64,000 nucleotides of DNA from Caecitellus pseudoparvulus (GCA_965644315.1 CBFFRQ010000062.1:310001-374000); one strand, 5' to 3'. Positions 1 to 64,000 are shown, counted from the stretch's first letter. Translations and numbers: made by a program. The notes: generated by a model from the letters alone, not told the origin.

Positions 1-1205
1 CGACTGGGGGGGCTTGCAGCTGCGAACGAGTGGACGCCGCCTTGGAGAGGGAAACACTCACAAGCGCAAGCTCTCTGTGGGATCCGCCAACGACAGCCAA
101 GCCATCGGCGGCTCCGGCATCACAAGTGGCTGTGCCGGCAACGCACATGCCACCGCCAGCCAAGGCAAGCACGCTGGCTGGCGGGGTGGCGGCAAGGTCT
201 GCAAGCCTTGGTGCTGGGAGTCTTGAGTACTCTGTCACCCCTGTCGCTGATGCCAACGCTCGGGACAGGGAGCTGGCCTTCAGCTCTCTAGTTGCAGGCA
301 CGGCCTGCTTTGAGAAATCCAGCCCACCTGCAGCATGTCCGATGGGGGATGCTTGTGGAGCGTCAAACTGAGCCAGGAACGCTGCTTGCGAAATGGGCTC
401 GCCCCACGCTGCAGCAGCCCCTAACAATGCGCCGCTTGGCAACAACTGGTGTGCATGCGCAGACTTGTTGGTTGGCTGGCCGACATTGGGGCCAGCCTGC
501 ACCCAGTGTGCGGCCAGCAGCCCGGACTCATGCACAGATAAAATCACCGCCCCAGAACTGTCGAACTGCACCACATCCATGCCCATAGTCAAGCCAGCTG
601 GCAGAGCTTCCACGGCAGGCGGAGAAGCAGCACTCTGTGAGCGGAGCATGGCTGGCCCAGCGGGCTCCTGCAGCTGTAGCGGCTCCGATGCAGGCAGAGC
701 TAGGTCCCAAACTGCACAGACATCTGGCGATGTACTGTGTGGGGCAGCAACTAGCGTCTGCTGAAGCAGTGAGAATGCGCAAGCTCCGGCGAAGACAGAG
801 GCGAGCGGTGAGCCGATTGGAGTGCCTTGCCCGAGGGGTTTGAAGCCTTCGTCAACCTGCCACAGAGTAATCTCCCCCTCCCGCCCATGTGTCCATACGA
901 AGAGGGGGTCGGGTTTGGTCCCAGTGCCGGGGACTTGGCCAACCCCAAGCACGGCCTGCGAGTGGGCTTGCCATGAAGCCAGTCGGAGCATGGTCAAGCC
1001 ATCCCACACCTCTAGGCTTCCACTTTGCAGCCTGCAAGCCAAGGAAGGGAAGGTGGCGCACAGCATGATGAGCAACACAACTGGACCAAGGAACTACGCA
1101 CCCGATGAGGAGTGTTGGGCTCTCCCTCCGCTGCAGCACGCAGCAAGCTGTGGCCTGCTGTGCGCAGGTCAAGGAAGCAGCCACCCTGAACTCGCCGAGC
1201 GCCAT
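1..1205 (-). CDS. GNB1L: GNB1L/Asa1-like WD40 protein, 3' end truncated by window edge; model join(1205..1102,1031..<1)
   Basis: Manually translated; the frame is open from 1031 to base 1. A 70-nt GTGCGT...TTGCAG intron (1101-1032) joins MALGEFRV...PTLLIG to LQSGSLEVWDGLTMLRLASWQAHSQAVLGV...WTHGREGEITLW...TMGMDVV...ILSVHESGLL. This follows the GNB1L/Asa1 pattern (SGxxxGxVxxW, GH, SQGRD, GMxM...AGYEDG). Confidence 0.7.
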
Positions 1206-1423
1206 GTGCACACTTTGCCATCTAACAAAATGTCCACAACAACGAAGACATTGGACCAGGCTGGATCCACGGCTACCTTGCCGCCGTGCTGTTTTGAGCG
1301 CCCTGAGTGCAAAGTGCCAGGGCAGGGCAAGTGCCCAATTTCCGCAGCTGCATGGTTGACTTCCTCCTGGCGTCCTGAGTCAGCATGGCAGGGTTGCGAT
1401 GCAGGTGCCGCTTCGCATCTCGT

Positions 1424-3568
1424 ATGACACCGCTCCAGCGTTACTCCCTGAGTCCATATGCCAAGTGGAAGCACTTCGGCCAGTGGCCGTGGCAACTCAC
1501 CTGGCACCTGTTGCTCATCGCGCTGAGTACCTACCAAGTGGTGGTGTTCAACGCTGTCCAAGGAGTGTCTCGTCGCGCAGTGGGCATCCACTTTGCCAAG
1601 GCATTCTTTCCTGATGACTATGCTCAGTTCAACGGGGACGACGCGGTGCATCCGTGGAAGCACTACTTCATCTTCACATGGGAGGATCTTGTCGGAGACA
1701 TGTCTCTCGCTCTGCACCGGTACTACGCCATGCCTTCAGTCGGCCTGACGCCCATGACAACAACAGCTGCAACTGAAACCAACACGTCTTTGACTCGCTT
1801 GCCGCCAGGCCTGCTGCGCGGGTGGGCTGTGGGCAGGTATGGGCTGGCAGCACCGAAGCTCACCTTGACGCTGTTCAAGCAGAGCCCCTCGGAGCTGCAC
1901 GACAGGAGGAGGATATTCAAGCCGAGTGATACTCAGGAGCATGTTTTCAGTGCAGTCCATCCCGCTGCAGATTTGCAGGGCCTGCTCACGTCTCCTGAGC
2001 TGCTTGGCCATGCTTCACCTTCGCCGAACGCTTTCATGACGCGGCTGCGCACCATGACGCTATCGTTTTCCATGGACGTTCAGAGCACGCAGGATGCCTA
2101 TGTTGCGTGGACCTTCCCAGGTTGTGTGCGATGGAGCGTGGACATTGATTACCACTTCGACGCCAAGGGGCAGGTGGAGGTGCTGCCGGGGTACCAGATG
2201 CTGGGCACGTGTGACGCGTCGCACCTGAACGGGACGGCCCCTTTGCCAGCCACCTACGGCTCCAAGGCGCAACCAGTGTCTTCAGACATCCCTGCGGGGC
2301 TTCAGGCGGTTGCTGGGCGGCAGTCCCGCTCCCGGCTACGTGCTGGTGGGAGGAGAGCGGCACCTCGCTCAAGGGAGGCGCGCAGCTTTCTGAGGGAAGC
2401 GAGCTCTGGAACACCACTTCCAGTCCGGCAAGGCGTGCGGCAGCCTGAAGTCCAACGCACGCCAGAGCCTGAACCTGTCCCGCAGTCTTCCAACAGTCGG
2501 CCGATTCTGCGCCTTGTCTTGGCGCTCACTGTGCTGGTAGGCTTGGCACACGAGGTCGTGGTCGTGTCCGAGTTTTGTTCCGCTGTGACCCTTCTTTCAG
2601 GATTGCGCCGGCGACGTGGGGCCTCCGGCTTGGCAAAGGCACACCTGCGAGGGTCGGCAGGGGGCGCTGCAGGCCATCCAGCTGCAGGGCAGCCCCAGCA
2701 AGCAGCACCCACCTCCACCGTGGCTCCCATGCAGGAGCAACTGCCAGAAGCTCGCCACGAGTCGGTCTTGGCAGCCCTGCAAAGTATTCGGAGCAGTGAA
2801 GCTCGCTCTTGGTGGCAGCTTTCCTGCCAGCAGCAGTGCTTGCTTGTGCGAGGCTGGATGCTGGTTGCATCAGTGGGCAACTTGCTCAGCCTTGCGTACA
2901 TCTTGATGGCAGCTGTGCAGTTCAAGCACGACGGGGTTCTTCCCAGCTTGGCAGCAGACCGGAACACCGCGTCATCCAGCTCCCCCTTGGACTCGGTGCT
3001 TCCGCGCCTGCTGCTGGGCACTGGCTGTGGCTTGCTCTGGCTGGCGCTGCTGCAGTACCTGGAGTACGTCCCCAAGTTCTACGCTTTCGTCTTGACGCTG
3101 AAGCGCGCAGTGCCGCGCATTCTCCGCTTCCTCGCCTCAGTCTTGCCCCTTTTTGTTGCGTACATGGCTTTCGGGTTGGTCATGTTTGGGTCGTATGCTG
3201 AACGCTGGGCCAGTGGCACCATGACCCTCATCACCCTCTTCGCATTCGTGAACGGCGATGCCATGCAGGAGACTTTCAGCCACACTCGTATTCTAGGCGA
3301 TAGTTTCATGACCGCGGTCAGCCAGCTGTACCTCTACACCTTCTTTGGCCTGTTCAACTTCGTCGTTCTCATGGTGCTCATTGCCATCAACGAAGAGGCC
3401 TTCTTCGCCAGTCGCCCCAACGCCGTCATCGACGTCTTTGACGGGCGGCAGCTGCCCATCATGCTGCGCAGCATTCTTGAACGCCTGCCAGATGACGCAG
3501 CAGGCAACACAGCGGGGGGCACGCAGACACCTGCCAGTGCTAGAGCCGACCGCCAGAAGACGGACTGA
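1424..3568 (+). CDS. MCOLN: Mucolipin (TRPML) family cation channel, ~714 aa; start uncertain (1385 or 1424)
   Basis: N-terminal LSPYAKWKHFGQWPWQL resembles the mucolipin pre-S1 motif. There is a large luminal loop after TM1. Pore helix/filter LITLFAFVNGDAMQETF and S6 SQLYLYTFFGLFNFVVLMVLIAI match TRPML. Confidence 0.88.
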   Translation: MTPLQRYSLSPYAKWKHFGQWPWQLTWHLLLIALSTYQVVVFNAVQGVSRRAVGIHFAKAFFPDDYAQFNGDDAVHPWKHYFIFTWEDLVGDMSLALHRYYAMPSVGLTPMTTTAATETNTSLTRLPPGLLRGWAVGRYGLAAPKLTLTLFKQSPSELHDRRRIFKPSDTQEHVFSAVHPAADLQGLLTSPELLGHASPSPNAFMTRLRTMTLSFSMDVQSTQDAYVAWTFPGCVRWSVDIDYHFDAKGQVEVLPGYQMLGTCDASHLNGTAPLPATYGSKAQPVSSDIPAGLQAVAGRQSRSRLRAGGRRAAPRSREARSFLREASSGTPLPVRQGVRQPEVQRTPEPEPVPQSSNSRPILRLVLALTVLVGLAHEVVVVSEFCSAVTLLSGLRRRRGASGLAKAHLRGSAGGAAGHPAAGQPQQAAPTSTVAPMQEQLPEARHESVLAALQSIRSSEARSWWQLSCQQQCLLVRGWMLVASVGNLLSLAYILMAAVQFKHDGVLPSLAADRNTASSSSPLDSVLPRLLLGTGCGLLWLALLQYLEYVPKFYAFVLTLKRAVPRILRFLASVLPLFVAYMAFGLVMFGSYAERWASGTMTLITLFAFVNGDAMQETFSHTRILGDSFMTAVSQLYLYTFFGLFNFVVLMVLIAINEEAFFASRPNAVIDVFDGRQLPIMLRSILERLPDDAAGNTAGGTQTPASARADRQKTD

Positions 3569-3787
3569 GGCGCCGCGCTTCCACGCAAGAGCCGACCATC
3601 CCACAGTGTCCGCACAAAATGCATCCGGATCGCACAAAGGTAGGTCGGCATCGGTGCTGCCCCTGCGCAGATTTCGTCAGTTGGCCCCTGAGTCGGCCTG
3701 GGTGTCACCTGGCGTGCCACTTGCCGTGCCGTTCAAACACCACACGCGCTCTCTGACACACCAGTGACACTCGTGCCGGCGCCAGCG

Positions 3788-6700
3788 ATGGATGCCTGGG
3801 GCCGCTTCATCAGGGAGTTCACAGGGAGCAAGGATAAGCTCCTGGTATTCCCAGTGTCTGTAGATGTCCAGTCTTTCAAGCACCATGCCGAAGAAGCAGC
3901 CCTCGTGCCGCGTGCCAAGCGCTGCCATGCAGCCGTGGCACAGCATACGCTCTCCGCTGCCAAAGGGAGCAAGGTGCGCACACTCGCCCCATCGACTAGC
4001 GGGTTTGTAGAGATTAGTAAACGGAAGGCACTCGTACGTCTCGGGAAGCGCTGTGTACACCCAGATTGGCGGTGCATGCTGGCTTGGTTCAAACTCCGCA
4101 CATGCCTCACACGCCCCGCGCGCGCGATGCCACAGAAGGAGACTTGGGAGTGCTCTGCGCCACGTCAGAACTGCCTGCTCATCCTACCCACCGATGAACT
4201 AAAGTGCGCCTTGCCATAGGGGCTGTGAGCGTGCTCCCCACGCCAGCACTTCTTGCAACCCTCTCCTCTGTGCAGAAGGCTGCGGGCGCTGGTGCAAAGC
4301 AAAGTTGGCCCGGCCCTGGTGCAGGCCTTGTCTCAAGGCACACGGACGCCTGGACATCAGGCGCGCGAGGGCAGTGTCACAGGCCGCTCAACATCGTCTG
4401 TGGGAGGGAGAACAGCAGGCAGCACTCGAAGCTCAGGCAGTGGTGAGGTGCCTCACCGCCCCAGCTCCACCAGCGGCCCCCGCTTGCTGGCTAGCATCAC
4501 GTCAGTGGTGGCAGGCAGCACGGCCCACCGGCAACGCATGGCAAGTGCTTCTCGAAGCAAACGAGCTGCTGCGCTGCTCGTCTCCTCTGTTGCCGCAGAG
4601 GGGGCTGGCGCTGGCTCGCGAGCCCCGCAGCGGGCTGCGCCGGCGCACCACCACAGGGCCCTACAGATCCAGCCAGTCCCGACGACCACACGCCGAGGTG
4701 GAGCTCGGTCCCGCAGTGCCCGTGCTCAACTCATGGCGTCGCAAGTAGCTGCCAGTCAGGGAGCGTCGGTGCTGACCATGCCTTCGGGGCGGCTCTCCAG
4801 CTCGAACTCTCAAACGCAAGGAAGGCACAGCGCTGTGTCCACAACTGCTGCCTGGCCTGTGTTCAAGCGCATGCTGCACTCTCACTCGGAAGAACTCGGT
4901 AATGACGCCTTTCTGGCTGCTGTGTGCAAGCAAGTGCACGTGTGCTCGTGGGAAACCTACTTTGCGTGGTTGAAGTGGCGCAGTGCAGAGGCAGGCCTGC
5001 GCCACCTAGTGTCTAGCGGGCTCTCAGCCCCTCAGTGGCAGCCCACGGGCTTGGAAGAGCAACCTGTTATGACCCAGGTGGACCTGGTGCATGGAGTGCG
5101 CAGTGCACCCCTCATCGAGTTGGCAGGGCGCACGCACGTGCGGGGGGAGGCGGGCGCAGCGCGGCCTGTCTGGGCCGTGCATTGCATGGCGCCGCACATC
5201 AGCGCCACCAACGACCATGAGTACAAGCGAGCCTTGCAGAGCTTCATGCTGGCACCCAGCACACCTGAAAGCCTCACCTCGCTGGACCTCAGCAGTGACA
5301 TGAACTGCGGCCACAGTGGCCATCCTGAGCTGGTCCAGCGCATTTTGAGCACCCACAAGAAAACATTGAGCCAAGGGGGCCATGCCCGAGGCCGTTACCG
5401 CTATGCAAACGTCCCTTGTGGGCTACCAGCTCTGAAGCAGGAGTGTCTGGGCCAGCGGTGGCGTGAGGGGGTGCGTGAGGGTCTGCAGCAAGACGCTGCA
5501 GACACTGCCGGTGGCGTGAGCGCGTCATGCCAGGGACAGCTCAATCGAGAGACGAGACGATCAGACGAAGACGCTGTTGTCAGTGAAAAACCGGCCACAA
5601 GCCACGGGGGCGAAGCAGACGCCGCAGCTCAAGGACGAACCACTGCGGTTGATGGTCTCCGCGAAACGAAGCTGGACACGGCGGCTCTAGCAGCAACGGC
5701 TGCTCCAGCATCGACGCATGATACACGCATGACACGCCAAGGCCTAACAACGGCAGCAACGAGCGCCGCTGGTGCTAAGCCGCTGACGCCCGCCTCTGGA
5801 GCTGCTGCCCAAGCTCTCCCATCGGCGAACCAGGCGATCCCCGTTGCTGACACCAAAGCAGCAAAGCGGAAGAAGCCCCCGCGCTCAACGAAGTACTGCG
5901 AGTTGTGCCGGGTGGAGTACGAAGTCGTTGGGGGTGACCGAGGTGAGCACTTTCGCACGCCCGCCCACCAAGCGCGCTTACGCGGCATGGGTCTGTCCCG
6001 AGTGCAAGTCGGGCAAGTGGCGCACCTAACCAGTTTAGCTGCTACATCATGGTGTGAGCCCGATGTGTGGATCGATAATGCCCCTGGCACGGCTGCCGTG
6101 TACACTGCAGTGCGGTGGGCATTAGGCAAGGCGTCTAGCGGCTGCGCGAAGGCCTTGGCGGGTCTCGTGCAGCGCGCAGGGCTTCCGCGCGCAACAGCAG
6201 AGGCAGTGCTGACAGGCAGCAGTGAAGGAGAGTTCCCTCAGCCCCGGGATGAGTCTGTTCAGCGCGTGTGCATGACTGTGCAGCGCTGGATGGTGTGGGC
6301 GCGAAAGGTTCTGCTGCGGGAAGGGCCGGCACCTGTGCCACCGTTCCCCGCCGCAGGGCTTGCTGCATCGCTGCCGACCTACGTTGCACTCTTAGCATTA
6401 CATGCAACTGGATCGGGTCCCCACCCCGCTTCGCTACTGCAGGCCCTTGGGTGCACGCCTTCCGAGCCGGGGCCTGTGCTGAGTGAAGGCCTGAACGCAG
6501 TCCTGGCAGAACACGCTGCCTCACGCGCGAGTGACAAGCTCTCATCCCCCCCACGCTGCGCGAAGGTGTCATCCCCTGTAGTCTTGCGCCTCCCACCGCT
6601 GCCAGCATCGCAGGGAGATGACGGCAAGAAGGCCGGGCAGGTGCAGAGCACGCCGTCACCACTCGGCCCCCCTGCTGCGGTCGAGCCACCCAGCACAACC

Positions 6701-7960
6701 TCCCCAGGCCAAACCACTGAAGAGCATCCCAGCACGCAGTGCCGAGACAAGGAGGAGCCCAAGGTCACCCCGGCGCGCGAACGAGGCACCAAGCGTCGCC
6801 GAGCGCCCGAAGTCTCCCCAGCTGTCCTGTCCACCTCCACTGAGGGTCCTGTCACACGCAGCAGTGCGAAGCGCATGGCTGTGCAAGTTGATTCGACGAA
6901 GCATTCGGGTGTGTCCAGTAGCATGCATACATCTCCTCCAGTTGCTAGTGCTGGGAGGGCAAGGGTATCGCCAGGCGGCGGTCCACAGCCTGGCACCGAG
7001 CCGACCTCGCGCGCCACGAAGGGTCCACGTACCGCACCTGACGCGGCACTGCCTGAACAGCCCGCATCTCCTGCGCGCACCACGTACAATGCTGCCACCA
7101 GCAGGACCAACAGGCGCACGAGACGTTTCGGGAGCAATTTGAAGTCGCAGCATAGCCCAACAACTGCCGTGCAGCGTGCAGGGGGCGTTGCCCCCGCCCG
7201 CTCGAACACCACCCCTGCGGCCTCTGTCGACACGACTCCATCTGTCACACGAACCACTGGTGGGAGTGCAGCCCTGAGGCTGGCACCCACCAAACCAGTC
7301 GGAGGGATATCGGCGGTCCGGGTTGTGGGGGGGCGCAAGCGGCCCCGAAGCAGTGCCACACGCACGACGGCCCGTCGACGCAGCGTCAAGGAAGCTAACA
7401 CAGGCGATGCGTTTGCTTTTCATAGTCCAGGATCCGAAAATGCTAAGGGTGGGCGCGGTAGGGTCGGTGCTCGTGCGGGGACCGCCACACGGCGCATGCG
7501 CGCTGGCCAGCTGTCCAGCCGAACGCGGGTGGCATCTGCCACAGCCACCCGCTCCCAAACCCAGGGACCGGCTGCGAAGCGGACAAAACAGCAGCAGACA
7601 GAAGTAGATTCGCCTGTTGTACACGATGAGTTTGAAGCTGTTTTTGAGCCGGAACAGCGCCGAGCCGCACCTCGAGCAGGCAAGGCGCCAGGAGACCTGG
7701 ACACTCCACCCCCTGGCACCGCGGTTGGCAAGCGGTCAATCCTGACGAGCCACCCTCGCACAACCAGTGTCTCCACTGACCGCGACCTGCCATCACCGCC
7801 CCCTCCAAGCTACCTGCTGCACGGCACGCCTACGAGCAAAGGTGGCCGGGGCAGCTCGCTGCCTCGGCGGAGCCCCAGGCGGCACAGAGCCAGCAGCGCA
7901 GAGAGCGCCCGTGCTTCCAGCCTGCACGTTGCTGCTGTTCAGAGCGCCCGCAAGCGGTGA
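3788..7960 (+). CDS. Dbf4/ASK-like protein with DBF4-type C2H2 zinc finger; model join(3788..4203,4276..7960), further 5' introns possible
   Basis: A 72-nt GTGCGC...GTGCAG intron (4204-4275) links the two ORFs in phase 2. Zinc finger KYCELCRVEYE...HFRTPAH at ~5891-5970. BRCT-end-like motifs (LGKRCVHPDW; VCKQVHVCSWETYFAWL) and a motif-M-like segment (SAPLIEL...ARPVW). Long basic, disordered C-terminus. Confidence 0.6.
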
Positions 7961-8009
7961 TATCGCGGCACTGCATTGTCCAAGGCGCTGGCTCGACGGG
8001 GCGCCCGTG

Positions 8010-9080
8010 TCACTGGCGAGCCCTCTTGCTGCGCCGGTTGTGCTTGCGCCACAGGGTGGTCAGGAGCGCAACAAAATTGGCGCAGGCCAGGATGACGAAG
8101 CACAGCGCCAAGCTGACTGCCTGCACTTCCTCCCTGTACTCGTACCACGGTTGGGACAGGTTCAATTCAGTTTGCGCGACGGCCAAGAGCAGGTACCCCA
8201 TGTACAGCTGGGCAATGTACGTGCCCACCAGCAGCACAACAAGGACCCAAAAGCCTGTCTGGGCTTCACGTAAGCCCTCAGAATGGGACGGGTCGATGCG
8301 GGAAGTGCGCCCCGTGGACACCAGGGCGTAGTGCCTGGACTGCTGGTACCACGATTGCAGCAGCTGCAAGATGCCCTGCAGCATGAAGTAGTAGGAGAAA
8401 GGGCGCAAGAGGGAGCGGTATGTGGGGGAGTCAGGCCACGTGAGGAGGATGACAGACATGAAGGCTGAAACGTAGTGGTGTACGATCCACCACGTCATGA
8501 TCTTGCTGCCATTCACCTGCAAGATGTTCTCTCGCAGTGCCAGGGACACGTAGTAGTACAGCAGCCACACTTGGCTGACGATGGGCACCCAGTTAGTGTA
8601 CTTAACCCAGGATGTGACTTCCTCGTGGGCCACCAACATGAGTGCCAAGGGGATGATGAGGAACAAGATGTTCGTGCGCCGCTTGAACTTGTCGTACTCC
8701 TCCCGGAGCCGGAGGCGATCGCGCTCCAGGGCCACTTTCACATTCACACGCCCCAGAAACAGCCGCACAAACAAGCTGCCAGTTCGGGGCTCCATGAACC
8801 CCACCTCGTGTAGGTCTGCCTTGAGTCGGGCCAGGCGCTCAGACAGCGCTGCCGTCTCTGCGGCAGAGTCCCCCTTCGCTGCTTTCTTCAGGGCAGCCAC
8901 ACGCTCTCCGAGCTTGCCAGCCTCTTTGCTGTGTGCCTTGGCAGTCTGCAGTGCCCGGGTCTGCAGAGCCTCGGCCTTCAGCAGCAGCCCTTTGTACTCA
9001 TGCAGGGCAGCGAGGTCTTCATCCACGCTGGCCTGCAGCGATTCAAGGTCTTCCTTCAACGTCTGTGTTGTTGTGCTCAT
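8010..9080 (-). CDS. TMEM120: TMEM120/TMPIT family membrane protein, ~356 aa
   Basis: N-terminal coiled coil followed by FVRLFLGRVNV, REEYDKFK, LLYYYVSLALRENILQVNGSKIMTWWIVHHYVS and LLTWP, all diagnostic TMEM120 motifs. Confidence 0.93.
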   Translation of the reverse strand: MSTTTQTLKEDLESLQASVDEDLAALHEYKGLLLKAEALQTRALQTAKAHSKEAGKLGERVAALKKAAKGDSAAETAALSERLARLKADLHEVGFMEPRTGSLFVRLFLGRVNVKVALERDRLRLREEYDKFKRRTNILFLIIPLALMLVAHEEVTSWVKYTNWVPIVSQVWLLYYYVSLALRENILQVNGSKIMTWWIVHHYVSAFMSVILLTWPDSPTYRSLLRPFSYYFMLQGILQLLQSWYQQSRHYALVSTGRTSRIDPSHSEGLREAQTGFWVLVVLLVGTYIAQLYMGYLLLAVAQTELNLSQPWYEYREEVQAVSLALCFVILACANFVALLTTLWRKHNRRSKRARQ

Positions 9081-9482
9081 GGTTGGTGGCTTCCTGCGGG
9101 CCAAAGGGCCGGGGCGAGGAGAACGGGCCGAGTGCGGGGCTGTCGGCGGGGTGCGGAATTTCAAGTGCAGCTTCTGCCCGCTTGAGATAAACACAGCCTG
9201 GAAGGCTCCGGCTCAAATACATGCCCGATCTTCGGATGAATGGAGCAATGTTAACTCTGCCCCGAGTGCTGGTGCCCGTATGAGCGCGCGAGGCCCACAC
9301 ATGCCGCAGCACGAGCACGCACCTTCGAAAGCAACCAAGACCGTCAACGGTGTCCACAAACAAACACAAGAATCCTGGTCCGCACACTTTGCGTCCTAGC
9401 TTGCAGGTATCTTCCAACACCAGAAACTTTGCCAGAGAGGTGTGTAATGCGGGGTTTTGAATTACCCGAGAGAGTGGAGGCC

Positions 9483-12400
9483 TCAGTCTTCCCACGCGTG
9501 GGTATGGTGGTCTTCCGCGAGGTGGCTCGAGTCTGGACGGCCGCCGTGAGCAGCACTGCGCAGAGGTGCTGGTCTCTCTGCCTTATCTTCATCTTCATCG
9601 ACCTTTCCACCTTCGTCGCCGTCCTTTCCCTCTCCAGCGGAACTGGCAGAGACAGTGTCGTCCGTGAGCCCGTCGGGGCCTCTGATGGCGCCAGGCTTTG
9701 CGGATGGAAGTGAGCTGCTTCTTGAGCTCATAGTAGGCTCTCTTTCTGGCGATTCTGCCCCAAGTGCCGACCCTGGCAAGTCTGGGCTCGCCAGTGACAT
9801 TTCAGTGGCGCCTTGACCGGCCGCGCCTCCTCCGTGCCAAGCCTGCATGCCAAACGTGACACTTTCGGCTTCAACGCCAGGCTCGGAAGGTGGCGTGCCG
9901 ATGAAATATGCCCCCTGGCGGCTTGGCGCGACTGCACCCATGCTCTCCTCATCCAAGCTGCTGGAGCTGGCCCGGCGGAGGCTCTGCGTAGCGGCCGCAA
10001 TGGCAGCTTCACCCTCGGCGCTGGCCTCCACCATGCCCAACTTGACATCCTCCTCTTCCTCAGCATCGGAACCAGCGGCATCTGCTGCGTGCATGCGCAC
10101 CCGGCGGCCTTGGTCATGCATGAAGGCACTTCCCTCTCGCCCTGCCAGCTCCAAGCTTGGCTTACCTGGCCCTGACCTGGGGCTGCGGGCCGGGCTGCCA
10201 TACCCCATCATGCTGGAGTTCAGCCCCATGAACAAGTTGCGCACAGATGCAAGCACTCCTCTGGGGCGCTTTTTGTCAGCAGGGCTTCCAAGAGAGTCGG
10301 TACGGTGCAACTTGCCGTCTTGCCCGATGACGACGCCACCCACCCAGGTCACTTTGTGCCATCCAAGTGCTGTGGCCAGCATGAAGTACACTGCGACAGC
10401 CAAAAACACTGTGTTGGATCCGACAATGATGAGAGTCATGACAGTGCGCACCCCAGTGCCTACATCATCTGCCGAGAACAAGTACAGACCGCCGATGAAA
10501 GTGACGAGGGACACGCCGATGCTCATAGCCTCGACGTTGTTGAGCAAGACTCGTGTATATGGCCGTGCTCGCGCATGCAGCACTGCAGCCATGACCAGCA
10601 CCACTTGCGCGACAAGGGTTTGCGTATACACGCCAAACTGCGACATGAAGATGGCCGCAAAGGAAATGCACACCTTGCGCAATGAGACAATGGCCTCCCA
10701 GTAGTACCAGTGTGCCTTGTACCCTGCGTACAAAAAGCCGAACTGTCGGCGAGTAGCCAACTTGGACAGAGACTTGCGGTGCAAGTACAGGGCAGTGAAG
10801 CCGATGGCCGGGATGCCGAGACCGTAAATCAAGAAGCCACACAGCCCGAAGCCGTACTGAAAGGGGGCAGAGCTTTGGGTGTCACACTCAACAGAGAGGT
10901 CTTCAATCATGAACTTGGCCTTGCTGCTGCCCACTTGCGTGCATGTTAGTAGTGCCATGCTCACCCGTGTGAGGGTCACATGTGCCAGGAACAGCAGCAC
11001 CATGACAGAGACGCCAAAGTTCTGGAGGTAATTGCCAGCCCACCACTTGTACTCAGATGCCTTCTTCTTAGTTTCTGGTTTGAGGGGTGTGGGGTTGGCG
11101 CCAGGCTCAAGGGTGGCCGTCACCTCAGGGGCTGGGCTGTCCAGCACCTGGGGCGCTGTGGTGGTGTCCGGCTTCTTGCCGCTCAGCACGCCAGCGCGCT
11201 TGCAAGTACTCACGCTGGCAGCAACCACCAGCCACACCAATCCAAGGAAAGGCACAAGAATGAAAGGAAGTAACAGCGTCACGACGGACCTCGCAAGGTA
11301 CGTGGAGCCGAGGTAGCTGTCCTGCACTTCGTCACGCTCCAGAACACAGTCAGGTGAAATCAAAGAGGAGTCCACCGATGTGGCTGTGTCCATGACTTCG
11401 AAGAACGTGCGTGCGGCATTGGGCCATTGCAGGGAAAAGCTCACAGCAAGGGAGACCTGCGTCAGGTGCGAGATGGTGATCTTGGCCAGCTGCACGTCCA
11501 TGCGCCCAGGGCGACCTTGTGCAGACAGCGTGATAGCGATGACTGCCCCGCACGCGACGAGCAGCACTGCAAAACCTGAGATCAGAACAAAGACGTTCGC
11601 CACCTTAGACCTGCACCGCCCACAAGCCGCCTCCCCTGAACGAGCATAGCCAACTTCGCACCGGTGGCACAGGTTGCCGTCGTAGCCAGCTGCACATCGC
11701 TCCGAGCCACTGGCGCTGCGGAGCTGTGTCACATTTGTGTTAGAATCTGCATCATAGCCTAAGCAAGCACTTGACTCAACACACTCCACGAGCTCAAACT
11801 CTGCTGACCCCGAGCCAAAGCCAGCAGGGAGGAGGAAGTAACCTGCAAGAGGGATGATATCTTCTGCTGACCCGCCTCCGCAATAAGCGCCGGTCGGGCA
11901 GGTCTCACAGCGCCACTCTGCAACAGGCTTGGTGGTGGAGAGGTACTCAAACTCTGCGCACTTCTCTGGCACAGGCTCTGATGTTGAGGAAATGTTGCCC
12001 AGACCCACGGGGTTTTGCCCAAGCACCCGCAGGTACACAGGCGCCTCATCGAAGCCTGTCAGGCCCCGCGAGTACTCTGTGACGACGACAGACGTGGAGT
12101 TGTCCAAAACAGTTGCCGCAGTAGATGCCAACGAAAATCGCATCAGCGTCACGTTGCTGTGGCCGGTCGCAATGGTCTCTACACCTGCGCTGGGCACTTG
12201 TCGAAACAAGTCAGAGAGGCGACGCAGCTCATCCAAGGTCACAGTATCCACTGCACCTTCGACGTACGAGAAGAGCACCAAAAAGGCAGATTCGGGTGTG
12301 GTCGTTGTGTAGTCAACCTCACTTTGCCACTGCAGCACCACAGTGTCGCTGCCCGAAGGGCGGTCGCCAGTCACTGCAGTGGGGGTAGTGGGCACCAGCC

Positions 12401-15400
12401 CGATGTCAGAGTAGGAAAATGCACTCGACAGTGTCCCACTCAGCCCACCCGCAGTTTCCACCGATACGTCCAAGTTGACGCCACCTGTCGAGCTGGGCAC
12501 AGTGCACACCACCCGCGATGCCGACACGTAACGAGTCGCTGCGCAGGGGAACGTGCCCAAGGAAATGCTGAGTAGGTGCGCCGCCACCCTGCCAAAATTT
12601 GAGCCTGTCAGTTGAACCTCATCGCCCGCAAGTGCATCCGATGGCTGCACTTCCTCCACGACAGGTGCCTCGATGGGGCTGAACAAGTTGTTGCTCTGCG
12701 AGACTTGGTTGCCGACGATGACTTCCACGGAGCGGTCACTCGCGTCAAAGTCACCGGGAACTTGCGTGCAGTCGACTCGAGTAGAAGAGACCCTGGTGTA
12801 TGCAGGGCACTGTACACCTCCGATGGATACACCTGTGACATCCGCTGCAGTGTTGCCGAAGTCGCGCCCGAGTACAGTGAAATTGCCCGAGAAAGAAGGG
12901 CCGACGAAGCCGAATGCTGGCGTGATACTTTGCACAGTGGGACTGGCGTATGCAAACTTGCCCTGGCCAGTGGCTGGAGTAGACTGCCCCCCGACGTTCA
13001 CAACTACGGGGAGATCTGCCCCAACTCCGGGCGGTGTCGTCACCTTCAGCTGGGAGTCAGATATCCAGCTGACGCTGGGTGCTGGCACGCCCCCGATGGT
13101 GGCTGTGGGACCCGTGTCAGCCGTTCCAAAGTGCAGACCCTGCACAATCAAAACCTGCCCCCCCGTAAGATCTCCATTGAAGGAAGGCACGACAGTCAGC
13201 ACAGTTGGCGGTGAATATGAAAGCGCCCCTGCGAGGCTCGCAGTCCTTCCTGCAATTGCGACACTCACGGCAAGGGCCGCTCCGACTCCTGCTGGAACAC
13301 GACACGTTACTTGAGTATCACTCACCCAAATTGTGCTGGTGCAGTCAACTCCGCCTACTTTTGCGGCTGGCTTGGAGTCGAAAGTGCCGAAGTTTGCGCC
13401 CGCGATCGTCACGCTGGCACCCCCCGCAGCATCCACTGTGCTGGATGAGCTCTCAACCCTTGAAATAGTGTGCTTGGTGTATGACCAAAGCCCCCCGTTG
13501 GAGGCTTGGTCCCCGGGCTGACCCGATAATGGGCCAACGTTCACCAGAACGGTCAAACTGGCTCCAATGCCAGCCGGTGTAACGCAGGAGACTTCACCAG
13601 GAGCTACGAATGCAACACTGCCACATGCTGCCCCTGCGATGGAGACAGTGACTGGGAACTTGTTGAAATCACTCAAACTTGTCGGGAAGTTATTTCCCAC
13701 TAAGCGCACTGTAGTGCCGCCAAGTGCTGGCCCTTGCGCAGGCTGCACTTGCGTCACGACGGGTGCCCCGTAGGAAAGTGTCGCTGCTGAGCCCGCGCCA
13801 GCCGCAGATTGTCCAGACGCAAACGTCGCTTCAACTGGCAGTCCACTTCCTACCCCAGGTGGGGCAACACAGGTGATGATGTACACTCCGATGTCTCCAA
13901 CAGCAGGTGGTTGCGCAGGTGATGAAGTGTACGCAGTGTCACTGCAGGGGCTAGCACCTTGAATGCTGATGCTTGGGGGGGCGGACGTGTCCAGCGTGGC
14001 GCCGTATCTCGTATTCAGCTCAATCGTCACAATGAATCCCCCTGCAGTGGATGTGCCACCTTGGGCAACAGAGTTGATGACGATGTTGGGTACCGAGGCA
14101 GGCGAATACACTGCCAGCCAGGACGTGTCAACACTGGCGCCATCTTGAAGCCAGGGGAGACCTTGGGCATCGCCCAACGCGTACAGATTCGAGTTGAGCA
14201 CGACACACCGCGCACTGGTCCCCAGGTGTGGGTCCGGCCGTTGCATGGTAGAGAGCCAGCCTTGCACTCCAGCTGCCCCTTTCTCGACACGCTCAGACAA
14301 GCCATGGAGTTGCTGAAACAGCAAGCCACCGCAGGTCCGCAGGATGTTCGAGTTTCCGCCGAGCTTCGCGGACACGGTCGAGATGGGATCCACTTCACCC
14401 AAGGTCCACAGCTGAGAGTTTGGGTCGAAGCTGGCTGCACCGGCATTGACAACTGCCCGCGTTCCCGTGGCGGTGAAAGCAAAGCCCCCTGCGACCGTAA
14501 TCCTGCCGTCCGAAAAAACAGCCATGGGCATCAGACGCTTTTGTGACATTGCAGGCAAGGACGCCACTTGCACACCATCGCTCAGGCTGATGGTCAGGCG
14601 GTCAAGGGCGGTGCCAGTCGCACCAACGCAGCCAAGGAGCGTGTCGGGGCATTCTCGATCTCCTCCCACCAGGAACATCGTACCGCTTTGGACGACCGGT
14701 GTGGCGTATGAGCGCCCATACGGGAGGCTGTCCGCGAGTTCCACCCACGAAGCTGAAGAGGCGGGGGAAGGGCCGGCTGCGTCAAGAGCTAGAACCTCAA
14801 CGCTGGTGACGTGCTCCACCGACAACTGGCCAAACGAATCAGTAACGTACCGGAGCCCCCCCGCAACGAGAAGTGCAGGGCCCCCGTTGACATCCAGGAT
14901 GCCAGCTGCTGCAGCAAACCGAGGGGTGTTTAGAGCTGGGTAGCTTGAGCCGCTCCACACTTTGGCCTCGCTGTCAAACACTTGAACTGCGCTGGACGGC
15001 TGAGAGGTTCCAGCCGGAACACCACCGATGGCAACAACGGAGGAACCAACTGTCACGAGAGAAAAGTCTGTCATCGCGATTGGGGCACTTGCCAGGGTCG
15101 CCCAGGTGTCTCCGCCGCCCACGATGGTCCACCTCGCGACTTGGTGGCTGTTCGGACTTGGCAGGTCGCTGGTGGAGTTTGCTGCCGGGACATCGTAGCC
15201 TCCGTAGGAAAAGTAAATGGATGACGGGCCAACGTTCTGACTCCCAACGATGGGCACGACTGCATCAAATGATCGAGCCATGTCCATGTCCACGCCGCTC
15301 CAGGAAACCGGCAGGGGGAACGCAGGACTGCGCCCCCGACCCGAGGTGGAGGGGTACAGCGTGTATATGGCGGCACCATTGCCTGTATCAAACAAAACTC

Positions 15401-16637
15401 GAGGCTTTCCACTGTACCGACTTCCGATTTCGTGCCTTGCTGGCACATTGCTGCCTAGCGCGGCGACAGTATCCTCTCCACCAATGAGGAATGTCCCGAT
15501 GCTGGTGCTGGGCGTGGATGGCGCTACGTTCACGATCCACCGAGGCCGTACAAGGGAGGCTTGGGGAACCAAACCATCTTGCATGTCTGAGGTAGCCCCT
15601 TGGCTGCCGAGTAGAATGGTCACGCTGGAAACGGTGTCTGTGTCAGAGAACACAACCTCTGCGACGTACCGCTCGCACAGCACGAGGAGGTGCCCGTTGC
15701 TCGCCCAAGCCATGTCAACTGGCAAGTCAAAAACAACCAAAGATGCATCAAGGCCAGAGTATGCACCACCACTGGTCACTGCTGCCCCAACGAGAGTGCT
15801 CACACCGGTTGCTCTGCCATCGCCATCCAGATGCCACTTCCGCAAACGGCCTTCATCCATGAACAAAATGGAGCCGTTCACAGGCCGCGAATCCCAGAGC
15901 ATGACTGAGGGAGGCTTCACCAGTGTGCCTGTCCCAGAATCGTCTGGAAATAGGCCAAGGTACGGCTGGGAAGACTGCCACACGGTCTCACTTGCAAAGG
16001 TCCAGCAGGACGGTGACCCACAGCTTGTGTCTACGGGTGTGATGCGCCTGAGCCGAGCCTCAGTTGGGTAGTTCGAAACACCTGCACCGTCGATGTAGTT
16101 TGAATCCTGTGAAACGAGAAAAGGGCACATGAAGGCCGTGCAGGAGTAACTTGCCACGCATGTGGTCAGCACGCGGACGCACCGCGTCGACAACATACAC
16201 TGCGCACGTGTCGGTGGGCGCAGCGAGGCCATAAAAGTCCAGCCACTTCGAGCTGTCAGCATCCCCATCCTCAAGTCCGATTTCCCCACTCCTGCCGCCC
16301 ATCGTCACGACCTGGTGCGAGGATGATGCACCGGTCATGAGCCGCACTGCGTGGTGGCCAGTGTCCAAAACGGCCACCATCCCCTCGCACATGGCAGCCA
16401 TCTTGCGGGGGTTCTTGAAGCTTGCAGCTGAGGACTTGCCGTCAACAAAATCTCCAGTGTATCCTCGACTGGCGCTCCCAGCAGCGAGCCCAGCTGCCCA
16501 GTATTCTGCGAGAGGCACTGGTTGTGAGCTGCACGTCCACACATTCGCCAATTTCCGCAGCTCCACTACTCACCCGTCTGAGCCATGGTGGAGGCGCACA
16601 TGGCACATGCAAAAAGCATACCAAGGACAATTTTCAT
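9483..16637 (-). CDS. Large cell-surface multi-pass receptor-like protein (signal peptide, NHL-like and Kelch-like repeats, ~6 IPT/TIG domains, Cys-rich region, ~7-8 TM), ~2336 aa; join(16637..16574,16505..16183,16106..9483)
   Basis: Two phase-consistent introns: 16573-16506 (GTGAGT..CGCAG) and 16182-16107 (GTGCGT..CACAG). Signal peptide MKIVLGMLFACAMCASTMA. Repeated P-V..V.P..G...GG..V.I.G.NFG / C..P.GVG IPT units. Kelch-like IGG/VAGG/LVGG motifs. TM region with FGFLYAGYK..YYWE..RK, typical of protist GPCR-like/TRP-like C-terminal domains. Confidence 0.8.
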
Positions 16638-17319
16638 ATCACCTTGGGGTTGCGTGTGCTTCATGGCTGAGACCGTCAACGCTTCCCTCAAAACACGGCT
16701 GCGGCCGCAAGAGGCGTGCGACATGTAACCGCCTTGGGGCTGTGGAGGCCACCTCCACGCGCGCTTCCGAAAGGCTTGGGTGCAAAGAGAAGGCCGCATC
16801 TAGTGATGTGATGTCTGGGTTTGTTGTGGGTTGTTGTTGTTTACTCCTGACTCTTGAGTGCTCCCAGCCCTCTGCAGATTCGCCTGTCCAAGGCATCCCA
16901 CTGCACCATGAGACGCTCGGCGCAGCCCTGTACAAAGCTCAGCGAGGATCAGGGTGAAGGGAGTTCGAAATCGAACTCAAAGTCTTTGCGTGGTGGCTCT
17001 GTGCGCTGCTTCCTGCACAGCTGCGCGTGGAGAATCGAGTTGTGAGATATCCCATGCAGCTGCAAAAGTGCACTCCCAGCACATCTCCAGGGGCAAAATC
17101 CAGGAACCTCTCACAAAAGGGAAGGGGCGGTCAAAGTTGGGCGCACCTGCCACTCGCAGCCTTGCTACGCCTTTGAAGGGCTCACAGGCACGCCAACTGC
17201 GCGACGTTTCGTGCACGTTTCGGACCAGCGCAGTTGAGCGCCGCATTGGAAGCAGCGCCGCCGCTTTGTCGGGTTCAGATTGGCTCGGTGAATACCTTGT
17301 GCACTGAGTAGCTAACATA

Positions 17320-20300
17320 ATGGCGTCCACTGATTCTCTGCTGCGCTGTGTGGCGTCTGAAGAGCTTTTGCACAGCCTGCCACTGCCGCAAGCGACGGCA
17401 ACGCAAGCCACGGCGTCACAAGGCAGCGCCGTGAGCACACTGTGGCCCTGTGAAGACTCACAGAACCTGATTCTTGCGAGTACCATGGGGGGTCAGGGGC
17501 GAGGTGTCTCCGCGGATGTCCCAGACACTGTGCGCCAGCACCTCTCAGCAGCACAGGCGCAGTCCAGCTTCGCAAAGCTGGGCTGGCTGCTCACACAGGC
17601 GGCGCTTCCTTCCTCTGACAAACAAAGCCCCAGCTCTGCAGGCGCGAAGACCGCAGCGAGCGATGCGCATCCTCAGGGAACCTTGATTGGCATGTTGGCT
17701 GTGCCCCTGTCGCATGATGAGCAATTGCTTGCGCTGCAAATGATGTGCGTGGCGGTGCTGAGAAACGCTGGCGAAACGCCGTGCCTTCACTTCACACCCT
17801 CACTTCCACTTGCAGAGCTGCTCTCCAATCATCCCGGCCAGAGGGCTTGCAGACCCTGCAGTCGGCTGTGGATGTGCTTGTTGAGAAGCTCAGTGGGGTT
17901 GGAGCGCTTGGGCTCGGTGAGGGGGCTCTCCCAGCTCACATTCTGGCCGTGTTGGCTTGGTGCTTGGGAAACTACTGCCCCAGGGCCTGGAGTGTGTTGA
18001 CACGGGCCCTGCCACAGCCTCCAGATGATCTCACAGGATTTGGTTGGACTTGGTTGGCGCGAATGGCCGTGGCTGCCCCGGACGAGCAGCTGCTTTGCGA
18101 ACTGTGGCGTGTTGCCTTCGTGTCTTCGAACCCCAGGCATGGAGTGTTAGGGCCTGTGGCCATGGCGGGCACGGCAGTGGGCGAAAACCTCCGAGACCTA
18201 CTTCGCTTGCTTTGGATCGAGCTGCTGCGCCTCCGGCATACGCGAGATGGAAAGGTTCCCACTCAGCCTCTGCCAGTTTCCTCAAAGCCGGCCACAGCTC
18301 ACAGTGCGACCCCGCACACGTCACAAGGTGGAGCCAGCGGAGGGCCAGGCAACTATCCACCATCAGTTGCTGCGCTGGACATGTGGATGTGCCAGATTGA
18401 GCTGGCCCAGGTTTCCGCCAGGGAGCGAGAGTCGGCACACTCACCTGAGCCGGCGTTTTGCAGTGCTCTTCCCCCGACCGGCCGCAACCAAGAGCACCTC
18501 GTTGCTGTCGGTGCGGGCGGTGTTTTAGGGCTTGTGTGTGTGTCACTTCAATGTGAAGTTGGCACCAGTGGCGGTTCTAGCCCTGCCTGCAGCACACCGG
18601 GCATGACGATCCTGCCAGCTGGCGCTGCACTGCAGGCATCAGAAGAGGGCTTCGCCACTGGGTTGCACGCCATTCGCCACCTACACAGCGCCTTGTGTGG
18701 ACCTGTAAATGGCTGGCGACCACGTGCTGCAGCTCCTGCCATGACTGTCCAAACCTCCAAGCGGTTCTCCGCTGTCGTGCTGCCCCCAGTGCTGGACGCT
18801 TCCTTCGACGCACTGCATGGGCCTTCCTCTCCTGCCTTCATGGAAGCAGCCAGTGTGACGGAGGAACACTGCATTTCTCTGCAACCTCTCTTTTTTGGCC
18901 CTCGGTGCCTAGCGGTGCTGGCCTTGTGGGCGCGCAGCGATGGCTCCTGTCGATTCCGCTTGCTCAGCGTTGCCCCAGATTCGCTCAACCTTCAAAAGTG
19001 GGCCCCGCCCGTGGAAGTTGCGGATTTGTCTCCCCTTGATACGTCTCACGTGCCCGACCTGCCTGCACTACTTCAGGCGGCAACTGAGGCGGGTGTTGGC
19101 CTTGCGAGCGCCGTGCGCGTGACGGTGTTGCGTCGCACTGGAGAAGTTGACCCTGATAGGTTTGCCACACTCGCGTGTATTGTTCCGGGGGGAGTTCATG
19201 CGGAGGCCCCCTGTGTTTTTACGTACAGCGTGTCTTGGCGTGAGGGTGCTTCAGTTGCTGGTGAGCAGACCATCGCGTTGAGCATCTCGCCACAATCCGC
19301 AACACACCTCAGCACGGCCACGGCCAACCCTCAACTGGCCACCTCTGTTAGGGGAGAGCGAGTCCCCGCCCAGTGCGTTGACTCGGAGGGCCCCTGGCCT
19401 ACAAGCTTGCACCAACTGCAACCCGTGCCTGGCCACGTCTGGCACGAGGATGAAGCCCCTTCACTTTCGTTGGTAGCTTCTAGATCGGGCTTCATTCAAG
19501 GGCTTTGGTTGCCCGTCTCTGCACCCTGTGAAGTGACCTTGCACCGTCGCACACACGAGGGCCTGTGTCTGCTAGGACATGCGCGTTGCGAGGTCGGAGC
19601 CCCCTTGCACGCTCTCTCCCAGCACTCCTCTCCCCGGATTCACGCTGGAGATAACTTGGTGGTAAGGCTGGAAAACTGGGGCCCGCATGCATCCTGTCCT
19701 TTCCTTATGACTCCACACGAGCGGTCTGAGAGTCCAGTGTTGACGGAGAGTGATGCGATTTCTATCAGCTCCGAGGACTCAGAGCTTGCATTGCCCGGGA
19801 CTCTGCCCGCGTCGACACCTCGCGAAGGTGAGCGCGCTCCTGCACTTCTCGCAACTCCCCACATCTCCAACAGCTTCAGTGTTGAAGAAGACCAAGCATG
19901 TGGGCCCGCGCATTCTGCGAGTCGTGCTGCATTTGGCATTGTTTTGGTTCCGTGGCAAGCACCTTTGCATTCCCCTCATGAAGTGCCTTGCACTCTGAAT
20001 GCGACTTGGCTTCGGTCGGTGGTCCTTGACTCGGAACAAGGGCACTTGGTCTTGCGGAGCCCCGAAACAGGATGCACTTTTGTTTGTTCATTGCCGGGTG
20101 GTGTGCTGGAGCTCGGTGCCTCGATGCCTGGACCGAGCCACACTGCCTCAAGCGACTTCGCTGCTTTGGCTGTTGGCGCGGTTCGCTTGACAGACACCAA
20201 CCTCTTGTCTCTACGTCTCTCTATTCATCAGAACCGCAGAATGGCAGAGCCCTCCCAGTCCACCTCCCAACAGGCACTGGACGTACGCGCCTCGCTGTCA

Positions 20301-23300
20301 GGCTGGCTGCTTCCTGCTTCTTGTCAACCTGCCGAACTTCCCATGGTACAGCAGTTGCAGCAAGATACACTGGCATTGTTGTCGAGCGACAATTTCCCAG
20401 GCTGGCACTGCTCTATGTTGGTTCAGCCACTTGCAGAGGCGTTCCTGGCGGGGCATGCTGCAAGCCTTCCCCAGCTGCTGCAAGTGCTTCAAGCCAGCGC
20501 TGCTCCATCAAGTACCCCGCCAACAGCAGCTCTGCCCGCTTTGCTTGCCGTGTATGGCCGTGCAAAAGAGTTGTCTCTGAAACAGCAAGCCGCAGACCTA
20601 CTACAGGCGTCATGCAGCGAACTGTTTCAAGCCAGTCATTCTGCAAGTGCATCTCTCATTCTGTGCTCTTGCGGAAAGGCCCCTCGCCTTGCTGCACAAA
20701 CTGCTGTGGAGTCTGCTCTTCAAGCGATGCCTGATCGTTCGATTTGTGGGCTGTTTATGCGACGGTTCTCCACTGCAGAATCTTTAGCCGCCACGCTGGG
20801 GCACTCCTTGCGCGCCCCAGCTGGCCCCCTCGCTCATCGCGGCCAACGACTACTTGGCGTTGTCTTTTCCATCCTTAAAGCTGTTCGGCGCTGCGAAGAA
20901 GGTGGGAACCCGCCGCCCCCACCAGTGCCTGCAGTTCAACTTGCAGTACTCGACGGGGCCCTGCTCATGTCGGTACAGGCTCTTCTTGGAGGCAGAGCGG
21001 GTGGCTCAGCTCCTCCACCCCTGTGCAGCCAAGCTGCCTGTGCTATTGGTGGCTATATCTTACGTGGTGCTACAGCCGTCTTGCAGGCTTCAACACACCG
21101 GCAAGGACTGGGTGTAGAGGCACCGGACAACTCTTGGCTGCTGTCGGCCGCCCCCGTGGTGTTGTCTTGCTTGGGAACCATTGCAGAACACTTGCACGGC
21201 AAGCGGGCACTAGAACGTGCGCTATGCTGCACCTCTTCTTCGGTTCTACCACCGCGGCTATCCGCAGCCCTCCCACGCCAGCTCACTGATTGGTTCTCCC
21301 TGCTGGAGTCGTTCCTTCGAGTGTGTTCCAGTGCCAGCAGCAAGGCTGCAGCTGGGAAGGTCAGCACGCAGTGTAAATTGGACGTGCTTCCAGCATCACA
21401 AGCATCACTGAAACTGCGAGAAGCTGTCTTTGGGACCGATCCGCAACAAAGACTGTGTTCGGCGCCGTTGCTGCACACACTTGCATCTTCAGCTGCCATT
21501 CAACGAGGCTTGGAAGCTGCCGGGCTGTCCGCGGCTTGTGCCCGGCCCCAAGCCTCACGAGTGGCTTTGCCTGTCTCAAGCCCAACGGTGGACAAAGGCG
21601 CTTGGGGTCGATGCAAACGGTTCTGGGGCAGCGCGCTGGGCGCCATCGAGCACGGCCTGGGCTGCGTCGAGCATTATCGCGCCTCTGCGTCCTCAGCCTC
21701 GTTGTGGGCCTTCCCACACCGCCAAGAACTTGCTCAGGCGTTGGAGATGGGGTCCAGCGTGGCATGCACCCAGACCATCGTGGGGGATGCTGGCTCCGAT
21801 GATGGAGACGAGACACCAGGCGATGGCATGCACATCTTTTCCTTCGGTGAGCTTAAGGGGCATAATTCTGCGCGATCGTTGCTGCACTTGGACTTCAGTG
21901 CAGCACAGGTGCCCAACTTGGAACAGACGAGCGTTGTGGAAGTCATCATTTATCCGGGGTCAACCAACGTGCCTCAGTACTACTTGTCTCGCATCGCGTC
22001 AGACCATGGCTCAGCAGCCCGTGCAGTGCAAGACGCTGAGTCCATGCTGAGTTCAGATGGAGAGCGATCAGAAGCCTCTGTCGTGTCTAGTGATGGCAAT
22101 GAGAGCTCCGCGCGTGACGCAAGGTCTCCCACAGCAGGAGCGCCAACGGAATCATCTGCAACTGCGCGATTCTCCACACCTCCTATGCAGACGTTTGCAA
22201 CACCGTACGCCGATAACGCATTGACTGCTGGAGAGACTGCCGCGTCACCCTCCTCTCCCTCCATTGCGACGTGGAGTGGGGGCACTGATGCCCCGCTTGC
22301 TTCCCTGCACGCCAGTACCAATGGCTCCCGCCCCTCAACTGCCACTCCTGGCCCCCGGACTTCTGTGCATTCCCCACACTCTGGATCCTCCAGTCGTGCA
22401 GCCGGGTGGGCTCACTTTGATGCGAGGGGCAGCTTGCTGGACGATGACGATGATTTGCGAGATGCGCAGGGCGATTACTTGACGGTGAGCCCGACGGCGT
22501 CCCCTGCCGACCCTGCGCTGCCTTCCGATGACTCTGCTGGGCCTGCAATATCTGCGTTGCGGCCGGAGTTGGATGCACGATTCGGAACAGGTGTGCTGCC
22601 AAGCAAGGATCGGCTTGATTTTGTCGTTCGGCTCAAGATCTTCATCGGCCCTGGTGGGGTGAGTGTGCAAGGCGGCATGGTTCGGCCAGGTGCTGGAAGT
22701 GGCGTGGAGAGTTTCGCAGCATGCTCAGGCACCCACACACCCCAGCTGGTGGTCGATTTGCCCACGACATGCCCAGTCGTCATATTCAGGGGGCGGGGTA
22801 TGGAAAGTCGCTCGAAAGAAACACGTGTGGGGTTTCCCCTAGGCGTCTCGCTCTCATGTACAGTCTTGCCTGCCAGTGCTGGCCCACATCCTGCAACCCC
22901 CATGCCATGGTCCCTGCGTGCCATGCAGCAAGGAGCGCTTGCTTTGTGCATGCGGCTTCTGCAGCACCCCCAGTTTGGCCAGGGAGCTGCTGATGACGCG
23001 GGCAAAGCCAGCCGACTCGCCGCTCGCCAAGGAGCTTTCCGCGCTCGCCTTCGCAAGGTCTTCTTGGCCTGCACTGCCAGACACGACCCAGCAACCGTGT
23101 CGCCGAAAGTGCCTGCTTGCAGCACTGACACTGACCCAGGCATGTCACTCGTGTCACACTCTTCACACTTTTCTGTGGATGAGGGCTTCAAGGTGGGTGA
23201 GGACGAGCAGCTTCGCACCCCCCCTCGACACCGAGCAGCACCGCCTGCCTTGAGTGTACAGTTCACACCTGCAGCTATCAAGGGCGCCCCTGGTTCGGCA

Positions 23301-26300
23301 GCTGCCCCGTGGCTTTCTCCAATTCGGGGTGTTCTGGGAAATAGCATTGCGCCAGTGAACATGACGCCATTGTTGCTTGAGGATTCTGCCAAAGAAACTC
23401 CCCTCACAGACAGCGCCAGTTCCCCAGCGTCGCCAGTAAATCGGCCTGCATTCACAGCGCTGGGGTTCTTGACGGCGGCGAACTCAAGCATGTCCTCGGC
23501 AGACTCAAGCATGCAGGGACACGTCAGCAGTGAGAAAGCCAGCTTCAGTGACGCTGCTGGCTTCAACCCGCAAGATATTCCAGATTCCTTTCACACGGCG
23601 GCATCGGCATCACCAGCAGGTGAAAGCCGGGTACATGGGCGCACCCTTGGCGGTGGAAGCGCGGGAGGGCTGATGTCGGTAGGGAGTACCTCTGAGTGGC
23701 GGCCCACTACCTTGGGCGGGCCCGAGCAGGCTGCAGCTCCCCATGGAAGCCCAGCGCTGCAGCCCGATGAAGGTGGCGCTTCACCTTGGCTGCAGAAGCA
23801 CACACGCCCACTTGCCGCCCCACGCCAAGGGGTGTCTTGGTGGGCTGCCCATGAATTGTTCCGAGGCGGGTTTGAGTGGGATGAGTGGGAAGTCCCAGAG
23901 ACCGCTGCTGGGTTCCTTGACCGCGGTGAACTTGGCCGAGTGGAGCAAGCGCTATTTTCGGAGAGCTTGATTCGGCTCCGCCCCCACGAGGCAGCAAATG
24001 AAGCGCTGCTGCAGCTGGAGTGTGAGGGGCGCGCCAGTTGGTGTCGAGATGGCAAGCTGCCTCCAGCGTACGCTGCGCTACATAGCTCCCAAAGTGACTC
24101 CCCAGAAGGACCGACACCCATTGGATGGCTTGCGAGGTCTGAGGGTGTTGCACGAGCCCCCCTTTCTCCAGCGGGGTGGGCATTCTACCTGCAGTGCTGT
24201 GCGTACATTGCTGCTCCTCGTTCGCAACAGCGAGTACTGTGGGACACTGTGCATAACCCACAAGCCTGGGCCAGTGATTCTACCAGGCGAGCTCCCCTAA
24301 ACCCCGAAGCGTCGGCAGTTCATGAAGCAGAGCGTGCTGTGGTGTCGGCTTTGCTGAAGCACGCTGGGCTGCTACCCCTTGCCATGCAGCACTTCAAAGC
24401 TTGCCGCAAGTGGGAGAAACGCGGCGACGTGAGCCTCCCCCCACCTGATACCCCGCGTGAGTTACTGAGCGTGTGGACACGTGCACGACGACTACGCAGA
24501 TGGGCCCGGGACATTCGAAACAAGGCGCCACTTGATGCAAGGGTGTGTGGAAAGCTTTCCGATGGGGTTGTGAGACGAGCCCTTCTGCTTCTTGACACAG
24601 TGCCTGCTGGCAGACCTACCTCAGGGTCATGTTCGGTGCCAGAGGGCTCCCCAGCAGCCCCAGCCTTCCCTGCTTCCCCAGATTCGCTCTCACTGCGTTC
24701 GGCAACTCGGGCTGGGCTGGCAGCATCCCCTCAGCTCGCTGCCCGGGCTGAGAAGTGGAACAGCCGGCGGCCGTCTGCAGCACTGCCGCCGGCTGACCTG
24801 GCCAGTCCCCCACCTCCGCCCCTGGCAGAACCGCCAGTGCCGCTGCGTCAAGCATCCCCGCTGCGTTCCATGAGTGAGAGGAGCGGTGGTGCTGCCTCGC
24901 GAAGTGTACCAGACGCTCGCCCAAGTGCTGGACCAGCTGTTCGTGGGGATGTTGCCGAGCTACTCGAGTCCCCTCTTCTTTCCGCTGTCATCGTGTTCTG
25001 CACGAGCCACGGGCTGGACACTGACACGCTTGTTTTGACAGTTTCCACTGAGAAGTCGGCTACTTCGAGAGCGCGCACAACGCAAACTATGCTGCGCCAG
25101 CTACTGCAGTTAGCTGTCCTCCTCACAGACGATGCTGCGTCCGATGGCGTCTCAGTCCCATCAGCCCAAGATGGGATGCCCTACTTACAAGCACTTGCCT
25201 TGGCAGAGTCTGCGTGTGCAGGACTGGAAGATATGCCCGATGCATCAGCGCATTCCACCATGGCCTTGACTGTAGTGTCTGTCACTGCCCAAGCGCTTGT
25301 GGACCGGCTGCAACAGCGCATGCAGGACGCAACAGCTCCAAGATTCGCGCCTGAGCTGACGCTGCTTCCTCCCTTGTGGACAAGTGCACGGGCCGTCCTC
25401 TCTGCTTGCAAGGCTGCCCGGCCTGACCAACAAGCAAGTGTACACGTCCAAGGCGCCGTCCAAGCACTCTTGGGCACTTCTGCGCGCCTCGGCGAGCTTT
25501 TGGTGGAAAGCGGCGCCCCGCAGATCCCGAAGGCGCTGGGTGCACCTCTTCCATGTCCAGTGAAGCCAGTGAAACTGTTTGATATCTCCCCCCTGTGCGC
25601 CGCCGTGGCTACAGCTGGCATTCGCTCCGGGCGCCTTGTTTTGCTGTCCCCCCAGCACAAGCAGGCGTTTGCTCTTAACTCAAAACGCTTCAAGGGTCAC
25701 TTGCGCTCGGTTTTTCGCGAGGAGTTCGTGAGGGAGTGGACTGGTACTAGCCCCGCACCTTGGGAACCTTTGGGCAGTTTTAAGCTCAGTCGCCCAGCTT
25801 GGAGTGATGTCATTTCTTGGGATTTGCTATGCGAAGCGTACTTTACTGCTGCATCCGGATCAACGCGCTTGCATCCGAGCGTTCAAGCCCTGGTTGTTCA
25901 AGAGAGTGGCAGCATTGACTGCCTGCAGACGCTGAGCAAGAGGGCGTCTGCGGCTGCCTTGCGACACGCGGCAACCCATCACTCCCTCAACAGCAAGCGC
26001 AGCAGGTGCGAAGCGAGCTTGAAGCACCTCATGGGTGCAAGCTGGAAGGCCATCATTCCCCCCCACATGCACCTGCCGCCGCTTCCCGCAGTGGAGGCAT
26101 GGGCCCTTCCTTTACCGCATTCACTGTGGGCTGACCTCCGCCATGGGCTCCCGCCTGCCGCTGCTTGCTGGCACCAAGCGTCTTCGCACCTGCAAGACAG
26201 CCATCAGCCTGAAGCGGTGGACTGGGTTGACTCACCACCTTGCTCCTCGTTGCAATCTCTGGCACATGCTTCCTTCTCTGGCTCTTCATCCGTGCACTGG

Positions 26301-29300
26301 GTGTACCCACGAGCATCCCTGGATTTGGCGCTGCCAGCCTTTGCATCAAGGTTTCTGCACTCTGTTGAGGTGTTCGGCTCTTTGGCTCACGATGGAGCCC
26401 GCGAGATGGTGGTTTGTGTTAGTCCATTTGCCAACTCGGCAGAATGGGAAGCGCACGCAGCATGGGAAGCCGAGAGCAGAGCTACACCTGCGACGGCCAT
26501 GCGGCAATGGAGTGCTGGCAAGCGCCTTCGCGTTCCCCGCATCAAGGGTTGGGCCCCTGCCCTCATGCACTGCGAGATCCTTGCCCTCCTCGGTACCTGC
26601 CTGGTCTCGCCTCCTCCAGTCCAGTGGGGAGCCCTGACTACCACGGCCCCGTTGCCTGTGCCTGTCAAGCGAGTCCGAATCGGGCTCTTGCTTCCTGCTT
26701 CTGCGGCATGCACAGTGCAGGTCCAGCCAGTGAGGCTTTGCACATTTGGGGGGGGGGCGCAAGCACATCCCCAACGTGCCCCGGTGACAGGCTCGGCAGC
26801 TCATTCAGTGCAGGTACTTCGAAGAGCTGCCTCCTTATGCCATGGAATAACCAAGACTCTCTCAGAAAGCTTGGTGTCCGACACTTCTGAATCGGCAGCG
26901 TTGCTGAGGTTATCTTTGGACTGTATGGGGGAAGTCGTCGCCCTTGTCAAGGCGAGCTTGAAGACCGGGCCACCACCACTCGCAACATGTGATGCTTTGG
27001 CTCACCTCGCAAGCAGCATTTCTCAGGCTTATGGGTCATTTGGAAGGACTGTGCCAGGTGACCTCCAACAGTATTCACTGACCTTGCTGCAGGCGTGCCT
27101 GGACTGTTTGTCCAACCGGGGCCGCCTTGATGAGGCAGGCGCCGCCGTCGCTGGTCTGTGCTGCGCATTCTCCGCGCTGAGTCGCGCCGCAGGCCCAGCG
27201 AATGCCACCACAGTAGTGTCTTCTGCACTTCATTGCATCCTCTCCATGTCTGGGCGGAGCGACCGCTCGGAAGTGGCAGCTGTTGAGCCAAGCGCGACAA
27301 GCGACGTGGTCGACTTAGGCGTCGGGCAGGAGTCACTGCACCCGCTGCAGCTGGGCTCTGCAGCATCAGCCCTGCTGAGAAGGCTGTGCGAGTTGTGCTC
27401 CTTCTCCGGGGACTTCATGACGGCACACCTTGCTTGGGCCTCGCACGCTCTGCAGCACACCAGTGCTGATCCAACTGCTGCGGAGCTTGCCTTGCTTGGA
27501 CTGCAAGCTGTGTTCAGTGGGAGTGTTGGGGAAGGGGAAGTGTTGCTGGGCGACAGAGTTGAAGTCCTGCCCCTTGTTTCCTCCGCTCTTGCCGCTGAGC
27601 TCGCGGTGCAGGCGCAACAAGTTTGGATTGCAGGTGCACGCCAGCAAGCAGCCCAAGCACCGACTGCCTGCAGTGGAATGGTCGTTGCAGGCAAGAAAGG
27701 GAAGACTTTTTCCCTTGACGAGCTTCTGCCTGCGGCGGTCTGCTCAGACAGACGAGGGTGGGAAAGCCAGCCTGTGCAGCTTCAGGGCAGCGTGCTGGGC
27801 AGCGTGCATGGCTCCACGTACTGCCGCGTTGTCATTCAGGTGCACGCTTCCGCAGAGCCGAAGCTGCCTCTGCCTACCCTGGTGCCCCGACGGTTCCTGA
27901 GAACTCCGCCACTCGTCCCATGCCTTGGGCAGCAGCACCAGGCAGTGCAAGAAGACTGCCTTGTTCGTGTTCTGCAGTTGGCCTGCGATGGGAAGGAGAA
28001 GGTCCCTGCGAGCTTGAGGCTTCTCGCTGCGCGCTGCGCAGCTGTGGTGGCAGACTCGGACTTGCCCCAGGCCCAAGCTGCTCTATCGTGTGTGCTGAAG
28101 AAACACACACACCTTGCTGTGAAGCTGGCCTCCACTGTAGAGGAAGAAGCGATCTCAAGTACCACACCGCTCTCAGATTTGGCAACTGTGGAACAAGCTG
28201 CGAGTGAGCCTGGGGGGCGGTGTGCTTCTTCTTCCAGACAGGCTGTTCTTCAGCATGTTGGTGCAGAATCGGACGAAGCCGAGCCTGCAAACTCGGTGAC
28301 CAGGGAAGCCGCCCTTTTGCTTCGTATTGACAGCACTCGTGTCTCTAGTTCCCAACACGAATACTCCACAGTGTCGCTGACTTTGGGTGTTGGCAGTGCG
28401 AGTCAGGAGTCGAGGGCTATGACGACGCCCCTAGTTGAAGTGTCTGCTTATGTGCAAGGCATGTCACGCATTCTGCATACTGCCCCCGGCAGTGACTTGC
28501 CCGTCTGTGTTGCGCGGAGCGACTACGATGTGCTGGGAACGGTCGCTGGCTCTGCCGTGCTGCTAGAGGTGTGCAGCCCGAGCCCGACCAGCACTCCACA
28601 CTGCTCCCCTGACTCATGGGCACAGAGTGTCGTTGCACAGGCCCGAGGATTGCTGGCCCAAGGCGCTGAGCTGGTGGTGCTATCGGTGCTGCAGGATGAC
28701 CTGGGGTCGTTGCACCCGCACTGGTGCAGAGATGCTCTTGCTGAGCTTTTCCTGGCACAGCGTTCACCTTCTCACTCCGCTGCATCTGTCACCCGCGAGA
28801 GCAAAGGCGCATATAGCCCATCAGAATCTCAGGGATCCATGCTACTCGTGTCTGGGGCGGATTCTATTGCTGTGCAGGGTGCAACACTTGATCTGGATGA
28901 GTGGGCCGCGAGGCTAAGCGTTGGCTCTCGAGTTGACGCACAGCTTCCTTTGACAGGATCATGGGCAAAGGGTACGGTGATCACTTGCGCGCCACCCCCA
29001 TTCTCTCATTGGTACCGCGTCGCATTCGATGCGCTTGGCTATGAGTCGGCAAGGTGGATTCCATGGGAAGGTGCGGCAGGCGCCATCTCACGAGGAGCGC
29101 CCCACCTCTCCAGCGCGAGAAGTCACAGCACTGTGCCACTCCCCCCCACCCCCACGGGGGCAGGGGGTGAGCGCTCGAGCTCAACTGTGTGGGGGCCCCA
29201 ACAAATGGCTCCTGTCGGTTGGGTCACCGGGGACATTTCCCTTGTGGACCCGCGTGCAGTGTTGCAAGGCCTCGGATGTGAAGGAGACAGCCACCCACAG

Positions 29301-32300
29301 CCTGACCCTGCTTCCCTTGCAGCTGCAGCTCCTGGTGCCCCCTTCCTTGCAGTGCAGCCCTTGCTTCCACTGCACTGGACGAGAGCGCTCAGCGCGGCAG
29401 GGGCCAATCACCTCGCAGCAGCAAGTGGAGGTGAGTCAGCTGAAGCCGACATGCGAAGCCCACTGATTGCCACAGTGTACAGTACATACTATGCAGATGA
29501 GCACAACGTTGGGTCTTCAGTCACTGGGCGCGCGGGGGGTGCTGCCATGGCCTCGGTGCGGTGGGCTTCGGAGCTGGCTCCGACGTGCACGGCAACGTAC
29601 GCTCAGGCTTCCTGCCCAGCCCTGACCGTGCTGGGGGATGGCAGCCACCTCCTTCATTCTCATGTACTGGTGGCCCGGTCAGCGGCGGCCATCATGGAGG
29701 CTGGACTTCGGTGGCGAAAGAGCCTGAGCCGGGGCGACCTAGTTTCTGCATGTGACATGCATCGGAAGTGGTTCGAAGCTGTGGTACTGGGTGTGAATCA
29801 AGGGGTGGCGCGAGTTCGCTACCTTGGCTGGTCTCCACGATCCGAGCCTGGCAAGTACGACGAGGGCGTGTCCGTCCGTAGCCCAAGGCTGTTGCCGTAC
29901 ACGTGCAAGGTGCACGACTGGCGGAGGGCCCAAGTGGGAGACGAAGTTGAGACCCGTGATGATCGCACGGTTAACCACAGCGTAATCACGGGCATTGACC
30001 GGCAACGGTCATGTGTCTCCATCATGGATGCACCTGGCCTGTGGGTTGGCCTGGGAAACTACTACGAAATTGCTTCCTTTGCCACGCACAAGAGACCCAG
30101 GCTATGGGCTGCGATCGACGCCGAGCCGCTGCGTCCTTTGCCAACCCAAGCGACGGACCGCCAAGACCGGCATGACATCCATTCTCCTTACGTGAAGTTT
30201 TTGTGGCACCGGCCAAGTGTGGAGGACATTGTGACTCTGTTCACACGCCATGGATTGCGCGAAGCCCCCCTTGAGCCCGAACCCGCCGCTACCCCCCGTC
30301 TCAGCAGCTCTCCTTCACAAAGCGAAAGCTTGACAGCGGCACGGCACCATGAGCCCCCAGCCCCTTGCGACACAGATGGGGACGGAAGGGACTTTCATGC
30401 TGGAGTTCTAGACAGCATCACGTCTGCGACGCTTGGGGGCATGATCCAACACGCGCTTGCCGCCGAGGCAGAAGCCGCACTTTCGCAGATGGCGAATCCG
30501 GGCATGGCCGCAGATTGGCAGGCTGTGTCTGCGCTGTGGAGTCGTGCTGTGGGGGCCATCTCGTCTGCATATGCTGCTGAGCACGCTGGAGGGGCAGCCG
30601 CCCCTGAATCTATTGAGGAACCCCAAGCCATGTCTGTGGAGGGCTCGCTGTTCCAGCGAGCCATTTCTCTCGATGCAACTGCCATTCCTGAAGAAGACCT
30701 TCAAAGCGTCATCTCCGCAGCTTGCGCGAAGCTACCAGATGCACTGCCTCGAGATGTCGCAGCTGCCGCTGCCGGTTGGGCGAAGGTGCAGCTAGCAACG
30801 ATCCGAGTTGACGTGCCGTGGGGTGGACACTGGTCTGACTCTGCGCCAGCACGGCACCGGCTGGCATGTCACTGCAGGCAGCTGCTGTCAGCTGTCTGGC
30901 CCCGCTTGCAGTTGGGGCGGCAGCTTCCGCTGTTCCCGATCCCAGCACAACAGCCGGCCAGCCCCGTGCCGCCTAGCGAAAGGGAGCCCTCCCCACGCAC
31001 AGAGGCCCCCACCCCTCAGCACGCCGCACTCACCGCTTGGCGGAATGTCCTCTCATTGCTGCAGGAGGAATCGGTGGCCGGATCGACTCCAGCACATGCA
31101 GCCTGGGCCGGCCTGCCTGCCCAAGCGTCGCCCATTGATGTGCTTCAAGCCTTGCTTCGTCGCCTAGGAAGCTCCAGTGACGCGAGTACCCTGGGCGCAG
31201 CACTGCCCCGCCACGTGTCAGCACAGCCGTGTGGGGGGGTGAGCAGGCTGACTTCATGGGGCGCCGGTTGCCAATACGTGACCCTCGGCAGTGCATCTGA
31301 GGCGGTGACATTTACTTGCTGGATCAAGCTTCCTGAGAGCGGGGTGGGCATGGGCGGAGTGCTGGCGTTCCAACCACCATTGCCTGATGCAGCCTTCATG
31401 CACCCACTGCCGCGTGGAACCCATGCCCAGGTCAAATACTCTGGCTCAACCTGGTACATGGGGGCTGTGGGGCAGGACAGTGAAGGCCCAACAGTAGACC
31501 CTGCAACGCAGCCATGCGATGCTGCCACCCTCAATCGCTTGGCAGAGCAAGGCTACTCTGTGTTGTACGAGGATGGCGACCGCAGCGTGGGCATGAACTG
31601 GAACCGGGTGCGACCTCGCCCAGCTGCTAGACAGAGCTTCGCGCTTTGTGTGCTGGCTGATGGGAGACTGCGTGCATCATTGGATGTGTACCTCACGAAT
31701 TACGAGCGCTGCCTGCAGCGCCTGCCTGTGGACGGGTCAGGATCAGAGGGGGTGCTGCACCCTGCTGACTCGGTGGCCCCTGTGCCAGCGTTCTTCCGGC
31801 AAGTGACGTCTTATGCCGCCCCCTGTAGTCGCGCCTCTCCAGTCCCACACTCGCCACTGCCGCCTGCCCCCCTCCCGACACGCTTGGACCCTTCCGTCAT
31901 CACGAGTGACACTGTCACAAGCGGAGCTCCGCTACCCCTGGGGAGCTGGGTTCATGTCTCGACGAGCGTGGGCGGGGGCATGCTGAGCATGACGATCAAT
32001 GGCAGTATTGTCGGGGCATGTGAGGTGGACTCACACCCGCGGTCTGGAGGTGTGTGGATCAACGGTGTCGCAACAGGTGCGGGACTGCCGGGAAGCCCTG
32101 CTTCCCAAGCAGGGCACTGCCTGTCTCTGGAACAGGGCGAAGGTAGAGCAGCAAGTTGTGGAACTTTGCAAGTTCCTGGCGTCGATCCGGCTCTGCCGGT
32201 GCCGAACTTTGAACCGGGGGTGGATGGCTACTTGGCGGCCGCCCGGGTGTACGGCGGCACACTGCATCAAGCGGGCATTGTAGCGGACCTTCTGCTAGGC

Positions 32301-35300
32301 GCTGCCGCTGCTGCTGGACAAGTGAAGCCAGCTGCGAATGATGCTGACACTGCTGTCATGTGGTGCGACACGGCTACTTCGACTGCCGCCTCCTGGCAAG
32401 ACGCACTGCAGCAGCCAACAGAGAATCCCCACGCTCAAGCGCGCGTTGATCAACTCCAGGCACAGGACACTGATGGTCCTGGTGCTGTGGTGCATGGATT
32501 GGCACCTCGCTTGCACTCTGCTGTGACAACCCACTTGGCATCACAGCACCAGGCTTCTGCCATGCGGCCAAGGCTCCAAGGTGCGGTTGAGCGGGAACCC
32601 CAAGCGCCTCCTGTACGCACTGAAAGTGCGAGCCCCGTCTCCGACGGCAGCAGCAGCCAAGGCAGCCACAGCAGCGATGGGCCCGTGGACGCTGCGCTGG
32701 CTGGATTTGCTCAGGCATGGCTGCAGCGACCGCCCGCCCGGGCAGAAGGGCAGCTTTCCCATCAGGGCTCTGGAAGGGCGGTGTTTGTGCCGACACCCGC
32801 GAGGAGGAGCAACCGCTCTGCGCGTTCATCAGCCCGCACGACCCCAGAGCAAGGCAGCCCTTCTGAGGAATCGCCCCAGGGCCCCTGCACTCTGCCTGAG
32901 GAACAACACCAAGTCCCCCGGGGGGACTCTGTGTCAACCTTTTCTTCAGAATCTCGAGGGGAGGGTGAGAATGCCCCAGGCTGGCTCCTACAGCAGGCGT
33001 GGTGCAGCTGCCTGCAGCTGCTTGCATCTCGCAGCGCCTTCCAGTCGTGGTGGGGCGACTCCGCCCAGGATGCTTTGTCGCTGTCTGCGCAACCATGGAT
33101 CGGGTCGGCAGCCTTGAGCCCTTCGTGTACAGGCCCAGCCCCCAGCAGGGGAGGCCTAAGGGAACTGGCGGGCTTGCCGATGTACAGCCTGGCCGCTGGG
33201 CGCCGGGATGCGCCAGGCAGGCCTGCAGTGGTTCCCACGTCAGCAGGTGGGGGAAGCAGCTTGACAGTAGCAGCCTTGCGCATCTTGCTCCAGCCAGGAG
33301 CGCCCGTAGTTCTGGACTTGTATGGGAGACAGGTGTCTGGTGTGTTGCTCTCTGAATTCGACCGGGAGCAGAAGTTCGTCGTGCGCACCACGGGGCTGCA
33401 CTGCCCGCCGCTTCCCAGACCCAGCGCAGCAGCTCAAGCGACTAACTTGCCGCATGCTGCGCTGCCTTCAGAAGTGGCCCCATCAAAGGTCATGACCTTT
33501 CCCTTGGCCACAGCCGTAGGTCTGGGTGGCTGGCCTAGCTGCACAAGCGGCTCTGCGCCAGATGGCGGCCCAGGAGAAGCAGGTGACGACTCCGGCATCG
33601 CACGTGCACTGCAAGACTTGGTGAGTGGCAGTGCACATGCCTGGACACCGCTGTGGAGTTCATCTGTGGTCTTAACGAGAGCCGGAGCTGCACCGGTGGC
33701 TGTCAGCGGACCTGGGAGTCCCCAGCGGCCAGCACGCAGTCCCGGCGTGGGCCACACAGCGACAGCATCCGTCGTTTTGACCCCTCTGAGTGGGGGTGGT
33801 ACATCCATCCATGAGGCGACCCCCCAGAGTGCCGCGTCCCATGCCCCCTCACCTTTGGACCCCTTCGGCTCAGTTGAATTGCCTAGGCACGCACAGCTTG
33901 AACCAAGCGCAGCGGACCTAGCTTCAAGTAGCGCGCACTTGCTGGGGGCCCGGGTGGTGGCAGAGACGCAGAATATGCAAGTGTGGGCGAGCTGGGCCGT
34001 GCTTGTGCAAGCCCTTGTGGCTTTGTCTGGTTCTGGTCGACCAGGTGCATCAGAACTGCCCTTAAGCCAGCAGCAGGTGTTGGCTGCGGTGTACGGAAGC
34101 AGAGCAGCAGCCTCGCACTGTGCAGCGAGCGCGCAGTCTGCAGGGATGAGTGGCTCTGCCCTGAAGGGAGACGACGAGCTTGTACCCCTTGCGCACCTTC
34201 TCCAGCGAAGACTGCTCGGGCAGGCTCTCGTTCCTCTCGGCAAGCTCCGGCAACCACAGGTTCAGTGGGTGACAGCATCGTTGAACGTGTTGCTGGAGGA
34301 CCAAGTACGCAATAGCTCCGACAGTCCAGCGCTGCCTTCTTCGCTCTTCGGGCGGTACATCGCCGGCTTCCTGAAGGCAGCACTGGCGCATCAAGAGGTG
34401 GCCTTGCACGTTGTGCGCCGAGCCAGCTCGGATGCCAGCGTTGCCCCCCTTGTACGAGCCATGCCGGTGAATGTGCAGAGGGCGAGCATGGCTGCGCTGG
34501 AGCCCAGTGAGTGGTCTAGTCTGGCCTCGGTCGTGCTGCAGCAGAAGCCGAACCCACGCTCGTGTGCGTCGGCATGCCAGCTGGTCAGCACCACACCCCT
34601 CACTCTCTCCATATCCACATTGGAGGTACTGGCGCTGCTTGTGCCGCGGGCATTCACGGCACCAGCGGCCTGTCTGCCCCCTTCCCACAAGCAGCGTGCT
34701 GCATGCCGTCTTGCCGCTGTGCTCGAACGCTGCCCGGAGTTTGTGCAAGGGTCGCCTCATGATCGTCGGTGCCGCAGCGTACTTCAACTCTGCTCGGCAG
34801 TGGAGCCCATGGCTGCCGCTGTGCACTCCAGAGTTGCACTGGAGCTGCAGCAGTGTGCTGCCTCTGGCCACGCACGCGTCTTGACCCTCCCTGACCCACC
34901 AGAGACACAAGTCAGCTCAGTACCCACACATGGTGCCCCCCGGGCCAGGGCGCAAGCGGTAGAGTTGGTAGTGAGAGGGGTGGCGCTGCGCACTTCACGA
35001 CAGGGCCGGCCCAGTCTGCCACGCCAGCGCCGCAGGGCAGAAGTGGCAGGCAACGAGTCTGTGGACGACATGGTGGCCCGCCTGCTTGCAACGTCGCACG
35101 ATGGGCTGTCGTGGGCTGAGGGAGGGGGAGCACACGCAGCAGAGCAAAGACACACAGTGGCCATCTCGCAGCGAATGCCTGAGCGTCCACAGGCCAGCAT
35201 GGCACAGTCTCGCCCGGCGGCAGTGCCGTCCAGGGAGCGCGTGGCGCCCCGTGTGCTGGAGGCGTTCGTGCTTGGTCTGGAGGGGCAGGAGAGCCTGCTT

Positions 35301-38300
35301 GGTCCTGCCATGGGGGAGGCACAGTGGTTGCTGGGGCAATGCTCTGGGCAAGTGTTGACCACGGAACGTGGAGGGTATGTGGGACGTTTAGAGGCCACGC
35401 CGTGCCCGGAGAGCTTGGAGACGGCTCTTCGTGAGGTGCTGGCCGCCGAGGACCTGCCGAGGCACCTCACGCAGCCAGGCGCGCACCGGTTTGGCTTTTT
35501 CCCAGCGGCTGTGCGCGTGCAGGCCAACAGGGCGCCCCCCCTGGCAGCCTTGCCCAACTTGGCCACGGACAGCAAGGAGGAGGAGGCGGAGGGCGGGGCG
35601 GCGGCAGAAGGTGACCTTAGCCGACGCGCCTTGCCCCGGGGCCTCCTCCCCTCCGAGTCGAAATCGTCCCAGCCCGAGGAAGGCGTGTCTGGGAGGGCGA
35701 TCCACACAGTGGCGGTATCCCGGGACGATGCAGGTGGGCATGGCGAGCAGGCGCTGGAGCAGGTCGGTGATGGTGAAGCTGGGGTGTGGGACAGCGCCTC
35801 GTGGTTCTTTGGGCCAGCTCGTGGCAGGCTGCCCTCGGTTGTACCCGCAGCAGGCAAGCATGCATTCTCGGGTGCTCTGACTGTGCTCGCTGATGCTGTG
35901 AACCCAGTTCCCGCGCCAGACACCCCAGGCACGGACCTGCAGCCTGGTGCGCTGTGGCTGCCCACCGCAGCCACTCTGGACGGCGCCCGTGCAGCTCTGT
36001 CGCCAACGACAGCCCTGCTCCTGCGCTGCGTGGTCGCGATGAACGACGCGACAAGAGCTGCACGTGCTGCTCTGACTGATGTGCTGGCGCCCATGGCTGT
36101 AGCCTCAAGCGACGGCCTTGTGGAGTCCGCACAGCTCCCATCAACGGTGCCCCAAGCCACGATCGTGGAAGGGACCTTGCGGAAGGTTGAAAGCATGGCA
36201 GTGCACATGGTTGCAGCAACGGCCACTGCTCGATTGAGCGCGCAAGGCGTGGCTGATGTGGGGGGTGGGGAAAGCATGCCGGCGCTGCCGGCGCAAGTGA
36301 GTGCAGTGCATACCCACACTGCGGCCCCCGCCCCCTCTGGCCTGCCCATTGAACAGGCAACCCCCGGCCCCCCAACGGCAGTTGACTTTACGCCGGTCAA
36401 GGCGCCCGGGGTGTCCGCGGTGGACAGTCACATGCGGCAGCAGGGCCAACCCGGCGGAGCACTCGGCGTGCAGGCCGTCCACGGCGGTCCGGGCTGTCAA
36501 ACAGGCTTGTGGGCACCACAAAGCAGGCCTACGTGCGTGCCCGTGCAAGAAACTGTGGTCACGAGGGCTCTGTCAGAGCTTCAGGCTGTGCTGGTCAGTC
36601 TCTTTGGCCGTGCTGTGGCTGGTGGGCTGGCGAACCGCCTGGGTTTCTTGACACGTGCCGCGGTGCATGTGCTGGACAATGCGGCGGCAGGCTTGACCGC
36701 GGACCTAGCGCCGTCACCGGCAGTGGCCCAAGCGCGCCGCCGAACACCGCTGTCCATGGCACGGAGCTGCCCGGTCGTGTCCTTGGCGCTATGGGAGGGG
36801 CACTTTGAGCCCAGCGCAGTGCGAAGCGCGCTCACCTCCGCCGTCAGTGTCGTGGTCGCGGCTGAGAGCACAGCTGGACAGTCCCTAACCACGGGTGGGA
36901 CCACTGGCGTGGGGGGCGTGGTTCTAGACGTGGAGGGGGGCGACGCCTTCGTGGACGCCACCACTGCGGTGAATGTCCTTGTCGGGGATATGCCCCATGA
37001 GGACGTGCTGTCCCTGCTGCAACGGGTGCAGCGTGCCAATGCCCTCATCGCGATGTGTATGCCGCTGCTGCCGTGGCACTCCAGCGACTCTGGCATTAGC
37101 ACCCTTGTTTCCACTCAGCGAGTGCACGTCCGGCCTTGGGCCCTGCACAGCAGCAGCAGTGGGGACCAGGATGGGCAGGGCAGCCTCATGACCCATGTCC
37201 GGCAAGTGCTGTGCAGCGACCTGCGCCAACGCATGTGGGCACGGGTGCTGCGGCTGAGCCGCACGCCTGCAAAGACTGCTAGCCGCAGTGCCTGGGCTGC
37301 CCGCCTGCTGACTGCGCACGGTGATGGCGCCGCGCTCTCCATAGCCCGTAGCATCGGCTCAGACCACACGGTTTGGGCAGGCGTGTCCCAACGTGCGGCA
37401 GAGCTGGAGAGTGCCCACAGCCTGGCCTTGGCGGCAGTGTGCCAGGCTGCCACAGCCTCTCTCACGCAGGAGGCCTTGGCAGGGTCTGTAGGTGCCGCTG
37501 CCGCGCACGACTGCATGCAGCACTGCCAAGTGGTGGACACTCAGCGCAGCGCGTTAGGCCCTGAGGTTTGGGGAGCGGGGGGCATGTGGGCAGCGGCAGG
37601 GGGCGGCGCTGGCATCCTGTCCGGCCACGGCACGCCACCCGTGCGGGGTTGCCTGGTGCGGGAGGACGACTCTGGGGAGGACGAGGGCGCCATGGACCGC
37701 CACATCCCCTCCTTCCTCCTGAGTGAAGTTGGGGCCAGTGGGGAAGGCGCCACGTGCACGGTGTTCTTGAACCGGTGGAGCAACAGCCCCGAGGCAGATG
37801 GTGAGGAGGGGGGCTCGCAGGCACCATCCTCGCCCACACGCTCAGAAGCCACTGCAACCTCCTCAACTGGCTGGGCGCCGGAGCTGCAGCCCCAGCCGTC
37901 ACCCAGAGCTGATGCGGGGACTCCGCCAGCGGCCGCCTCGTCAGGAGCTGGCGGCGGCAGCCCGCCCCTGCCTGCCACCATTGTCCCCACACCTGCCCAC
38001 CCAGGCCCCTGCCCCCGCTCGTTGCTGTCCAAGGAGTGCATGCGGACGATCTTCTTGCAGATGCTGCAGCAGCTGCACCCCGCCTCACCTGGCACGAGGG
38101 GAGTGGACCCCGTTCGCCTGCGGCAGAGCAGGCGGCCGTGGAGGGTGGACTTCATCGGAGAGGGGGGTCAGGATGTGGGAGGCCTCTTCAACGAGGCCCT
38201 GTCTGCATGCGTGGATGAAGTCATGGACCCAGCTACTTTGCCACTGTTCACGCCCTCCGTCAACGCCGCGGGCAACACCGGCACACACCGGGACTGCCTC

Positions 38301-39245
38301 GTGCCTGTGCCTGGCCTCCTGGCAGAGGGTCAGGCAGGGGCACCACCCGTCGTAAGCCGACTGGCGGTGCGGTGTCTGGAGTTCCTGGGCATGCTTATGG
38401 GCGTAGCAGTGCGGGTGGGCTTTCCTCTGCCGCTGCGCCTCCCCCCCCTCATTTGGCGCCTGCTGCTGGGGCAACCCGTCACCCTCGGCGACGTCGCGTC
38501 AGTGGACGCGAGTTCGGCCGCTGTGATTGCCGGCACGGTCAAGGCCTGTGACATGTCGGGCCCGCTGGACGCCAGCCTTGCCCTTGGCGGCGGACAAGGG
38601 GGTGCTCGGGAACACTTGCACGTGACGTGGACGCTGCCCAGCTCAGGCGCGCACCTTCCGCCTCTCCTTCTGCGGTCTCCACCTGCTGCAGCGGCTGAGG
38701 GTGTTCTGATGCAGGATGCCCAGGCATGGGTGGGTCGCGCCTTGTGTGCCAAGGCGGCAGAGTTCGCACCCGCCGTGGACTGCATCCGGCGTGGGCTTGG
38801 GCAGGTGCTGCCACTGTCCAGCCTGCACATGTGGGACATTCAAGCCTTCGAGAGGGAAGTGTGTGGCCAGGCGACGCTGGATGTCGCCCTGCTCAAGCGC
38901 AACACACAGTACGAGGGGTACACAGCCGATGCCCCTGCCGTGCAACACTTCTGGACAGCTCTGGAGGGCATGTCTGCCGAAGAGCAGTGCAGCGTGCTGC
39001 GTTTCGTGTGGGCTCGGGAGCGCCTGCCGCCCAGTGACGCGGCCTTCACACAGCCCTTCATCCTGGCGCGCTTCTACCGTGATACGCCCGATGCATCCCT
39101 GCCACAGGCGCACTCCTGTTCCTTCCAGCTAGACCTGCCCGAGTACTCATCTCCCCAAGTGCTGCGGAGGCAGTTGCTCCTGGCTGCTGTCAGCTGCATC
39201 GGGTATGACCTTGACGGCGGCGCCCGTGGTGTCGCAGAGGGCTAA
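17320..39245 (+). CDS. Giant HERC-like HECT E3 ubiquitin ligase, ~7284 aa; join(17320..17744,17816..39245)
   Basis: A 71-nt GTGCGT..TTGCAG intron joins the 17320 ORF to the 21.4-kb ORF in phase. C-terminal HECT domain (~38130-39210): FIGEGGQDVGGLFNE, FLGMLMGVAVR, catalytic LPQAHSCSFQLDLPEYSS. HERC-type ERAVVSALLKHAGL region at ~24330-24370. Confidence 0.9.
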
Positions 39246-39566
39246 ACTGCCCGGCATAGGGCAAGGGGGCTCCGAAATGCATGCGTTCTCAGCACAAATC
39301 ATGACGCAGCTGTTCGGCGTTGGTCGAGCAGTGCGGTGTCGGGGGGGGGCACGCCAGGCCTCGTCTCGCAGGACAAACCTGTGTCTGGCAGGACTTGTCG
39401 CCCCATCCGAGCCCTGCGTCAGAATCCTGGTGGGGTCCACGCCTGAGGCCAGCCCCCCCCGTTCAAGTCCTTTCCATGTCCGATGGACAGTGCGCGCTTG
39501 TTGGCAGCGGTGCAAGTGAGGCTGTCATGTCTGCAGTGAAACTGCGAAACGTGCATTCGTAAGACG

Positions 39567-42500
39567 TCAGTACCCTGCATCCTTCACAAGGGCAAGGTAG
39601 GAGGCGTTTTCATCGGGAGCAGGGCCACCCGCACCCTCTGCCTCCTCCACCTCCAGGTCCCCCTTGCCTGCGAAGCCGCCGTACTGCGTGCCATCCGGTG
39701 CCAGTGCACCCATGCGCACGTCGGGGAGGGGCAAGCCCAGCATGGCGTACATGGTGTCTCGCACGGGGACCACATCCCGCCACTCAGCTGTCCAGGGTGT
39801 GCCGATGAGGTGTGGCGACAACACGCCAGTGCTGCCGGGGGGCGCCCAGGGGAAGTCCTCTCCAGTCAGGGTGGCCTGATACAGACGCGTGGCCATGGTG
39901 TGGCGCACCTTGGGGAAGGGGTGGCCCAGCAGGTCCAGTGCCGTGACCGCAGCGGCGGGTCCCACCGGGTCCGGGAAGGGCATCAGCCCCAGCACCACCC
40001 CTGCGGCGGCCATGACGCGGCGCGGGTCCTTGGAGCGCATGGTTCGGTACCGCAGCAGAGGCAAGGCGTGCAGGGCGAAGGTGTGGTGGGGCGGGCTCAA
40101 CAACAGCAAGGCCTTGGTGCCCAGCAGCACGTCCAGGGTGGTTAGCGTGGGCAGCACCGTCTTTACAGCCACCTTGTACCCCGCCCCCAAGCTGTCGGAT
40201 GCCGGCACCACGGCATCCACGGGAGGGAGGTCCGGTAGAGCCTCCAGCAGTGGAGGGGCAGGGGGCGCCTCCCCCTTCACAGGGGCCGCCGCCCCTCCCT
40301 CCACGGCGGGCTTGGGCCGGTCCCCCCGCAGCATGAAGAGCAGGGCTGCTGTGGCTGCCGCGAGGCTGGCCGTGTCACCCGCCCGGGCACAAGCCCCTGC
40401 CCAGCTGCGCAGGGCAGCTGCAGAGTGCTTGACGACGCTCTCAGACAGGCCCCCCACAGACAGACACAGGCCCTGCATGATGTGGTGGGTGTAAGTGGGC
40501 GTCCCCAGCAGCGGCACCAGGCGAGGGAAGGTGTGGTGTGGCAGGCTGTAGTTCACGGCGACAGGCGGGGCGGTTGCCGTGCCAGTGCCAGCACCAGTTG
40601 CTTGGGGAGTTCCTGCCGAGGCAGCTGGCGCCGGGAAGGCTTCCCGCAGCTGCTGTAGGGCGGGCACGTGGAGGCCCTGTGTGGTGGTGGCGTGTGTCAG
40701 CGTGTCACAGTGCAGCAGGCGGGCCAGGGTGGACCCCGCCACACTGCGCACAACGTCCAGCTTCTCCCCCAGCAGACGCAGCAACGCCGCCACGACGGCT
40801 GTCACGGCGTCAGCATCCAGGAGAGGGGCTGCCGCCGGCGCTGCAGGGGAGGGGGGGCGGGCAGGCAGGGGGGACACGTCGGCACTCGGCAGGACTGCGG
40901 AGCCGTAGGGGAACAGCGGAGCCACACGTGGAGGGAAGGAGACTTCGTACGCAGCTCCCCCCGCCACGGGGTGCAAGGCAGTGCCTGTGCCGTAGGGGGT
41001 CACAACAGGCGTGCCGTCTGGGAGGACAGGCACCTGGGTGGTGACGTTCTGCAACGCAGCAGAGACGATGGAGTCACTGGAGTCACCCCCCCGCTCCCCC
41101 GCCTCGCCAGCCCGGGCTCCGGCGACAGTAAGCCCAGCCAGAGGCGTGGCATTGGTCAGGACTGACCTGTACGTGGGGCTGCCTTGCTGCGCTGCCTGTG
41201 GCGCTGCCAGGGCACACGTTGTGACTCGGTGCAGGGAAGTGATGGCAGCGCGGCGCACCCACGACCCCACGTCGCCACGAGTGTCTGTGGCGTAGTCACG
41301 AGTGCAACGCAGCAGCGTGCGCAAGGTGGGCTTGAGTTCGGCGGGGTGAATGCCTGCCGCATCTGCCGGTGGCACGGCAATGCCCACCCGTGTGATGAGG
41401 GTGCCCAGCGCGCCTGCTGCGTTTCGGCGCGTCTCAGCATCCCGCCGAGAGGGAATGCGCTCCGGGATGCAGGCCTCTCGCAGCGCAGCCAAGCTGGTGC
41501 GCAGCAGGCACTGCATGCCGGTCTGGCCGCCGCCGCCCGCTGCCTCGGCGTCACCCGCAACAAACAGCTGGCGCGGGAGTGCTCCCAGCGCCAGCGCCAT
41601 GCCACGCCGCACAGCCGGGTTGTCGTCCTTTTTCAATTGGTGCAGGGGCTGCAGGAGGGCGTGGCCAAGGACTGACGTGGGGCTGATGCGGCGGGGGGGG
41701 GACCGCAGCAGGGCCTGCAGTGACTCCAGCCCACCCTCAGCCACAATACCAGCCACCTCCTCCCGCAGCGCCCCGCACAGGACAGAGCGCAGGATGGCTG
41801 CCCAGGCTGCTGCAGCGGCCTGTTGGATGTCTTCGTGTGGGTGGCGCAAGCACTCATCGGCTGTGGCCAGCAGGCGTAGTCCCGCCCGCGTGCTCATGGA
41901 GTGCCTGGCCAGGCACTGCACCTCGATGAGGCGGCACGCCGCGCCACGCACCATCTGCCCACCCCTGCCACGGTAGGCGCGAGCTCGCTCAGCACGAGGC
42001 ACTACGTTGCGCACTGCCGTCAGCTGTGCCGCCGTCAGGGTGAAGGGCGCAGCGGCGAGGGCCAGGACAATTTCCGCAGTGGCCAGCATGGCGCCATGCC
42101 GCACAAAGAGGTCAGGCGCCAATGTGCGTGGGATGAGCCACGGCAGAACGTGTGCAGCAAAGTGTTCCGGGTGGTGCTTCACCATGGCCCCCAGGCCCAG
42201 CGCCGACAGCTGCCGCACCTCGGCATCCCAGTGGTGCAATTTACAGTGCAGCAACTCGTCGATGAGGGCGTAGCGGTACTCCGGGAACACAGCCACAGCG
42301 GGTGCCACAGTCAAGTACGCATTGGCTCGGTTGCCCAGTGTGAAGTAGTCCGCACAGGTGAGGATCTCGATGCCGTGCTTGAAGTTTTCGTGGCCTTGGC
42401 GCCCGACGTTTTCTTGAAACGCAGCAGAGGCGGCCCGGCGGCAGTTCACCTCCCTGTCGAAGCAAGCTGCAGCCATCATGCCCCTGGCCAAGTCCATGAC

Positions 42501-44221
42501 GTAGGGCGCCATGACCTGCGGCGCGTAGGCCCGTGCAAAGGCCCACGCCACATAGCAAGCGGCGTCCCGCACATGCGTGCCGATGGAGTGCGCTCCCCGG
42601 CGCACATCGTACGACAGCGCCTGCAGCACCAGGGGCACAGTGGCACCGAGGCGCTCAGGCAACAGCAACCCCCTGCGTGCCAGCTCGGCAGTGGCCAAGC
42701 ACGCACCGTGCCATGCACCGTCTGACTCCGCTGGCACCAGCAGGGAAAGCACTGCCTGCACTACCTCGTCCCCCAGCTCCCAGGGCAGGCGGGCCGTGAT
42801 GCGCCCGACACCCTTCGCGGCACTCCAGCGCACGATGGTGTCCGAGTCACGCAGGCCAGTGAGCAGCATGTCGATGATGTCCTCCACATCCATCGGGATG
42901 TCCACGTCAGCGTCGTCGGCCACCTGCTGCGTTTCAGGTGCCGTCTCACCCGTCCCGCCACCAGCGCCTGCGCCGCTCATGTTGGAGAGCAAGCTGCGTT
43001 TGCCGCGTTGGTAGCGCCAGGGGGCGATTTTGGGCGGCAGGAGTGCCAGGCCAGTGCGCGACGCGAGTTTGACCACCAATTTCCGCACGAGGGCGCTGCT
43101 GAGCAGGCGGTTGACACGCACCGCTGCCCCTGACAGGCTGCCCTGTGCATTCCCAGCGTTGGGATCGCGGTGCACGGTGTGCACGGCTTGCAGGACACTC
43201 TGCAGGACATCCCCCAAGTGCCCCGCCAGCACTTCGCGGTGGCCGGTTTTCGCGACGACGGCGAGAGCTGTGAGGACGCCGGTGAGGGTGAAGGCGGCAT
43301 CTGGGCGCTGGGACACGGCCTGCTCCTGCACGGTGTGTGTGGCCCAGGCAAAGAACTCTGCCAGCCCGCCGGAGTCCATGTCGGGCCTGGACAGCAGGCG
43401 TGCGAGGCAGATGGCGCCGGCATCCCGCACAGGGCCCGGGTCGCTCAGGAAGCCCTTGCAGGCGCCAACGATGCGCTGGACGAGGGAGAGGTGGCCGTGC
43501 CCCCCCTGCCCTGCCGCGGAGGAGTCCACCGTCGTCAGGTCGAAGGGGATGAGCACGAGGATGGACAGCCACATAAGCAGGGTGTACCGGCTCTGCCAGC
43601 TGTCGAAGTCCTCGCTGTCCTGGCAGGCCAGCGCGTGCAGGGCCGGCTCCACGTCGGCCACCTCGTGCGGGAAGAACTTCACCACGCTCTTGTACTTGCG
43701 CGTCTTGCACAGCAGGTACAGCAGCTCGCACTGCTTGTGGAAGAGGCTGCCAGCAGGCAGCAACGCCGGCGCCACAGGCTGGCCAGGGGGTGTCGCCGCC
43801 ACAGCTGCTGCATATGCTGATCGGACCTCTGTCCGGATGCGCCGCATGATTGTGGACACGATGCGTTCCATGAAAGGGTCCAGCAGGTGCGCTTGTTCTT
43901 GGTATTTGTCAAGCTGCGGGGGGGGGGAAGCGGCGACGCCGGTGCTGCAACGGAAAGCACACAACAACGCTCGCGGCAGCCCAGCACCAGCCTGATAGGG
44001 CCATTGAACACGTTCAACCTATACATGATTCCAATGCGTATCTTTCCACCTGCAGGGTGTTCCCATTGAGGGGCTGGCGCCCCTCGTGCAGCACTCACAA
44101 TGCCTGCCGCCCATCCAACGATTTGGTGGGCTTCGCCAATGTCCTGGGTGCCGCTCAGCGCCTCGACGGCCTCAAGGAAGTCTGCCTCCTCCACAAAGAA
44201 GGTGCCCTCCTGCTTGGCCAT
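39567..44221 (-). CDS. TBCD: Tubulin-folding cofactor D, ~1489 aa; join(44221..44099,43913..39567)
   Basis: LDKYQEQAHLLDP, FFPHEVADVEP, DTIVRWSAAKGVGRI, WHGACLATAELARRGLLLP, VRDAACYVAWAFARAY, FDREVNCRRAASAAFQENVGRQG, RGDVGSWVR. The intron is 185 nt, GTGAGT..CCGCAG, phase 0. Confidence 0.96.
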
Positions 44222-44434
44222 GACTAGCAGGTGGTGCAGGTGTGCGTGTCAGCGCCAGGCGCAGGCCAGGCGTGCTGCGGAGCGGAAATTGCTGCTGCTG
44301 CCACTCCGCGAGCCGTTGTGCCGAGCAAAGCAGCGGGGGGGGCAGGAAGGTGCCACTCCGAATCAAGTGCGGGACTGCATTACCAGTGGATGCCCGTCCA
44401 ATACAGCGGAATGTGTGTGCCAGGCCGCTGCGCC

Positions 44435-47400
44435 TCACTGCGCCTCGGCAGCCGAAGCGTGCCCAGTGGCTGCCACAGCTGCCTGCAGCAAAGTCAGCTT
44501 CAGCTTGGGCAGGGCCTGGGAGACAGCGGGCAGCACAGCAGCCAGAGGGCCTTGTCCAGAGGATGCTGCCTTGAGTTCGCCGCGCAAGATGGAGGCGAGG
44601 TCTGCCTTGGCCCACGCGTGTGCCTTGAGCCACTGCGGCGTTTCGTCCTCCTCCTCCTGGTCATCCCACTGTAGCTCATCATCCTCGTCGGGCCAGTCCA
44701 TGATGTGGAACGTGCCCACGTCGCGCACTGTGCCGACATGCTGCATCATGTCACTGAGGGTGGCGATGTCGCTGGCGTCCACGAACGGCGAGTCAGCGTC
44801 GGAGCTGCCTGCGCCTGGAAACGCACCACCCCCACTTCCACCGCCACCACCGGACATCATCACACGCTCCAGCTCATCCTCACCATAGTGCGCGACGAGC
44901 ATGGCGTCACAGAGGCACAAGCCCATTTCCACAGGCAGAGGTACGTGGGGCGCCACCAGGCGTGCCTTGTCCTTGTGGGAGCGTGTGACGTACCGCGCAC
45001 CACCTGCCGCCTGGGCGGGTGGGGCCGCGATGGAAGACTGCACAGTCACGCCAGACAGCACCGCGACGAGGCCGGGCGTGGAGAGCAGGTGCAGGAGGCC
45101 GAGGGAGGCGACGTTGCGGCGCGCTTCGCCCACTGCGAAGGGCATGACGTGCACCCACGCCTTGGCCAGTGCCACAAGAGCGGGCTCCGTGCCAGTGGGC
45201 GTGGCGCCGGCGGTGCGGTCTGCCGCTGCCGCCAACGTATCCCTGAACTCCGGCACAGAGACAGCATTCAGCTGGGTGATGAGGGCGCTGCGGATGGCTT
45301 CGTCTTGCAACGTGCCTGCCAACACCAGGGTGGTGGACACCAGCGGCGTCATGCGTTTCGTTGCGACCAGGCGCAGGGCCAGGGCCTTGATCAGAGCCAC
45401 TGCATCCTCCACACCCACGCCCATGCCCCCCGTCATCAGCGCCATGATGCCGTTGGGCGTGTCTTCCATGACGGTGTCAGACACGGCGGGGTTCATGGCT
45501 GCCAGCAGCGCACGCGCAATGGCAGAGGGGCCTGTCGTGCCGGAGGAGGGGTCGCTCCAGGCGGAGACGGTGCGCGGCAAGTGCTCGGCAAATGACGAAA
45601 TCACAGACACACCTGCCGCGATGGCGTAGGTGCAGTCGGGGGGCGAGCCAGTGACCAGGTTCACGGCTTGCGGAAATAGCTCCATGAGCTTGCCGTGCAA
45701 GGCTGGCGGAACGGCCGAGGCAATGCCAGAGAGCACGTTGCACGCCGTCTCCGCGACGCCAGGTGGGAAGTTCTCCGGGTTGCCGATGATGGAGGCGAGG
45801 GGAGTCAGCAGGCGCTGTGCGAAGGTCGCGACGGCTGTTTCATCCCCGCAGCGCAGCACGCTGCGCATGCAAGGCACCATGACGTCGTGCATGCCAGGGT
45901 TGTTCAGGTGCTGCACCCACAGGGCGACGATGAGTGGGCCCACTCGGCCCTCGTGCGCTGCGGCCACCTCTGGCGCATTGGCCAGCACCGCCTGCAGCGT
46001 CAGCAGCGGCACGTGGCGTGACCCTTCTTCCGCTTCCAACACCATGGCCAGCAGAGGGCCGATGGCCTGCTGGCCCACGTGTGCGACGGTGCTGGCCGGC
46101 ACAGACGCATCACGCTGCAGGCGGCGCATGAAGCGCGTCATGGCGGCGCAGGCTGCCAGCTGCAGGGGCATGGGGTGTGTGGCGTTCATGCCGCCCAGGG
46201 CCGCCGTCAGAAACGCCTCCACCAAATCGCCCGGCACAGCGGCGGCGAAGCGGCCTGCCGCCCACAGCGCCCGTCCCACCACGAACACACGCCCAGTGGA
46301 CAGGTCTTCGCCGGAACACGGCGTGGTGGTGGAGGTGGTGAGGGAGGCGGCACTGCCCCCTGTTGCGCCCAGCGCAGCGGCGTCACTGGTGATGATCTCA
46401 TGCAGCAAGCGGCAGAAGCCAGGCACATCCATGCCCCCGGCAGGCACGCCGTCAGTTGGCGGCAACTTGGCCATGTAGCAGTACTGTGGCCCCAGCGTGC
46501 CCAACATGCTCAGGGCAGCTTCGTGGCACTTCCACGCAGCCTGGGCGCCTTGGCGAGTCACTCCCGCGCCTGGGGCCAGCACGGACAACGCAGCAGAGGC
46601 CAGGGCGGGCAGGGCATCCCCCTCGAATTCGTGGTACGTCTGCCCCACGAAGTCCAGCACGTTCCCCCGCGCGCTGGCGTCGGCGTAACTGTCATCCTCC
46701 TCCGCCGCAACGAACGACTCCGGGTCGGCCAGCCAGTCTTGCACGACGTCAGATGGGATCTGCAGCAGCGGCAGCAGCAGTGAGAAGACGTCCTTGAGGG
46801 ACGCCGCCACGATCTGAGATAGCGGCCGGCACGGCGCCACCAGCAGCATCGTGATCACCGTCGTGCTCTGCATGACCAGTGCCCCCAGCCCCTGGTCAGA
46901 GCCCTCGCTGTCGTAGCCACTGGTGCGGCCGTCCCCCGGCACGATCTCTGCCGCCTCCAGACTGCCCCCCGCCACATCCACCCGCTCGTACACGACGCCC
47001 AGGCGCGCCGTGAAGGCGACCAGGTTCTGCACGAACCCCAGCGCCCCGGCGTTCAGACTGGATGCGAAGTTCTCCAAGATGCAGTACAGCACGCTGAGCA
47101 CCGCGATCTTAACTCGCGAGGCAGATGGGGACCAGAAGCGCGACGCCAGCGGCGCCGCGGCCGCCGACAGCGCAGCCCCCACCAGAGTCTCTGCCACAGA
47201 CACGGCATCGTCGACCCCCGCATGCGCCAAGGGCGCCAGGCCGTCCAGCAACCCGCGAAGCACCACCAGCAACTTGGTGGCAGCCTTGCACTTGAAGACG
47301 GTGTCCAGGCCCTCAGTGCCCTTCCACAGCGCCAGGACACGGGGCAGGATGGCAGAGGTGGCGGCCACCACCTCCGTGGATGGGATGTGCTCTGTGAAGT

Positions 47401-47923
47401 ACATGAGCGTGCGCAGGGCGCCGTCCACCACTGCCGCTTGCATCTCCGGCGCAGACACAGGCGCCTCGCCACCCGCCCAGGACAACAGGGAGTCCAGCAG
47501 GCCAGGCCAGGCGGTGGGCCAGTCGCAGCTGCCGATGTGCGCCACGGCCTGTGCTGTCTGGATGCGCACAAGGGTGTGCCTGCTCAGCAGGCCATTCACA
47601 ATGAGTTCCCGGACGCGGCCTTTTTCCGCATCCGGCACCACGAACTCGGGCTCCCCGTGCCCAGCTGTGCCCGGCATCCAGTGCTTCGACACAGACAGCT
47701 CCCGGAGGAAGATGGCAGCCAAGTTCTGCTGCTGGGCAGTGGCTGCCGAGTCTGTCACGATGGTGGCCATGGCTTCAGCAAAGCCGGCAGTCCCAGACAG
47801 CGACGTCAACGTCGCCTCCACAGCCTTCAGGTCGGGCGGGTTGGGCAGCGCCAGCTGCCCCATGCAGTGGGACACTTGCTGTGCGAGCTGCGGCGGAATG
47901 CCGCCGCCCATGCCTGTCGCCAT
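44435..47923 (-). CDS. IPO9: Importin-9 (karyopherin beta family), ~1162 aa
   Basis: IBN_N-like N-terminus; RELIVNGL...VAHIGSCDWPTAWPGL; WLADPESFVAAEEDD; WKCHEAAL; GRALWAAGRF; acidic C-terminal loop. Confidence 0.85.
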   Translation of the reverse strand: MATGMGGGIPPQLAQQVSHCMGQLALPNPPDLKAVEATLTSLSGTAGFAEAMATIVTDSAATAQQQNLAAIFLRELSVSKHWMPGTAGHGEPEFVVPDAEKGRVRELIVNGLLSRHTLVRIQTAQAVAHIGSCDWPTAWPGLLDSLLSWAGGEAPVSAPEMQAAVVDGALRTLMYFTEHIPSTEVVAATSAILPRVLALWKGTEGLDTVFKCKAATKLLVVLRGLLDGLAPLAHAGVDDAVSVAETLVGAALSAAAAPLASRFWSPSASRVKIAVLSVLYCILENFASSLNAGALGFVQNLVAFTARLGVVYERVDVAGGSLEAAEIVPGDGRTSGYDSEGSDQGLGALVMQSTTVITMLLVAPCRPLSQIVAASLKDVFSLLLPLLQIPSDVVQDWLADPESFVAAEEDDSYADASARGNVLDFVGQTYHEFEGDALPALASAALSVLAPGAGVTRQGAQAAWKCHEAALSMLGTLGPQYCYMAKLPPTDGVPAGGMDVPGFCRLLHEIITSDAAALGATGGSAASLTTSTTTPCSGEDLSTGRVFVVGRALWAAGRFAAAVPGDLVEAFLTAALGGMNATHPMPLQLAACAAMTRFMRRLQRDASVPASTVAHVGQQAIGPLLAMVLEAEEGSRHVPLLTLQAVLANAPEVAAAHEGRVGPLIVALWVQHLNNPGMHDVMVPCMRSVLRCGDETAVATFAQRLLTPLASIIGNPENFPPGVAETACNVLSGIASAVPPALHGKLMELFPQAVNLVTGSPPDCTYAIAAGVSVISSFAEHLPRTVSAWSDPSSGTTGPSAIARALLAAMNPAVSDTVMEDTPNGIMALMTGGMGVGVEDAVALIKALALRLVATKRMTPLVSTTLVLAGTLQDEAIRSALITQLNAVSVPEFRDTLAAAADRTAGATPTGTEPALVALAKAWVHVMPFAVGEARRNVASLGLLHLLSTPGLVAVLSGVTVQSSIAAPPAQAAGGARYVTRSHKDKARLVAPHVPLPVEMGLCLCDAMLVAHYGEDELERVMMSGGGGGSGGGAFPGAGSSDADSPFVDASDIATLSDMMQHVGTVRDVGTFHIMDWPDEDDELQWDDQEEEDETPQWLKAHAWAKADLASILRGELKAASSGQGPLAAVLPAVSQALPKLKLTLLQAAVAATGHASAAEAQ

Positions 47924-48298
47924 GCTGGCGCACGGCTGGAGCACGCTCGGCGAGTTCGGGCTGCGACCAATTTCCGCAGGCCGCCCAGCGCCAGTGCTGG
48001 CTCACCTCTGCAGGCAAGGTCAGGCGGAAGAGGCGGGTAGGTGTTTGAAAGTGCTCGAAGCCGGGTGGCGACCCTGCACCTGCAGGGGCGGAGGCCCCCT
48101 CGACCTTGGGCTGGGGGCATTCCTGCGGCATGCATTCAAGCCTTGGCCAGAGCAGGCGCCAGACGGTGCTGCAGTGGCGCTGCGTGCATGCGGCAGAGAG
48201 TAGACAGGAGAGAGGCTCCCAGCTCCGAACGGGGAGGGGGAGGAGTGAAGGGTGAACTCGGCACGGCACGGGGGGGGGGTAGTGGCAGGGAGGGGGGG

Positions 48299-50836
48299 TC
48301 ACAGGTACGGCATGAGGCTGAGGGCCGTTCCTGGCGGGCAGGGGCGCAGGGACTGCGCCGTGGGGGCTGGGAGGGGTCCCAGACTCACTGCCTGGTGCAG
48401 TTCGGGGTCGGCCGAGCCCGGCGGCGGCAGCGGCATGCCGGCCACCTGCACCGACACCCGCTCCGCCGTGCGGACACTCTGGGCCACCATAGCAGCCATA
48501 CGAGCGCGGCAAGAGGCGTTGAAGCGCTGCAGGGCCTTGGCGATGGCCGCCTCCCGCGCCTCCGCCACACTGGTGGTGGTGCTGGCGCTGCCGGCACTGC
48601 CTGGCCCCCCCTCGCCCCCCACCCCCGGCTGGTCCGCAGTGGACGCTGCGGCAGCGGTGGCTGCCGCCTGGGCCTCAGCCGCCGCCTCCGCTGCGCCCCG
48701 CGCCGCCAGCAGTGCCATGCGGACGTTCACGCGCCAGGGCTCGGAGTCCGGAACACAGCAGGCAGTGGTGACCATGGCCTCCAGGGGGTTCAGGCCGCTC
48801 TGCCGACACACCATGCGCATCTCGGGGGGCAGCTTGGAGGGCTCCGCCAGCACCAGGCGCTCGATGGCGTCCAGCTGCGCAGAGTGGTGGTCCACGCTGT
48901 CCAGGGGGATGGGCGTGTGCGTGGACACGGCGTCCAGAGTGTACGTCGTGCGGCAGAACACGCGGCCGCTGCCAGAGTACCGCTCCAAGTGCGCCACCTG
49001 CAGTGTGTACAGGGGGATGGCGCGCCGGCCGTACAGGGGACTGCTGGCGGGCTGGGGCTGCTCCTCCGGCGCCGCCACTGCGCGGGGCCGGGCGTGGGCC
49101 ACGGGGTCCGCCGGCGGCAGCGCCCGCATCAGGTGGGCTTCGAACATGTAGGTGGCTGCCCCCTGGGCCCGGGCGGCCAGGCCCACCAGGCACCGGCGGA
49201 AGAGGTTGTCGGGGTGCAGGCAGCGGATGTGGTAGGCCATGGAGCCATCCACGTCCGGGCGCATGCCGATCATGCGCCCGTTGGCGGAGTTGAAGCGCAC
49301 CGCTCGCAGGCCGACAGCGGGGTAGTCGTTGCCCTGGTCGGGATACCCGCCGAAGATGGCGAAGGTGGTGGGGGTGACCAGGGCGTCCTGGTGCTCCGCC
49401 ATGATGGCGATGAGGGCGGGGCCCGGGACCGGCTCCTCCCCCCGGCTGAGGTGGAAGACGAAGTCATTGGCCTGCTCCACCGCCGCGCCGGGGGCGGTGT
49501 CGAAGAGCGCCGCCAGGTGGGGCCACTCCCGCAGCAGGAAGCACATGGGCATGGTGCTGGAGCCCACTTCCCCCGGCGGGGACTCCTCGTGCACGACGGA
49601 CATGCCGTCCATGTCCCGTGGCAGGGAGGTGGGGGGCTCGCCGTGGGAGGCAGCGGGGCCACGGCGCGCCCGCTTGGCGGAGCCTGACGCCGGGAGGTAG
49701 TCCCTGGCGGCGTCCACAGTGAGGACGCCCACTGGGGCCATGATGACGGGGTAGCCAGGGGGGCAGTGCACTGTGTCCATGCCCAGCCCCCACGCTGTCA
49801 AGGCCGAGGCCAGGCCAGCCAGCGTGAGGTGCAGACCAGCGGAGCTGCCCAGGGCGCTCTGCAGCTTCGTCGAGGCGCTGAAGGCCTCGCCCAGCATGCC
49901 GCCGGCGCGGTACACCCGTTCCAGGAGCGCCTCCCGCAACCCGGGCGCAGCAGGCTCCAGGAGCCGCAGCGGCAGCGTCCGGGAGTGAGTCAAAAGCCGC
50001 ATGAGGGTCAGGTCGTCCGCGTGCACGATGAGCTTGCGCAGGCGCTCCACCATGCCCTGCACGTCAATGCCTGCTGCTCGTGCGTTGTTTATGAAGTACC
50101 CAGAGTTGTACCGCAGGGACTTGCGGCCTCCGTCCCTCACCGTCGCCAGTTGAGTAGGAGGCGCAGGCTGCGCAGGGGCAGGCGGCCGCGAGGCGCTCTG
50201 CCGCGGCTGCACGTGATTCATGTGATACAGAAGAGGGCCGGCCGTTTGCTCCATCTCCTGCCTACTCCGTACTCGGCCGCCCTCCCGGTGTGGGCCCCCG
50301 TGTGCCGGCGGCATTGCCTGCGTGAGGGGCACGCCTGCGCTGCCGGCCGTGCTGGGCTGCAGCGTTGGGTGGATGGCGTGCGTCGCAAGGGGCAGCGGCG
50401 GGGGGTGGCTCTGTGGCACAGGCTGGGGCAACAACCAGCCTCCACTGCTGTGTGTGCCGTGCTGGCTGCCTTGGGCGTGCTGCGCGGGGAAATGCTCCCC
50501 ACTGCCTGCCACAGCAACTCCGCCACCGTGGCTTGCCGCTTGGAAAGCCGGCAGGCCGCTGCTGGTGCGCTCCGCAGCCATCTCAAACAGGTCGTCCAAA
50601 CTGTCCATGGAGGTGGACCTGGGTGATGCGTTTGGCCGGGTTGTCAGCAGCGCCTCCAGGGAGGACGTGGAGCCAACGCGAGCCAAGCCCTGCCCTGGTG
50701 ACGTAACGCCAAGCGCCCTGCTCATACTGTCCCCCCCGCCAAAGGCGTGGAATGGCGTGCATGGCAGGCCAGGCGACGTCGTGGCCAGGCTTTCCTCGCG
50801 ATGCGCCCCGAATAAGGGGGAGGCGGCTGGCTGCAT
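48299..50836 (-). CDS. Uncharacterised PAS-like domain protein, paralogue A, ~845 aa
   Basis: Long ORF with strong GC3 bias that shares motifs with the two upstream genes. ATG 50836 is preceded by a probable 5'UTR intron (50935-50842, CAG|GTGCGG...CTGAC..CACAG). Confidence 0.8.
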   Translation of the reverse strand: MQPAASPLFGAHREESLATTSPGLPCTPFHAFGGGDSMSRALGVTSPGQGLARVGSTSSLEALLTTRPNASPRSTSMDSLDDLFEMAAERTSSGLPAFQAASHGGGVAVAGSGEHFPAQHAQGSQHGTHSSGGWLLPQPVPQSHPPPLPLATHAIHPTLQPSTAGSAGVPLTQAMPPAHGGPHREGGRVRSRQEMEQTAGPLLYHMNHVQPRQSASRPPAPAQPAPPTQLATVRDGGRKSLRYNSGYFINNARAAGIDVQGMVERLRKLIVHADDLTLMRLLTHSRTLPLRLLEPAAPGLREALLERVYRAGGMLGEAFSASTKLQSALGSSAGLHLTLAGLASALTAWGLGMDTVHCPPGYPVIMAPVGVLTVDAARDYLPASGSAKRARRGPAASHGEPPTSLPRDMDGMSVVHEESPPGEVGSSTMPMCFLLREWPHLAALFDTAPGAAVEQANDFVFHLSRGEEPVPGPALIAIMAEHQDALVTPTTFAIFGGYPDQGNDYPAVGLRAVRFNSANGRMIGMRPDVDGSMAYHIRCLHPDNLFRRCLVGLAARAQGAATYMFEAHLMRALPPADPVAHARPRAVAAPEEQPQPASSPLYGRRAIPLYTLQVAHLERYSGSGRVFCRTTYTLDAVSTHTPIPLDSVDHHSAQLDAIERLVLAEPSKLPPEMRMVCRQSGLNPLEAMVTTACCVPDSEPWRVNVRMALLAARGAAEAAAEAQAAATAAAASTADQPGVGGEGGPGSAGSASTTTSVAEAREAAIAKALQRFNASCRARMAAMVAQSVRTAERVSVQVAGMPLPPPGSADPELHQAVSLGPLPAPTAQSLRPCPPGTALSLMPYL

Positions 50837-51369
50837 GGCTCCTGTGAGGTCAGCAAGCCGTGAATGGTGCCAAGCGCACTGCACTTGGCCCCTGCTTCGC
50901 TGCAGCTCTGCTCCACGGCGCAAGGGGTGCCGCACCTGGTCAGCCAGTGCGCCACAAAACGCCAATGTGGCTGGGAGCACCCGAGGGTGTCCCTCCCCAG
51001 CACGGTGTGCTGGCAATTGCGACGCTGGGCACCGTGCCGCTGCCGGTGCACGAGTTCTGCCTGGCTTGGGAACGGCGGCGCCGAGCTGCCCTTTGCAGGG
51101 AGAAGGCAGCAAGACCCGGAACCACAGAGACGGTGGAGAAGCCACCGGAGCAGGAGAGGCGATGAGGGGCGCGTCGCACGTTGGTTGTGAGCTCTATCGG
51201 ACACTGCGCGGGAAGCGCTGGAGCTTAGCGCCTCGGCATGTAGCACGCCGACGCAGGCGAGGTGGTGGTGGCGGGTGCGGAAACATGGAGGGCTGCATTA
51301 TCATGGATATCGTCATGCTGGGAAACAAGTGCTGGCGGGCGGAGCGCCGCCCCTCAGCGCGCTGCGGCG

Positions 51370-53722
51370 TCAGAAGTACGGGACAAGGTCAAAGTCAGCG
51401 GCGGCTGCTGCGTCACTGCTCACGGGCGCAGCACTGCGCAACGCATCCAGCAAGGCAGCGTCGGCAGGCTTGGGCACCGTCAGGAACTTCTTTGCGCCGC
51501 ACACTGTGACTGGGACACTGCAGTGGCGCCCGTCGGCGCCCGTCAACGAACAGTACACGGCGGCAGAGATGCCTTGCAGCACGTCAGGCGGGACGCTGTC
51601 GGCCACTTGCCGCGCAATGTCCGCGAGGCGGGCTGACGTGGAGCTGAGGTCTGCTGTAGCAGCGGCACTGCCGCCGTTCAGCGCCATGATTGCCATGCGG
51701 CACGCGACTCGCAGGAGCTCGGAGTCTGGGTACCGCCGCAAGACGTCCAGCATGACGCTGGCGGGCGACGCGCCTGGGGTTTTGCTCATGGAAGCCAGCA
51801 CTTGCGGGGGCGAATGGTCTCTGGCAAGCAGCAACTGGGACACTGCGTCCAGTTGTGCAGCTGCGTAGTCCATGGACTGCGCCGCCACCACGCGCCCTGT
51901 GCAGAGGATGTCGGAGATGTAAGTGGTTCGGGCCATGACCACGCTCGAGCCGGCATACCGCTCAAAGTGGCTGGTGGTCACGGCATAGAAGGGGCACACA
52001 GCGTGGCTGTCCTGGGCAGGCAGTCCGCCTGCTCCATCGCTGCCCGACCCCGCGCCTGCGCCCACTGCAGCGGACGCCGGCGTGCCGAGTGGGCCAGCGA
52101 GCTTGGGCGGCGTGGCGTGCGCCTTGCTCGGGCAGCGCGCAGTGGGAAGCCTGCGCACGAAGGCCATCTCGGTTTGAAAGGCGGACCAGCCTTTGTTTGC
52201 AGCAGAGATGAGGGCCAGGCACCTTGGGACGAGGGCAGCCGGGTGCTGCACGGATGACAGGCCAGTCTCGGCGTGTGCGCTGTCGAAGGTCATGCCAAAC
52301 AGGCGAGTGAGCGCGGCGTTGTACACTGCGGCCGCCATAGCAGGGCCCGGGAGCTCCTTCCCGGGCGTCGTCTCCACAGCCATCACGAAGGAGTTGCACG
52401 GCGTTTCTTCCGATGAAATGTGTCGGTGGTGCAGCGCCACCAGGTGCGGCGGCGGCGGCGGTGTGGCTCCCACAGAAAGGCTCTTGAGAAACGCCCGACA
52501 CGCACGAAGCGTGGCACCACACGCGCCGTCCAGGAGGCTCACCAGCGCCGGCCACCGGGAAATGAGGAAATCCAAGGGGGCTATGTTCTCCTGCACGGCA
52601 TCCTGGTACACTGCCGTGCCAGCTGCAGGTGTGCCGTACAGGCCGCCGTCTCGGGGAGCCGACACCACAACGTAGCCTGCCGGGACACGCACGACTTCAG
52701 CATCGTTGCTCCACGCGATGAGGGCGCCTGCGATGCCAGCCAGGGTCAGGTGCAAGCCATCGTAGTGCGCCAGGGGTCCCGGCAACAGGCCAGAGCTGTC
52801 TGCACGGCGAGCTGCGGCAGCTTGCAAGCCAGGCTCAAGCGCCTCCAAAAGCCGCACAGGCGCACCTCCCACCATGTTCGCCCCACGCAGCGCGCGCAGC
52901 AGGGCGACATCAGAAGCCTTGTGCAGAAGGGTGCCCAAACGAGTCGCAGCTTCGCCGCAGTCTACACCCTGGTCCCCCGCGTGCAGGAGCGCGAAGTGCC
53001 GGTTGAGCCTTCGCTCTGTCATGTGAGCAGAAGCCGCCGCAATTGAAATACGCTCATTCATGAGGTGCCCAAGATCTGTGCACGTGTCATGTGCAGCGGC
53101 AGACGCAGGCTGAGGCAGCTTGCAGGGCGACTCGGGCCCTGTGGGCGTGGAAGAAGCCGGGTTGCCTGCCAAAGAAGGGTGTCTGTCAGCCCTCACAACA
53201 GGCTCCTGGCTCCACTCAGCGCCTGAGGGCACTGCAACCGGCTCAGCGCTGCCAGCGCCCCCCGACCACCACGGAGACTCGCTTGACAGAGCAGTTGGCT
53301 TGCTGTCCAGGGTGATGTCGGCCTGCTGCTCCTTTACAAGCTGCTCAAAGTCGATGGCAGTGCCGGCTGCGGAAAACGCCCGGCGCTGCCCTCCTCCAGG
53401 GGTGCCGCTTTCGAAGCTTCCCTGTGGCAAGCAGCTCGGCGCGGCAGGGTGCAGGGCTGGGCTGCGGGAGCCCATGCATCAACTCTGTCCCTTGGCCAGG
53501 GAGCTGCCCCCCAAGCCGGGCACAGCGAAGGCGCACAGTTCACACACTGCCTGATCGGCGTGCACGACAGGCACTCACCTGGTCACGAGCAGCAGCCACA
53601 TGTGCAACTGGCAGCCAGTCCACCTCGCCATCCCATGCGTCAGTGCTGCACCGTCGAGCCTTGAGGCTATGTTGGGGCAGCCCACTGGGTCCCTGGCGGT
53701 CCAGGCTTCGCGTGCGCTTCAT
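51370..53722 (-). CDS. Uncharacterised PAS-like domain protein, paralogue B, ~731 aa; proposed join(53722..53579,53421..51370), alternative unspliced start 53475
   Basis: The main ORF is homologous to A and C. A consensus CAG|GTGAGT donor at 53578 and a TTGCCACAG acceptor at 53422 add an in-frame exon beginning MKRTRS. Confidence 0.75.
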
Positions 53723-54603
53723 GCTGGCAACGCCAAATGCCGCCTCCTTCCAGCCGGCTCTGCGACACGCAGCACAGCTGCCGGGCCAGCGCACCACACC
53801 ACGGCCACGCTCTGTGTACACGGGTTGCCACGACTTGAGCGTGCCTGTCTTGCATTGGAGGTGCCGGCTGTCAGGCAGAGCACGCTTGTCGCGCAGAGTG
53901 GTGTTTTGCGGTACGTTCCAGAATGCAGCACCTGCCCCAAAGCGGAAGGGGCACTGCGCACCCAAAACGCCACGGGGTGCGTGGCCTACGCCGAGAGTCC
54001 AAAGTCCTCCTCGGCTGTGCGCCGTGAGGGGCAAAGTCACAGGTTTGCAGGTGCTGGAATGCTGTGCATGGATGGGCGCCACGTCCGACCAGCAAAGTTG
54101 CAGCGCTGTGGGACGAATGGGGCAGGGCATTCATCAATGCTGGTATGAACCTGCTGCTTTAGGTGGCCAACGGCGTGTGCTCGCTCAGGCGGCGCCCACG
54201 CGTCAGTGGCCGCAGTACTGCGCCGACCCACTGTGAATGCCGTGGTCTGCTGCGCCGAAGTGCAGTGCACCTCACCTCCGCCACGTCTGGAGACGCCAGT
54301 GGTCGGCAAAAGCAGCGGCCGCGCTGCCGAGGCGCGGATTCAGCTCCTAAATTGGATACACGTGTGGGGGTCTGATGGTGTCGTGGGGCTGGCGTGTTCT
54401 GTGGACATGAGCAGGTGACGTGAGAGAGGCTGCGACGACCACGCCACCTCTTCCTTGGGCTGTGCCTGGCGGCGATGTCAAGACACAGGGGCCCTGGAGC
54501 GGCCGCCAAGACCACCAAGCACAAGGCATCGCGCCCTCTTGGTCGTAAGACGGAGGCGTTAAGCCGCTTGGCCCTTACTGAGTGTGCGTGCAGAAGCAGC
54601 AGG

Positions 54604-56685
54604 TCACGAGGGTGGCTGGTCCACGGGCTGCGCCCTCGCGTAGTCTGCCGCAGTGCCTGCAATGGTGATGGCGCCACTCACCAGCGTGGGCCAGTCTGGA
54701 GGGGTGCCTGAAGCGTGGGACGCCTCAGCCTGGCGAACCATGGCCAACAGCGCTGCGCCGCCGAGTGTTGGCATGGGCAGAGTAAACTTGCGACCTGCAA
54801 TGCACATGAGGATGGAAGGGCAGGACCCTCCACCAGTGACCAGTGTGTGCAACTTGGCCATTTCACTTGCCACGCGTGCAGCATCGGCACTGCTGTGCAG
54901 GAGCGCTCCCAAATGCGCCGCCCGCGCGATGTGCCCATCCACCTCCGCAGACTGCTGCTCTGGCTCCGAGTGCCCTGCCCGCCCCCCCAACAACAACAAG
55001 TTTAAACGAATGCGCACCCGCACAGAGTCCAGGTCAGGCGGCAGGAGCGCCAGTGCTGCTGCAGGCGGCAGGCCTGTGGACCGGCACAGCATGCCCACTT
55101 CCATGGGCAGTGCCTGCATCTCCGCATGCTGGCCGCTCCCACCGCCCAGCAGCAACTGCGCGATGGCGTCCATTTGCGCGCCTGCGAAGTCCAGGCTCGT
55201 CTCACTCACAGGTTGCTTGCTCATGACGACGTCGGACAGGAACATGACCTTGGCAAAGGGGGTGCCGTCCTTAAAACGCTCCACAAAGCTGGTCTCCACG
55301 GCGAAAAACGGCACATACGAGATGGCCGCCGGGCCGGCCGAGGCAGCCGCCGCCACGCTCTGCGCAGGCAGCATGCGCAGGAAGAGTCCTTCAAACTGAA
55401 ACGCGTCAAGCCGTGCCGCAGCTGCTGCAAACTGCGCCAGGCACCGGCGCACAAGAGACTGCGGGTGCAGCCAGCGGTCCACACCAGACACGGTTTGGGG
55501 CTGCTGCACACTGGCCCCCAGCAAGTCCACGGCAGCCTGGTTGTACATCTTGCTCTGGATGACCGTGGCGTTGTGGGCTATGGAGAAGAACAGCATGGGC
55601 GTCGTCTCCGCGCCGTTGTGGTGGTGCAGCAGCTCCAGCAGTGGGCCAGGTAGCAACGGCTTGGCGCCGGCCGACACCGCATGCACCCACGCCGAGATCG
55701 CATCCAGATCATGCCGTGTAACGCTCTCAAACACCCGGGGCAGGTGGGGCCACCGGTCCAGCAGAAACGCCAAGTCAATGCGGTGCTGCCCGATGCCCTC
55801 GCTTGGGCCGGTGGCCGAATGCCCCAGGTGGCCGCTGCCACGGGGGGCTGACATGCCTCCCCCCGCTAGGCTGGTGTGCAGGACTGCCGCCGGAGACTGC
55901 ACGACTGGGTGGCCCACCGGGCACGTCACGTGCAAGTGCCCCTCGCTCCACGCGATGAGAGCGCTGGCCAGCCCCAAAGTGGTGAGGTGCAGGCCATCGA
56001 ACGCACTGGCCAAGAGAGGGGGCGGCGGCAAGGGTCTTGGGTGCACGGCCGCGCTGAGGCAGTGCCGCAGCAGTGCAGGACGAAGGTGTGGCAGCGCGCC
56101 GTCCAGCAAGCGGAGCGGGGGTGCTGCGTTGCCGCGCAGCAGGCGCTGCAGGTGCTGGGGTGCCGAGGGTGCCTGCAGCAACGCCAGGAGGCGGTCCACG
56201 AAGCCCTCCACGTCAATGCCCACGCTAGAGCCATGCGTAATGAAGAAGCCCCGGTTAAAGCGGTGCTCTGGCTGGCAGGCCCAGGTCGCTCCCGCCATGG
56301 CTTCCCGCCGGCACGCGTTGAGCAGCTGCTGAGCCCGCCGCTGCGCCGAAGCCTCGTCAGCCTGGTCGAGTGGACCAGTGGCACAGCAAGCGCACTGCAG
56401 ATCATCGCACGGGGTGTGGAGGGAATCACAGCTTGAGCTGCATGCGCTCGCGGCGTCTGGTGCTTCGCCTTGCCCGCCCTCCCCCGAGGCAGTCTGTGCA
56501 GACAACGCCAGGCGTGGTGGAGAGAGGGCTGGCATGTGCACTGCACCACGCAGGCCACTCACTCGTCGGGATTTTCGTCTGGAATCGGGGACAGCGGCCT
56601 CGCAATCGAAGCACTCCGCCTCGCGGCCTCGTTTCGAGGGCCCGACTCCTGCTTGCCTGGCTGAACCGCGCCGTTCAGAGCTCAT
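54604..56685 (-). CDS. Uncharacterised PAS-like domain protein, paralogue C, ~693 aa
   Basis: ORF homologous to A and B. The N-terminus is basic (PSKRGR, RRKSRR) and Cys-rich. Confidence 0.8.
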   Translation of the reverse strand: MSSERRGSARQAGVGPSKRGREAECFDCEAAVPDSRRKSRRVSGLRGAVHMPALSPPRLALSAQTASGEGGQGEAPDAASACSSSCDSLHTPCDDLQCACCATGPLDQADEASAQRRAQQLLNACRREAMAGATWACQPEHRFNRGFFITHGSSVGIDVEGFVDRLLALLQAPSAPQHLQRLLRGNAAPPLRLLDGALPHLRPALLRHCLSAAVHPRPLPPPPLLASAFDGLHLTTLGLASALIAWSEGHLHVTCPVGHPVVQSPAAVLHTSLAGGGMSAPRGSGHLGHSATGPSEGIGQHRIDLAFLLDRWPHLPRVFESVTRHDLDAISAWVHAVSAGAKPLLPGPLLELLHHHNGAETTPMLFFSIAHNATVIQSKMYNQAAVDLLGASVQQPQTVSGVDRWLHPQSLVRRCLAQFAAAAARLDAFQFEGLFLRMLPAQSVAAAASAGPAAISYVPFFAVETSFVERFKDGTPFAKVMFLSDVVMSKQPVSETSLDFAGAQMDAIAQLLLGGGSGQHAEMQALPMEVGMLCRSTGLPPAAALALLPPDLDSVRVRIRLNLLLLGGRAGHSEPEQQSAEVDGHIARAAHLGALLHSSADAARVASEMAKLHTLVTGGGSCPSILMCIAGRKFTLPMPTLGGAALLAMVRQAEASHASGTPPDWPTLVSGAITIAGTAADYARAQPVDQPPS

Positions 56686-57033
56686 GGTGCCGGGCAAGCC
56701 TGCGCTCGGTGGCACACCCAGCCCAGAGCACAAACCGCATGCCAAAACCTACAGCCCTGCGTGCCAAGCCGACTGAGCCCGTGGAGGCAGGATCTGCTGT
56801 GTAGCGCAGGAGTGTTCCTGGCCGCAGCAAATGCTCGTGCAGAGCTGGTGGGTGTGTACGCTTTGAGCTTTAGCACATGCTTCCCCAGCCCTGGTCAGGC
56901 CTGGCTGAGCGTCACGGGTCAAACACCGCGCCGGATCGCCCCTGAACACCGTCCATGGCGCAAGAGGTGCATTTTTGCGCTGAAAAGGGACACGCACAGG
57001 CCCAGGCAAGCTGGGCGGATGTGGGCGAGGTGC

Positions 57034-59940
57034 TCAACCACTCGCTGCCCCACCCGAGCTCGGCGGCGGCGGCGGCGGAGACTCGCCCACAGCGGCTGGG
57101 ACAGCTGCCCCATCAGCTCCCAGCGTGGCATCTTTGGCCAGTTGGCCTTCAAGTGTTTTCAGGCCCGCTGCGATGTCATCTTCCAGCGCCTGCCGCAAGT
57201 TCTCCGCCTCCCCCTCCGAGCCCAACTCTGATGCAGAGCGCACCATTCGGCAGAAGTCAACTTCGCACCAACACCCGTGCATGCTAAACTCCGTCCCCCA
57301 CGTCTCTGCTCCCACATCCGTCAGGCCACTCACTACTTCAAATGCGCAGCACAGACACTCATAAGCAGCTTCGCGGTCGGGAGGGGGCACACGTACAACC
57401 TCCTGAGCCCACGCCTGAGCCATGCTCGCTAACAGCACGCTTGGATACAACTGAAAGACTTCCACGCACCTCAGGCACGCTGCTGCGGCGCCCGCGCTGC
57501 CGGGCGAGGCAAAGTCCTCACTCCGCGGAGCCTGCAGAAGAACTTGCGCCACCGCCCTGCAAGCATGGACGTACGCCTCGGGAAATGCCCAGCCCTCCTG
57601 CATCTGGGCAGCAATTCTGGCTTCAAATTGTGACAGGAGGCGGGGCACGCTAGATGCCAGAAGGGCCTCAGGGGCTGGAGTGGCTTCGGCAACTGAAGCG
57701 GCTTCGGCAGCTGCAGCGGCTTCGGCAGCTGCAGCGGCTTCGGCAGCTGCAGGAGTTCGTGGGGCCAGCAGGGTAGCGTAAACCTGCAGCGACCTAGGCA
57801 GGGCGAGCCCTGCTTGCAGCTGCAGCTGCAAGGGCCACGTAGAGGTGTCCAGGTCGCCAGCAACGTTCCCTTCCATGTATCCCTTAAAGTCCTCGCCTAC
57901 AAGCAGTGTAGTTGCGAGGAACAGTACCAAGCCGCAGTCCTGGGCCAGCCCCCAATCGCCGGGGGGGATGCAGCTCCACAGACACTCCATCAAGTTGGTG
58001 AGCGATACACCCCCATCAAAGATTGCCTCATTGATGCTCTGCGCCACATCCTCAGCCACGTGCTGCAATTTGCTCAAGGAAATGATCCGCCTCACAGGTG
58101 CCGCGTCCGCCGCTTGCCCAGTTGCGGTGTTCAACAGGCTTGTATGCTGTGCAGCTGCCCAGTCTGGGTACAAAGTTCTAGCCTGCTCCTGTGTCACGTA
58201 GCCTTTCAGCACCGACAGATCAATGGGCTTGAGGCTTGCCAAGCAGCGAGTGCGGGCTGGGGAGGTCTTGCCTGAACGAGCACCCGTGGCCAGCTCCCCC
58301 CACAGGTGCGGGAGCAGCTGTTCAAGGAATTCCTCCCGTTCCCCTTCTACCTCTGCGAGTGCCAGCAGGCTGGCGTGGAGGTGGTCCATAAGACTGTCCC
58401 AGTCCTCAGCAATGAAATCCGGCTCGGGAGCCTGCACCCTTTCTGGAGACACCAGGTATTTCGCCGCCCTTGCCAGCTGCTGCGCCGTCCAGGTTGGAGG
58501 TGTTGGCGAAGGTGGTGTTGGAGGTGCAGGCCCGGGTGCAGGCCCTGGTCTGGGTGCAGGCCCTGGTCCGGGTGCAGGCCCTGGCCCAGGTGCAGGCTCT
58601 GGCGCGGGTGTAGGTGCAGGTGCAGGCCCGGGTGTAGGTGCAGGCTCTGGCCCTGGTCCGGGTGCAGGCCCGGGTGCAGGCTCTGGCGCGGGTGTAGGTG
58701 CAGGTGCAGGCCCAGGTGCAGGCCCTGGTCCGGGTGTAGGTGCAGGCTCTGGCGCGGGTGAAGGTGCAGGCTCTGGCGCGGGTGTAGGTGCAGGCTCTGG
58801 CGCGGGTGTAGGTGCAGGCTCTGGCGCGGGTGTAGGTGCAGGCTCTGGCGCGGGTGTAGGTGCAGGCTCTGGCGCGGGTGTAGGTGCAGGCTCTGGCGCG
58901 GGTGTAGGTGCAGGCTCTGGCGCGGGTGCTGGGGGTGCTGGAGGTGTTGGCCAAGGCACTGGTGCAGGCCTAGGTGGCATCGAAACCGCGGGAATGCTCA
59001 GTGGGGGAGCAGGGTTGGGTGCAGGCGGCTGGGGGGGTGGTGCGGTGGGCAGGGTGGCCGGGTTCCAGCCAACGAAGGGCCGGTACACGCCACCCATAAA
59101 ATTCAGCGGCACGTAGACCCTCAGTCGGGGGTGGAGCACCAGTGTTCCGCCGTGTCTGAAGCGGAGGACCTGAGTGACGACGAGGGTGCCGTTGCCGCTG
59201 GGGATGTAACACCGGAAGGTGTTGATGTCGAAGTACACGCCGATGATGTCGTCACGGCGAATGGTGATTTCCCGCCCGTCCCTCGTGAACGACAACTCCC
59301 GGTGCTCTATACCACTTGAATCAACGAGCATGTGGTCAGGCCTTCGAAAGCTCAGGTGCATATGGGCGAGCTGTGTGTCGGAAATCGGCTCAAGGTCCGT
59401 GTCTGGCGGTGCTTCCTTGTGCTCCGACGCGCCACCGTCAGCGTGGGCGGGGTGAGTAGTCGAGGTGATCCGGTCACCACTCAGCCTTGCTGCAGGTGAT
59501 GCCTGAGCCTGTCTACCGCCTTGCGCTGCGGCGTCCACCCACTTGCCTTCCCCCGTTCTCGGATTGACTTGGTACGTCCAGCAGCTTTCCTCACAGCGCC
59601 ACACACCATCAACCAGCGTGAACAGGACTTCAGTGTCTTTGTCTGGCGGATGCAAGAAGTATTCACCTTCAAAGAGGCCAACATCATGTGAAAGGATACG
59701 GCCACTCGCCGCATGGACGTAGCCCCGAATGGCTTCGTGCCAATGGACGACCTGGTCCTGCTCAGGGGTAGGCACGACGTTGCCTTTCTGAGTAAAGACC
59801 ATGCCCGGGACAAGGTTGAAGTTCATGACCTTCTGCGATCCCCGACTTTTCGTGATCCAACCATCCTCCCGTAGCTTCATGGCATTGGCAAGCCACTCGG
59901 GGTGGCGAGGTGAACCATGCCCGCCACCGCTGCCCGCCAT
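57034..59940 (-). CDS. Hypothetical protein, 968 aa: aromatic/beta-rich N-terminal region, PAPEPAPT linker, helical C-terminal region
   Basis: Uninterrupted ATG-initiated ORF with protein-like composition; no family recognised. Confidence 0.7.
57682..57753. repeat. 18-bp tandem repeat x4 (ggcttcggcagctgcagc), encoding AAAAEA
   Basis: Read directly; units start at 57682, 57700, 57718 and 57736. Confidence 0.9.
58522..58924. repeat. Coding minisatellite: 8 near-identical 24-bp units (ggtgtaggtgcaggctctggcgcg, 58733-58924) plus degenerate flank
   Basis: Read directly; it encodes (PAPEPAPT)n on the minus strand, with one variant unit at 58757. Confidence 0.95.
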
Positions 59941-60340
59941 GCCTCACTCGGAACCCAAAGAACGCTGTGAAAGTTCAAGGGGTGGCTGTGAGAGCGTGCC
60001 GCATACCCTGAGTCGCCCAGCCGCGTCGCAAAGGCTCAACACGGGTGCTCTGAATCTGGCAAGCACTGGCGCTAAGTGCAGCAGATGCAAGTTGGCTTCG
60101 AGAGGGTGCCAACCTCGGGCAACAGGCAGGCGCATAGAGAGGGTGAAAAACTAAGGCACTGATGCACTTACTTGGAGAGCGATGGCGAGGTGCGCGCAGT
60201 ACGAGCAAGGCGTGTCGCAAGTGCGTCGGACAGCCCCCAAGCGTCGGAAGTGCAAGGAGGCCTCAACAAGCACAAGCTGCCTGTGCCACAAGCATGGGTG
60301 TGATAAACTCAACACACACATACCTGTGGCCTGTCCAGCA

Positions 60341-60361
60341 GCACTTCGGGGCCCGAAGTGC
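60341..60361. promoter_or_regulatory. Perfect inverted repeat GCACTTCGGG-G-CCCGAAGTGC in a divergent intergenic region
   Basis: The 10-bp arms with a 1-nt spacer are seen directly; a regulatory role is inference. Confidence 0.35.
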
Positions 60362-60594
60362 GTTGAGTATTGTGGGTTGACGTTGATTGTTGCTGTGTGG
60401 TGATTGGGGCCGCGTTGCGTTCGACGGCACCGCTGAGTTTGCCCTCCGCACAGCGCCCCGTGCGGTCCCAAGCTTGTCTACCCTAATAAACTGCACGGGC
60501 TCTGAGTGGCCGGCCCTCTCTTTCGGCGCTGCTCCGCACAGCGCGAAAGAGCTGCCGGCGGGAGGCTCAGCGAAACACCACTGAAACGCCAGGA

Positions 60595-62433
60595 ATGTAC
60601 GCCTACACCGTTCGCCGGCACTCGCAGCAGGCCCTCCTGCGCTGGACAGTGTACGCTGCTGCTGGTTTGTGTTGCTTGGGCTTCAGTTTGCCTGCCCCTT
60701 ACTTTCCCAAGTGCGTCGTGCAGGGCAGCCGGCGTCGCTGCATGCTGTGCCCCGCGCTGGACACAGTCCACCCTGCCCCCCCCTCAGGTGGATCCTGGAC
60801 ATCAGTGGCCGCGCTCCATACATCAGCGTTGTGTTTGGGGCGTATGGCGCTGCCACACTCATCTTGGCCCCCATCGTGCTCTTCACCATGCGCTTCGTGC
60901 GGCCGAGAATCGTGGCGGTGCTTGGAGCGTTGGTGGCCAGCTGTGCTACCGTCATTCTGGGCCTGACCCAGGGCCTGCAGCACAGCAGCCAGATGGAAGT
61001 GGCCCGCCTGATCACGCTAGCCGCCTGCATGCGTGGGCTGCAAGGGGCAGCAGGCACGGCTGTCGTGCTGGCGGGGTTCACCACCATGGCTGCCGCGTAC
61101 GAGGTGCGGGTGGAGGAGCTGCCCCGTCACATCGGTATTACGCAGGTGTTCGCCGTGCTGGGCTTGATGGTGGGGCCCCCTGCAGGCGGCCTCATCAACG
61201 CGCCTGACCTCGCGACGGGCCTGCCTGAGTACGTCGTCGCCTGTGTGTGGTTGGTGCTGGTGGGGGGCGTGGTGGCTGCGTGGCCTGACATCCCCCCCAC
61301 CGCCCAGCCCCTGGACTCCGGCACCTTCCACATCCTGCAAAGCCTGACCCCAGACTCGCCCCGGAGGCGAGGGGCAGTGGCGGAGCGGGTGTCCCCACCT
61401 GCACAGCATGACCCGTGGGGCGCAGGCAGTGACGCCGGCCACGGGCACAACGGTGTCGTGGCGTCGCTGCAAGTGCGGTCGCTGGCGGGGGACGCAGTGG
61501 TGGTAAGGTGTGGCAGTGTGCTGGGGAACTTCTACATTTGCACGCTGTGCCTCTGCGCGTGCCTGGTGCTGGCTGCGGTGTGTTTCCTCATGCCCACGTA
61601 CCAACTGCATCTTCTGCGAGTGAGATGTCGCCAGCCGCGCCCGTGCCCCGCCTGCACCCCGCACGCGAGCCACACACCCACCCACGCCACAGGACTACCG
61701 TTTTTCTGCTGCTGTCATTGGCCTCATGTTCGGCATGATGACGTCAGCGTACTTGATGGCAGCTGCAGCGTACGTAAATGCGGGTGCGACTGTTCCACTG
61801 CACGTTGGCGGCACAGCGATCGTCGTCGCCGGCGTGCTGACGGCAGCAGGTGGGTACATGCTGCTGGCACCCGTGTCGCCGCTGCCTGCAACTGTGCCGC
61901 TGCAGATCCTGGCTCTGGTGGCGGTGGGTGGCGGCACGTGCCTGAGCGTTGTGCCAGTCGTGCCCATCATTCTGTCAGACACACTGCACCTGGGCGGGGG
62001 CGTGGTGGAGGTGGTGTTCCACACAATGTGGTACATCATGGCACTGGCCCAGGTGCTGGGGCCCCTGGTCCTCGGCACGGGGCAGGGCGAACGGGCGGAT
62101 GAGTTCCCCAACTTGGCTATCCTCGCTGCGCTGCTGCTGGGCACCGCCGCTGTGCTGCTCGTCATCACCGGAGCAGCCACGCGGCGCTTCAAGCGCGGGT
62201 GCTGCACGTCTCTCTGGGCGATCTCCGTCGTCGGGTGCATGCAAGTCGTGTGTTGCATCGACGATGCAGATGCCGGGGCGCTGGGGGAGCGAGACGTTGG
62301 CCAGCCCGCTTCAAGCGGGCAGCCGCAACGCCGCACGGTGTCCTTTGAGCCCACAGTGGAAGGGCCCACGCGCGAAGTGCCTCCCAGCGCAGGTGACACT
62401 CAGGAGAGTGGCGCTCGTCTGATCTTCTTGTGA
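60595..62433 (+). CDS. MFS transporter (SLC18B1/DHA1-like), ~562 aa; join(60595..60710,60788..61619,61693..62433)
   Basis: Two phase-consistent introns (77 and 73 nt) stitch three ORF fragments together. About 12 hydrophobic helices; MRGLQGAAG, LGLMVGPPAGG and a second-half AQVLGPLVLG. Confidence 0.8.
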
Positions 62434-62667
62434 TGCCTGACTTGCGTTTCCCACGCAGCGCCAGGGCAGACTGCCTCACGCTTGCGGAAAGCCAGCCCAG
62501 CACAGAGAGCTGCGTGCGCTCAAATTCAGTGTTAAAGACGGTGCTTGTGGCTGGCTTCGGCGATATTGTTTGCCATTTGAGCCCCGCTGCGTGACTGCGG
62601 TCGTGCACCCGCTACACCCAGCCTCGCGTGCCTGGCGTTTCATCCCAACAGTCTGCCCTTGTCAGTC

Positions 62668-63587
62668 ATGGTGCGTGGGGGTGACGCGGAGGGGTGACGG
62701 GGAAGAGGCGTGCGGCATGACACTCCACTCCCCGCTCTTTGCACTGCAGGCCAACCGCTACGACAGCAGGACGACGACGTTCTCCCCAGAAGGTGCGGCG
62801 TGCGGCGCCGGCCGAGCCACTGACCACGCCGAGCGAAACGCCACACACACCTGTGCACTGCCCCCTCCCTCGCGCAGGGCACTTGTACCAGGTGGAGTAT
62901 GCCATCACTGCCATTCAGAATGCTGCCGCTGCTGTGGGCATCTTGACTGAGCAGGGCATCGTCATCGCGGGGCAGAAGAAGACCGGCTCCAAGCTGCTGG
63001 CGCCGCCCAAGACGTCTGAGAAGCTGTACAAGCTGGACACCCACGTCGCCGCCGCCGTCGCGGGCTTGACCTCTGACGCTGACATCCTGGTGGACTATGC
63101 CCGCCTGACGGCGCAGCGGTACCGCTACCGCTACGACGAGCCCATGCCCGTGGAGCAGCTGGTGAAGACGCTGTGCAACCAGAAGCACTCCTACACACAG
63201 TTCGGCGGGCTGCGGCCATTCGGCGTGTCCTTTCTCTTCGCGGGGTGGGACCAGTACCTCGGCTTCCAGTTGTACCAGTCCAACCCGTCAGGCAACTACT
63301 CTGGGTGGAAGGCCACCGCCATCGGCGCCAACAGCACCTCCTCCCAGTCCACCCTCAAGACGGACTACAAGGCAGACATGACCCTGGCCGAGGCGCAGGG
63401 CCTGGCGGTGAAGGTGCTGACCAAGGCCATGGACACGACCGCCCCCAGCAGCGAGCAGGTGGAGGTGAGCACCGTCTTCCTGCACGAGGGGCAGGTGGTG
63501 CAGAAGGTGCTGTCTGCGGAGGAGACTGACGTGCTCATCAAGGAGGCCACTGAGGCTGCTGCAGAGGAGGGCGAGGAGGCCAAGTGA
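62668..63587 (+). CDS. PSMA4: 20S proteasome subunit alpha-3 (PSMA4/Pre9), 251 aa; join(62668..62670,62750..62792,62878..63587)
   Basis: Spliced product reads [24 protein letters not shown]...SEKLYKLD...VAGLTSDA...YTQFGGLRPFGVSFL...PSGNYSGWKA. Introns are 79 and 85 nt. Confidence 0.96.
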
Positions 63588-63843
63588 TGCTGTGTGGGGC
63601 GAGCTGCAGATCGGGCGGCGCAATGCACACAGCCGCGCCCATGGCACAATGCACCGTGCTCTGTGATCCACCAAGTCGCTCAAGAGGGCCATGGTTGCGT
63701 GGTGCGCCCCTCTGTGCGCACGAAAGAGGGGCCGACGGCGACGAGGTCGGTCGGCGCGGCCAGGCACCAGCGCCACCAGGGGCGCAGCTGGAGCGTGTGG
63801 AGTCCAGAAGCAGTGCACCCTGTAGCAGGGCGGCGAAGGCAGC

Positions 63844-64000
63844 ATGGACCAGTGGAATGTGTTCAAGTTCTTTGAGAAGAGTTTCATGCGCCCAGCGTCG
63901 CAGGAGGGCGACGTGGACTACCACAATGGCTTCGCGGTGCGGCCTGCAGCAGGTGCAGTGCACCTGGACAGCACCACCGCACGCCCCCCCCTGCCTGCGC
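63844..64000 (+). CDS. Possible exon of a further gene (MDQWNVFKFFEKSFMRPASQEGDVDYHNGFA) followed by an intron running off the window
   Basis: Codon-like GC3 pattern and a GTGCGG donor at 63937; too short to assign. Confidence 0.35.
   Translation, partial: MDQWNVFKFFEKSFMRPASQEGDVDYHNGFAVRPAAGAVHLDSTTARPPLPA

Follow-up and report, generated by a model that had tools for sequence, protein, structure and literature searches.

Three adjacent genes on the minus strand of the window (the whole 64,000-nucleotide stretch of DNA that we analysed), here called A, B and C, encode proteins that, on the evidence of their sequences, are members without a DNA-binding domain of a family of predicted zinc-cluster–PAS transcription factors. 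Full-length members have, in order, an N-terminal Zn2Cys6 cluster, a disordered linker and a helical domain of about 200 residues, then a PAS domain followed by a signalling helix and a helical C-terminal domain; the trio keeps all of these modules except the zinc cluster.

Gene models, paralogy and selection

The locus comprises three long minus-strand open reading frames (ORFs), A (48299–51145), B (51370–53475) and C (54604–56745), which contain all the motifs quoted in the preliminary description of this DNA. Features are listed in Table 1. Given the substitution pattern in a 98.8%-identical strain, in which synonymous differences are outnumbered by non-synonymous ones, codons 1–179 of ORF A are probably non-coding, and gene A would start at Met180 (50608) and encode 769 amino acids. 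The start of gene C is uncertain, with Met21 (56685) taken here and Met150 (56298) as an alternative. For gene B, a 99%-identical counterpart (P0001) is present in metagenomes. The spacer between A and B measures 224–760 bp, that upstream of C about 350 bp, and that between B and C diverges by 1.4–1.7% from sister strains.

Table 1. Coordinates of the features of the A–B–C locus, in positions of the window
Feature	Coordinates	Strand	Basis and remarks
Gene A	48299..50608	minus	769 aa from Met180 of a 948-aa ORF; no zinc cluster; near-identical strain P0003 called at the same start
ORF A 5' extension	50609..51145	minus	Probably 5' untranslated or intergenic; 1 synonymous vs 6 non-synonymous differences
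Gene A helical N-domain	49430..50131	minus	Alignments; RYNSGYF ... LPLRLL ... GLHLTLAGLA ... FLLREWPHL
Gene A PAS-fold domain	48908..49429	minus	Aligned to B 340-530; fold evidence is the model of B
Gene B	51370..53475	minus	ORF, 701 aa; zinc cluster absent
Gene B helical N-domain, residues 150-339	52459..53028	minus	AlphaFold2 model of the domain alone, pLDDT 82
Gene B PAS-fold domain, residues 340-530	51886..52458	minus	AlphaFold2 model; strands G and H separated by a disordered loop (445-490)
Gene B post-PAS helix (AQLDAV) and C-terminal helical domain with beta-hairpin	51370..51885	minus	Model secondary structure
Gene C	54604..56685	minus	ORF; 693 aa from Met21 of a 713-aa ORF; no canonical zinc cluster
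Gene C helical N-domain	55657..56280	minus	Alignments
Gene C PAS-fold domain	55207..55656	minus	Alignment
B–C spacer	53476..54603		1128 bp; no family exon found

The three proteins are clearly related in BLASTP comparisons: A and B share 30% identity over 515 amino acids (E 1e-45), A and C 30% over 451 (E 3e-40) and B and C 31% over 421 (E 3e-37). The similarity is collinear, running from 'RFNxGxF' through 'LPLRLL', 'GLHLT' and 'RWPHL' to a PAS-like block and beyond the 'AQLDAI' helix, and no alignment was obtained for the N-termini and linkers. The preliminary description had presented three co-oriented adjacent genes sharing collinear blocks, with wholly different N-termini and linkers, and both observations hold, at about 30% identity over 420–515 residues and with significant E-values on the order of 1e-37 to 1e-45.

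Selection was measured against two metagenome contigs (L001 and L002) that contain this locus with 98.8% identity at the DNA level. Whole-gene pN/pS was 0.18–0.22 for A, 0.14–0.18 for B and 0.11–0.12 for C; in the conserved cores, the values against the sister strain were 0.056, 0.14 and 0.11, respectively. In the same sister-strain comparison, no such constraint is seen in the non-coding flanks or in the false 5' extension of ORF A. Nearly invariant residues of the family are all retained in the trio except one, an R replaced by E in A. By these sequence comparisons, A, B and C are intact, old and diverged paralogues under purifying selection. The earlier proposal of old duplications with three intact copies is supported by their open frames, their low mutual identity and core pN/pS values of 0.06–0.14.

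Other genes in the window are ordinary eukaryotic ones and encode a polycystin-type channel, TMEM120, a TIG-repeat protein, TBCD, an importin-like protein and a HECT ligase of 7166 residues. The last is an uninterrupted plus-strand ORF of 7166 codons (17745–39245) with a HECT ubiquitin-ligase domain at its end (Pfam E 5e-38), its first approximately 6800 residues having no Pfam match. The upstream neighbour of the trio (57034–59940, minus strand) encodes 968 residues with no Pfam match, the middle of which is an extended (A/E)P(A/T)P repeat; compared with the metagenome strains, the genome is 83–92% identical in this repeat and 97–99% in its flanks. The genome is GC-rich and intron-poor and probably belongs to a heterotrophic microbial eukaryote. 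It is probably unlike that of a typical fungus, given that Fungal_trans (PF04082) gave no match in a search run without a positive control and that just six unsplit and eight split zinc clusters were found; no match to a chlorophyll a/b-binding (light-harvesting) protein was detected in it.

The PAS core and its flanking domains

The structure of the core was approached through an AlphaFold2 model of B built from a 29-sequence family alignment (pTM 0.73), in which residues 150–600 form the confident part. Residues 342–527 of this model fold into a five-stranded PAS-type sheet, with predicted strands at 360–367 and 378–385, then helices, followed by strands at 432–442, 492–506 and 513–525, which is the PAS order. 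Compared with 48,161 solved chains using VIA, this region had PAS or LOV domains as nearly all of its top 49 structural matches (Z 4.4–6.2, 100–120 residues aligned, rmsd 2.6–4 Angstrom), and Foldseek with the B model returned a weak list dominated by LOV domains. A profile of the family PAS region alone, searched against the PDB, matched the hERG PAS domain (1byw) in register at E 0.08, which is below threshold; the family pattern aligned there is 'N.a...L.G ... HP....RR ... fEg..lR'. Among the Pfam models, PAS_8 reached E 0.18 and PAS_4 at best E 0.045, the latter in 2 of 29 members; both are likewise below threshold, and none of the Pfam PAS models passed it among the 29 family members. Shape-based and feature-based searches of the ESM Atlas gave just partial PAS matches or heterogeneous helical-repeat noise. 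Each of these lines is modest; since they agree in combination, however, the predicted PAS fold of the A, B and C core can be considered sound. The PAS-like core suggested in the preliminary description is thus upheld by the B model, the VIA matches and the in-register hERG match.

The likeness to PAS and LOV domains of known structure (Rhodobacter LOV 4hj6, Brucella LOV-HK 6pps, NifL 2gj3 and the hERG eag domain 1byw) lies in the predicted five-stranded sheet and the helices between its strands. The family differs from them in that it reaches the threshold of no curated PAS model, in that neither a flavin-binding cysteine motif nor any other cofactor signature was found in it, and in that strands G and H are separated in several members by a long disordered insert.

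The helical domain that precedes the PAS domain was also modelled in isolation (B 150–345; pLDDT 82). Its predicted fold matched no known one convincingly: the best VIA result against solved structures had Z 5.1 over 63 residues among heterogeneous matches, Foldseek returned nothing, and neither did the sequence profile of the domain against the PDB. After the AQLDAV helix, the secondary structure of the model indicates a helical C-terminal domain that includes a beta-hairpin.

A zinc-cluster family and its members without DNA-binding domain

With a profile built from the three cores, at least 12 paralogues were recovered in the 30.6-Mb genome assembly to which the window belongs, and the trio thus does not by itself define the family, contrary to what had been proposed. 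Besides the trio on contig C62, there are tandem pairs on C89 (C89a and C89b) and C65 (C65a and C65b) and single copies on C25, C32, C6, C1 and C66. The C6 and C1 copies (L011 and L012) hardly differ, even in their introns and upstream exon, and may be alleles, an assembly duplicate or the product of a very recent duplication. A possible segmental duplication linking the C62 and C89 arrays was discarded, as tblastx of the flanks gave low-complexity noise.

Outside this genome, HMMER was run exhaustively over 1.84 billion representative proteins and matched just 30 clusters, none of them named, in a library that itself carries no names. Twelve of the 30 are 94–99% identical to copies in this genome, 17 are 27–45% identical and derive from other environmental eukaryote contigs, and the remaining one (P0028, 3017 residues) gave a weak match confined to a short segment. 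Word-seeded protein searches with B and with the 29-sequence profile returned just the same or closely related environmental proteins, and A, B and C have no match to any Pfam model. Judged by these searches, the family is small and narrowly distributed. Tandem relatives also occur elsewhere (P0004 with P0009, and P0016 with P0023). On the environmental contig k141_376301 (L027), P0016 is followed by P0023, with another long gene upstream; given this tandem in a related organism, arrays of the family recur across species.

Eight of the 12 genome paralogues (C89b, C25, C32, C6, C1, C65a, C65b and C66) encode an N-terminal Zn2Cys6 (Gal4-type) cluster upstream of the core, and thereby combine cluster and PAS in one protein, while the trio has PAS alone. 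In all eight, the cluster is split at a conserved position, after 'CDG(K/Q/E)', by a gt...cag intron, as in C25 ('CAACQKVKMKCDGK | gtgcgt...cag | RPCARCKRLGIEC'), and gene callers missed the cluster hidden by it. The exons were scored separately, unjoined: exon-1 pieces matched positions 2–16 of Pfam Zn_clus (E 8e-4 and 8e-3) and exon-2 pieces positions 16–34 (E 2.7e-4 to 1.6e-2). A cluster split in the same way also occurs in P0004, P0009 and P0010, which are relatives from other organisms, and it is therefore ancestral to the family. These results modify two earlier claims. The statement that the proteins match no named family stands for the core, which no curated family matches, and is not supported for the family as a whole, since a zinc-cluster DNA-binding domain is found in eight of the genome paralogues and in foreign relatives. 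Similarly, the family is narrow, as expected of a lineage-specific one, though its full-length architecture is one known from fungal AcuK/AcuM.

A separate protein of this genome, C67, is encoded by a 1236-codon ORF (L016:1044–4751, plus strand) and has an unsplit Zn2Cys6 cluster at its N-terminus. Its residues 486–600 form a weak PAS-like stretch (16.7 bits to the family PAS profile), and a word-seeded search found only environmental proteins as its relatives, at 63–65% identity.

The trio is not alone in having no cluster. C89a, which adjoins the cluster-bearing C89b, has none, nor was one found in the upstream DNA examined for P0013, P0018, P0023 and P0026, and P0016 has only a decayed 'QQRPCARRGVKRSS'. 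Among relatives from other organisms that were checked (the near-identical strain excluded), about half also lack it, so that roughly half of the family has no DNA-binding domain. The trio, C89a, C89b, C25, P0004 and P0010 form one clade with support 95/96 in a maximum-likelihood tree, in which there are weak indications of a pairing of A with C89a and of C with C89b. As the trio sits in this supported clade together with cluster-bearing members, the state without a DNA-binding domain is derived.

For the trio, the absence of a DNA-binding exon was read from a pattern scan of the genomic DNA: no half-cluster of the CX2CX6C or PxCxxC type (full motif CX2CX6CX5-12CX2CX6-8C) occurs in any minus-strand frame between 47000 and 60500. 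Within gene C (56562–56620, minus strand), 'ECFDCEAAVPDSRRKSRR' combines a CxxC with a basic run and leads straight into GTGAGT. Exon 1 of the cluster ends at this point in the paralogues, and 'ECFDCEAAVPDSRRKSRR' may be a decayed relic of the cluster with the intron retained. The B–C spacer contains 'SCAACRRAGWKE', and no convincing Zn2Cys6 half was found in any of its minus-strand frames. For the candidate relics in gene C and upstream of B, tblastn and MAFFT gave only noise; the third cysteine is missing, and there is no convincing alignment with real clusters. A splice joining the upstream piece to B was rejected, as there is no frame-preserving option, and neither candidate yields a usable splice.

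Possible roles and comparison with known systems

The reading of the trio that we favour, to which we assign about an even chance, is that A, B and C are partners or modulators of their zinc-cluster paralogues. Lacking a DNA-binding domain, they would pair with the DNA-binding members through the shared PAS and helical module and, once paired, might tune the activity of these as co-regulators or inhibitors; the PAS domain may sense the signal that drives this modulation. This reading is drawn from analogy with AcuK/AcuM, VVD and Id. Its broader form is more tentative: the lineage, non-fungal in appearance, could have a combinatorial system of its own, in which zinc-cluster–PAS factors and an approximately equal set of paralogues without DNA binding heterodimerize via a signal-sensing helical–PAS module not described before, the trio being dedicated modulators comparable to VVD or Id.

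The three proteins could instead be autonomous PAS sensors or adaptors, for example ligand-binding ones with unrelated partners, the cluster of the paralogues merely tethering the same module to DNA. That half or so of the family, across several organisms, has no cluster agrees with this idea, as does the far better conservation of the module than of the linkers, and an N-domain with no known fold leaves its activity open. We nevertheless regard it as rather unlikely: copies with and without DNA binding are close paralogues, sometimes adjacent to one another, and in the nearest known architecture the PAS domains serve partner pairing (PMC12719309). Less probable still is that A, B and C are ordinary zinc-cluster factors whose DNA-binding exon was missed through divergence, a position further upstream or different splicing. 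The paralogues show how such an exon can be hidden by an intron and overlooked by gene callers, and both the CxxC and basic run of gene C, at the place of the family intron, and 'SCAACRRAGWKE' in the B–C spacer could be taken as traces of one. Against this count the scan, in which no family-type half-cluster was detected, the shortness of the A–B spacer and of that upstream of C, the candidate relics that have no third cysteine and cannot be aligned with real clusters, and the lack of a splice onto B that preserves the frame. Finally, loss of the DNA-binding domain and the strong divergence of the paralogues (identity of about 30%) might be expected of decaying duplicates without function; open frames of 693–769 codons, constrained cores and retention of the family-invariant residues make this very improbable.

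Transcription factors of the zinc-cluster type are commonly regarded as a hallmark of fungi (PMC5415576), and fungal Zn2Cys6–PAS factors act as heterodimers and depend on their PAS domains (PMC12719309, PMC8092316). The full-length paralogues share an N-terminal Zn2Cys6 cluster with Gal4-type factors that contain Fungal_trans, from which they differ by the PAS-based module after the cluster; none of the 29 family members matched Fungal_trans (PF04082 and PF11951) at E 0.1 or better. To our knowledge, the pairing of a zinc cluster with PAS is known solely from the AcuK/AcuM group (Ert1/Rds2/Gsm1 in yeast, Aod5/Aod2 in Neurospora and Pas2/Rds2 in Cryptococcus). This group is the closest known architecture: the full-length paralogues share with it an N-terminal Zn2Cys6 cluster, a long linker and a single PAS domain, and several paralogues per genome occur in both. 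The family differs in having a conserved helical domain of 200 residues before PAS and a structured C-terminal domain, in the family-specific intron that splits the cluster and in the absence of a DNA-binding domain from about half of its members, the trio included. No sequence homology with AcuK/AcuM was detected in the profile search, whose 30 matched clusters among 1.84 billion proteins come from a library without names.

VVD acts on the White Collar Complex, and Id/Emc on bHLH proteins. With these, the trio would have in common a dimerization module that is paralogous or related to that of DNA-binding members, lacks a DNA-binding domain and exists beside them, although the resemblance is purely one of functional analogy, without homology.

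These data provide a solid annotation advance rather than a new principle, together with a warning that prokaryote-style gene calls on contigs of this kind miss the functional clue. The family combines a new conserved domain before PAS with an intron that hides the cluster and with many members without DNA binding. It presents AcuK/AcuM logic in sequences with no detected homology to that group, in a poorly sampled, non-fungal-looking eukaryote, and offers a natural system for studying how dimeric sensor–transcription-factor networks diversify.
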